DNA of 64,000 nt from Kondoa subrosea (lineage: Eukaryota): NCBI GenBank assembly GCA_039545335.1, contig BCIN01000003.1, forward strand, positions 1,375,941-1,439,940, in the 5' to 3' direction. The position numbers were made by a program, and so were the translations under genes. This document shows, piece after piece, positions 1 through 64,000 of the stretch. How positions within the stretch are numbered: position 1 is the stretch's first letter; each line of letters begins with the position of its first letter. The notes beneath the pieces were generated by a model. The model ran no database searches, had not been told where the DNA came from, and worked only from the letters and a program-made list of their open reading frames with translations.

Positions 1-303
1 AGTTGTTGCAATAGTGGAAGAAGAGGGCGAGGGCCTGACTTGGGAGTCTGTCAAGACAACGAACGATTCTGTCGGAGCGCTGGAACGAGAAGGTATAGAG
101 ACGCTTCGACGTGACACAGGGGAAGCTGGTCTGGCAGGTGTGATACCATAGGCTGCTTGCAAAGACGGTGGCAGGCGAGCGAGATGTGTTGACGAGTTAT
201 GATGCTGAGCTGATGCAGGGGAAAGGTGTGACGAGAGCAAATCAAAGCTACTCTCCTTCAGACTGCTATTACGTATAGATTGTTTGCAGCGTTGGCACGC
301 CAT
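1..303 (-). CDS. ATG6: Autophagy protein Atg6/Vps30 (Beclin-1 family), 5' part; gene runs off the window start
   Basis: Not in the ORF track because it is open at the edge. ATG at 303 reads MACQRCKQSIRNSSLKESSFDLL...LARLPPSLQAAY...PTESFVVLTDSQV to position 1 with no stop. The N-terminal CQxC, the (A/S)FDLL motif and ESFVxLxDS match fungal Atg6 N-termini from memory. Confidence 0.7.
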   Translation of the reverse strand, partial: MACQRCKQSIRNSSLKESSFDLLSSHLSPASAQHHNSSTHLARLPPSLQAAYGITPARPASPVSRRSVSIPSRSSAPTESFVVLTDSQVRPSPSSSTIATT

Positions 304-407
304 GAGTATAAGTGGTATATGCGTGGAAGTACGAGACAAGACTTGGGAATGCGAAGTCAACAAGACCAAGAGGCAAGGTACTCCCTTTCCTTTGCACTAG
401 ACATAGT

Positions 408-3400
408 TTATGACTGCTGCAGTGATGCTTGATACGCTTTCTGCGCCAGTTCCACCGCTTCCGAAACTTTACTGACTTCTGTTCCAATCCCTTGACCAGA
501 TTCATCTTTCCCTCCACCTTTGCCTTGCAATACATCAGCAACACTTGCAAGCCATGTCTTGGCGGTGAAAGTCTTTGATACTTCTGCTTTCGGCAAGCAT
601 GTGACATAGTAGATTTTGCCCTCGCTAGCATCTACAGAGAACAGGAAAGCGGGTTTGGACAGAGTTTGAGCTTGCTTCAGACCAGCTTGAAGCGCCTGCA
701 AGCGACGAACCACATCAAACGGGCTCTGTATTATACTTAAGCCATTAATACACACCTTCATATTCGATCCAGCTTCTACTTGAGCAATATACGCGCGCTC
801 GTTTGGGTTCTCCTTAAAGTAAGAAGAGATGCCGTTGGAAAGCTAGTCACTTCTCAGCTAACATTAGATCAACTCCGCACGAGCACTCACTTCTGTTATC
901 AGAAGTTTGTCTTGAGCTTTCGACTGAGCATCGAGATCCCGTTTGAAGGCAGCGCTGGCATCTTTGAGGTGAGACTTCCGTATCAATGAGCCGTCCAGTT
1001 GATTCAGTTCCTACATAGGAAATGGGTATAGCTCCAAATTAATTGATAACCACTTACCGCGGTGAAGAGCTTGTACGCGGCTTCTTGCGCTTTCGCATCA
1101 GGTAACTTCTTCAATTCTTCCAAACGAGCTTCCATCTCTTGACATCTTTGATGCGCTTCTCGTGCTTTTTCTCCCGTAACACCTATGATTCTTCGGATAC
1201 CTTTGGCGATTCCAGTCTCTTCTGTGATGGTGAAATCTTTTATATCTCCGGTCTTAGCGACGTGTCTATTTCCATACATCAGCAATACTAAAGGCAACGA
1301 TCCAAAAAATTACTAACGTTCCACCGCAGAACTCTACACTAGTCGAGCGCCATTTTGGATTTGTAATATCTTTGGCAATCTCGTCCACCGAGAATTCCAG
1401 TGTCACAACTCTGACTGGATCAGGATATGCTTCGCCGAAAACAGCACGAAGACCAGGAATATCATGAGCTTGTTTGAGCTGCATTTCCTTGCTATACACT
1501 CGAACGTTCTTGTTGACCCATTCGGTGCAGATAGATTCGATCTGCGTCAATTCCTGAACAGTGACTGGCCCTTTGTGCGAGAAATCGAAACGTAGTTTCG
1601 TTGCCGCTACAAGAGAGCCTTTCTGGTCGATATGGTCGCCCAGTACTTCCCTCAGGCCGAAATTGAGGATGTGTGTCGCGGTGTGGTTGCTTTGTAAAGG
1701 TCGCCGCCGGTTCTATCCAATTTTTAGCGATGTCATTGACACAAAAGAATGCGAGATATACCTCATCGTAAGTACAAATGACTTCATCATTTACCTTCAG
1801 GTTGCCATCTTGTAGAGTTCCAATGTGCACAACATAGCCGCTGAACACTTGCACATCCGTTACATTGAATGCAGCTGAACCATCGATGATAATCCGTCCC
1901 GTGTCGGCTTCTTGTCCTCCTGATTCTGCGTAGAAGTTTGTACGATCCAGTATAAGACCCATTGGCTCGCCGCGTGGTATCGATTCTGTAGCATCAATGA
2001 AAGAGTTCTTGTGGAAGATAGCTTTAACATTGCTTGTGGTGTTGCCGAGTTCTGTCAGAAGGTGTGCAAGACTCAGCGATATTGCGGCAGAGCTTGATAC
2101 GACTGACCATATTTAGCTTGATCGTCTGTTTTCGGCACTTCGACCATCTTTTCCAGCTGACCGATAGCATGCACGTCCAGCTTTACCAAATCAGCAGCTC
2201 CGGTCTTCGCAACACCTTTCGAAGCTTCTTTACTCGCTGCCTGAGCAGCTTCGAACTCTTTCTGATTCACACTTAAGCCGACTTCTTCAGCCATTAGCAG
2301 AGTAAGATCAACTGGGAAACCATAAGTATCGTATAATTGCCAGACATCTTTGCCGTCCAGTTCTTTTTGCTTATTTTCAAGCGCACGAGCAGCATATTGA
2401 TCAAAGAGTTTCTCGCCACGATCTAGTGTTCGAGCAAAAGAAGCTTCTTCTTCGTCCAGCAATTCCTTGATGGCTTCAGTCTTCCGTGTGATCTCAGGGA
2501 AGACGTCCCCCTGCATCACACAAGAGATTCTTCAACTAAGTAGATCACCCGAGGACTACTGCACGCACCATCTGAGCAACAAGCGTGGGCATCAGAGTAC
2601 TGAAGAAGCTGCCTATCTGAACGCCAAACTTCTTTCTCGCATATCTCGCCCCTCTCCTCAGGATTCTACGAAGCACATAACCTCTTCCAACATTATCCGG
2701 CACACCACCGTCGCTCAGAGCAAACGTCAACGTCCGCACGTGATCCGCAACGACTCTATAAGCAGTATCAACGCCATCTGTATCTTCTTCTCCCAATTTT
2801 CCACCATAAGGTTTAGCTCCAGTAAGCTCTTGAATTCGAGCGAAGAGAGGAGAAAAGACATCTGTATCGTAATTGGAAGATTTGTCTTGTAAAACAGAAA
2901 CCAATCTTTCGAAACCCATTCCAGTATCAACGTGCTTAGCAGGTAAACCACGAAGACTTCCATCTTGTTCCCTGTTGTACTGAATAAACACATTGTTCCA
3001 GATTTCTAGTACGAGTGGATCATCCGCGTTGACTAATTCAGCAGCGTTTCTTCCTCCAACTCGATCGTAGTGAATTTCAGAACAAGGTCCACATGGTCCA
3101 GTGGCACCCATTTCCCAAAAGTTGTCTTTCGCATTGCCAGTGACGATATGATCTTGCTTCACTCCAAGCGATAACCAAATGTCTCTCGTCTCATTATCTG
3201 GTTCCAAGCCTTGTGAGGCATCCCCTTCAAAGTAAGAAACATAGAGTCGATCAGCAGGCAGACCGTATACTTCGGTGAGCAGTTTCCAAGACATGGTTAA
3301 TGCTTCTCGCTTGAAATAGTCGCCAAAGGACCAATTGCCCAACATCTCGAAGCTGAACACCAATACTTAGAAAAGATGCTGCATAAAGGATAAAGACGCT

Positions 3401-4103
3401 TACAAAGTGTGATGATACTATATTCCATGCTCAGCATCATGAGACTTGCAGTCGCGCTTAAACTTACTGTATCTTTGCCAACATCATCCAGATCTGAATG
3501 ATGCTCACAATTCAGCTACATTCTATGACTGTATGGAAGAGACGCTAACCATTGTGCTTGCCTATCTCACCTCACATCAGCTATCTTCTCGATTATAGCA
3601 GGCAGGACAAGCTTTACCTCCAGCACGAATACATTTCTGACTGTTGACTGCTCTCTTTAGTGAAGCAAAGCTTGAGTTTGGGTCCACAGTTCCCAAGAAA
3701 ATAGATTTGTATTGATTCATGCCTGTCATCGAGTCCGTCCTCAGAATACTCTACAAATCACAGCAATAAAGCCACACCGACCAGCGTTGACGAAGAGAAG
3801 AGTAGGATCCTCATAGGGAATGACAGAAGCAGAGGGTACAAAAGTATGCTGATGACTCTGTTGAAAGTATTCGAAGAAAGTAGAGCGAACTTTGGATGCT
3901 GGCCAATCACCAAATTGAGAGCTCGTTGCTGTAGACATCTTGATCACCTTGTTGTTCCGCTCAGGGCTGGACAGAGATAGAGATTTGGATTTGTGCAAGT
4001 TTCGACTTTGACTTAGCGTGAGAAGCTGAGATCTAGCTATTGGTATAGAGCTCAAGACTGGTATACGACTAGACGAGCTAAATAAGCGTAAGCTCTTGAG
4101 CAT
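408..4103 (-). CDS. ALA1: Alanyl-tRNA synthetase, multi-exon, with N-terminal mitochondrial-type extension
   Basis: Spliced motifs [110 protein letters not shown] (editing domain) and GKGGGK. All introns read are GT-AG; stop at 408-410. Confidence 0.97.
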
Positions 4104-4362
4104 GCACTGATGGCAGTCACGCAGAAAGCGTGATGCGAATCTCGTACAACAATGTCATGACTCGTCTCGGTAGCAGAAGGTATTAAAGTATTCGAAAGTC
4201 ATCTATCGTACATCGCATCTGCATAGCTTCGTTTTCATGCGTCAACCGCCTGTTCCTACCAGTAGCTATCTATATCAGAGGAGCACAATTCCTGCCAATC
4301 TTGCTTTCAGACCATCGCGAGATAGCAGAAAACATAACACACTCACTACTGACACAATTCAT

Positions 4363-5688
4363 CTACCTTCTCTCGCTTCTGTAATCTATGTCACCATAAT
4401 AAAGGGTTGGTCGGCGAATCGGTAGAGATGCAGGAAGAGATTGGCGACCGCGAGGTCCTTGAGGGTAAGAAGGGACAGGTCCATAGCTCCTGGTTCTGGA
4501 ATGACCAATCGGAGGTGACGTTGGAGCTGCGAATGGAGGTGAACTGGGATGAAAATTAGTATTGCGAATCGGAGGCGGAGGAGGCCAGGGTACAGAAGAT
4601 GGAACGCTAGGATCGATGAACATAGAACGAGGTCTAGAAGGTAAAATTGGTGGATTGAAAGTAGTGCTTGATGGAGCAATAGAATTGACGCTAGGCGGAC
4701 TTCTTCTGCGGGAATGCGTGGACTGATGTATATACGCAGCTGGCCCGATCGGTATGTATTCTCTTGCCCGCTGAGGTTCTGCTGACTTGGCTCTAGTTGG
4801 ACTTCTTTCACTAGGTTGTGCATTTGTTGTAGCTTGATTCGCAATTGGAGACGCCTTTGCTTGTTCTGGTTCCGGACTCCCCCAAGGACAGACCTCATCG
4901 GGCGCAGAGCTGGATACAGAAACATCGTCCGGCGTGCTTGCGCGAGAGATCGCTCGATTGAGAGATGTATAGCTGGAAAAGGTGATATCTGAAATTTCGG
5001 CAGTAAGAGGAGATACAGAAGAGGAAGAGGAAATTGTTGAGATCGCTTGCTTCATTTCTGCCGATGTAGCTTCGGGCGCTTTCGAAGCAGTTGCTGCCAA
5101 AAGTTTGCGTAGCGCTTCCTTCACTTCATTAGGTGCATTTCGGAAGCGCTGCGAGGGTGTAGCTCGGTTGTCAGGTGAAGAAGACTTAATTGGAATAGGC
5201 TGCGGTACGGGTGTTGCAAGAGATTGCGAAGGCGGTTCATCGACATCCAGCTCTCCTTCTTCCCGTTGCCTCAATCCTTTGGCCTGCTCTATCAGGGCTT
5301 GCTTCCGCCTCATTGACAATTCTTCTATCACTTCCTCGCCAAGAGCTTCGTCCTTGCCGAATGGAGTGTACTGCAATGCAAGAAGCCTTGCCGATGAGAG
5401 CGATTGTAATGGAGGAAGATGAGAAACAGAAGCAAAGGAGAGATCAATCAGGTGATGCTGTGCGGGAGGAGGACATTCGCAGAGGGACAATGGATCCGCT
5501 TCTACAGCTCTGGCTTGCCTCTTCATCCAGCTCCTTCGAGCCATTCTTCTGAAGTTCTCATCAATAGCTGAGTCATCATACAAAAGCTGATACAGGTCGA
5601 TAGCGGCAAGAAGAGCAGATGGAAGTGTATCGAGCTTGGCCAGCGTGAAGTCATAGCTCTTGAAAGGAAGCACATCGTAGTCTTGCAT
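4363..5688 (-). CDS. Uncharacterised 441-aa intronless protein: helical N-terminal domain plus Pro/Ser-rich disordered tail; paralogue of 6159-8282
   Basis: Long uninterrupted ORF with ATG at 5688; its first ~135 aa align by eye with the neighbouring gene. Confidence 0.8.
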   Translation of the reverse strand: MQDYDVLPFKSYDFTLAKLDTLPSALLAAIDLYQLLYDDSAIDENFRRMARRSWMKRQARAVEADPLSLCECPPPAQHHLIDLSFASVSHLPPLQSLSSARLLALQYTPFGKDEALGEEVIEELSMRRKQALIEQAKGLRQREEGELDVDEPPSQSLATPVPQPIPIKSSSPDNRATPSQRFRNAPNEVKEALRKLLAATASKAPEATSAEMKQAISTISSSSSVSPLTAEISDITFSSYTSLNRAISRASTPDDVSVSSSAPDEVCPWGSPEPEQAKASPIANQATTNAQPSERSPTRAKSAEPQRAREYIPIGPAAYIHQSTHSRRRSPPSVNSIAPSSTTFNPPILPSRPRSMFIDPSVPSSVPWPPPPPIRNTNFHPSSPPFAAPTSPPIGHSRTRSYGPVPSYPQGPRGRQSLPASLPIRRPTLYYGDIDYRSERR

Positions 5689-6158
5689 TGTGACTACAGA
5701 CCTCCTTCAAAAGCCATATGACAATAGCCCGGGCAGTCAGACCCACCTCAAGGTGAAATACTGAATTTCTCCTCCTAGCCTCGTCCTCGAAATCCAGATG
5801 TAATCCGCCTAGGGGGTATCAACACGGCTGTAGTAGGTATATATGGGCCTTTGGGTATCTCGGGTGGCCTGGGTCAAGCAACATCAAGCGGACCGAGACA
5901 TGCTTTAAGTTCTTACATAATCTATACCCTATCATAGCATGCAATAATGAGATGTGCGATATATATACAGAGGAAGACACCAAAGAATGCAGGGAAGAAA
6001 GCAATCAAACAAATTTACATAAGGCAAGACAATTGCTAAACAGCAACTTTCGTGCATCACTAAAACGCTGCAGTAGCGAAGTCCTATAGATCTTTAAACT
6101 TAGCTACGCCTCTGTACACAGAAGGCGACGAACACTTTGAATCCGACCTTTTGCCAAA

Positions 6159-8282
6159 CTAGCGATATTGCATTGGGCTCCTGAATTCTGAATGCGGAGC
6201 TGGTCTCGGCGGAAATTGAGATTCGTTAGGGCGCTTCGTAGGTGGATTAAGAGTGTTCGTAGCAGTAGAAGCAGAAGCAGAAGGCGATACAAGAGGAGGG
6301 AAGAATATGCCAGGAGAAGCGGTGTAAGGATTCAACTGCCATGACGATGCTGGAGGAGCTGAAGAAGAAGAAGAAGAAGAGCCATATACGAAGTTCGTTT
6401 GCTGTAGGTGAGGAGTTGTCTCGGCGAGTAAACGAGCTGTAGATGCTTGCAAGTTTTGTGGTGCAACTGCAGCTGGAGTGTAAGAGGACTGCGAAGATAG
6501 AGGTTTAGGAACAGGCGCAATGCAAGAGGACTGCGGTGGCTTGGCTGAAATGGCAGCTGAAATGAAAGAGAATGGAACAGGTGGTCGATCGAAAGGCAAT
6601 TGAGGCCGAGAAGGTAAACCGGCGGAAGCAGAAACTGCATTGTGTTGCAATTGTACGGGAGCCGAAGAGGATTGAGCTGTGGACGAGTAGAGAATACTGT
6701 TTGAGCCAGAAGCATGCCGAGATTGACTCTTAACTGTTGTAGCCTTGTTCTGCTTAGATGCTCCGCGTATCGCGTGTTTTGTTAAGCGGAATTGCAACCA
6801 ATTGACTTCCTTCGGAATAACCGCATCCCATACCATAGTGATACCCATTTTCTTCAGCTTCTTCGGCTTCAAAAGCGTAGCTTCCACTTTGATCGGAACG
6901 CTTGCAGGTGTGCAGGCATTACCGTGAGCTTCCACTGCCCGTTTCGCTTCTTCTCCACTCTTGTACCATACAACAGCAGCCGACTCCAGCGATGTAAGTT
7001 CATTCTTGACGATGGACCGACAAGTATTCTCACGTAGGAGCTGGAAAGCCAGCGGTTCTGGACACTTTGCTGTTCGGGTAAGAAACTGTAGTAGTTTGTC
7101 GGAATCCATCGCGACACCGATACGAGCAAGAAGGATAGCTGGGAAAGTTTGGCTTGACGGCGGCGCTACATCGGGAAGGCTTATGATGATATCGATTTGT
7201 TTGCTCTGCTTCTCGTCTCGGTGCGGAAATTCCGCAGGTCCAGCTGCTTGACTTCGATAAGACTTAATGATGGTTCTAGATGTTGTCGCGTAGTCTCTTT
7301 TGGTCTTTCGGCTGTCAAGAGAATCGATGACCGGAAGGACAATTGGGGGAAGTGGACAAGCCGGTTTGGGAAGCGGACCAGAACGAAGTCGAGGATCACT
7401 CGTCACAGTGTGGATTGATTGACTGGGGATTGCTGTTTGCGCTGAAGTGCCGTCGGACTGCTGCTGAACGACAGATGCACTCTGAATCGTTTGTAGGTGA
7501 TTAATTCTTTTTTGCAGCGGTTCAGACTGTGCGTCTCCAGAGGCTGCTGCTGCCGTAGCGGGAGAAGTAGCAGAAGTTGCCGTAGCTTGAACCAGTTTGG
7601 CTAAAGCAGCATGTACATCTGCAGGCGCTTGTGCTAGATTGCGTTTTGGAGAGCCGCGCCTATCTACTGGAGAAGATTCGAACTGCTTTGGAGTGCTTTG
7701 CCGGGCTACTGCAACAGGCTCGAGGAAGGCTGGATCCAATGGAATCATAGCACCACTCTTTCCGCCAGTCCCTTGATCGTGAGATTCTGACTTGACAGCT
7801 GTTGGCTGAATATCTGTGTTCGATGATGCACCAAGCTCTTGCTCCGTCCCACTCTGTACTAGCCTAGATGCCTCTGTGACCTGCAGCATAGCTTTCCGTC
7901 TCCTTAGTTGCAGCTCCTCAAGTACATCTTCTTGCAGCTCTTCATCCTCCGCTAAGCCCGTGAATTTGATTGCCAAGAGTTGCGCGCTTGAAAGACTCCT
8001 GATGTCAAGTGCTTCCTTTTCAACCTTTTCAGCGAAACTCAAGTCAAGCAGATGATGGTCTTCTGGGGTTGGGTCTTCTTGCAAGCTGATTCCACGCTCG
8101 AGAGCACGATTTGATCTGAGGAGCCAAAGCCGTTTAGCCTGTTTGAGAAGGCGAGCGTTTGCAGGTTGCTCTTCATACAGTGAGAAGTAGAGCTCAATGG
8201 AAGCCAGGACTGCGCTTGGCAGTGCTGAGAGAGTATTTGCTGTATAGGGATGCTTCAACGGCAGAGTATCGTACCCTGACAT
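6159..8282 (-). CDS. Uncharacterised ~707-aa intronless protein: shared N-terminal domain, possible degenerate RRM, Pro/Ser-rich tail
   Basis: Part of ORF 6159..8423. The ATG at 8282 (MSGYDTLPLK) aligns with the start of the paralogue (MQDYDVLPFK), so it is taken as the start. Confidence 0.8.
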   Translation of the reverse strand: MSGYDTLPLKHPYTANTLSALPSAVLASIELYFSLYEEQPANARLLKQAKRLWLLRSNRALERGISLQEDPTPEDHHLLDLSFAEKVEKEALDIRSLSSAQLLAIKFTGLAEDEELQEDVLEELQLRRRKAMLQVTEASRLVQSGTEQELGASSNTDIQPTAVKSESHDQGTGGKSGAMIPLDPAFLEPVAVARQSTPKQFESSPVDRRGSPKRNLAQAPADVHAALAKLVQATATSATSPATAAAASGDAQSEPLQKRINHLQTIQSASVVQQQSDGTSAQTAIPSQSIHTVTSDPRLRSGPLPKPACPLPPIVLPVIDSLDSRKTKRDYATTSRTIIKSYRSQAAGPAEFPHRDEKQSKQIDIIISLPDVAPPSSQTFPAILLARIGVAMDSDKLLQFLTRTAKCPEPLAFQLLRENTCRSIVKNELTSLESAAVVWYKSGEEAKRAVEAHGNACTPASVPIKVEATLLKPKKLKKMGITMVWDAVIPKEVNWLQFRLTKHAIRGASKQNKATTVKSQSRHASGSNSILYSSTAQSSSAPVQLQHNAVSASAGLPSRPQLPFDRPPVPFSFISAAISAKPPQSSCIAPVPKPLSSQSSYTPAAVAPQNLQASTARLLAETTPHLQQTNFVYGSSSSSSSAPPASSWQLNPYTASPGIFFPPLVSPSASASTATNTLNPPTKRPNESQFPPRPAPHSEFRSPMQYR

Positions 8283-8573
8283 GGCTGCTCGAAGTAAACC
8301 AAAGCGAGAACCTTTTTGTTTGCAAAATTGGCCATAACAAAGGCAGCTACCAGATAGTACTATTATCATGACCGTCGCGAAAGGCCGTCTCGCGGGCCCC
8401 GATAAGGCAGAGAGTCTGATCAATGAACGATTTAAGCGTGCCGAAACCTTCGGCCTTCTTCTAAAACATCGGCTAGAGCTTTGAAGACTCCTTTTCCTGT
8501 GCGACGACTCGCTATATACTTCATTGTCGATATCAGCCTCCGATCCATACCGCTATACTGAGCCGGTATCAAA

Positions 8574-10869
8574 ATGACCAAGTTTTCGGCAGATGAAGAA
8601 ACTCTGGCTGGATCGCGTAGAAATAGTAATCCAAGCGAAGTCAAACTGTCGGATGAAGAGCTGAATAAGCACACATTACCGATAAGACCATGGAGGTTCG
8701 TTTCACAGCGATTCGAGCGGTTTCAGATGTTAATGACTATATTAGGCGACATGCTACACCGTTCGCGGACATTGTCAAACACGCCTACGAAGGCAAGGGA
8801 ACTGAGAAGGAACCCTACATCATAACCTGGATCGACAATGACCAGGAAAACCCGCAATTGCTCTCTCCCGCGTATGTCATCATTATCCCAATGTTTCAGT
8901 ACTGGGTTCTCATAACCGCTGCAGATACAAATGGAGCATCACTATGCTCGTCGCAATCATTACATTGGCTGTAGCGCTGGCATCTTCAGCTTATTCAGGA
9001 GCAGTTCGATCTCTGCGCGAAAGTTTCCCTGGCGCAAGTCAAGAAGTTGTGATCTTAGGCATATCACTCTTCGTGTTGGGTTTCGCTCTTGGACCTCTTC
9101 TCTTTGCACCTGCATGCGAAGTTTTTGGTCGAAGAAATACTTTCATCTTTTCCTACTTCTTCTTCACTCTTTGGCAAGGAGTTACCGTTTCATCTCAATC
9201 GATAGCTCAAGTGGTCATCTTCCGCTTCTTGGCAGCTGCTTTTGGTTCTAGTCCACTTGTTTCCGCGGGCGGCACAATCTCAGATGTTTTCGGACAACAT
9301 CAAAGAGGTGTTGCCATGGCAATGTAAGCATCTTTGAGCTGGTTAATGTGATGAAAGCTCATACAATCCATAGATTCGCTTCGGCACCGTTCTTGGGCCC
9401 TGTACTTGGTGAGTGAGAGAACTTGGCCTTCATCTGGAATCATATCTGACATCCGCTTCCTTCAGGGCCAATCATTGGAGGCTTCCTTGGCGAAACTAGG
9501 GGTTGGCGGTGGGTTGAAGCATTGCTGGCACTCTTTTCGGGTACTCTTTTCCTTGTCGGAGTTCTTTTGCTGCCGGAAACCTATGCTGTAAGTCGGCCTC
9601 TATTTTGGGTTCTTCTTGACTTAGGTATCCGATTAGCCAACCCTCCTTAGAGCACGAGCAAAACGACTATCAAAATATACCGGTCAATATTACCGCGCAT
9701 CAATGGATGCGAAGAAAGAATTGGTCTTGACTGATCTCATCAAGACAAGTTTGGTCAGACCCTGGGTCCTACTTTTCCGCGAACCTATCGTCTTCATCTT
9801 GTCCCTCTACGTTGCGATTGTATACGGTATTCTGTGAGTCTTTGTTCGCGCATCGCGGATGAGAGCTGATCTAGTATGAATATAGATATATGCTCTTCAG
9901 TGCATATCCTATAGTGTTTCAGGAAGGTCACGGCTGGTCTCCTGGAGTAGGAGGCCTGGCCTTTATCCCTATTGCAGTCGGTATCCTCATTGTAGGTTTC
10001 GTATCCTTTTCTTGCTTCGTTAGACTCATTGATTGCACAGGGGATCGCCTACATTATTTACTACGAGAACCCAAGATTCGTTCGAGTTATGGAGTCTCAT
10101 GATGGAAAGGCGCCGCCAGAAGCTCGTCTACCGTGTGCTATCATTGGTTCTTTCTCTCTTACTATCGGTCTCGTCTGGTTTTCGGCCTCTTGTAATCCCG
10201 GTACACATTGGATAGTGCCGATGCTTGCTGGAGCTCCATTCGGACTTGGCATGGTACTAGTCTTTATCGCTTTGCAAAGGTGAATTCAGCAGACCTTATT
10301 GATTGTGCATTTGATCAACGTTTTGCTCTAGTTATTTGGTTGATTCCTATGTGATGTATGTCCATTTGAGAAAAGACGAAATCAACACTGATAGGCCCTT
10401 ACAGATATGCTGCCTCTGTCTTGGCAGCAAATTCTTTGCTTCGAAGTCTTTTCGGCGCTGCCTTCCCACTGTCAGTTATTTTCTCTATAAAGTATGAAGT
10501 GCCTGAATTCTGCTATTAGATTCACATCTCAAATGTACAGCAGACTGTAAGTACTTCTTTCTGCTAGACAAGATCGCTCTCATGTTTTGTTCAGTGGTGT
10601 ACAATGGGCGTCAGCTATTCCTGCGTTTTTGGCTTTCTTATGTCGTACGTTCGCTGTAGACAATGTATGATTTTATTGACATCTTTTGCATAGTTCCTTT
10701 CCCAATTCTCTTCTACAAATATGGTGAAGCTGTACGGTTACGCTGCAAGTACGCCCGAGAAGCTGCAGAAATATTAGAAAAGATGAGTGCATCGAAAGAA
10801 AAGACACATCAAGACGAAGAGAAGAAAGAGCATCACGAAGAGAAACAACCTGCGAAAGCTTCGGCATAG
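8574..10869 (+). CDS. MFS drug:H+ antiporter, DHA1 family (Tpo1/Flr1-like), multi-exon
   Basis: Spliced motifs [97 protein letters not shown] and AAFPLF; GT-AG introns. Confidence 0.93.
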
Positions 10870-11004
10870 TGTCTCATCATCGAAAGACAATCAGTTATAG
10901 AGGTAGAAGTGTCGCATGTTGTAAATACTACCTAAGGTATCTGGATACCATCAGGGGTGATAAAAATTGTATGTCTTGTTGCGAATTTACAAATTTCTCG
11001 TATT

Positions 11005-12795
11005 TCATGGCTGCTTAAGCGGCTGCATCATCCTTGTCCCCATAATCAGTCTCTTTCTCGACTGTGATACTGATCATCGAAACAGCGGGTCGAAAGACTT
11101 GCGGTGTTTTTCGAGCAGAGGGTTGACTTTGAGAATTAGAAGGAGCATCCGGGTGAAGCAGAAGGGCACCTTGCCTGTAAAGAATGTTACCGCGGATTGC
11201 GGCTCCTCACAGCGAGCGCACTCACGCTGCAGCAGTTGCTAAACCAAACAACCCGGTAAGCCAGCTATCCCTGACCACTGCACCCACTGAATCATTCATC
11301 ACTCCTATGTGCAGCATATAGGCGACCAGCGCTATAGAAAGGAAGACATATAGATTTGTCGCAATCACGCCAGCGATTATCTGCTGCCGTATCAGACGAA
11401 GTTCAACATATGTGAGTGAAAGACCTGCCCATTTATACATCGTCCAAGGTTCTCGCGCATCAACTCTGGACATTTCGTATCTGATAATGGGAGAAGTTGA
11501 TGCATTTATATCATTTTGGTGACGATGTCCATGTTCGACTTCAATCAAAGAAGCAACAAGCGCGTTGTTCTTCAAAGGTATCGGCTCGCTGATTTTGGGC
11601 TTGGAAAACGACTTGAGTTGCAAAACGAGTTTGACCAATTTAGTGACAAAGATGATGGAGAAAGGTAGGTAGAGTAGAATAATGACACATCCAATAGTGA
11701 TGCCCAGACATACGAGAGCAATAGTCCAACGCTCTATCTCCGGTATCAAGGCTTGTAGCTCTGTAGCCAGATGTACGAGAGCCGGTAGGTTGCTATCTTC
11801 AAATGTCCCGTTGACTGCCGACGACAGTATAGCCACAACTCTATCAGTAAGGATAGTGATCCTTTCGGACTTGACCGTGCAGATGCATCTACACACCCAG
11901 ATACTGTCAGTTTTGATATGTCAAACATATCAAACAAACACTTGCGATATAATGATCCACAAAATAGTGAATACGATCTGATTCGAAAACTGTCAGTTCG
12001 TTGTGCTATTGCGATTGAATAGAAAGTAATCACCCAATTTCCATATACAACTAAATTCATGAGCCAGGCAGCTGGAAGTAGTCTTCCCTTGCCACTCAGA
12101 TGTCCTTCGTATGTCATACAGACAGCAAATATCTATCTGACATTGAGTATGCACGTGGGCAGGATCAATTGGTGAACACTCACTTGGGCTGCCACAACAA
12201 GCCAGCCAAGCAGAACTGGGCATATGGTCAATAACATACAAGCTGTAGAAATCTCCTTACTGATTGGCGTGGTTCCCCATACTAACGAGGCAATAGTATC
12301 AATCCAGCTGTACCTCAATGAGTGCAAATGAACTCACAGCTAAGTGCAGCAAAGCCCCGCACAGGTAATTGATGATATATGAATGTTCTTAATTTGAGAC
12401 CCAAGCTGACCGACTTGATTGTATATGCAGCTGAAGCCGCGATGAGCCAAATCAATGTACCGTTGACCACAAAGTAGGTGCCTGCGAAAAAGTAATCTGA
12501 GTACTTCCAGCTTGCCTTGATCGAAGATGTACGTACTAGAATGTCGTTCTAGTCTCTGGACCAGCCAGAACCGTTGAGTGCCTTTGTAGCAGCGCTTGAG
12601 ATAGATTGCGAGAAATGCGAGATAGATCACAGATGTCAAGCCGTATACGCCGAGGAAGATCCATAATTGGATCTTCTGACTATGGCTGAGAGGTGGAAAG
12701 ATTCTGGTTCTAATGAGCTGCAGCTGCTCTTCTGCTACTGTTGGGGTGAGAAGCAGGCTTGCCCTTTCCTGCAAGTTTGCCATGGCGGTCCCCAT
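11005..12795 (-). CDS. Uncharacterised multi-pass membrane protein, multi-exon
   Basis: A continuous spliced frame can be built from ATG 12795 (or 12783) to TGA at 11005-11007, with about 7 hydrophobic segments. It needs one GC-AG intron (11889-11945). Confidence 0.65.
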
Positions 12796-13407
12796 CCCAT
12801 GCGAGGGAAGGCTGTATGTGGTATGATGTGGTAAGGGAGAATCTGTGGAAGCAAGAGACGCGGGAGGGCAGCAGCGAATAGATTAACACGAATAAGGCAA
12901 AACAACAAAGGGGCGGACATTTTGATCGACGAGGGACCTGGAATCCTCAAATAAGGCTTAAATTAGAGGTGACTTCAGCAGGTACGGAAAGCCTCTTATC
13001 AACCAATCAAACCACAAGTAGGCCGGATGCAGCAAACAGGGAGCAAGAATTGAGCCATACAATGATAAATTCGATATTTTCGTGCATATATGTCGAGGAT
13101 CTCAAAGCTCTGGCTCATTGTGGCATCCATTCGCGTCTGTGAAAGCATGGTCTGTCAGCTCGCAATCAGGTTACATAGATAGATGCTTGTACGAGTCAAA
13201 GAAGTGCGGTTTTCGTTTCACCGACTGCGGCTTGCCTCTCCGTCGGCCCAGCTGCACACACGCCCAGCTGTATATAGCCTCAGAGGCTGTCTAATCAGTA
13301 TCAAGAGGGCATATTTTGACCACCAGCACCGCTGTTACCCCGGCTGAGAAATCTCTTATCTGAGATTCTATGTATCTACCCCTCTTCTCTCTTTGCACTC
13401 TTCCTCT

Positions 13408-16352
13408 ATGACTGCCAGAACTCGTAACTTGAGCTCTCTTTACCGGACATTGCGCTTTGCTAGTACTTCAAGCGCTGTCGTGCCAGCTGCAAGCAGTTCT
13501 AAAGTCACTCAACATGCGGTTGTATCTACGTTCGACCTCTTCTCGTTCGTACACAGGCATACGTTCTGCCGCTTCATCTAATGCTTCCAAAACAGGATTG
13601 GCGTAGGTCCTTCATCGAGTCATACAGTTGGACCTTGGAGAGCAGCCAGTATCTTCGTCAATTCTCTTCGAGATGCAAATGTCTTGCGACACGTCAAGAC
13701 ACTCAAAGTAGCCTTGTACGGCAGTCTGGCTGCAACAGGCAAAGGTCAGATCTGACGGGCATGATAAGAGACTATTGTTTATATCGTGTTTCACCGAAGG
13801 TCATTTGTCACCTGAAGCTTTGATGAGTATGTTGCTCACTCGTGTTTTGCTGAGTAATTACTGGCTGATGCTTGGCTCTCTCAGTGGGATTTGAAGGAGA
13901 AGACTGTGAAACCATTGACACCGAGTAAGCCGCGAAACAATTTCAGCGACATGTGATCTTAAGGTAATGCGACAGCACTATAGTACCTCGATACAAGGCG
14001 ATAGTGGATCACAAACGACTTTTACTCGGGGGCGAACATCAGATTGACTTTTCGATGACTAGAGATTTTACTTTTTACTATGATCGAACTCTTGAAGTCC
14101 ATCCGAATGGCATGGCTTTCTCTTGCTATTCTGTAGATGGCGAATTGCTTGCAAGCAAGTAAGTCCGGCTCTTCCCATAAGTCAGTATTACGCTTATCGT
14201 CGCCAGCACCTACTTCTCAGTCGGTGGCGGCTTTGTTGTGAACGAGAAGACTGAATTTGCGGGCGAGAATGTGTGAATTTCTGTGGATGCCCTTGTCGTG
14301 TCAACTAACGCATCGGAATTAGCTATACTACAAACAAATCAAAGCCGCAGAAGCCGGATCTGCGCGCAAAGATCCTGCGCATACACAAGCGATTTCAGAT
14401 CCACAAAAGCTGCAGATCGAAGGTCAAGTAGACTCAAATGCGAAAATCAATATTTCGCCTCCTTCTAAAGATCCACCTTTCCTTTTCGATTCTGGTGACT
14501 CGCTTTTGGAGCTCACGCAGAAACATAACGTTAGTCTACCTTCGCTTGCGGAAATAAGAGGACTGAGCATTACGTCTAGATGACGATTGCGCAAATGTGA
14601 GCTCTCAGCGGTCTAGAGAACGGGACTGATTGATTTGGCATTTAGAGTGTACGAGAATGAACTTCATTACCTATCGGCCAGCGAAGTGCGATCGAAATGT
14701 ACGTTTCTTATACTCCTGAAGTTGGCCTGAGCAGATGTTGTTTCCCTAGTATTGGGTCTTTACGGAGTAATGGATGATGCTATTAGGAAAGGTGTCAGTT
14801 CAACGGAAGATATCCTACCTGGAGGATTGCGAGTGAAACGACGTGCAAAAGGTCTATATCAGCGGTGAGCCGCAATCTGGTAAAGCCTGGGGTTGAATTT
14901 AAGATTTGTCGTAGACTCACTCGAGGTTTCTATACGGCGAATGAAGAACCCAAACGCTTCCTACCTGCTGAAGCGAGCAACCCGGCATTATTATCAGGAA
15001 CGACGCAATACGATATTCTGACTCGCCAATCGAGCTCTGTGCCAGTTGTCGGTCTTCCAGATCACCCACTCAGACCAGTAGCACCTCGCAAAACTACCTT
15101 TCCTGCATTGGATCTTCTCTCTTGTTATGCAATAGCAGTAAATGAAGTCAACGCAGCTGGAGGTCGAATAGTTACAAGTGTGAGTCGATCCGCCTTTGAG
15201 CTTCGACTACTGTGTCTGACTCGTCTGTCAACTTTAAGCCGACCAACGGCGCCAGCGGGTGTGTTTGAGAGCCTTTTCAGTAGCAAGTTCGCTCATGTCT
15301 TTGCTTCTTGACTGCCATAGTGTTATTCCTGCCGTCTTGAAATACCTCATCGAGTTCATCAGTGAAGAACCCGAGCGAGATATCCAGACCTTCTTACTCA
15401 CTTCAGCTGCAATCGTAGGAGACACTCGTTATACCAATCTCCTTTCGCTTATGCTTTCAACCTCAAATTTAGGGAATGTTGTTCAAAAGAGGAGCTACAA
15501 TCTCAGCGGCAGAAGGTAAGACTGCCGCTTGCCCTTCTCAAGTGAGGCTGAACATCTATTAGGTGGATGTATGGCTGAAGGTGAAGCCTTTTCAATTCAC
15601 ACTGGGTTACATTTGATGGTGGTTATAGTTGGCGTAGCTTGCTCCATGGCCAGTGCTGGATTCGCGGCTTGTTTGGGAGCTTCTCCGGCCGTCATAGAAA
15701 ATGCAGCAGAGTAGGGTATTTCACTTTCTCTGGATCAAATGTTGATTCCTCCAAACAGGATTGGCATAGAACATAATTTGGGTAAGATATTTGCCTACAA
15801 CATAATGCACATTTTGATAGTCATACAGGATTAACATGCGACCCTCAAGAAGGATTAGTACAAGTTCCTTGTTAGTTGCCAATCCGAGGTTCGGCTCTCA
15901 TTTGGCTAACATGGAAGACTAGGTATCGAGCGCAACGCACTAGGAGCTGTGAAAGCTATTACGGCTGCTCAATTGGCGATTGCTTCAGGTACAACTCAGC
16001 TTCACTCCTTACTCCTTGGACACGGGAAACTGACGGAATTCCTGTAGGTGATTATGAAGCTCGAGTCTCGCTCGATCAGGCCATGTAAGCGAAAACTGTC
16101 GGTGACAATGGTCTGCTTACAGCTAGGTTTCAGATCTGCAATGAGACAAACAGCCTTCGACATGAAATCTGATTACAAGGTTCATTTTACCTCTTCGACT
16201 AATTGCCAATCACTGATGTATAGTATACTACAGGAAACGAGCAGAGCAGATAAGTTATCACTTTAAAGCGCTGCTGCCGCATCAAACTCATTGGCAGTCT
16301 ACGTCTCGCAGTTGCTGGAGTCAGAATTAGCTCAGCTGTTCCCGAATGCTAG
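13408..16352 (+). CDS. Iron-sulfur-dependent L-serine dehydratase (SdaA-type, fused beta+alpha), about 23 introns, mitochondrial-type presequence
   Basis: Spliced motifs [112 protein letters not shown] and YKETSRAGLA. All three cluster-ligating Cys are present; stop TAG at 16350-16352. Confidence 0.95.
16250..16302 (+). other. Putative U2-type AT-AC spliceosomal intron (53 nt)
   Basis: CAG|ATAAGT...ACTCAT...TCTAC|GT; removing it gives YKETSRAGLAV in frame to the stop codon. Confidence 0.8.
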
Positions 16353-16463
16353 AAGATTTGGTAGTGAACTCTGTGACTGTATCGTTGTCTCACCTCTATG
16401 CAGCAGCACAATCAGGAATTCCAATGTCTCTGCTTTTGTGCATGAACCGTGACATATTCGAGA

Positions 16464-18608
16464 ATGGCTCTGTTTAGAGCAATACCCTCTGAGCTCCAAT
16501 ACCTCAGCAGCAGATACCTGAGTGCTCGGCGTTATACTGGGGCTGCAGCAATCTCAAGCCAATCAAACTTGCCAACGACAAGCAGCAGATATTCAAGACT
16601 TCGAGAAAGGCTGCAAGAGCTGCTGGTATTCTATGAAACGCATTACCCTGGGCAGGAGCAATGGCTAAGACGCCTCAAGTGGGCTCTGAATGATTTGGGA
16701 GAGCGCAGGCCAAAAGTAACAGGTTAGTGACAACAATGCACAGTCCGGTTCAAGAGGAGCTGAAACGTAGCAGTACTTGGTGATGATCTTAGTGGATCTG
16801 ATATTCTGGTGTCTGCTTTGCTGGATGAACCTTTTTCAAGCGATTCCAGCAAGTCTCAAGTACTGAAACAGAGGCTGCAACGGCAGCAGCTGACACCGCT
16901 TCATATAAGGTACATTTGAGGATTACTAGCCAGAGAACTTCTGACTGAGTAACCGTAGCTATGGCACCACGAATATACTGCAAGAAAACCAAATGTCGAT
17001 CAATTCACCTTGGCTCCAAAAGGGCCAGTTCGACCTGCAAGAACTGCATATAAAACGGAAACCTGACACATTGGAAAGATTTATATCCATTTCCGAGGCC
17101 TTATTGGATGTGTGCTATACTAGTGACATTTTGGTCGTAGCGATATCGGATGTTCAGTCTCTGAAGAAGTATCACTACTTTCTCTCGCAGCTTGAAAAGA
17201 AACGCGACATATACTTCGTCTGTAATACAATCGCTCATGATGCCAATGCAGCTTTGGCGCATCTGCAATCCCAGCTAGAACAAACTTGGCCTCAGAAGCG
17301 TCAAGACATCCCTCTTCGACCTTTGATCCCCTACTCCAGTCGTAAGGCATCAGAAGCCTTGCAGAACCTTCAAGTGACCGCCAACCCAAATACACCTTCT
17401 TCTCCTGTAGATCCAATAAGCCAATTCTCTGCCCTCTTTTCTTCCAGCAATGTACCAGAAATAGCCGATACCATCACCAATGCAGTCAGCAATCTTCAAC
17501 TTCGCGGAGAACGTAGCTTTCAGCTAGAAACTTCTCTGCTTCTCGCTTTATGTTCAGCGGAAACAGCTTTATCCTCTACCGAATTTGCGCAAGAAGAAGT
17601 TCACACAGCACAAAACAAGACACAGCATGTTGAGCATCTACTACATGAGCAAAAGCAAGATATAGAAGAAGAATTAGGGTTCACTTCGGCTGGTGCTTTG
17701 ACATTACCTCCGACTCTGGAAAATGAAGGCAAGCAAACTTTACGGAATGTGCTAGATACGAAGTTAGCGTGGTGGAAACTACCCATTGGCGGAGCAGACG
17801 ATGTATTTGCGGATATGTCACAAGCTGCCAACTCTTTCTACCGATCAGCGGAATGCAAGGTCAGCTAATCTCGTTCAAATGGTCCGTCAAGTAGCTGATC
17901 TGTAAAGAAATAGCTTGCTTTTGAGAGCGGGAAATTAGTGGCAGCCAAAGCTGAATCAGACAGAATAGTTCAAGATCTGCTCGATGACGATTTAATCAAC
18001 ACCAAATCTTACCGCTCCTCAATAACAGATAATGAATTGGCACAGCTAGTCGAGCGATCTACACCAATCCAACCTTCTTCTTTACTTGAACCTATTTACC
18101 GTCGCCGGCAACTCTTCTCCTGCATCGGTGGTCCTATCGAATACCTACAATCTAAAGCTCAGACTCTGGTTTTACAAACATACACTGTGATAGCGAGCAC
18201 AACAGCCTTATCGTACGGCGCTTTCATAAGCAGTACAACGAGTTTACAAACTTCTTTGGCCTTCTCTGTTTTCGGTACTGTCTTCAGCGCTTGGCAATTG
18301 CAGAAAGGTTGGAGCAAAGCCCAGAGAAGATTCTTCCAGAATTACGATAGAATAGAAAAAGGTTTAGCCTATGATTTACAGGTGCATTTTCTATTGTATG
18401 ACTTCGACAACTGACTTGCTCATGAGAATCCTTCTAAATCCAGGCAACAGCGCGGAAAGTTCTGGCAGATCAAGTCTTTTTCAAATCTACTGCAACAACA
18501 CAAAACCTGAACATCCGACTGAAGGAGAAGGGGAAACAGGTTTCGTCCTTAGCGCAGGAGATTCGGGAATTGCATGCGAAGACGGTAAAGCTTTATGAAG
18601 GGAAATAA
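16464..18608 (+). CDS. Mmc1-like mitochondrial dynamin-superfamily pseudoenzyme (tentative)
   Basis: Arg/Ser-rich presequence-like N-terminus; degenerate P-loop VLGDDLSGSDILVSALLDEP; LAWWKLP..ADDV motif; C-terminal hydrophobic hairpin then helical tail. Four GT-AG introns; stop TAA at 18606-18608. Confidence 0.6.
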
Positions 18609-18775
18609 AATTGGCTATGAAGTAGCTACTGTAGCAGTTAGACGGCATGGCTGTACAAACTAAAAGAAGTTCAGAGCTGATCTGCATTTGAGAACAATCT
18701 GCTTGTCCCTTTGTTTGCCAGCCGCTTACAAGCCAGATTTTAGCTGATGATAGCGCATAGTCCAATGAGAAATCC

Positions 18776-19932
18776 TTAACGCTTGACCCAAGCTATCTCA
18801 CATGTCAGCGCCCGCCGCATTGCCCAGGTAAAAGGCACTCACTCTGCTTCTTTCTCGCTTTCGGTTGACCGGTCTTCTTCCTTTCCACCATCCTAGGATC
18901 TCTACTCAACATATCCTCTGCTCAGTCACATCAGCTCTGGGCTTCTTGCCAGTGGTGAGACAGAAAGGAATCACCATCTCTCAAAGCCTTTTTAGCCCCG
19001 GCAACATCCTCAAACGCCAACAAAGCTTTCGCTATCCCTAATCTAGCAGCTCCAGCTTGTCCCGATGTTCCACCACCTCTAGCCAAAATAAAAGCATTGT
19101 ATTTGCCCATAGTATTCGTTAAAGTGAATGGTCTCAAAACATCTTCTCTTGTTACAGGTGAAGCGAAATAATCAGCTAAAGATTGATTGTTGATCAAAAC
19201 TTGTCCTATTGCTTCATCATTTGTTGCATTATTAGTAGGAATCAACCAAACTTGAGCTGAAGATTCTTTTCTTCTTCCAACAGCGTAACTTCTACCTTTT
19301 GAATCCAATTTTTCTTTTTGAGGTTTGTTTTCAGAAGAAGATAAGAGTGAAGTGATTGTAGGTTTTCTGTAAGAAGTCAAAAGTTGGGAAATTTCTTCTG
19401 CTAGGTTACCTGTTGAGTAAGGTAAACCTAATTGATCTGCTATTGAAACATGTTTTTCTAAAGATCGAATTGAATTGAGTAAAAGAGTGAGTCGGCGATA
19501 TTGAGATAAAGAGAGTCTAGCTATAAGTTTGCCTTTTGCTAATCTTGCAGTCATCTCTTGATGATTCATCCATCTTAAAGCCTGTTGATTCTGTTGCGTA
19601 GGTACTGTTGTTGTTAATGACACTCCACTATTGCCAGTGAGATCTTGTAGTGCTTTGATAGGTGAAGCATCGTAAGAAGTGAGCAAACCACGGTCGAACA
19701 ACATTTTCCTAGTCTTGCTCAAGATTGCAGTCAACTCAGTTACTGCATCGTTGTATTCAGGTGAACCAGAAAAGTAAGAGCGAGAATCTGGCTTTTCTAC
19801 TTGTTCCAATGGAAATTCATGACTTGCATCTGAAGGAATGAAAGTAGTCGCTGTTCTTCTGCTTGGAGTTGCTGTTACAGAGCAAGTACATCTTGGCACT
19901 ATTGATCCGGCCCTCCGTAATAGCGAGTGCAT
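18776..19932 (-). CDS. MRPS9: Mitochondrial ribosomal protein uS9m
   Basis: GRRKESSAQV, GGGTSGQAGAARLGIAKAL and spliced C-terminus LSRDPRMVERKKTGQPKARKKQTWVKR*; presequence MHSLLRRAG at 19932. Confidence 0.95.
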
Positions 19933-19978
19933 ATCGGTAGACAGACAACTGTTTAGGATCAACCAGCATTGCAAATAA

Positions 19979-20813
19979 ATGTCTGAAGAGTTCCAGCAAG
20001 CGGCTGCTTGGGTAGCTTCAGCAAATCTAGACGTCTCTAACGATCTCAAACTAGAGGTGTGTGTTTTCCCTTGAAACCCGGTCACTGTACTTGAATGCTG
20101 GAAGTGTCGATAGTTATATGCACTCTACAAGATCACCACTACTGGTTCACTCAAACCTACTTCAACTCGTCCAGGCATGTTTGATTTCGCAAGGAAAGCG
20201 AAATACGATGCTTGGTCCAATAAGGGGAACGCAATGTCAGATTCAAGTGTTGCAGAAGATCTGTATATCATCAAAGTCAAATCCCTTGGTTGGTCAGAAG
20301 GTTTAGAACCTGCTGGACCTTCGATATCTAGCGGTTCTTCTGGGAAAGGTGCGGTGAATGTCTCAGTGATGACTTCTGAAGAGCAGGAAGAATCAAGGTG
20401 AGTCCGCGTTTATTCACTTAGTTGAAGTAGGTTGATACTGTTACAGAGGGTCGTTACATGATCTTGCGACAGATGGAGATATGCTTGGTTTACGCGCAAT
20501 ACCAAATCTGTCTTCGCGGATCAATGGGAAAGATGCTTATGTATGTCTTCACCTCTACTACCTTCCAAATGCTGAGACTGCGTAGGGATATACGCCTCTT
20601 CACTTAGCAGCCGATCGAGGGCATAGAGATGCCGTCGAGTTTCTTTTATCGAAAGGAGCTGATTCGTCAATCAAAGTGATTTCTGCTCATTATCTGCTGC
20701 CATCGACTACGCTAATATAGCTTTAGGACAATGATGATCAAACACCGCTCAATCTTGCAGAATTAATGGAACATACCGAAATCATCGCACTGCTCAAACA
20801 ATCAGCTATCTAA
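19979..20813 (+). CDS. Acyl-CoA-binding domain plus ankyrin-repeat protein (ACBD6-like)
   Basis: MSEEFQQAAAWV...KLE|LYALYK..T...RPGMFDFARKAKYDAW (ACB domain), followed by GYTPLHLAADRGH..AVEFLLSKGAD and DQTPL.LA (ankyrin); four GT-AG introns. Confidence 0.92.
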
Positions 20814-20979
20814 CCAGGAAGTACCACTACAAAGAACAATATCCTATTTCATCTCAATACCGAATCAAGTACATCATATCATTATTCACAAGAAACCAAA
20901 CCAAATGCATTACATTACCCAAATTGCCCTTCATTTCGTTCCTCCTGCTACTCTGCCTTTCAGTATCAAATTGCTACAA

Positions 20980-21464
20980 TCATTGATACCTCTGCTGCTG
21001 TTGCTGCATCATCATCATCTGTTGCTGTTGCTGAGCTCTTTGTTGTTCTATTTGAGCTCTTTGTTGAGCTTGAGCTTGTTGCTGAACAGCTTGTTGTTGA
21101 GCTTGAACAGCTTGTTGATAGACCTTCAATATTAGATCAGTTCTGTCTTTCCGGTTAGAGAGAGGAGAAAAGAAGAAACGTACACGCATATCTTGATCGT
21201 ATTGAGCTTTAGCTACTTGATACCTTCTTTGAGCTATCTCCGCTTCATAACGTTGTTGAGCTTGATAAGAAGCTTGTTGGACCTTGATTTGATATTCTCT
21301 CATCTGGTCCATAGGATGAAGAAATGTTCAGCTTTCTCACTTTTCTATGTCAAGAACGAATGCAAACTAACCTGATTAGCATAAGTCTGTTGAGCTTGCG
21401 TTACTTGTCTGACCCAAGCTTCTTGTGCTTGTTGCTGTTGGTACAAAGCTGGATTATAAGCCAT
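20980..21464 (-). CDS. Small Gln/Ala/Tyr-rich protein, 118 aa, 3 exons
   Basis: ATG at 21464; two phase-0 GT-AG introns join MAYNPALYQQQQ...YANQ | MREYQ...DQDMR | VYQQ...QRYQ*. Composition is uniform across all three exons. Confidence 0.75.
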
Positions 21465-22347
21465 TTGCCAATCTGTTCTGCTTCTGATTATGTTTCCTTA
21501 TGGTTTCCGCTTGCTTCTTGTTTAGTTCTGATGAAGCAATCGAGTGATTGTATATGAATGAGGAGAAAGCTTTCACTGCAAGCAGCTCCCAAAAGAGGTC
21601 AGCTGCCTGCGTGCTTGGCTGTCTGCCGTTTTTGGAGTTCTCCTTGGTCGTCTGATGCCCCAACACAGCTCCGAGAAGTGAAAAAGACGTCACTATTGAA
21701 TTCGACTTGGGCGATGCTTTTCGTTCCGAGCACTGCTTCGACAAGGCAATGAAAGAATGGATGTAGCTCAAGAGGAAGAGGCAGGAGAGGATTCAACTTT
21801 TTCTTCGTAGATGCAGAACAAAAAGAGAAGATAACGAAATTAATACAAGCCGCGCTTAGGCAGGCGGTAATGAAGAACGTGTGACTCAGCAATCGATCAA
21901 GTATGTATTTGAAAGGGAAAGTGTTTTTTCTGCCGCTTGTCACTCTGCAGCAGATGAAAAGGTTGTATACTTTCATAACAGAGGCATAGAAGGAAGAGAA
22001 CGAAGAGAATGGAAAGTGTTATCGCGTGTTGGAGAATATAGGCGCGTTGTAGGAACAGCCCCTATCTTGCAGTCCTCTGAAATGTAAAGGGCATTCCTTG
22101 TCTTGCACTAACTCACACACTCCTTTGACTGCAAGCGAGAGGCCCCCTCGCTCGTCTTCTAAAGAATTCGGGAATTTCTGCCTGTCTTTCGCAGACTGCC
22201 TTTTGGCTGATAACTATCTTTTCATTTTGGCCAACACCTCACACTCTTTACATGCTTCAAATCAAGTACTAATATACCCTATAATCCACTTGCAGCAATA
22301 CCACTTCGACCCGCATTTCTGCAAAGTCCAAGCGCACGTAAACAACT

Positions 22348-25300
22348 ATGCAATCCTCGTCTAGCAGTCGTTCTGTGGTCTTAGCCGCCTGCCTGCTATG
22401 CTTCTGTCTCCTAGCACCTAATTCAGCACAAGCGGCTGGAGTAATAACATCAGCTAGTCCGCCTAAAGTTGATTTCGAAGCTTTGGGTCAATCTGTCTTG
22501 GCTGGCAATTTCGCTGGCCTGAACATATACGACGGAACAGCTCAGAAGAATGCTACTGCTACTTCAGGCAATGGACAATCTTTGTTAGGCAGAACAGCGA
22601 ATGGGCAATTGACTGTTCTAGGTACAACTGAAAATGGCTCAGGTGGAAGCATCTCTGCCCTATGTCAATCCACAACGGGAAACAAGCTGGTCTATGTTGG
22701 TGGAAACTTCACGTCCATTGCCGGAGTCAATGCTGCAAATATTGCTTCTTTCGACCCATCAACAAATTCTTTTTCTGCACTAGGTTCAGGCTTGGATGGT
22801 GCAGTACAAACCATCTATTGCTCCGACTCGAGTATGCTCTACGTGGGCGGAAACATGACTGGAAATGTCGCGACTTGGGATTATGCTTCTTCCACATGGA
22901 GCGTTCCAACACTTTCAGTCGGTCAATTGAATGGTCCAGTCACTTCAATAGAAGCAGCTGGATCAGGTTCAGACCGTTCTATCTTGCTTGGTGGTTCTTT
23001 CAGCTATTCTATCAGTAACAATACAGCTGGATCAACAAATGCCAATGTGACTTCTATTCCTTCCCTTGGATCTTCTCTCACCCCTATTCCACTCAATACA
23101 CCACGATCTTATACTTGGGCTGGTCCAGCAAGATCGGATTCCGCTAATCCTGAAGACGTCTTTTGCCCATCCGGTGATGGCTCGACTGGAACGACTTGGT
23201 TAGCAAGAGATGATTCAAGTGCTATCTTTGTTGTCAGGTTGTATACTGCTCAGCAAGTGAGTGGAATTAGGATAGGCAATGTGTTCAAAGATGGAAGAGG
23301 GACAAAGCAATTCAAGTATGTCCTGGCCTGGTCATTTTCAGCTTGCTCGCTGATTCTGGCATGGCTTCGATGTACAGAGTCATCACTGTTCCTGATAGCG
23401 TCGTTCAGCCCCTGCAATACTACTCTGTCCCAGGTGATCCAACCTCAGAAATCAGCACTTGTCAATGGGAATGTCCCCTGGCTCAAAATAGCTCAATCCC
23501 TTATCAAGACTTCCTTTTCGCTCAAGGTACAAACGTTACTGGATTCCAGATCAATGTCGACCAATGGTATGGGCCTGGAGGAGGATTCCATCAATTATCT
23601 TTACTCAGTGATGGAGCTTACGCTTTCGCTGATCCGGCTTCCAACCCTTCTTCTTCATCTTCTTGCGGCACTGGTGTCGCAGCACAAGATCTCTCTTCTT
23701 CTTCCACTACCGGTACTTGGACAACTGTAAACGTATCTTCACCAATCCCAGGCGTTCAAAGTCAAGCTCTTCAAGCTACCATACCTGCCGGTACTTCAAG
23801 TTCTGCATCACCTTCTTTAGTCTTCTCTCCCGCAATTGTCGCGCAAGGTAGATACACCGTTTCGCTTCAAGTTCCAGGTTGTTCAGCAATTGGCGATTGC
23901 GCTTCTCGAACCAATGTACAAATCACTACTAATCCTGGACCTGGTCAAGGTGACGAAACAACAGTCACTGTCGCAGAAACCAATACAGTCGATGCTTCCC
24001 TTACCGTTTATGATGGTCCTTTAACAGCAGGTGCTACTTTTACATTGCGTCTGGCTTCCAATTCATCTGGCTCTGGCGGAAATTATCATATCATTGCTAC
24101 GAAGCTATCTCTCGTTGCTGCAGCTACAGATGGGAAACCATTGGCTACCAAACGATCGGGCGCCGGTCTACTCGAATACGTTCCAGCTGGATCAAGCGGT
24201 GTTTGGGGAGATGCTTCCACTTCCTCGGCTACGAATGCAACAGCTTTCGACGCCCTTTCTCTTTCACTTGCTCGAAATGCATCGATTCAATCAATTGTTT
24301 CGGCTGATAATGGTCAAGTCTTCTTTGGCGGAGCGTTTACACCAAATGCAAACATCACTACTGCCAATATCGCGTCATACGCTGGTCCTTCTCAGACAGC
24401 TTTGATGATTCCTGCTGGCGGATTGAACGGTCAAGTCAACTCATTACTGATTCATGATGGTTGGCTTTATGCAGCTGGTCTTTTCAGCTCATCAGCAGAT
24501 GGAAGTGTAACCAACTTGAACAATGTTGCTCGTTGGCAATACAGTCAATCTGGATCTACTTGGCAAGCACTTATTGGCGGTCAAAGACCTTCTTTCGGTT
24601 CATCAGGCGCAACAGACCTTTCTGCTGGTCAAGTCAATGGGAAAGATGCGATCCTGGTTGCTGGTAGCACGAATGGATTGGCTATCTTCAATACCAATAC
24701 TCCAGCTTGGGATTCATCGAGCAATGGTTTCGTCATTGGCTCTTTTACCGCTCTTTCTCCTTCGATCAGCAATGATGGTAGTGGCTATTTGGCTGGAAGT
24801 ATTTCAGCTATGTTCAGATATGGTTCTTCCGGTGCTGCATCACTCCAAGCGAACAAAAGCGGCTATCCTGAATTGGTTCCTATCGATATTAACTTTTCAC
24901 CTTCTTCTGTTTCCGCTCCTGCGTCGACTTCTACTGCTCAAGCTCCTTCTACCTTGGCGAAAAGAGCTTCAGATCTATTGCGCTCCACTCTTGGTCGAAG
25001 AGCAACAATCTCTCCTCGTGCAGCAGCTCCAGTCTCTCTCAACTTACCTGGGCTCTTTGACGTAGATGCATCAACGCAGATCTTTGCTGGTGCATTTTGG
25101 AAGAACGGTTCTACGCAAACTACGATTCTAGGTGGTTCTTTCTCCAGCAATAATGTCCAGAACTTGGCTGCTTATACTTCTAAATCAAGTACATTATATG
25201 GACTACGTAATTTAGGAACAATTAATGGTCCTGTGCATTCCTTGAATGTGATGGATAATATGCTTTTTATTGGCGGCAATTTCACTCAGCCTGCAAATGG

Positions 25301-26901
25301 TTTCTTAGTCTATGATCTGAAGAAAGATCAACTGGCTGGAAATGTTCCTGCATTACAAGGTCAGTAATCGTTTGATTTCTGAAGATCCGAGCATTAGGCT
25401 CACTTTGATTTGCGCTAGCTTACGATGGAGCGAACGCAACTGTCAATGCTATGTTCGCTTCACCTAAAGATGAAGATACTGTCCTCGTTGCTGGAGCTTT
25501 CACTGCTGCTGGATCTGTTGCTTGTGTTGGCGTTTGTCGATGGAGTCAGAAAGACGAAGCTTGGAGTGCTCTGGGCAATGGCTTGAACGGTGTAGTAGCT
25601 GCTATGGATGTAGCAGGGGTAAGTCACTCATGCTCGAATCATTCTCTTGCTGATGTACTTCGCAGGATGACTCGCGGTATCTCCTTGCGGCTGGTTCTTT
25701 CCAGCTCGATAACGCTGCTGCATCCGTCGCCAGATACGACTATCAATCTTCTCGCTGGGAATCGATCGGCAGTTCTTCCTTGCCCGGGCCAGCTACTGCT
25801 ATTAGCGCAGACAACAGGAATGCAAGCAGTATCTACGTTGCCGGAACTTCCGCTAATGGCCAAACACCTTACGCATGGCGCTGGGATGGCTCAAGCTGGT
25901 CTGATATCGGCACTGGTGCATTAGCAGCAGGAAGTGCCATCTCTCAGCTATCTTTTGTACCTCTTTCCGACAATGCAGCTTCAAACGCCGTCATGCAAGG
26001 TAACAGACGCTTAATGGCTTCTGGCCAGCTCGCTCTTCAAGGCTACGGTGATGCCTCAAGCGCTTTCTTCGACGGCATGAATTGGTACCCGTTCATAACA
26101 TCAATTACTCCGTCTGGCGAACCCGGAAGAATTGCATCTTTGTTCTCCTCTGTCTCCTCTTTCAGACTGAGCAGACGTGAGTCGTGTTTACTCAAGTGTC
26201 ACGACTAGACTGATGTTCAACGCAGATCATCTTTCGGTTGGTCTTGTCGTTCTGATCTCAATTGCAATTTCGCTCGGCATTGTATTCCTCTTGGTTCTCA
26301 TCGGTCTCATCATTGCTTTGCGTTATCGACACAACGAAGAGAAACACGCTTATCCGGCACCAATGCCCGTCAATTACGACAACGATAGTACTACAGAAAA
26401 GACTCGTCATCGTCCTACATCTCTACTAGCAACCTTAAACGCAGCAACAGCAATGCTGAGCGGTGATCATTTGGCTAAGGAAGGCAAAGGTCAACAACAG
26501 AGAACAGCTTCGCGATCAGATGTCGGTCTTGATGAAGATAGCCGGTCGATCGGAGAGGAGGATATGGGTCAAGCAGCAGTCGCAAGGATGCGAAACACTT
26601 CTTCACAACTTGGCGGCGAGGACGATGAGCCAGATATCGTGCGCATGAGATATTCTTTCCAGTAAGGGATTTCTCTTTCAGGCAGAGGCCAGGGTCTGAC
26701 GATTTCTCTGCAGTGCGGAAGCGGATGGAGAATTGGATTGCGAGGTATGTCACACCTTCTCAAAATAATATGTAGCTAAATCTTTGCGACAAGGTTGGCG
26801 AGGAGATACAAGTTTTGGACAGATCAGATTCTGTATGGAACTTCGTTCAGAGGGCTTCCGACGGCAAAAGAGGCGTTGTGCCGAGTAGCTATATCTTTTA
26901 G
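22348..26901 (+). CDS. RAX2: Cell-polarity cortical marker Rax2-like type I membrane protein with C-terminal SH3 domain
   Basis: Signal peptide; VDFEALGQ.VLAGNFAGL; repeated YVGGNF/GGxF beta-propeller-like motifs; QDF.F, WYG.GGG; single TM VVLISIAISLGIVFLLVLIG; SH3-like tail RYSF.AEADGEL...W...GKRGVVPSSY*. Confidence 0.88.
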
Positions 26902-27041
26902 GCAGACGGGGAGTAATTTAATACAGGCTTTTTCTTAAGGGGTCGCATTGTGTATTTACGAAATCGTTTTCATCCAGGCAATCCATACTTGCTTTCAGTG
27001 CAATGTTTATATACAATTACGCCTGTTCTGATCACATTTGA

Positions 27042-28283
27042 TCACATTGATTTGATGTACCAAGTATCGGATTCGGCAACTTGTGGAAGTGTCAGAAGCG
27101 AATTTACAACGAGAGACAGCACATACCAGCTTGACCACCCGCATAGTCAGCTTGACCAGTATTCTGGCCAATTGAGGCATACAATTGGAACCGATTGGCT
27201 AGGAGCATCTCCAAGATGTCCAGCAGAAGCACACGCTGCAGGAAGAGAATTAGACAAATGTATGCTCTTCGCGACCATGTCTTTACAGATTCAACCGCTG
27301 AGCCATCCGTCACCGCATTGAAAGGATGGCTGTACGTTCGCATCAGTATGTGAGAGCCAAGCATCGTGATTACCTACCCGTGCAAGTCGAAAGTGCTGTC
27401 AAGGGAGGTGTTATAAATGGCAAGAGCTCATTGCAGCTCGTATACACGTACTAGCTGCCATTTTCCTTCATCTGTTCCTTCTTAACATGTCTTCCCAACA
27501 CTCTGCCTGCTTCCTACATCAGCGAAGTAGAATTCTCCTCCACAAGGCACGTACGAAATTGAGCAACTAGGTCGCTAGGCGGATCAACCAGCTTGAGATG
27601 GTCGCCCGAACTGAATACAATTGCGAACCAAGTAGAAGGCGACGTATTCGATTCGATTCGAAACAGCAACGAATCTTTGTGGAACGGGGTTCTGGAAATG
27701 AAAGTTGAAGTTTGCAAAACGTATCCGTTTTCGTACATGGTACGAAGGATAGAAAGCACCATCCGTCGACCTTCTGATGCCGAGCCATACCAAGGTCTTG
27801 CATCACAGCTGAGCCAGATCTTGTGATCGCATGTTTGCTTACCTGCCAGATAGCTTGAACTCAGTGCCGTCAGTGATTGCTTCTTCGCGCTTGATACCAT
27901 CCGACTGTATACAGTCTGATCATATCTGACTTGGCCCTGCACAAAGCAAACTTACCCAAGTCGAAGTAATGTCTACTGCACAATGAGCTGCAAGTGTGAC
28001 AATAGAGAGAAACATACCTTACCTTGTCGAAGTATGTCTACAATACGCTTAGGCACACGTATAGTGCGGACCTTGTCCGAGTCATTGAAGGAGATGCAGC
28101 TTTGAACGGAAATGAGACAGCAAAAGGAGGAACTACACGAGTACTAGCGTACGCGAAAGCGGAAGTAGAATAAGCCCCAGAAGTAGACGTCTCGTTATAA
28201 GCAGGCAGAGCAGCAGCCTCTTGATTAGCTAAGCGGTCTTCTTCTGCTTCTTGAGCTTTGGACTTGAGACCAGGAATATGCAT
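27042..28283 (-). CDS. Uncharacterised fungal protein with two tandem copies of a ~110-aa module, multi-exon
   Basis: Spliced frame FACISFNDSDKVRTI..P...W.DGI...EFKLSGRPW...RRMVLSIL..MYENGY.L..S...KDSLLF, followed by a second copy WFAIVFSSGDHLKLV.PP...FDL...PF...LLDILE.L...FQLYASI...ESDTWY; GT-AG introns. Confidence 0.7.
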
Positions 28284-28460
28284 CGCGGAGGCAAAGAGAA
28301 GAAGAGCGGAAAGAAGAGAGAGATTAGTAGCATGACTAGTAGGTCCGCAGCACACGTGCGAACAGGCACGACTCAAGACTTGTAAGTTGTGACGCTTCTC
28401 CTAGTAACCGGGTGCAGCCAAAGTCTTGGTAGTTGCGACCTGGAGGCGCTACAGCACGCC

Positions 28461-31400
28461 ATGACGTCGCATTCCCCTCTGACAGTGGACGACGTAGTGC
28501 CATTGCTCTCGCTGGTCGAGCATGTCAAGCTGTTTCTGCCAGTCAAAATACCTGAAGAGTTGCAAACGCAAGCTGCTCTAGTGATTCTGTCGAATACTGG
28601 CAAGGATGACGTGGAAGAAGGCGGTCTCGTCCTGCTGTGTGGTCATTCGAAAGCCATTGAGCGAAGCTCTGCTCTCCCAATTCTCGATACAACGAGGATA
28701 GCCACAGTTCAGATGCCTGCCGAAGCTCAGTCAGACCAAGCAGAACCCGCAACCAAGGACTTTGCAGTCACTTTCTCTGATGCCTCTCATCTTGCATTTT
28801 TCCCCCTGTCAGTAATAGTATCGGACCACGAGTCGCTGCAAGATCTGCTGCAAGAGACTAGACGTATTATGGAAGCCGCAGGTAGCTACTGAGTCGTGGG
28901 CTCCAACCTGTGCTTAGTATATGCTGCCAGGCAAGAACAAGGTCACAGCAGAACGAACATTAGAATGGATTCGACGATTTGATACTTCCTCCTCTACAGC
29001 AAGCGGCACGCTGCTTAGATCTACCTCCTCAGCACGTAAACAACTCATCTCTTCGCCTCAAGGTATCTTCTTCCTCCTGCTTGGCTACTTCATCTCCCTC
29101 TTTTGGCTGATCTTACGAGCAGGACTTCGTGTTCGATCAATAACGACAACGCATCCTGAGAATCCTGCAGATGTACAAGATGCTGTCCGAACTTCATATA
29201 TCAACAGACAATTAGCTGGAAAGCGGAAAGAATATACTGAAATTCATTCTGTCAATGTTTCGATCCTTTCTTGGAATGTAGCCTCGAGAGAACCGAAAGC
29301 AGGTTGCTGCGATTGGATAAATTCGTGTCCTGATGCAGACATAGTCATTATAGGGTAGATTACTCTCATCGTTATAATGTCATGTCAAGCTAATATTTCC
29401 AGCTCAGGTTGCAAGAAGTAGATATGAGTCAAGCTGCTCTGTTCCAATATCGACCAGAGAGACAAATCGCATGGGAAGCAATGCTCACTTCAGCCTTAGC
29501 GAGCGCATCAAGTCATTATACTCGAATAGTTGCCAAACAACTCGTTGGACTTTTGCTCGTCGTCTTTGTGAAAGAAGAATTAGCGACTAGAATCACAGCT
29601 GCAGAAATTGATACAGTCGCTTGCGGAACTCTTGGTTTCGCGAACAAAGGAGCTGTTGCTGTTCACCTTAAGCTGGATGACACGTCAATGATCTTCGCGA
29701 ACTGTCATCTAGCTGCATTTGAGGATAAGCGAGATGTGAGTTCTCTGCATGCTTTTCATCATCAATAGACGCTAAGTAGGTCTTACAGCGTCGGAACGAA
29801 GACTTCAAATATGTACAATCAACGCTCGCCTTTCAGACTGCAGAACAATTGGACAATTTTGCTTTGGTGCAGCCAGAAATTGCGAAAACATTGCCCAGGA
29901 ATTCGATGTATCATAGCCAGTCAGTCTTGAATCGTCCCAAATGCTATTATTTCCACGTCTTACTATACATTGAGGCACACTTTTGTCTTTGGAGACTTGA
30001 ATTATAGGATTGACTTGAGCAGCTCAGAAGTTCGTGGCAGAATAGAGCGAGATGAGATGAGGTCCATGTTCGCGCATGATCAAGTGAGTGATCGATGGTT
30101 GTATTTTCCTGGCTCCGGCTAAGTGCACTGTAGTTGACTGCCGAATTGAAAGATGGTGTCTTCAAAGGCTATCAAGAAGGCGCAATAGATTTTCATCCTA
30201 CTTATCGTTTCGATGTGGGAACCTCTCAATATGACAGTAGCGAGAAGCAAAGAACGCCTTCATGGACAGACCGCATTCTCTGGTTCAGGCCGAATGTCGA
30301 AGAGGAGCACAAAGAGAAAGCAGAAGATCTACCTCTACCTTCGATTGAGCAGATACATTACCAATCTCACATGGACTCGACCTTCTCAGATCACAAACCA
30401 ATCTCCGCTTTCTTCGCAGTATCTGTCAGTGTTCCGTATCAACCAACTGTATAGTTTTCTGACATCCCATGTAGATCGAACGTGTTCAAGCAGAAAAGAG
30501 AGCCGAAATTCGGCGGCATATCATTTCTTCGCTAGACGAATTCGAGAATACACATCAGGTGAGCTCTGTTCAGATTATTCACCCGAATCAAGCCAATTGT
30601 GTCTTCTTCAGCCCAAGATCAAGCTCAGACCGAACACGATCGAGTTCCCGACGCTTTCGTATGGGGAACCGATGACTCGTTCTATTACATGCGAAAATGT
30701 TGGCGATGTGGCAGCAGAATTCCGCTTCACACCCAAACCAGGTGCAACGGGAAATGAGGATGGCGAAATTTGTCCTCCTTGGCTACAAGTCAGCCCGATG
30801 CATGGCTTACTTCTACCCGGCGAAATCATTACATTGCTTTTCGATATCACCATTGATAAGACACTTGCATCTCGACTAAATGATGCTTCTGCAACAATAG
30901 AACCAGAGCTTCTCATCTTATCGTTGACAAACGGAAGAGATATCTTCTTGCAAGTTGTTCCATCAGGCTATACGCCGACTTTCTTATGCTGCAAACTTGA
31001 AGGGCTGCTTCGTACATCTGGCGCTGTCGCTACTTTGGAAACAGAAGAGAGAAGCAAAGTGCTAGATCGAGGCGAAGGGGACCAGCTTCGCAAGCTTCCA
31101 AAGGAGGTTCAGCAAATCACTGACTTTTTGGCAAAGCACGCAATGCAAATGGTATGCTCTATACCTGTCACTTGTCGCCATATACACAACTGACTATATT
31201 GATCTAGCTTGATCTTTTTCTATCGCCGGCAGACCCAGTGTTGGTACGATCAGTCCGGTCGGCCCTCGACCGTGGTACAACGCTGGACATGTCTACATTA
31301 ACAACAGTCAAACCTAAATTATCTTCAAGTCCTTCTCAAGCCGAATTGGACATGGGCGATCTATCCCTCGAAGCAGAGAAAGCGAGTCCCGAAGATGAAG

Positions 31401-31920
31401 TTTGCCTTGCTTTGGGCCAATTACTTTTGGATTGGCTAGATGCTTTGCCGATACCTTTGGTACCATACGAACTGTACAGTAGAGCATTGGCTGCAGAAGT
31501 GAGGGAGAGCGCATACAAGGTAGGTCTGATATCTGTTGGAAGGACATGAGCTAATACTGCACAGGTTTTGGTACAATTTCCTGAAGCTGTGAGTCTAGTC
31601 TGAATGACCTTGGTACTATAAGTCTGATCTGCCTGTACAGCACCAACTCGCTTTCATGCATATTGTCGCTTTCATGAAGACCTATTTAGATCGCAGTCGA
31701 AGTATCACTTCACAAGATTCGCAAGGCTCTAGAATAGATCGACTAGCTGTGGTATTATCAAACGTAATGGTCAAGCCAGATTCGCGGAGTTTTGCGTAAG
31801 TTTCCTTTTCATACAGGGTGGATGCAAAGTGATATAAGGCTCTTTCCATGTAGCGATAAAGCGATAGTAGGATCTCCTGCCAAGCGGAAACGGTTCTTGC
31901 ATATGTTTCTTGTAGATTAG
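28461..31920 (+). CDS. OCRL/INPP5B-like inositol polyphosphate 5-phosphatase (5-phosphatase + ASH + RhoGAP-like domains)
   Basis: SWNV, GLQEVD, KQLVGL, NKGAV, NCHLAA, FGDLNYRID, PTYRFD.GT, RTPSWTDRIL and SDHKPI, then an Ig-like ASH segment (ITCENVGDV.AEF.F, WLQVSP..G.LLPGE) and a RhoGAP-like WLDALPIPLVP. Confidence 0.92.
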
Positions 31921-31968
31921 GATAGTGGTAATACAATAATATAATGCAACAGGTGGAAAGACGAGATG

Positions 31969-32450
31969 TTATGAGTGGTCTTTCGCTACACTTTCGCCTG
32001 GAACATCTCAATCAGCACACAGTCTGCTTGATTTGCAGCAATGCTTACCCTTGTATACTGCTTTCAGCGTATCTGCTACTCCATGTCCTGCTGCATCCTC
32101 TCGCGCTTTCTTCTTGAGTACTTCAATATTGGAAGGGTGTACCTATTAAGCCACGACTAAGTGCTAGCTAGTGTAATGCAGACCAGACCAACAAGGTTAT
32201 CGGCTAGCACATAGGCTGAAAATGCTATCACAGCAATACCGAAGCCAGGGAAGAAGTTGCGAATGTCTGCAGTACACGGACTGATGCTTAGCTCATAGAG
32301 CAAGTCTGAAGCAATGACCTACAGTTCCTCGTCGAGAAGACTGGATGAGACCGCCATGCTTCTCGTTTCGCCCAAGGGTCTCGGTATCTGTGATTCTGGG
32401 TTGGAAGAGGATCCAGTACGGCTCAGTATAGACTCTCACAGGTGCGACAT
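31969..32450 (-). CDS. NDUFB3: NADH:ubiquinone oxidoreductase B12/NDUFB3 subunit, 5 exons
   Basis: Not visible as one ORF; splices to MSHLYRDPWAKREAWRSHPVFS...FFPGFGIAVIAFSAYV. The DPW.x.EAWR and FPG.GIA motifs are typical of this family. Confidence 0.88.
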
Positions 32451-32646
32451 GTTGCTTGAGCAAGGAGAAGACTGCTTCGGTCAACACCGGTTGAACACTT
32501 GGGATTTGTCCAAGTGTTTTCGTTTTCTTCCTCAAACGGCTAAGTGTCGAACTTCAGCCACCTGTCACCCTCAATTTGTACTCTACGGCGCTCATCACGC
32601 TCCTGAACGATAGAGTGGCCTCTACACTACACATCGCACGCTCAAG

Positions 32647-35600
32647 ATGGGCAAGAAACGCGTAATTCAACCTACCTCTGTAAGGAAATGTCAATGCAGA
32701 CAAGAAGTCACTAGGCTGAAATGCTCTGACAGGACTCTGAAGCTGAAGACATCCCTTTGGTGAGCTCTTGTCTGCTGTGCTCGAGTCCTCTTTCTTTTCT
32801 CTTGCCTTTCCTATTTCGCTTTCGAGCTTGCCTTCTGTTGCTTGAACATATAATGCTTCGAGAATCGCTTCTTATGCCCTTCTCTTTGTTCTGTATTGCT
32901 AGTCCAAACGAGCTAAAGTGGAAGAAGACTCTGCACCACCTTTATCTGGCGAGAGTGTTGACCCTTCTTTGCTTACTAAGAAGCAAACTAATGGCGCCAA
33001 CAACGATGGAGAAGATTCCGATGCTCCCTTGGTCGGCGTTTCTGCTTCGGTCCCACCTCTCGAACCTACTGTTCACAAAGGTTTCAGTACTGCTCGTTCT
33101 GATGACGAAGATATGCCTTTAGCTCACAGAAATTCACCTGCTCCTCCTCCTCCTTACGAAGAGAAAGAGAAGAAGACATCAGAAGCTTCTGCTGCAAAGA
33201 ATGGCAAGAAGAAAACGAGAAACGATGAATCAGAAGCAGAAAAGTCATCTGATGAAGATGAAAGCAAACCTTTAGCTGAAAAAGCCAAACCAAAAGCTAA
33301 AACTAAAGCAACTGCTAAACCTAAAGCGAAACCTGCTGCAAAGAAGAAGAAGCCTAATGAGGACAACGGTTCAGATGATGATGAAGAACCTGCTGCAACA
33401 AAGAAAGGCAAAGCTGCAGCTAAACCAAAGAAGACTCCTGCTCCAAATAAAGGTAAAGCCAAGAAAGAAGAAGATGCTGAAGGCGACGCTTTGTTGGCGG
33501 GCGATGGTGACGGCGGAAGTAACGCTGGAACCGAAGGTGAAGAAGATTACAAGTGGTGGGAGAATCAAAAAGAAGACAACAGTGTCAAATGGCAGACTTT
33601 GTCTCATGCTGGTGTCCTCTTCCCTGAAGAATACCAACCGCTTCCTGCCAACGTCAAAATGCTTTACGATGGTATGTTGAAACCCAATCTGCAAATGCAT
33701 TGAGGCTCACTCGTCCTTGTAGGCAAGCCTGTGGATCTTCCACCTGAGTCAGAAGAAGTCGCTGGCTTCTTTGCTGCTTTGATCGAGTCGGATCATGCTC
33801 AAAAACCCGTTTTCGTCGAGAACTTCTTCAGAGATTGGAAGAGCGTGTTGGCTGATTATCCTCCTGTAAGTCTATGCATAGATCTGTGACCTTTGTGCCA
33901 ATCTTTCGTAACAGCGCAATGGAATCAAAATCAAAGAGTTTGAGAAATGCGATTTTCGGCCCATGTGGGAATACTTCGAGGGTGAAAGGGCAGCAAAGAA
34001 GAGCATGAAGAAAGCTCAGAAAGACGCTGCCAAGGCGCTTAAAGAAGAGCAAGAAGAACCTTACAAGTTTGCATTGCTGGATGGCCGCAAAGAGAAAGTC
34101 GGTAACTTCCGCGTTGAACCTCCTGGTTTGTTCCGTGGTCGAGGAGCTCATCCAAAGACTGGCATGCTGAAGGTGAGCTCGATTGTAGATCATGTAGTTT
34201 TAGCACTGAATTTTTGCGTAGACCCGCGTTGATCCTGAACAAATTACTCTAAACATTGGCAAAGAGGCTGAAGTTCCTGCTCCTCCTGCTGGTCATAGTT
34301 GGGGAAAAATTCAACACGACAATACCGTGTCCTGGCTGGCTATGTGGAAAGAGAACATCAATGGTGCTTTCAAATACGTCTTCTTCGCTGCGGGTTCTTC
34401 TTTGAAGGGTGCATCTGATCTCAAGAAGTTTGAAAAGGCTAGACAGCTCAAAGTAAGTCCTTTGCCTTTACTTTTCAGATTTGCGTTGAATTTCTTCACA
34501 GGATCACATTGACGAGATTCGCCGCGACTACACCCGAGATCTCAACGACAAGGCCATGCAGATTCGTCAACGCGCTACTGCTGTCTATCTCATTGATCAG
34601 TACGCTTTGCGAAACGGTAACGAGAAAGGCGAAGACGAAGCAGACACCGTTGGCTGTTGCTCCCTGAAATGTGGTCATATCACCCTCACTCAGCCTGACG
34701 AAGTACTCTTTGACTTTTTGGGTAAAGATTCCATCCGCTTCTTACAGACCTTCAAAGTCGATTTGCAAGTCTTTAAGAACCTCCGTATCTTCAAGAAAGA
34801 GCCAAAAGGAGAAGACGATCTTCTGTTTGATCGTTTGACTGTGTGTCAAATCTTCAGCAAGCATGCTATGTGAAGACTAATCTTGACTCAAACAGACTAC
34901 CAACGTCAACACTTACCTGAAAGAATACATGGATGGTCTCACCGCCAAAGTGTTCCGTACCTACAATGCTTCTGCCACTTTCCAGGAACAGCTCGACAAG
35001 CTCACCCAGGAGGAAGACAGTGTTGCGGACAAGATTCTCGCCTACAATCGTGCTAATCGAATGGTTGCTGTGCTCTGTAACCATCAACGTGCTGTTCCTA
35101 AAACTCATGATCAGCAAATGGAGAAGATGGACGATAGGGTACGTCCACTTGTCAGACTTCGGTGGTTAGACCTAATCAATCCTTCTCATCCTGCAGCTCA
35201 AAGCTCTGTTTTATCAGCGTCGCAAGGCAGGTCTCTCGCAAAGCTTACACGAAAAGGAACTAAATCATGCTCACTTCAGCTTCGTTACGCTCTTTTGACC
35301 GAACTGAAAGAAGACGGCGCTAGTAAAGCTACACGCGCAGAGTTCGAAGAGTACGAGGAGGGTGAAGAAGAGCTTGATGACGAATGGATCGCTGCCCACG
35401 AAGAGTATTTGCGAGACGACAAAAAGGCTAAGGTTCGTGATTGAGCGCGATTGAAGCAGATATTGAGTCGAAATAACTAAATATTATCCTCAGGCTCAGA
35501 AGAAGTTCGACACCGATGCAGCTAAAGATGATGCAGAATTTGACATGGGGGAAGGAGAGGAAGATGCAGAGATGGAAGATGTTAAACCTGTTGTCAAGAA

Positions 35601-36559
35601 GAAAGCTAAGAAAGGAAAGAAAGCAGGTGAGCGGCTCATTGCCTTATTCCTCTTCTGTTATATGCTGATCAAAGTCGCAGATGATGCTGAAGAAGACGCT
35701 GAAGAAGAAGAAGTTGAAAAGCCTACCAAAGCGAAAGGGAAGCCCAAGAAGAAGAAGAAGAGATTTAGTCAAGAAGATGTCGACAAAGCTAACGAAGACG
35801 CCGACAACGAATTCGACAAGAATCGTGAGGAAACTTCGAGTGAAAAGTAAGTCGTGCCGGCTGTGCTCTTCAAAAGTCTTTGACGAGTAGCATTCGATAG
35901 GGTTATCATTGCGAAATATAACAAAATCAAATCAAAAGCGGCCAAGTACCAGAAGGTCGTCGATGATATTTTGAAGCAGGTTTGTACAATTCACCTGAGT
36001 AAAGGAGAAAGCCCTTTAACGATCTCCTCTAGGATGTGAAAATTGCTACTTTCCGTACTTCAATGACAGACAAGGCTGAAGGGAAAGTGATCACATCTCA
36101 TCCCAGACGATATGCTGACATTTTGGCGATACAGAAAGGAAGTCAGCGTAAGTTTCCTTTTAGTGGATGTGATCTAAACTCACGGCTACTATCACAGTTG
36201 ACTACTAGTAAGATGTAAGTCTCTTGTTTGCATCAATATGGATCTAGCGCTGATATATCTATCAGTAATTACGTGTGTTGTGTTTCTTTCCGCATGCGCA
36301 ATCGTTAACTAAACGACTCCAACATGCAGATCGAGTAGGTACACTCTAGTGATTTGAAGTTCCCTTCCTAATATTTTGCTATAGCCCGCGCTTGACTGTC
36401 GCTTGGTGCAAGAAGTATGAAATTCCGATCGAGAAAATGTTCTCCAAGACTATGCGGTGCGTGAGGTTAACGATGCTACAAAGCCTACCTCACATATTCT
36501 TCTGCTACAGCGAGAAGTTCACTTGGGCAATGAGCACTGAAGCCGACTTCCGTTTCTAG
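32647..36559 (+). CDS. TOP1: DNA topoisomerase I (type IB), multi-exon
   Basis: [109 protein letters not shown] and SKINYIDPR; stop TAG at 36557-36559. Confidence 0.97.
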
Positions 36560-37116
36560 TTTGGGATCCATTGGACGTCGCAGATTCGTTATCATTGTAC
36601 CACTTTTAGCATGGCATTGCATGAGACCTCACAGAGATATACGGAATCGAGTCATTGTGGCTCTCAGGCGAAGCGACCAGCGAGCGGAACAGCGAATCGT
36701 GTCTGTCGGCCTTCTTCTGGATGGCCAATAAGATCTTCTGAACACCTTGTCTAGAGTCCACGTCTCTCTGTGCATACAATTGTAAGGTACTGGTGTAGGC
36801 TCGGAGCACCAGTGCGCTGGACACGGTGTCATGACAAAGATCAAAGATTGCCTCGACTGTCGCAATCTGGCGCTCTCATATATACCTCTCTCATTCTACT
36901 CGCAGCTGGCTACATGACGCACTGCCAGCTCTGCGCTCTCCTCCGTGCTTCCGTCTACCAAGGTACAGGCGGTGCATTTGAAGTATTCGTCAAGCGACAC
37001 GGAAAGCTGTGTTTGGACGCGACGGCACCGCTCTCGTCGTAGCGTCCGTCTGACTCGTCTTACTGCATCCTCTTTCCTTGCTTCTCTTGCTTCCACTACT
37101 CGACTTGCCTTTGAAT

Positions 37117-40100
37117 ATGACGGCGTTCGGTCTCACGATGTTTGGCCCTGCTGGACTTCACGTTCCATTGGCCGGTGATATTAGCTCAGTCCCAGTCGAA
37201 GTACAAGCCAAATTATCTCGACACAAGCTTGACCAAGAAAGCCTACTATTGATATGTGCAGTAATTGGGAGAGCATACAGCTCGCCTGTTGGGTACCTAG
37301 TCGATTCTATAGTACATTGCATCCACGTCGCAAAGCTGATGACAGCTCAAACTTGCCAACAGCAACCCTTCATGAGCCAGTGAGGTGTCCAATCTCAGCA
37401 CAATTGAAGCAATGAGCTCATTATTCTTACAGCCCCAGAGGTGGTAAAGGCGTTTATCTCACCGAAAATATACCGGAAGGCTCTACAGTGAGGCTGTTCC
37501 CACCAGAAATCCGAATCTTGAACTAATATCGTGACAGATTTGCAAAGAACTGCCGCTAATCATCCTGCCTGCAAATGCTCAAGCCAATCTGCTGAAAGAT
37601 ATTGTCGATTCCTTACCTGATCAAGTTAGGAACATGTGAGCGGAAATTTGGCTACTACAATATCCTAACTGATGAATGGGTAGGATAAATTCGATGCCCG
37701 TACATCCCGAAAGCCAGCAGACTGAAGATCACTCCATAGCCAGATACTCTCAAGTACTGCGGTACAATAGCTTTCTGCTCCAGCTGCCGCCCTGGGGGAG
37801 CACCTTTGTTGCTCTATATCCTGCACTCAGCAAGATGAATCACTCTTGCTCGCCTTCCGCCGAGCTTTCTACCAATGGACTTGAGCTCACGATCTCTGCT
37901 CCGGTTACAGCTTCGCGTATGAGCGGTAAGCTAAACCTGATGCTCGAGAAAACAGTTATTGCTGATGCTGTATTGTCTGCAGAACTGACCTATGCAGCGT
38001 TTGATGTGTTCCTGCCTCGTGAATCTCGTCAGGCGGAATACCGTGCTCACTTTGGAGGAAGTTGCGGCTGTGGAACTTGCAATCCTATGCGGAAGTATAT
38101 GACTGCAGCCTCGGACCTGCGCAGGCAGTACATCTTTGAGCAATTGCACAATCTTCGTAAGCAGGCATTGTGACTCCGTCGCTCACCTCTTTCTGAGTGC
38201 AATTATCATAGCTACGGATGGCTCGGGTAGTATGACTCAGCTTGAAGCAAAGCGACTTCTTTGGGCTTGCGAGACAGTAAGCTATTCGCGTTAGACCTTC
38301 GATATCGAGCTGAATATACGCTCATAGGAGAAACTGCCTTTCAGTACGTGCCGATTGAGCGAAGGCAGCGAAGACTCCTGACTCACCGACACTACAGGAC
38401 GTAAGGAAATTCTGAATCTTATTGCCAGCTGCACCTCTACCGTCAATGCCCCTATTCGTAGGCAGACATTGATGGTTGCGCAGTACTGAATGCTAAACGA
38501 TTTTACTGCTGTAGCTCCTGCGCCTTTGCGTAAGTTGTGACCTAGATCCATATTGCCTCGCTTACTCGCGAGCTCAAGCTTCAGTTATGCCGGCTCCTAC
38601 TCCCGCGCCGCCAGTTGTGATGCCTCCAGGTATGTGATACCATGCATTTGCGATATGACTAAATCTCGAAATAGCTCGTGAGCGAAACTCTTTTGTGTCA
38701 TCGACATACTAACGTAGATTGCTTCAACTAGCACCGCCTCGCAAGTCCCCTCTCATTCATACTTAATTATAGCTTATTGATTGCATTGATAGCACCCGCT
38801 ATGCCCCGTAAGTGCGTTTTGAGCGACACTAAGCGGGCTCTAACTTGCTCATAACAGCACCTCCACCGTCAGCTCCCGCTTCTATAGTACCTCCGACATC
38901 GCTGGAACAATCTAAACCTTCGACACCCGGATCTGTTGTCCCTTCAGCATCTTCTGAAGAAACCAACTTGTTTGGAGCTGTTCAAATTCCGCCGTTCAAC
39001 TGGTTCAGACCTGAAGTTATGAGCGAAGATCGTGTAGCTGATAAGCCTGCATCTTTCCGCTCACCGAAGACGCCTATCCCTATACTCAGAGTGAAGTCAC
39101 CTCAGACTGGTCATTGCGCACGAGAAGATGAAGATAATACACCACCCTCGTGGCACCTACCCTTACCAAAGATCATACCAGTCGTGCAAGACTCTGACAG
39201 TGAATATGGAGAGCAAGAAACACTCGCTTGGGAAAGACCACAACAGCAACATTTGTGCAGTGATCCACCGCCTCTATTGATCACAGCACCTGGAGAGTCT
39301 ACGGTACCGATGTCTTACTCTTTTGAAGACGAAAGAGAACGCCTTGCTAGCCCAAAAATTCAAGACAGCAACAGGGTTGAGCTACCTGTGGAACAGCGAA
39401 GCTATTTCCCGAGCTTTTCTGGACCATCTACCTCTTGCATGTTACCTTCCTTAACAGTGTCTCCTGCAATTGCAAGAGAAGATGCCGAGGTAGTCATAGC
39501 TGATCCATGGTCGTCACTCGATGGCTGGATAGCTTCTGATAATGTATATGGAGATTCTCCTCAATCAAAACTCGAGTCAGAGAAGTATCACCATTTTGAC
39601 GAAGAAGGACTCTCTCAAGACAAGTTTTCGATCGAGGATTTAGCGTACCTACAATCTGAGGAAGACAATGCGCATTTCCTGTTCCGAGAGAACAATACTG
39701 AGTCTGCAAACGCGCAAACTGTCGAACATCACCTAGAAGTCCCGATCTCTCAGTACGCACAAGATCTTTCGTACTTCCCTGATGCTTCAATTCCACCGCA
39801 CATTTCGCTAAGTCTTCGCCCTCCGCTTTTGCCAACTATGGACTCTTTCGCTGCTCAACGCCATCTTCCAGATTCTCGTATGCTACATGAGGATGAATAC
39901 TTCGCTGATCGCAGGGCTAGCTCATGGGAACCTGGGCATGGCTTTGGTTCAAAGGATGGAGCGAATGAATTCGCACAAGTGGAGGTGGCTGGACAGAATA
40001 CAGCGATATCGGTAAGCTTGCGCTATTTCTATATTCTCTATTGTTGTATTCTAGTTCACTGATTTTCTATTTCAGCAGGAACTAGTACCCTTACCTCGTC

Positions 40101-40192
40101 GCAGCTCTTTCCCTCTTACTTTCGAAGAAGAAGACGACGAAGAAAGCACGACTGCTCGCTTCGTCTGCTACTTTGAACAGCATACGACATGA
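37117..40192 (+). CDS. SET-domain protein (SMYD/Set5-like) with micro-exon-encoded Pro-rich linker and long acidic disordered tail
   Basis: GGKGVY, E.PL, NSF, LSKMNHSCSP, ELTY and post-SET CGCGTC. One spliced frame links this to ORF 38845..40062 and a last exon ending in TGA at 40190-40192. The start and linker exons are inferred. Confidence 0.72.
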
Positions 40193-40558
40193 TTATCGAA
40201 GCTCTTGAGGCTCAGTAATCAGCGTCGGCTTTAGTTAGCTGTTTGATTCATAAGAATCGGAAACCGCATGTACTGATCTTTGAATCGTATACTATGTATA
40301 ATACTGTTTTTACAACCCGTCGCCTTGGAATGCCCATCAATCGAAGCCAATGCGTGATATGGTAATAGCCGAGACAATATTTAAAGTGAGTCTCTGATTT
40401 GTAATCGCTCCGCCTTGAGGGCGAGATCTCAACGCCCGCACTAGACTCCAGCTGATGGGGATTGCTCTCTCAGACGACTTAGATTCCACTTAAATCATTA
40501 TCGGCCTGCAGGTTGAGGCGAAAGTTGCGCCGGCGAGCGAGAAAGGCAGAGGAAATTT

Positions 40559-41833
40559 ATGAGCAAAAGCATTCCAATACCTGGTATCGAAGAGGTCCGC
40601 GTGGAGCTACTTCAACAATATGCAACCCAAGTCTTGGGACCTGTGGTACTCGGAGAAATGATTTACATTGTCCTCGGCGGAGCATGTCTGACAAGCGCTG
40701 TATATGTATTTTCGTCAACCTGGACTACTCTATCGCTCTATAATAGAAGATCGCTGGTCGCTATCATTCTGTTCAGTCTGATGTTGATGGGTGCATGTAT
40801 GCAGGATATATGGTACTATGCCACTACCACGGACAAGAGTCGGGCAGCCGTACGAGTATACACCCATTCGCAAGCATTCCAACCTTTACCGGCTGGCGCT
40901 GTGCTTTTCGTTGCTCAGCTATTCTTCCTTAAGAGATGTCGCTACTTCCTGCAAGACAGCAGATTTCTTCCATTGGTCGCCATCTTGTACTGCTTTGTCG
41001 TCGCAACATTTGGCAGTGTTATCGCTGTCACAGTGGCCAATTTTCTTTCCATTCACAACATCGGCATCAAATCGGGTTATCTCATAGTTGCAAATCAGCT
41101 CTGGTTCTGGATAAATCTAGTCACCGAATGCAGCATTGCTGCAACCCTGTCATGGAGGCTCTGGCTATTTAAGGGCGGGAGTGACGCGGACGAATACATC
41201 TCGTTCAGGGTGGTCAGTCAGACTGTTTGTGCCATAACTCCAATTCGGACTGTTTCATGCTAGGAAACGAAAGTCAACAGAATTGTGCGAGTTGTAATTG
41301 GATCTGCTCTGCCCACAGCTCTGTCTGCGATTGTTGGAGCTATAGTCTACCTTGTCTATCGCGAAACCTGGCTTTATGCGCTTGCGTAAGCGTGCTATTC
41401 AGTCTATACCGAATCTTATACTGATGTGCGAATGTAGATGGGTCTTCCTCCTGCCAATTCCAGCGCTCGAGACCTTTTCATTTCTTTTCGTGAGTGCAGT
41501 TCTATACATTGTAATCAGCTCATTCCAACGATGAATTCATCAGGCTGTTCTGGGCTATCCTGTACTCTTTCCCTCGGCTTCAGTGCATTGTTCAGGCAAA
41601 CCAACCAAGGATATGACAATACCCGCTGCGCGCACAAGTCCGGTACTCAACACACGGGTATCTGGGCGCATAGGTCAAGGCGACGAAACAGGAACTATGC
41701 CAGTGGTCGGTTCCAACACTGAAAGAGCCAGTGAGTAACCATCTTTTATCCAGGCTTTTCCTTGTCTGAATTGCTCCTAGAAACGGATGAATGTGCTTGT
41801 GAAGTCAAGTGGGGTGAACAAGTCAACGTATAA
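40559..41833 (+). CDS. Basidiomycete-type multi-pass (about 7 TM) membrane protein, DUF6534-like
   Basis: LGPVVLG first TM, VAQLFFL.R, W..NLVTECSIAATL.W.L, then RIVR.VIGSALPTA; GT-AG introns; stop TAA at 41831-41833. Family name is from memory. Confidence 0.65.
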
Positions 41834-42165
41834 GAAGAGATCGTCAATCGCAAAATCGTTCCAAGTGTATTCATGTAGCAGAGTGTCGTTTAGTGTTTTT
41901 ATCGTTTGTATTCGAGGAGTAAAGCATGGAAGAACAAATACATCCATAGCACTCTGATTCAAAAGCTGCAGAATAACGATGCATCAAATTTGGATGACAG
42001 CGAAGCAGATGATTTTGATTCCGAGCCAGAAGACATTTGAACAAGGCCTAGAAGAGCTTTCCCAGATGTGCTAGCGAGATATAGGGATTTTGAAAGAATT
42101 CGAATTTCCATGTACAATACTACTTGCATGCAGTATTGGCAGCTTTCTATCTCCTCGTCCCGAAG

Positions 42166-43326
42166 TTACGGCAATATCCAGCGACCAAAGACAACACCCA
42201 GCACTCCGAGCGTATAACCGGAGAATTTCTCTAATCGCGGATGAATGAGAACAGCTCGGAAAACATAAGCCTTGTAAGTACCTGGCGGCGTATGAAAGTA
42301 TACAGCAGTCATAAGTAGCCTTGAATACCATTAGCCGTGCTTGTACAAAGGAAAGCAGACGACTTACATCCAGCACCAAAACACCACAAGCAATCCTACA
42401 GCTATCCTGACGCCTTTATGAAACTGCCATTCCGTTCCTGGACTTCGCAATGGCATAGCAGCCTGAGCGACCGCATTCTTGACAGCATGACGGGCCACTA
42501 TCGCCAGTTCTGATATCAAGAACAAACTTGCGTGCACCAACAAAAAGGTATGCCCTGATACATCATGACCACCTGACCATCTTGGTCTTACTTGAGCTCC
42601 AATTTGCCCTGGTGTTCTTCGCGGTAGCATACATAAAACAGGATCGAGAGTCGTTGAGTTCATTGTAGCTGGATCTGAAGAAATGCAGTTCGCGCCTGAA
42701 TAGAGCAGAACTTGAGTTGCTACATATTGAGTGAAGAGATACCAGTAAGCTGTTGCTATGCACCATCTACCGATCGAGCGAAGAAGAGTAGAGCGAGTGA
42801 GGAAAGGTTGGGTGAAGAGTAGAGGAAGGAAGACAAGCGTCGTCCAGAACCTTTGAACCGGTTCATGAATAATTAGTCAAGCGATCTCTGAAATTGATTG
42901 ACTTACCATGCTAGCTTGACTCCGTATTGATTTGCAGGATTCCGCTTGTCAGCCCACCATGAAGGAATCTCTGGAGTGAGAGTGCCCAAGTTCATCGCAG
43001 AGACAGGTGCTCTTGCTCGAGCTTCATTTTCCTGCCAAAGGAAACAAAGTCACGTCATTACACGTTGTTCGCTCGTGAAAAACAAGAGTGAAATTTACGG
43101 CATGAGAATGATGGAAATGAGAGTAAGTCATTCCGAGACAGATGATGACAAAGAGAGAAAAGATAGAGAGTAAGAGAGTTCTATCCACATTTTGTGCACT
43201 TTGTGATCTCAGATCTGCAACTTTGGGTTCTTCAGGGTCCATCTTGTCTCCCCTTTCTGTGAGCGGTGGTGCTTGTGGTGCTCTCATCTGCCTCTGTCTC
43301 GCCAACCCCGAGTTATTAGGCGTCAT
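42166..43326 (-). CDS. SCS3: FIT-family (fat storage-inducing transmembrane) acyl-CoA diphosphatase
   Basis: ADKRNPANQYGVKLAW.WTT, W.GGHDVSGHTFLL and W.WMLLMTAVYFHT..EK.SG, carrying both conserved His motifs. The start may be at 43326, 43287 or 43242. Confidence 0.9.
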
Positions 43327-43366
43327 GCAGAGTGAAATTCGTCAAGGTCGACGTTGGCTTGTAACC

Positions 43367-46251
43367 ATGCAAGCCTTGGAACCGACTCATGTAGCTCTGT
43401 TATGCTGCATAAAGCATCTATTCAAGAAATCAGCAGGAGAGACTGGCCCTCTGCCTCAATTGAATCTTTATTCCTATTTACTCGAATGTGTTTATGAAGT
43501 GCGCGCTGGCTTGACGTTTGCTTTACATTGGAGCTCCTTTGCTTATGCTCCACTTATCAGCTCAATACTCCTCCTTCTTCCTTAAAAGAATTCGAGGACC
43601 GTTTGTTTGACTTGCCTTACGAAGAACCTGAACAAAGTACATCTGCAAGTACACAACTGGTACAGCTCTTTGATCGAAATCATAAGCCTAGAATAGATGA
43701 AGATGGTCAACCTGTACTTGGAACAAAAAGTCAAGCGGAATCCATAGCTTCGCTCATCAACCTGGCAGATGCCATTCGAATGAACTTTGCAGATATCGCT
43801 CATAGAAGAACGGATGGTGTAGTCAAGATCTTTGCAGAGGTCAAGACTTTGTTGTGTGAGAGAGATGAGCAAGAAGTACAAAATAGCATCTATGCTAGAC
43901 CACCTCTCGTTTGGTCTTATCTTGATCTCCTAGTCTTCAGTAGCTTAGCATCTACTAGGAACGAAGATCTCCTATCGGCTTATTCGTCCGTCGGATGCAT
44001 CTTACCTATGCTCGCAAACCGTACGATGCTATCCTGAAATTCGTCGACCGATGCATCATTTGGTCAGGAGGTTCTGCAGTGAGCGAAGACTGGAATCTAG
44101 AGTTCGAATTATCTATGATGGATGAAGATGTCAGAATCAAGGATTGGTCTCACTTCATTGCTCCTGGCGCAGATTTGGACCTGCCAGAATTTTCTTCCAA
44201 AGGCAAGAATAGAGAAGATACCGCAACAACACAACGTGGTCTAGCATATGACGAGTGAGTGTAGTAGAACAGTTGTTGATAGAAGTGTTCTTATTATTCC
44301 GGCAGCTACATGAAAGCAAAACAAGCTGGTCATCCACTTCAAGCGCAAGCAGCTCTTCGTCGATTCTATGATTTCAGATTGCCAGGTCCAGCTAATCAAG
44401 GCCTTCGAGCTTTCAATCAACCTCGAGCTCTTTTATCATTAGCTGCTTTGCATCTCGAGCAAGAAAGTTATCCTTCCGCTCGTGCTGCATTGGAAGAGAG
44501 TATGCGCATAGCTCGATTGGTCGGCGATAGAGATTGCCTTCTATTCTGTGGTGGATTGAAGAAGAGGCTGGATCTGCTCGATCTAGATGGTGTACCGTCA
44601 GGCGAAACAGATGCAACAAGTGTAGGAACAAGTACAGATCAGTTGTGGGCTATCAAAAAGGGTCTAACAGATGTAGGGGCTGGCGTTCGACTTTCAGTTT
44701 GAGACTGATTAGGTCTTGGCCGCGGTCCTACAGGGCCAACCTGTTCACGATCTTATGTTACACCTCTTCCGAGCAAAAGCTCTGATGCCGCCAGATATTG
44801 TTGGTCTTTCTTTCGAAGTTGCTCGCTGGCAAAAGAACTACGAGGCTATTGCAGCTGAACTGTGGTCTCTTCTCGGTAAGAGATATCTTTGCAAAAGAGT
44901 TTGGATCAAAGCACTCATTGCCGTCATAGGATCCGAAACTTTGTCTTCTGCGCACTGGAAGCTGTCAACGGAAGTAGACTTGAATGTGGAAGCTTCTTAT
45001 ACTGCAATTACTCGGGAAGCAGCTAAAGTAAGAGCTCGTGCTTGACATTGATCTTTCGCTGATCGCTCCGCAGTTGACACATCGAGGGCAGTACGAATCT
45101 GCGCTGGCTCTGCTTCTATCTGCCTGTATACCAGGGACAGAAGATTCGCATCAGCGATATGTAAAAGCTGGTCTATCTGCCAAAGACTTTCGAAAACTGC
45201 ATTCTGCTTTCTGGCATGTTTGGCGCGTCAGAGCTACTCGAGCGTACGTGCTATCCCTACAGAGTTTTACCTTGGATCTCAATTTTCGTCGTAGCGGTCA
45301 TCATCGCATCCTCAATCAGCTGGAGCAAATAGACTTCTCTTACAAAACGGAGACGGATCATGCGCCTTTAGAGCTGTTCGTGGAAGGTCCGACCAATCCA
45401 ATTGGCTCAGAAACGCATGTTTGCTCGCTATTGGCAAAGAGCAAGAAGCTGATCGTAAGGTCGCTCCACATGAAAATTCTTCGTTGCTCACAAATTATGT
45501 CAGGACCTTGGGAACTCTGCGCTGGCTCTGCAATCTTTGCTCGAAGCGCTTACACTGTCGTCATTGGCTGAAAAAAGCGAACTTGCAGATAGCATAAAAA
45601 GCGATTCGGCCGGCAAGGGGCTCGTTGCGTTGCATCTGCTTGCTATAGTAATGCTGGCAGAGGTTGAAATTCAGTTCAATGCGTCTAGAAAGGGAGGCGT
45701 TCAATTGCAAGCGATCTGGCCACAGGTGAGTTCGGTGCCATTTTGGGAACATCCCGGCTGAAGTTAGAATTAGATTTTGGCATCTTCAGATCCAGAGCTG
45801 CGAGCGTATGCCTATACCACGAGGGCGCGATGCTTGATAGCTGCCGAGGCAGAGGGTATGTCGCGTCGTTCCGGAGAACCTTCTTTCGCTCATCGATCTC
45901 TAGCAGACGACTGTCATGAAGCGATCCAGCTGCTACAAGCTGCTTTGAAAGGTAATGCAACATTTTCCATTCAGTTTCATTTGACCTGGATCTCACTTAT
46001 ATTCAACAGAGTACGAAAGCCTCTCGCATTTCCAGCAAGTGGCGCAAGTACTAGCAGATCTAGCGACACTCGAAGACAAGCTAGATCACACGAACAAGCG
46101 CGATGAATATGCAGAACGCTGGCTTAGTATCACAGACAACTCGACAAGCGCTATCGAAGAAGAGAAGCTATCGGAAGAGTTAGCGGACTTCTCAAACATT
46201 TGGACTGCCTGGTCTGTAGAAGTAGCATCTATAGTTGATCATGATGAATGA
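43367..46251 (+). CDS. APC5: Anaphase-promoting complex subunit 5, multi-exon
   Basis: Spliced RRSPIGLFVRRMHLTY and LRRFYD...RALLSLAALH...ARAALEESMRIAR..GDRDCL match the Apc5 N-domain and ANAPC5 TPR-like motifs; helical-repeat C-terminus. Confidence 0.82.
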
Positions 46252-46293
46252 AATGTCAAGAATGCTTTCGCTAGCTGAAACAACTAATGTATG

Positions 46294-47272
46294 CTAGAAT
46301 CTTCTGCTAACTTGTGTACATACGGTGCACATACTCTGACGGGGACCACCAAAGCTGCTGGATGTAAGAGTTCTGTCACATCCGCTGCATTCCCTCTTCA
46401 AACCTGCTGGCTGATCCAATATTTCAAGAGGGAGAAACCCATTGTTGCAGTATTTGTCGGTACGTAGGCGTCTTTCTGGGTGAAGAGCGGCGTAACGAGC
46501 TGTGAGATTGAGGAGATTGGTGACAGACCCATCGATCAACTTCTTGTACAGTCCGGCAAGCTTGTAAATATCGATAGAAGCGTATTGTAACACAAGTTGA
46601 GACAGAGGGCGTTGAAGCCAAACTCCCGAATGATCAGTTGCATGCAGCGCAGTGACAGTTTCGTAAACTAAAGCAGGAAGATCAGAATAATAGTGGTCTT
46701 TCTTTTTGCGAGGACTTATTTTTGGTAGAAGTACGCTTATCATCAGAGCTGAAGATACGATATTCGTCCGCACTTCTTTGCATGCCGCTAACAGCCCAAA
46801 CCCATCCAGCACGTTTGGCACCTTCCATCCGCATACGCCTGGAAATTTCCGCCAATTGCAAATCGACAAGACCCTTCATGATAACACCTTGTCCTATTTT
46901 GAGTTCTGTCCAATCAGATCTGCAATCCCACATAACTTTCAAATAACTTTTATCCTCGAGGATTCGCCAAAGACCAGAGAGATCATCAATATCTTTGCTT
47001 TTCACATCGACCAGATAGACGTCGACATCGTATTTGAAACCTACTGCAGGAATACCAACTTGAACCAAACCAAGTTCGCCTTTTGTAGTACCAATTTCGT
47101 AACCCTCAGTATCCAAGAGGATGTAGGCATTGCGTCTGGCTGAGAAGTGCTTGGTAAGAGCTGCAGCCAATTGATTGAGGGAAGTATCATTTGAGACAAG
47201 CGTATATGGCCAGTCAGGATCTGAGGAAGAAACTTGCAAGCCGTTGATACGGGCAATGAGTTCGTCAGCCAT
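46294..47272 (-). CDS. DEDDy 3'-5' exonuclease (EXD1/Egalitarian-like) with C-terminal 4-Cys zinc-finger-like motif
   Basis: ExoI LDTEG, L.LVQV, VYLVD, ExoII KVMWDCRSD, DLQLA, W.QRPL, ExoIII YASID; then CSGC-x16-CTVC. One intron at about 46668-46734. Confidence 0.85.
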
Positions 47273-47552
47273 GTTTTTGAGGATACAAAAGACTGAACAA
47301 GAGCAAGCAGCAGAAGAGATGTATCAAAAAAAAGATGGAACAAGCAAATTCATTTGCTTCTGTCTTAGACCCCAGCAAAATGAATCTATCTCAAGATAGA
47401 GATTGGTTAACACGTAAATGCAGATAGACTAGATTGGGAGTCGCACAGAGATGATACGACCCTGATTGTTTCAAATGATAGGTGAAAGCAATAGATGAAA
47501 TAAGATGAGATGAAAATGGTCGGATCGAAGTTCACTAAATGCAAATGACATT

Positions 47553-49201
47553 CTATGCCTGTTTTGCAGCCATCGCCTTCCTGCTTTGAAGTCAGCAACA
47601 ATCTCATCGAGTCGAACAATTGTGCGAACCTCTTCGATGTAAGAGCCTTGAAACCGCTTGTGATTGAAGAAACCGAGCGACGAGATTGGCATCTATGAGG
47701 GAAATGCTAGACATCAGCCATTTCAGGCAATTAGTACAGCATCACTCACGATTGACAAGTAACGAAATAAATTCTGTTGTCCTTTTCTAGCAGAGTATCG
47801 GGAGATTTGCATGTCTTGCAAGTAACATATTCGACTGATCAGTAAACATCAGCATGAAGAAGTCATTAAAATGTTGGAATGGAAAGCTCACCAATGTAAC
47901 GACGTAGAATGTTTTCAATCTGTTTTTGCTGGAAACGACCTTTGATGACTAAGCGACCACTTCCGTCTACAGAGCCGGTTGTACCCATTTCAGCGAAAAG
48001 GTATTGAATGACATGCTCAGGTTGTCTGTACGCAAGGAGATGAATCAATATTCGCAGTCATAATAGGCATCTTTTTGCGCACCTGTGCATCTTCTTGCAA
48101 ATGTCTGCGATATTGGCAAAGACAGATCGCTTATTACCATCTCTGTGCATACTGGGCGGTGGAATAGTGTAACGCTTCTTTCCAGAACCGCCTGAGAGAG
48201 AAGGATGCGATTGATAGAGAAGACTGTAGAATCGACCGAGAAGCTATACGGCATGGAAATCAGTCACATTTGCGAATGAATGACAAACAAAAGAACCAAA
48301 CCTCTCCGTATTGATAATCCCGATCTTCTGAGATCCATCCTTTCTTCTCATAAGCTGATTCGGCTTTAGTCTTATCACCTCCTTCAGCTCCAGCCCCTTC
48401 TGCAAATGGATCTTCTCCTTCGGGTACATCTTCATCATCAGCTCCTGTTGGTGCTGGTCCATCATCATTGTCAGAAACAACTTCACGATTCGCGGCATCA
48501 GCAGTCTCGGTAGCTGCCAATTCCTTTTCGAAACTGTAAAGCCAAAGCCTGTTCAAAGTCGATTCGACACAAAGAACTCGTCTGGCCTTACGCTTCAATA
48601 TCGAAAGTCTTAGTCTTGGACTTCTTCTTCTTCTTTATCGAGCTGAAATCATCTAGTTCATCGCCAGGAGCAGAAGCAGCTTGTCCTTCAGGAGCGGCTG
48701 CATCAGCCACGTTATTCTGCGTTGAGGCTTCTTGTGGTGCGACACTGACGAATGGGTGAAGCTTGTCAGATGGTAGCGATAGCATTATGAGTCACGCACT
48801 CTTCCAAGTCAATCGCGATTTTGTTCTTCTTCTTCTTCTTTTTCTAATAATCAGTCATGTCATATAAGCAGTTGTAATATACTTTCAGCGACAGAGACGC
48901 ACCAGATCAGAGAAATCCAGTTCAGCGCTTTCGGGCAAAGTCAAGTCAGCCTTTGGTTCTTCTGGCCTGACGAGATCCTCTTCTTTGGCTGCAGGTGCTT
49001 CAGATACAGGTGCAGGTTCACTAGGCTTGCTCGCAGACGCTGCTGCTGGTTCGCTTGGACTGTCTAAATCATCAAACCTATTTCCGCGCATGGCATTTCT
49101 CAACTTTTGAACATGTGCCCTATGAGAGCTGGGGCTTACGCTACTACTTTCTTAGTCTTCTTCTTCTTAGAGAAACCCTCAAACATGTCAATGTCGGCCA
49201 T
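47553..49201 (-). CDS. SUI3: Translation initiation factor eIF2 beta
   Basis: Three poly-Lys boxes, [49 protein letters not shown] and zinc ribbon [12 protein letters not shown]...CQSC.SRRSV. Confidence 0.96.
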
Positions 49202-49676
49202 CTTGAAGGGAGATATCGACGTTCGAGCGAAACATTCATCTTGACTCATCTCAATTATGACTCGCGTATATTATTACTGTGGCTGGATGTCCACACAATG
49301 TATGGGATGCCTGTACACTATACATACTCACACGCTCGCTTGCCTCCACTTTGTCCTACCGACTGCTTCTGTCCCCAGTCATGCATATCGATCCTGCCTG
49401 TGTATTGTATTCTCTCTCGATTGGATGATATCATGATGAAGATTGACACAAGCATGAGAGCAGTCAAGGGAACAGGGTCAATAGTTGACAGAATAGATAG
49501 TGTGACATTCTCAAATTCGTAGAGACGAAAGCAAAGCAAAGCCTAGCCTTACACAGTGAGCGAGCAGTAGAGTGAGTTTCTCTAAAGTTCGCAACTTCGC
49601 CCTTCCGCCAAACAGTCCGCCGGAGGCTCAGAAGATGGCGGCAATGAAGTCAATTCTCCCAACTCTCTTTTCTTGA

Positions 49677-52632
49677 TCAGAGCATAAAGTTTGTAGACCA
49701 AAGACGAGCAACCTGCAGAGCTTTGAGTTATGATCTTCGGATCGGAATCAGAGTGACCCGTACATCGCAAAAATCAGGATTGGCCGGATCTTCAAATTCG
49801 TTCGCTAGCTCGGTAAGAGCAGTTGCCCAAAGCCTGAGGTGATCAATTTGATTTGAAGGAATCGGTACACGATCTTGGTTCGGTTCGACGACAAAGGTAG
49901 ATTTAATCAAGTTTTTGTAGCATCGATCGTTGGGTGCAATTCGATAAGCTGCCAAGATTTTAAAGTATTCTACGCTCATGATTGGGGAAAAACAGAGCGC
50001 TTCTTGCAACACAGTATCGTTCTGACCAAGCGATGCACTGTATATAATGTCACTCGAGGGGAAGACCATGGCTCAAAGTTCTGACATACTGAACAAGACG
50101 CAACTGCTCAATGGCATTTGAATGTGGGAAGATATCCTGACAGAAGAATTCAGATTCCAGAAATGAATAAAGACGGCAATCCAAAAGTACCACGAGTGCT
50201 TTGACGACCAACATATCTTTTCTACCGATCGGATCACAAGCCAGCATAGTATGAACGCCATCTCGAGCGGTGATGTTGTCTGGAATCTTCTTGTAAAACG
50301 GCGCGTCCGAGAATCGCGGCGGATAAATGAGATTCGAGTTCGAGCGCGATTGTTGGAGGGACAGAGGTGAATTGAATTTGCCATTGCCTTCTTCTCTGAA
50401 GCGCTCTGCCACTTTTTGCACATCGACAGTGAAGTGTTGCACGACGAAGCGTTCCAACAAAGTCCTGATCCGAGGCACAAGTCCAACGATTCGTTTCAAT
50501 TCTCGTCCCTTGCACACAGGCATCAAACAACTTTGCACACAAGAGGAATGAGCTCGTACATATTTCGGGCGGAACACGTAGTAACAAGCCAATTTGAGAG
50601 CAACAGCTTCTCTGGTAGCTGTAGTCGATGCAAATTCTAGTACGGCACTTTTAGCCAGAAGTGTATTCTTGAGAGCTACGAGCAGCATGTCCTCCGTTAC
50701 GATGACCTACAGCTGAGTCAGACATGTCATATGGAAGGCGATTTAAGGCAAGCCTACCTTGTGTTTTGCTAAATGTCGCATAGCCATTTCATGGGTCGTG
50801 GTCTCACACCGAGCAAGCGTTGCAGCTTCTGCAGTAGTTAATGCGCCAATGCCTCGTTTGTCTAAGAATAACTCGGCGTTGATCGAGGGTGACTGCGTCA
50901 AGAAGCAGTATAGCTGGAAGAGTATCTCCTGTGGTGCTGAGTGTCCTTCCTCATCAGGCTGAAACCCAAAATACTCGATAGCTTCAAGAAGATACGCAGC
51001 GCCGCGAAGAATTTCTGTAGGTATAGGTTGAGCTGATAAAATCCTTGTTGAAATCCTAAACATTACTGAGGCTTACTATATCGAGACCCGCAGATACAAA
51101 TGCCCTTCTGCACACTTCTTGCATAGCTAACCTGTTACAGATCATTCAGCAGGCGTTCTTATCTTGCACTTGCTAGACTGACCGCATATCGCAAGTGACC
51201 AACTGCAGGTCCACCAATTTTTTCACAAAACTTACTCTTTCCGCGCTCAACACTCGATACTGGAAGTAGGCAACGAAGAGGGACAATTTGGGTGACAATT
51301 GCGGCGATACTGCGCGCAACCTTTGCAATCCGGCAATTTTCTGGTCTTCACTCAAGGTCTCACTAACAAGAATTGGTCCAACACAATGGTGAGCCAAATC
51401 TTCATTCATGTATATCTTGTTCTCGACCAGTAAAGAGAGAAAATCTGGCCGAATATGGAGAGCTTTCAGCCAGCTGTCAGGATAATCATCGTCTATTGGG
51501 CAGAAAGGACGGAAACGATATCTGTACATTCGTGTGAATGGTGGCGACGTGTGCGTGCTCAAATTCGGCTTACTTGTCAAATAATGCTTTGATTTACAGC
51601 CATTCGAGTTCCTTGCTGGTCTCCGTTGCTCGAATAGTAGTCCCTTGTATAAGCTTTCCATCGTATAGAGTGTAGCCTACAGAGCCTGCTGTAGTGATGA
51701 CGTTTGTGGAGGCGCCGTCACTATCGAGCCTTGGCATTGAGCATTGGTCAGTCAAATGAATACTTGGGTTACGAAAGCGCATTACCAGGCCTCGAAGATC
51801 TGAAAAGAAGAAAGTGATCAGCTCATTCAAACACAACTTCTCAAAACCAACATCAGCATCATAGCGATCCGAGCCTGTCAGAAACAGATCGCTCCCAAGG
51901 ACTTGTTGAGCTTTTTGAAGTATGGCAAGCCATATATCCAGGGTAACAGACTGCAGGCTGGCCCAAAGATCATCGAGCCAGTATGGTTTCCGGCCTCCGA
52001 TGTATACCCGTGTGATGATTTGAACAAAATATCTACTCAGGATGCCACGCTTGGAGTCGACTAATGAGTTCAACGTAGATTGATCAAGAATGTTTAGACG
52101 CTTTCTCGGATACTTAGATATGCTAATACCGAAAGTATGGGGCCAATGACCTACAATAGCAAAGTAAAGAACATGATCGGGATGATAGTGCGTAAAAAGC
52201 CATTGAGATCGTGCATATGATGTCTATGTCGACGGTATGACTCATCAGCGATGCTAATTTGACTTGCGCTCATCAGCGCCTAACCTTTGAGATTAATCGA
52301 AATCGTCTGCATGTCTGGGAAAAATGAAATGTTGCCTGATTTTGCGGTACAAGCATAGAGAAGATATTGATAAGCAGCTCGTCGTCAAGATTGTCAAAGG
52401 GATCGTATGCCAAAGTCACGTTCGCGCTCGTCTGTTCGCATTTGATTGGCGGATCATGGCAAGGTGATATGGTCACGCCATACGAGTCATTGCGCATATC
52501 ATCTGGCGACTGGCTGATTTCTTGGTCGGAAGTAACATGAGCTGGGATTTTGCCTGACAAGCTCAGTAGATCTGTGGGTCGTATGAACATCTCAGCTTGA
52601 GAGTAGGCAGTCATCAAGAAGCCTACAGTCAT
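49677..52632 (-). CDS. F-box protein, uncharacterised, multi-exon; both ends approximate
   Basis: FDNLDDELLINIFSML...FSQTCRRFRLISK (F-box), followed by successive minus-strand ORFs separated by GT-AG introns. Confidence 0.65.
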
Positions 52633-52993
52633 CTAGGGACAGAGTCCTATCGTCCTCTTCCAAATCCGAAAGATCTGATCCGTCAGAATCGAGCTGAAGT
52701 TCAAGAGCAGTCCTGAGGTCGGGAGAAGCGGCAGAGGGTGTCATCAAGCAATCGAATTAGTATAGAGAACCAAGCAAAGCATCCAAGAGCAAATGTACAG
52801 GTCGAGACAAAGTTGGACAAATGGATGAGAAAACAACAAGGACCTCATCTTCGCACGATGCAGTCTGTCTGGCGCGAATGTGGCATCAAGGTGACTGAAA
52901 ACAAAAGAACAACTTCGCATTGCAAAGAAATCAGCGCGCGCAACACACTTCCCATTTGACCGCCCCATAATACATTGATCCGACCTTTCCATC

Positions 52994-54708
52994 TTAAGCA
53001 GCAGTAGCAGAAGAAGCAGGTTCAGCAGCCATCTCTTCATCAGCTTTAGTAGCAGCTGGTTCTTCAGTTTCAGCGGGCGCATCAGCTTGCTCAGTTTCGA
53101 CTTTCTTCTCCTCTTCATCTTTACCGTTGGCAACTGGCTCTTCCTTCTCTTCCTTCTCGGCAGCAGCATCGCCATTGGTCTCAGCTGGAGCAAGAGTGCT
53201 GTCGGCTTTCTTCTCATCGACATCCATTTCGCCTTCGGCTGGACGGATGATCAGAATAGATTAGCACAGAACAGAGCTAGACATACGCATGAGCGAGTCT
53301 TTCCACTTCTCAACTAGAGCTGTGAGTCGTACAATCCAGGCAAATGAGCTATGTCATTGTGCCAGCTTATATCACTCACCTGCTGCTCGAGATTTGAAGT
53401 TGAATTCTCCTTCACGAGGAATGTCTTCCTTGATAGTAGCAATACGCTTGACGACTTTAGGTAGCTTGGAAGGCTGTCCGACAGAATGCAGATGCCATCA
53501 GCCCACAGACTGACTGAGCTCCACTACATCACGCACCACAAGCCACTTTGCCTGATGTTCGAAAGCTTCCATTTCCTTGAAGATGCCGTCGTAAGTAGGA
53601 GCCTCCTGCAAGCGGAACGTAAACCAAAGAATTCCTAACATTCGAAACTTGTACATACTGATTCCGAAGGAAGACCTTTGGTCAGGAAAGCCTTTTGTAA
53701 CTTGTGTCTCCAGTCTCGGCATTTGACAGCGCCTTCGGACATGTCTATTTCGTTTTGCTATCAGCAATAGTCGAGAAGGCAATGAACAATCTGTAAACTG
53801 ACCTTCAGCGGCACCACCAACGGATTTCTTTGCAGGCTTAGCTTTTGCCTTGGTGTCCTGCAACACTCGCATGAGCTAAAATCAAAAGCCGATCAGGGAG
53901 CAAAACCGACCTTCTTCTCAGTCTTTGCCTTTTTCTTATCACCAGCTTCTTTAGCTGGTTTATCAGCAGCTTTTCTCTTCCTTTTACCATTCTCAGCAGG
54001 TTTCGATTCAACTTCATCTTCCGAATCATCCAATTCATCATCATTGTCTTCATTGGCTTTAGCTTTAGCAGCAGTGGCTTCTTGGTTAGCTTCCCATTCT
54101 TCAGGATCTTGAGCGGTTTTGTAAGCTTTGAACAAAGCGCCAGCCTTCTTGCCTTGTAAGTAGCTTTCAATCATTTTTGGTGTAAGGGATGTTAGTTCTG
54201 CAGGTGAGTTCCAAGAACTGCGAGAGAAAAGTTTCGTAAGAGTCGGTAATACAACGATATCTCACGCTGAAGAGACTGACTAGTTGGCATCAGTGTAGTA
54301 CTTGACTAGCATAGTAGTCTTCTTGGCAGGTTTGGTCTTGAGTACTTCTTTAGTCAAATATTCCTTTTCGGGATCAACAATCTACAGGCCAAACAAGGTT
54401 GCAACATATTAGCCTGTGTCCCTGAGTTATAGACAGACAGAATATATGATAAAGGTGAAGGGAAAACAGAGGTTTCAAGGTAGAATGGATTTTATTCCAA
54501 AAGAGGTAATCCAAGAGAAATCTTGTCTCACCTTAGCAGGCCAGGGAGGGTAGCCTGCGGGGCAACATGAAAGTAAGTACAGATGCACCAGCTTCCCAGA
54601 GTCGCACTCACCCTTGATCCGGCCTAAGACGATATCACCAATGTTGAATGACTTGGGTTCGCCTGAATCGGCAGCAGCTTTGGTTTTAGTTTCACCTTTC
54701 TTTGGCAT
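52994..54708 (-). CDS. PWWP-domain chromatin protein with C-terminal helical (IBD/TFIIS-N-like) domain and acidic tail
   Basis: FNIGDIVLGRIK|GYPPWPAK, LVKYY and LFKAY; later DWRHKLQKAFL and SKLPKVVKRIA..IPRE.EF.FK.RA. Confidence 0.88.
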
Positions 54709-55178
54709 CTTGTAGTAGTAGCAAAGAGTAAAGAGTTCTATACAAGACAAAGCCAGGGAATAAGAACCAGGCTCTGAAATAGGTAAATGTGGAAAATGTA
54801 CGCGCTTGCTATGCGACTTGACAAAAAGCTCTAGACTGGCGAGCGGGTAATAGCACAGACAGAGAACAGAAGAGAAGCACGAATAGACGAGACCCTTCAC
54901 GAGATGAGAATCAAAAAATGGTCGTGTCTCAAAACAAGAAGTGTTATGCGAGCAGCAGTCAAGCGATCGATTCGGCTAGCGAGTTCCGAAAGTGTCACCT
55001 CAAGCTGCGGGATGCTGTCAGTTGGCTAAAGTACTAGAAGACGTTCTCTGAACGAACACAGGTAAGCGAGAAGAAGAACCTTTCAGTGACCTTATTTTTG
55101 GGCAATGCAAAAACATAAAATTGACGCCTCAGACTCTTAAACCCAATGCACAACTCTTCTCCGATATGTAGTAGCATC

Positions 55179-56047
55179 TTATGCTCGGATAGCAGACTGT
55201 GTAGAGGCATCAGCTCATTGAAAATACTTGAAGAGGCTAATGCGTACTTGAAGCGCTTCAAAGACCTGCAAATATTACCGATTAGCAGTGTCAAACGTGC
55301 CTACTAGTGTACTCACCTCGATTTCAGCTTTAGCTTCTTCCTTTTCTTGTTCCGAACCAGATCCGCCAGCTACTCTTTGCGCCTCAGCCAATCCAGAGCG
55401 AATGGCCTGTACCAGCACACCGTTCTGCCATCAGTACATGGACTGAGTAGGCCAGTAATGTGACGTACATCCGGTGAGAACGCATCTAATGGATATGCTT
55501 CGACCGCGTTGATGGTGAGAAGGTTTGAAGGGTGAATGTTAGCGAAACCGCCCGAAACTGTCAAGCGGAATCATATGAGCCTCTTGTTCTGGTCTTGACT
55601 AGAAGAATATGAAGAGTGGTATGTGAGTTGCCAAGCGTGAACCATTTGCCAGCAAGAACACATCTCACGAAATCAACAGCCCAATATTAGAAGGTAGCTC
55701 ACCAAACCACTTTTTGCTATCATTTGAACCACTCTCGACTACTTCTACTACACCAGGTTTGAGTGCTTCGACTGTAGGAACATGATTGGCCAAGATGCCC
55801 ATATCGCCTGAAGCAGCCGATAAATTGACTTGGAGGACTTCAGAGCTTGAGAAAATGGTCTGTCCGTCCACAGATCGACTTAGCACATATACTGTGCATG
55901 AATCAAGCCAGCTCGACGGACCTGGTGAGGTAAAGTTAGGGAGAGCTTCAATTTGTTGCTGACTCCCGCTTCTTCGGCGTAACCTCTAGCCAAACGAGGC
56001 AGAGCAGCACATCTGCGCAGACTGGTGCGAGCTAAGGGTGTGATCAT
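55179..56047 (-). CDS. ATP16: Mitochondrial F1-ATP synthase delta subunit
   Basis: Presequence ending RGYAE, LKLSLTLPHQ, QVNL...GDMGILANHVP..E.LKPGVVEV, F|VSGGFA, INAVEAYPL and AEIE|VFEALQ. Confidence 0.96.
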
Positions 56048-56255
56048 TCTGTCAAGGGTTGGACGTCCAGGAAATCTGTCCCTTCTGAAGTGGAATCTCA
56101 AAAACAAATCTTACAAACCAGAGTTGATATATAAATCCGAATTCTCTCTTCTTTCTGCTCCCTTGAGCCTTCTGTCTCGAAGGTATCCACAAAGACCCTA
56201 GAGCACGCGCGGAAGATACCAGAGTCACGGTATACAAGGGTCTAACAGGGGCAAG

Positions 56256-57179
56256 ATGAGCAATCGTCAAGTGGTAAGGCTCTCTCATTCCTCCCTCTTG
56301 TCATTGTTCCTCGCTTTGCTCCATATCTCTCTTTCTACCCTGTATTACGCGAACACTGTAATGAAATTGTCTTGTGTGTGCCATAGGCTGGCGTGTATCG
56401 TCAAGTAATTGATACTGTCATTCAAAACTCGAGAGCGGATTTCGAAGAGATGGGATTCCAAGATACTGTTCTCAATCAATTACAAAAGGTGCTTTTGCCT
56501 TTTTACAATCTTGTAGTTACTTTTTGCCTATCCTGTTCTTCTTTTTTTCGTCTGGCCTTTAATAGTCATGGGAAAGCAAACTCGCTTCAGCTAGAGTAGC
56601 AGATTTCGATTCAGATTCAAGAATGGGTCCTTTAGCTAGAGAAGCAGCACAACAAGCAGCTCAAGCTCGACAGAAATTCTTGGCTCAACAATCTCAAGAC
56701 ATTAAAAAAGGTTTAGCTCAATTACCTTCTCCCCAAAACGACACCAACAATAATAACAACAACAAAGCTTCTACTTCTTCTTCTTCTAAAAATGGGTCAG
56801 GGACTGCTACACCTACTACCAACAAGAGTGATGATGCGGATGATAATCTGATTGGAAGTGATTTGGACGATTCGGATGATGATGAGGACGAGAACAAAGC
56901 TGAATTGGACGATTCTGCTGTGGGAGGTGATTTGGTGATTGCATTGTATGAGAAGGTGCGCGATATCTTGAGGCCTCAATTGGTGAGTTCTCTAAGCCAT
57001 TCGTTGCACAGGTCACTCGAGTGAAGAACAAGTGGAAAGTTCAACTCAAAGATGGTATCGTGCACGCGAATGGAAAAGATTACCTCTTTTCCAAATGCAA
57101 CGGGTCAGTTATGCGAGATTCTGCGGATTTGCCATCACGCTGAGCTTCTACTGTGATTGACAGCGAGTTTGAATGGTGA
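56256..57179 (+). CDS. TOA1: Transcription factor TFIIA large (alpha/beta) subunit
   Basis: MSNRQV|AGVYRQVIDTVI...DFEEMG...SWESKL, acidic IGSDLDDSDD and LYEK|VTRVKNKWK..LKDG....NGKDYLF.KC.GEFEW*. Confidence 0.95.
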
Positions 57180-57357
57180 TGCTTGTACAACGCTGGTCGA
57201 GAGGTTTTTCTGTATATATGCTTATGCTTCATAATCAAGTCTTCTCTCAGTGAGAAGCGTATGCATTGTCATTGTCATGCTTTGCTATCTTTCGACATGC
57301 AGCTCTACAAGCAATAAATTACAACCCAATCTATTTTACAATACCTCATAACGATTC

Positions 57358-58906
57358 TTAGTGCTCCACTGTTTCTCCTTGCTCTAGTCTAATAGTCACT
57401 TCTGTTCCTTCACCATACTTTGAATCGATAGTCAGCGAACCGTTCCCGAAGTATTGAGCGTATAATCGCGATACTGTCAGGTACCAGTCGTAAAGCAACA
57501 GCAGATAGCTGTATCTCTCAACAGGACTGACATTTCAAACCAAAGCCTTGTCCAGCTAAAGGCGAATCTTGCTCGCTAAGACCAGCATTCTGCTGCATCG
57601 AGTACTTTCCATAGTTATGAGCCTTGAATCTTGCAAGCAAAAACCAAACTCACTGGTCCTCCTTCTCTATAATCATTTTGCTGCGGATTCTTCGCAGTCG
57701 TGAATCCATACAACCAGATTTTATCCAATTGCGATTCTGGAATTCCACCACCTTGATCTTTGATCTTAACTATTAAAGTAGTACCATCTATTGCTATGGA
57801 CGCTTGAACTGGAGGTAGATCGAGAGAATCGACATGATGTTCGCAAGTTGCTCGGAAGGCGTTCTTGAGAATCTCGGTAAAGATCTGTTTCATGGACTCT
57901 TCAGCTTGGATTAAAACTAAAGGCAGAACGAAGGCTGACATATTGCAAATGCATTTCAACACTATTTATGATTAGCTCGAAAAGATGTTCCAAATGAAAG
58001 GCTTACTAAGGGAATGTCGCGTCTACATCTCCGGTAATCTCGATTTCTGGCGCTCGATCGTATCTCTCTTCGCAGAGCTGTCAGACATCATCAAACTCCA
58101 TTCGACATCCGAAATGAACTGATGAAACTGACTACGCCAACGAAAGCCGCACTGCCATCAAGAACCAGCTCGATAGGTAAAGCTCGGTCCAGTATCCCTA
58201 TTCGTCGACTCTTCTCTTCCTTAGCTTTGCCCGTACTAGCTTTGGTAAGGGCAACATGTTGTTCTGCTATCAATCGTATACCAATTCGATTCCGAAGCGC
58301 TTTATCAAGAAAAGCTGTAAGCTCTTCATTGCTTAGGATTTTATTGGCTTGAACTTCTTTGAAACCACGAGATAAAGTAGAGACGTTCTTCCCATGTGCA
58401 TCTAGATAAGATCGCTGATTTCGTTCATTAGCGGGTATATCGACTCATACGGGTTATCGTATGAAACTCACTAAATGTTCACTGAACCGATCATTATCTT
58501 TTATAGACTTGATCTCTGGCCATTTGTACAATCTCTCAAAAGATTGCAGGTAAAGATGATGAATTGACTTTATGCTTCTGTTGTCTTGAGCTTCTTGAGG
58601 CAGGCTTTCATGAGCTCTAACTCGTCTAGCTACACGATGAGGTAGTTGTGATCGCGTTACTGTCATGAGCGCGCACTGCTCAACTCTTTGAAAGGAGCAA
58701 GAGATGCACACCAACTGACATTCAGCTGATCGCAGGAGAGCTTTCTCTGGCAAAGGCGGATCACCAAAAGACATAAGCTGTTCTAAAGAGATAGGCGCTG
58801 GAGGGATCTCAGCCAGCTGCGAGAGCTTGGTTCTGAGATCTGTTGTATTTGAAGCATATCTTCGAAGCACAGATGTCGACAGCGACAGCGGACGTGAATG
58901 TCCCAT
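57358..58906 (-). CDS. Mitochondrial pyruvate/branched-chain 2-oxoacid dehydrogenase kinase family protein
   Basis: ISLEQL..FG, QLPHRVARR, FLD..LR.RIGIRLIAEQHVAL, N-box EILKNAFRAT, G1 IKDQGGGI, G2 AGQGFGL.LSRLYAQYFG and GEGT.V. Confidence 0.92.
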
Positions 58907-59155
58907 AGTCAGCTCGAGAGATGCTCCTTTCTGGGAGTAGAGAGAGGACGGTGAAAGGCGAGCTATATCATGACTGTGATCGAAAGAGAAAGGGAAACGA
59001 GTCATTAACATGACTCGTTGGAGCAAGAGCTAGAAACCATGCATTAACACTGCTACAATGAGTGGGAAAGATGCTACAAATATGCATAGAGAGAGTTACA
59101 GAATCCCAGAGGGGAAGAGGTTTTGGGCATGAGTGTAGTGTGAATGTCTTGAAGT

Positions 59156-62100
59156 TTACGCATTGTCGAAAGCCCACGTAACTTCACGAAACAGTGCTGC
59201 GTAATCGTAGCCTGACTCGGCTGTATGCTTGCGTTTTGTACCAGAATTTAGAGAATCTGTAGTTGTAGGCAATTCTTTTGGTTTGCTGGTTGCAGGAGGA
59301 GTACCAAGAATATCGGCCGACTCAGGAGAAGAGTGTACTGTACTTGATAATTCTGGTGTGGCGGCATTGTCAACTTTCGTTGACATACCAAAGAGAGACC
59401 AATCGATGTCCAATATAGACGAAGCATTTGCTACTGAAGAGGGTTTGGCTTCACGCCTCGCCGGCGCAACCATAATGTCAGTCGGTAAGTTGAAGCCAGG
59501 CGCAGGTGTGAGGAAGTTTATGCTGGAAGCGTCTCGTACAATTGGCGGCAAGACAGGTTGAGATTTCGCATCGGTGCCCAGAAGCTGGTCATAGTCAGCA
59601 AAGGACACTTGCTTTCGCTTGGTGCGATAACTCACATCTGCTCTGAGCAAATTAGCAGTTGTAAGAGGTACTCCAGATCCAACAGCATTGTTCAAACAAG
59701 CATGTAAAGCATTCAAGCTGTTTTCCACAAACGTTTCTGGATGATCTACTGCATCCTTCATCTCCTTTCTTCTTTTCGCAGCAGGATCATCGCTCGTGGA
59801 TGGTTTGACCGGATCGACGACCAAAACATCATCTGAAATTCCAGATTTGCTCAATTCAGCTGTTCTTTTGTTTGTGGGTTTTGTTTTGAGCGGTGCAGTT
59901 TTGCGTGCTTGTGGCTTCCCAGGTGAAGCAGGAAGTGGTTTGAAAGGAGATGCAGCATTAGCAGGTTCGAGTAGTTCAGCAGCGGGAGTTTTGGCTGGTG
60001 AATCTGCTGCTCCTGCACTAGGTGAATTGGAAGCGTTGGTAAGAGGAGACCCGTATGTCGAGGTTGTACGACGTTGCTTAGGTGGTGGTGGAGGTCTTAA
60101 ATCTTCTCTTTGCAATCCAGGTCGGATCCCATTTTTGAGCGCTTCTCTGGAGAAACCGTCTGTGCTTTCTTTTGGTGGAGGAGCAGAGACAATGGATTGC
60201 TGCTGCTGTTGTTGCTGCTGCTGTTGGACAGCAGGAAGGCGAGATCGAACATAAGTGTTGACTTGCTCCATTGTTTGGCGCATGCTTGTCAATTCTTGTA
60301 TTCCATAGGTAAATATATTCTGTTGAACCATATTAATAGCTTCTCGGATCCCAACGTACTGGTCAATGTCAACATTAGCGTTCCAATTCTAGCTGGGTAT
60401 ACGTGCAGAGCTCACAGCATTGACTGCATTGCGTATCGGACCTGAAGGATCGTTGCCAAGAGGCAATACTCGTGTGAGTATAGGCAGAACTTCTCTCGTT
60501 TCCCGAGCTGTTGTCGTTATCCTTGAGCAGAATTGTAGGATCTGAGTTTTCTCCTCGTTAGACAGATTCAATTGAGCTCGGTTTGCTGCATCAACGCTAT
60601 CAGCATAAATAAGCACATTAATTCGAGTCAGACACACGTCTAGTCGCAGCCAGCTGCTGTTCCAAAACATTGATCAAGTTCTCTTCTTCTGCCGTAGCAC
60701 CGTGAGGATTCTTCCTCTGCTGTTGCTGTTGCACTGGTTGTGGTTGACCTTGCGTGGTTTGAGATGGTTGAGAAGGCATAAGTTCAATAACTCTTCTGAT
60801 CCAAGCTTTCTCAAACCGAGAAACATAAAGGTTATAAGCCCTCATTACATTCTGAACGATTTTCAAAGTTTGTTCTTGATCCATTTGATCATTGATATAG
60901 TTCATCACTTTTAGAATATGAAGCCAATTTCCTTGACGTGCGTTCAGGGCATCAATTCCACCAGAAGAAACGACCAGTTTGAACAACATGGCTAGATTGA
61001 TTTCGATTTTATCGATACGTGGTAAGACGCCGGCTGCGAAATTTGGGATATTCTGAACTCCATTGTTTGTCAGGTAAGTATGCAAGTGAGTGTAGAATTC
61101 AGCTGGCTCGGGCAAAGATTGTTTCAAGTGGATTCTTTGTGCTTCGGTCAACGGCATGGGTAGAGCTTGCTGTTGCTGCTGCTGGGGCTGCGAAGGTGGT
61201 TGCTGAGGTGGTTGTTGTTGACGAGATTGCTGATTGGACATAGCAGGAGAAGATTGGATTGGCGGAGGAAGACGTTGTGCTTGCACTGGAGGAGTCGCAG
61301 TACGATCAACTTGTTGCTGCTGTTGCGGCTGCTGTTGCTGTGTTGGTGGAGTTTGCGACATCAGCATTGAAGGTGTCATGCGGCAATTTGCTATTTGAGC
61401 ATGAATATGCTCTTTGGGTCCAAACTGCTTGTAAAATTGTGTGAGTGCTTGAGTGAGTTGTTGCATTCGATCTCTGATTCCTTGCGATTCGGCGACAAGT
61501 TGCTGTCTTTCAGCTTCTGTCAGAGGATGGCGAGGTATCGGAGTACCTTGCACAGTATTGTTTGGAGGGAAAGAAAGTGCTTTGGACATATTCTCATTTA
61601 AAGCTTGAGCGATATTCTGGCTCTCCGCTTGAAGTCGTTGTGCACCCATAGTGTATCTTAGATATCCGCCGAGCTGCCAGAGCGGAGCAGGTGGATATTG
61701 GTATTGAGTAGGTTGCTGAATCTGGGTTTGCTGTTGCTGGGGAATTTGTTGAGGCAGTATTGGAGCAGATTGCTGGAGACCAGCTGTCATACCAGCTTGA
61801 GAGAACTGAGCAAAATTCTGTTGCTGTTGTTGTTGCGCTTGAATGAAAGCAGCCGGATTGAATTGCCCTTGTAATCCAGCAAGTGCTTGCCTGCGGTCCA
61901 AATTTATTTGAGGAGGTTGCTGCTGCTGGATATTATTGTTGTTCATAGGCTGCCTGGGAGGTTGCTGTGGACTATTGCTTTGCATGAGGGCATTCAGATC
62001 GGGAAAACTGTTTGCATTCATGCTAGCGTTTCGAGCCAAGTTGGCTGCTTGCAGCTGTTGTTGCTGATAAGCTTGACGTGCAGCATCAGGCATCTGTAAG

Positions 62101-62301
62101 GTCGTCAGCCGTTGATCGAGGCAACAAAGATCGGAAGAAACCTACATTGCCTGTAGCTTGCTGATAGATTCCAGGCTGCTGGCCAGTGAAGGACTGAGCT
62201 TGAAACATATTGTTCATGGCGAAATTTGCAGCTGGCTGGGAATTGTTCATCGCTGCAAAGTAAGCCTGAACAGAAGCATTGTCTAGACCATTTGTGTTCA
62301 T
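59156..62301 (-). CDS. Gln-rich ARID/BRIGHT-domain protein (putative transcriptional or chromatin regulator)
   Basis: FYTHLHTYL..NG...PRIDKIEINLAMLFKLVVSSGGID.....W..I....RAYNLYVSRFE is an ARID signature; poly-Q tracts; four exons joined by GT-AG introns. Confidence 0.82.
60197..60226 (-). repeat. CAG/CAA trinucleotide tract encoding poly-Gln (10 Q) in the ARID gene
   Basis: Plus strand reads ttgctgctgctgttgttgctgctgctgttg; similar shorter tracts occur near 61170, 61310 and 61820. Confidence 0.9.
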
Positions 62302-63671
62302 GAGTGGCAGACTGTTGCCTAGAATAGAAGGAACTCGGCAGCGAGCTTGTAGTGAGCAGATTTAGGCAAGCATGAGAAAAGAGAAAGAGGCAGCAGCGGC
62401 TGGAAGGTTGACTGAACAAGAAAGGGAGATGATTCGCAAGTTAATGGCTGGACTTGAAAAGCAGTGCAGATGGTTACTGGAGGAACTTGAGCTTGCTCGA
62501 GCGTGCTTGACAGAGATTCCGATTCCAACCGTTCAAGATTAACAAAAGCAAGTTGCGCGGAGTATTCTTCTCTTGAGACCACGAGACGTTTCTTCTATTC
62601 ACTCCTATCTCGCTGGATTGACTTGCACGACTGGCTGTACTGTTGACAAGAGAGAGAGATGTATGGTCAACGGTAGTCGAGAGGGACAGCATAACCGCGG
62701 ATGGAGGGCCTGACTCCGGAAATCGGACCTCCGATTTGCTTTGAATGCTTCTGATTTCGCTGAATGGCTCTGTTTGATTCTGTGCTGCGATTCCTTGTCC
62801 TTCAATTGCTGTTCTGATTGCCTCGGCTATTTTTATTTCTAGCCAAATGAAGCTGGAAATTATCCCCTTGTTCCGTTCGCTCATGCTTTGGGCAGCGCTG
62901 TTATCGGTATTCGGTCTGTCATACACCGTCTGTTGATTGTAGCATGAGTTTTGATGTCTCGATCAGTCTGACCTGAAGTTCCGGACATTCCCTTTCATTT
63001 CTTCAGTGAATACAGCAGTGGCCGCGACGTCTGTACTCCCAGCACTTCCTCTTCGCGGGTCTCTGACAGGCAGGGCAAGGTCATGCGTCCGGTCAAGGTC
63101 CGCAAGATCTGCGTTCACCTCATCGTTCCTGCTTTTCGGTCGCTTGCTCACAATGCTCATTGGCTATCAATGGACAGTAGCTTCAGTCTCACTCGTGGAC
63201 ATCCTGTCGGTCTTATTCGGAGCTATAGAGAATATCAACATCTTCTCATTGATCCCACCAAGAAGCGACGGTCAGAGAACGCGTTTGTGTGCTGCAACTC
63301 GTTTGTACAATAGCAGTATACTTGAAATGACGAGATTCACGCATAAAAACACGTGTCTAATAACGGGCTGACGGCTTTTCAACGCATTGACCTTACTTGA
63401 CTATTTTTGCGCAGTGCAGCTCTTTCCTTACTTCCAACCACTCTCGTCCTTCACTCTCATCTCTCAAAAGAAGCCTCACAGTCGCAGGACTCGCCTTTGC
63501 AGACCTCTTTTAAACACAATCCGATCAATTTGACCAGACAGAGGTCCGCGTTTTCCTTTAATGTCAAATGTGGGATGTGCGCTAATCATCAAAGGCATTA
63601 GCTGTGCTCTTATCTCTTCTTGATCTTATAACGCTCAAAGCTTCCGTCTTACCCACTCATACTCCCCAAAA

Positions 63672-64000
63672 ATGAAAATTGCTATTCTTGCACTATTGGT
63701 TCCTACCCTTCTCCTTTCAGCTCAAGCAGCACCAAACGATGCAGGTCGTCGTCCAAACTCTCTCCCGGCGAGAGAACATATGGTCCGACGTGGAAACTCT
63801 TCTAAAGATTGGGCTAAAAACTCTCATGCTGCTTTAAGGATGGCTAGGAAACATCGAAAACGCGCTCCCATCCAACAACAACATACTCGTGGATCTATCC
63901 CTGGTATTGGATTAACTAACAATGTGGTTGGTATGACTCGTGAAAAGAGATCGGCTGGTGAAGAAAGTGGGTTGGATTAAAGGATTTCTGCTTGAAATAG
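63672..64000 (+). CDS. Secreted pre-pro-protein, 5' part (possibly an A1 aspartic protease); runs off the window end
   Basis: Signal peptide MKIAILALLVPTLLLSAQA, basic propeptide with RKR processing site, then IGLTN and a probable intron ending in TAG at 64000. No catalytic motif lies inside the window, so the family call is weak. Confidence 0.55.

Follow-up and report, generated by a model that had tools for sequence, protein, structure and literature searches.

The last intron of a basidiomycete gene for Fe-S L-serine dehydratase as a probable U2-dependent AT-AC intron

The dehydratase gene and its surroundings

The window, by which we mean the whole 64-kb stretch of DNA analysed here, carries on its plus strand a gene for an Fe-S L-serine dehydratase, running from start to stop codon at 13408-16352 and divided into 23 exons and 22 introns. 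Its structure was obtained by spliced alignment of a Cronartium homologue, P0017, to positions 13300-16500 with AT-AC introns permitted, which gave a full-length alignment with a score of 1415. The model opens with the ATG at 13408, reaches the end of the gene at 16352 and, once joined, encodes 597 amino acids with no internal stop. Twenty-one of the introns are GT-AG introns of 47-62 nt; the remaining one, the last, is proposed to occupy 16250-16302 and is the main subject of this report. As 21 introns are canonical and no internal stop occurs, the gene is intact and not a decaying pseudogene.

The identity of the product rests on several kinds of evidence. Two matches to the Pfam domain SDH_beta (PF03315) in the exons score above the cut-off, at 72.6 and 33.3 bits, while SDH_alpha (PF03313) is matched weakly and below the cut-off (17.5 bits) by one exon, which is only a short piece. 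Both domains are found on every full-length homologue, the combination that marks the single-chain [4Fe-4S] L-serine dehydratases. The Legionella enzyme of known structure (PDB 4RQO) is clearly related to P0017, and wherever an alignment of 19 fungal proteins has an invariant cysteine column, the window model has a cysteine as well. Upstream of the aligned region, the first exon (13408-13544) adds an N-terminal extension to the protein; this is basic, contains many Ser, Thr and Ala residues and may be a mitochondrial targeting sequence.

Rust and agaric proteins make up the 30 best-scoring homologues of the dehydratase, which share 53-60% identity with it over the length of the model, the rusts ranking slightly above the agarics. 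A second gene, for alanyl-tRNA synthetase (411-3929, minus strand), was modelled on the Mixia protein P0108 and contains 12 GT-AG introns of 47-60 nt. For one of its exons (2548-3360, minus strand), identity is 77-83% with 119 of the 120 proteins among the matches listed and 58% with the other; setting aside one record labelled as orchid, the named matches belong to basidiomycetes and cover all three subphyla. From the protein matches of these two genes we infer that the window is basidiomycete DNA with no close relative in the protein collection.

Elsewhere, the minus strand contains two long open frames side by side (4363-5706 and 6159-8552), which begin with visibly similar N-terminal stretches before becoming rich in Ser and Pro and may be tandem paralogues of unknown function. 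A further two long open frames at 59156-62141 (minus strand) contain long glutamine runs and Pro/Gln-rich sequence.

Boundaries of the last intron and the encoded C-terminus

The penultimate exon (16234-16249, plus strand, as are all features of this region) is 16 nt long, encodes E-T-S-R-A together with the first base of a Gly codon, and ends in ...GCAG. It runs into a 5' splice site, CAG/ATAAGT (16247-16255), that is identical to CAG/GTAAGT save for the A at +1. The proposed intron (16250-16302, 53 nt, phase 1) begins with AT at 16250-16251 and closes with TCTAC, the final AC lying at 16301-16302. Within it, a branch-site-like CTCAT (16287-16291) places a putative branch-point adenosine 12 nt short of the proposed 3' end, and a CAG that would be bypassed lies at 16295-16297, 7 nt past that adenosine and 5 nt upstream of the 3' end. 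The last exon (16303-16352) starts with GT CTC GCA GTT, supplying the two missing bases of the Gly codon followed by L-A-V...V-P-E-C, and its frame stays open to TGC TAG at 16347-16352, the stop codon occupying 16350-16352. Read directly from the window, these bases are as the preliminary description gave them, and the protein end that it derived by removing the 53 nt, ETSRAGLAV...VPEC and a stop, is reproduced in the joined model.

The choice of boundaries was examined in a census of all GT-AG, GC-AG and AT-AC pairs between 16237 and 16344 that leave the frame open to the stop codon. Three GT-AG pairs (all with the donor at 16254), four GC-AG pairs and two AT-AC pairs are in frame, so that the preliminary description was inexact in naming 16254-16297 as the only in-frame GT-AG alternative. 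Among all these pairs, 16250-16302 alone produces G-L-A after K-E-T-S-x-x. Each of the four GC-AG pairs, like the two further GT-AG pairs, removes conserved residues. By eye, the combinations AT-AG (16250-16297), GT-AC (16254-16302) and GA-AG (16249-16297) each shift the frame off VPEC. No other junction can create the Gly codon, split after its first base in the AT-AC reading, because the downstream exon offers only GT before CTC GCA.

The canonical competitor is the pair at 16254-16297, a phase 2 intron of 44 nt, whose use would place D-N-L-R where the conserved Gly is expected and would make the AT and AC termini a coincidence. This is the pair picked by a spliced alignment restricted to canonical introns, and it leaves both the frame and the terminal VPEC in place, as does the AT-AC pair. 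The difference in alignment score is small, with 1415 for AT-AC, after an extra penalty of 4 points, against 1414 for GT-AG, a gain of about 5 points. The general frequency of splice-site types also favours the canonical pair, with GT-AG reported for 98.7% of annotated fungal introns (PMC7072748). Since both readings stay in frame, the protein argument comes down to one invariant Gly and the length of the tail that follows.

The columns K, E, T and S, and likewise G, L and A, do not vary in the alignment of the 19 homologues from fungi, and the Legionella enzyme (PDB 4RQO) reads ...KETSMGGLAVN. When the same alignment served as the query for a scan of metagenomes, KET[SA]..GLA was encoded in all 80 loci listed out of at least 590 matches; most of these are uninterrupted bacterial-type genes and were used for motif conservation only, and none of the 80 is an interrupted fungal copy usable for comparing introns. 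One locus, L050:356-2436, stands alone among the 80 listed of at least 590 in that its match extends over clearly more DNA, 2081 nt, than the roughly 590 residues matched require; its C-terminal part is uninterrupted, and the copy may contain an interruption or an insert. The GT-AG pair would thus destroy a residue that is invariant in the 19 fungal proteins and in 80 of 80 loci among the matches listed. The finding that the AT-AC boundaries are the sole ones giving the conserved C-terminus, as first proposed, is upheld by this conservation together with the census.

Among 104 database homologues, 86 extend as far as KET[SA], and 74 of these carry the motif. The 12 exceptions (P0002, P0003, P0008, P0011, P0033, P0047, P0049, P0078, P0080, P0085, P0086 and P0088) all part from it directly after KETSLS and look like gene-model errors, for instance by read-through, by the skipping of codons or by fusion with a neighbour. 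Four of them omit G-L-A or G-L-A-T. Three, P0047, P0078 and P0080, which are models from the Rhizoctonia/Ceratobasidium group, continue as V-S... after KETSLS, which suggests a phase 0 GT donor before the Gly codon. In P0012, P0016 and P0046 the motif is kept and an intron after G-L-A is read through. The breaks after KETSLS and the read-through after G-L-A together indicate that introns of Agaricomycotina occupy at least two close, distinct positions here, and that the spot is often mis-annotated. A possibility that we consider unlikely is that non-canonical introns recur at the Gly codon in other basidiomycetes, which could account for the breaks in these 12 of 86 proteins.

Tail length, counted from the E of the motif to the last residue, is the second criterion. 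It is 21 residues in the AT-AC reading and 24 in the GT-AG reading, the latter falling outside the range of 19-23 residues that covers 70 homologues of the 74 with the motif; the four gene models beyond that range have tails of 28, 36, 36 and 817 residues. Tails of 14, 16 or 21 residues occur in 78 of the 80 metagenome loci among the matches listed. The model ends in Cys under either reading and so has the C-terminal cysteine tail of the family, Cys being the last residue in 66 of these 74 homologues. For the Legionella enzyme of known structure, this Cys is reported to serve as fourth ligand to the cluster (PMC12647591, which cites Thoden et al. 2014), for which reason the spacing within the tail is plausibly constrained.

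Splice signals and the spliceosome involved

The splice signals were compared with those of 33 local reference introns, comprising the 21 GT-AG introns of the dehydratase gene and the 12 of the alanyl-tRNA synthetase gene, and thus drawn from two genes only. Position weight matrices were built from this set, with donors scored without +1 and +2. On this scale the donor at 16250 reaches 5.9 bits, better than 32 of the 33 real donors, and all six positions scored (-3 to -1 and +4 to +6) fit CAG/GTAAGT. The donor of the 44-nt pair, TAA/GTTATC, scores -6.3 bits, below every one of the 33, and its GT is merely the +5 and +6 of the consensus-like ATAAGT. The preliminary description had likewise called this donor poor and its product a break in the motif. 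Acceptor contexts separate the two less sharply, at -0.1 for the AT-AC pair (better than 5 of 33) and -1.9 for the GT-AG pair (better than 2 of 33).

Length points the same way as the donors. The reference introns measure 47-62 nt with a mean of 52.7, which bears out the early remark that 53 nt is the typical intron size here, and the 44 nt of the GT-AG pair are fewer than in any of the 33. The CTCAT adenosine would lie 12 nt from the 3' end of the AT-AC intron and just 7 nt from the GT-AG acceptor, with CTNAY sequences near the 3' ends of the other reference introns standing 10-25 nt from the splice site; as 13 of the 33 have no CTNAY, the branch-site argument is a weak one. The bypassing of the CAG at 16295-16297, to which the preliminary description had drawn attention, turns out to be ordinary, since 11 of the 33 canonical introns likewise have an unused AG in the 12 nt leading up to their 3' site. 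Taking signals and protein together, we regard use of the 44-nt pair as unlikely. That AT and AC should by chance flank the junction at issue seems very improbable, a judgement reached by inference and not as a computed probability, because the junction that restores the Gly lies exactly at AT/AC and the six donor positions fit the consensus as well.

A different objection is that 16250-16302 might not be correctly removed at all, either because the gene is a young pseudogene or because the assembly is in error at both terminal bases. The non-canonical termini speak for such an account, and retention of the intron brings a stop ten codons after the start of the exon, with loss of the cysteine tail. 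Against this, the remaining 597 codons and 21 introns are undamaged, the donor lies in a near-perfect context, and two independent changes at the end bases that happened to yield the one non-canonical pair known to be splice-competent would be unlikely errors. We hold incorrect removal to be as improbable as use of the canonical pair.

The remaining question is which spliceosome would act on an intron of this kind. The minor spliceosome recognises U12-type donors with the consensus ATATCCTT and a branch box, TCCTTAAC, located 10-15 nt from the 3' end. Although AT-AC termini are classically tied to this machinery, the donor at 16250 agrees with the U12 consensus in 4 of 8 bases as against 5 of 6 for the U2 sequence GTAAGT. 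No stretch of 16250-16302 fits the branch box in more than 5 of 8 bases, and the best one begins at intron base 11, towards the 5' splice site and far from the 3' end. The defining pair of a U12-type AT-AC intron, the donor and a correctly placed branch box, is therefore lacking, and what is present instead is the set of features of a U2-type AT-AC II intron: AT and AC termini, a U2 donor apart from +1, and neither a U12 donor nor a U12 branch box. The host offers a further argument, as surveys reported in PMC10639083 came upon no convincing minor intron in either Ascomycota or Basidiomycota and describe minor introns and snRNAs as absent from Dikarya. A scan at Rfam gathering thresholds, covering the window alone, gave 0 matches within its 64 kb, a result that is uninformative on this point. 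The first account of the locus had judged the signals U2-like and had taken Dikarya to be without a minor spliceosome; the donor score and the consensus counts agree with the one, and the published surveys together with the basidiomycete host agree with the other. A U12-type intron is accordingly extremely unlikely.

We thus favour the reading of 16250-16302 as a genuine intron, spliceosomal and belonging to the U2-dependent AT-AC II class, with a probability of roughly 0.78; the boundaries, the signals and the fit to the protein are read from the sequence, and it is from these that removal in vivo, the branch point and the acting spliceosome are deduced. The major spliceosome would recognise the 5' site through its otherwise perfect fit to the U1- and U6-binding consensus, CAG/AUAAGU, and the branch would form at the adenosine of CTCAT or close to it. 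The second step would join the exons at the AC 12 nt downstream of that adenosine, the A at the first intron position being compatible with C, and not G, at the last. Use of the AC over the nearby AG would follow from the same rule, under which an A-first intron pairs with a C-last one (PMC1557818). The product would be an mRNA for the conserved ...KETSRAGLAV...VPEC end of the Fe-S L-serine dehydratase, its C-terminal Cys included.

Significance and comparison with known AT-AC introns

The relevance of the intron lies chiefly in the correct annotation of the dehydratase gene. A gene finder limited to GT-AG and GC-AG would pick the 44-nt pair, at the cost of three extra residues and the invariant Gly. 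If the AT-AC reading is true, the gene provides a further natural A-first/C-last intron removed by the major spliceosome, in a fungus without the minor one, and a natural instance of the pairing rule between first and last nucleotides. Descriptions of AT-AC II introns go back to the 1990s, and as fungal cases are also on record, no new question is opened by this one.

It had further been proposed that removal of the intron could be a rate-limiting or regulated step. In that case a slow or conditional splice would gate the C-terminal tail of the enzyme: unspliced RNA would give a protein that stops ten codons in and is missing the terminal Cys, the residue that fills the fourth iron site of the solved bacterial enzyme, and the balance between spliced and retained RNA would tune the active or self-inhibited enzyme. 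The sole ground for this idea, which we consider decidedly unlikely, is the less efficient splicing of A-first/C-last introns in test constructs (PMC1557818).

The U12-type AT-AC introns share with 16250-16302 their terminal dinucleotides only, since it has neither ATATCCTT as donor nor TCCTTAAC as branch box. The closer relatives are the U2-dependent AT-AC II introns, an established and very rare class for which PMC1557818 reports frequencies of 0.003-0.008% among human, mouse and fly introns. Like the human AT-AC II introns of SCN4A/SCN5A and TAF2 (Sheth et al. 2006, PMC1557818), the dehydratase intron has AT and AC termini, a U2-type donor and no U12 donor or branch box, and it falls within the operational definition given in that source, namely a good score on the U2 donor matrix with A at +1. 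Those introns are reported there to have cDNA support, two of them having been shown to need the major snRNAs, whereas 16250-16302 is known from its sequence; unlike them, it is a basidiomycete intron, 53 nt long, in a metabolic gene.

A second parallel is provided by engineered introns. In yeast and human test introns, the double mutants in which the first G is changed to A and the last G to C have the same terminal nucleotide pair as 16250-16302, and this A-first/C-last combination is reported to rescue splicing, less efficiently (PMC1557818). The dehydratase intron differs from these constructs in being natural.

Fungal examples come from several sources. AT-AC II cases have been hypothesised in fungal xylanase genes (PMC1557818), and AT-AC is listed as a splice-site subtype in a long-read annotation of Coprinopsis (10.1101/2024.05.10.593147). 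In Fusarium graminearum, a member of the Dikarya, AT-AC is reported among the non-canonical junctions seen by RNA-seq, and the seven non-canonical genes of Figure 7A of that study were confirmed by Sanger sequencing (PMC3577648); across annotated fungal introns, AT-AC accounts for 0.019% (PMC7072748). The fungal AT-AC introns of these last two reports lie in different genes and lineages from the one described here, and they resemble it in their very low frequency and in occurring in fungi without a minor spliceosome.
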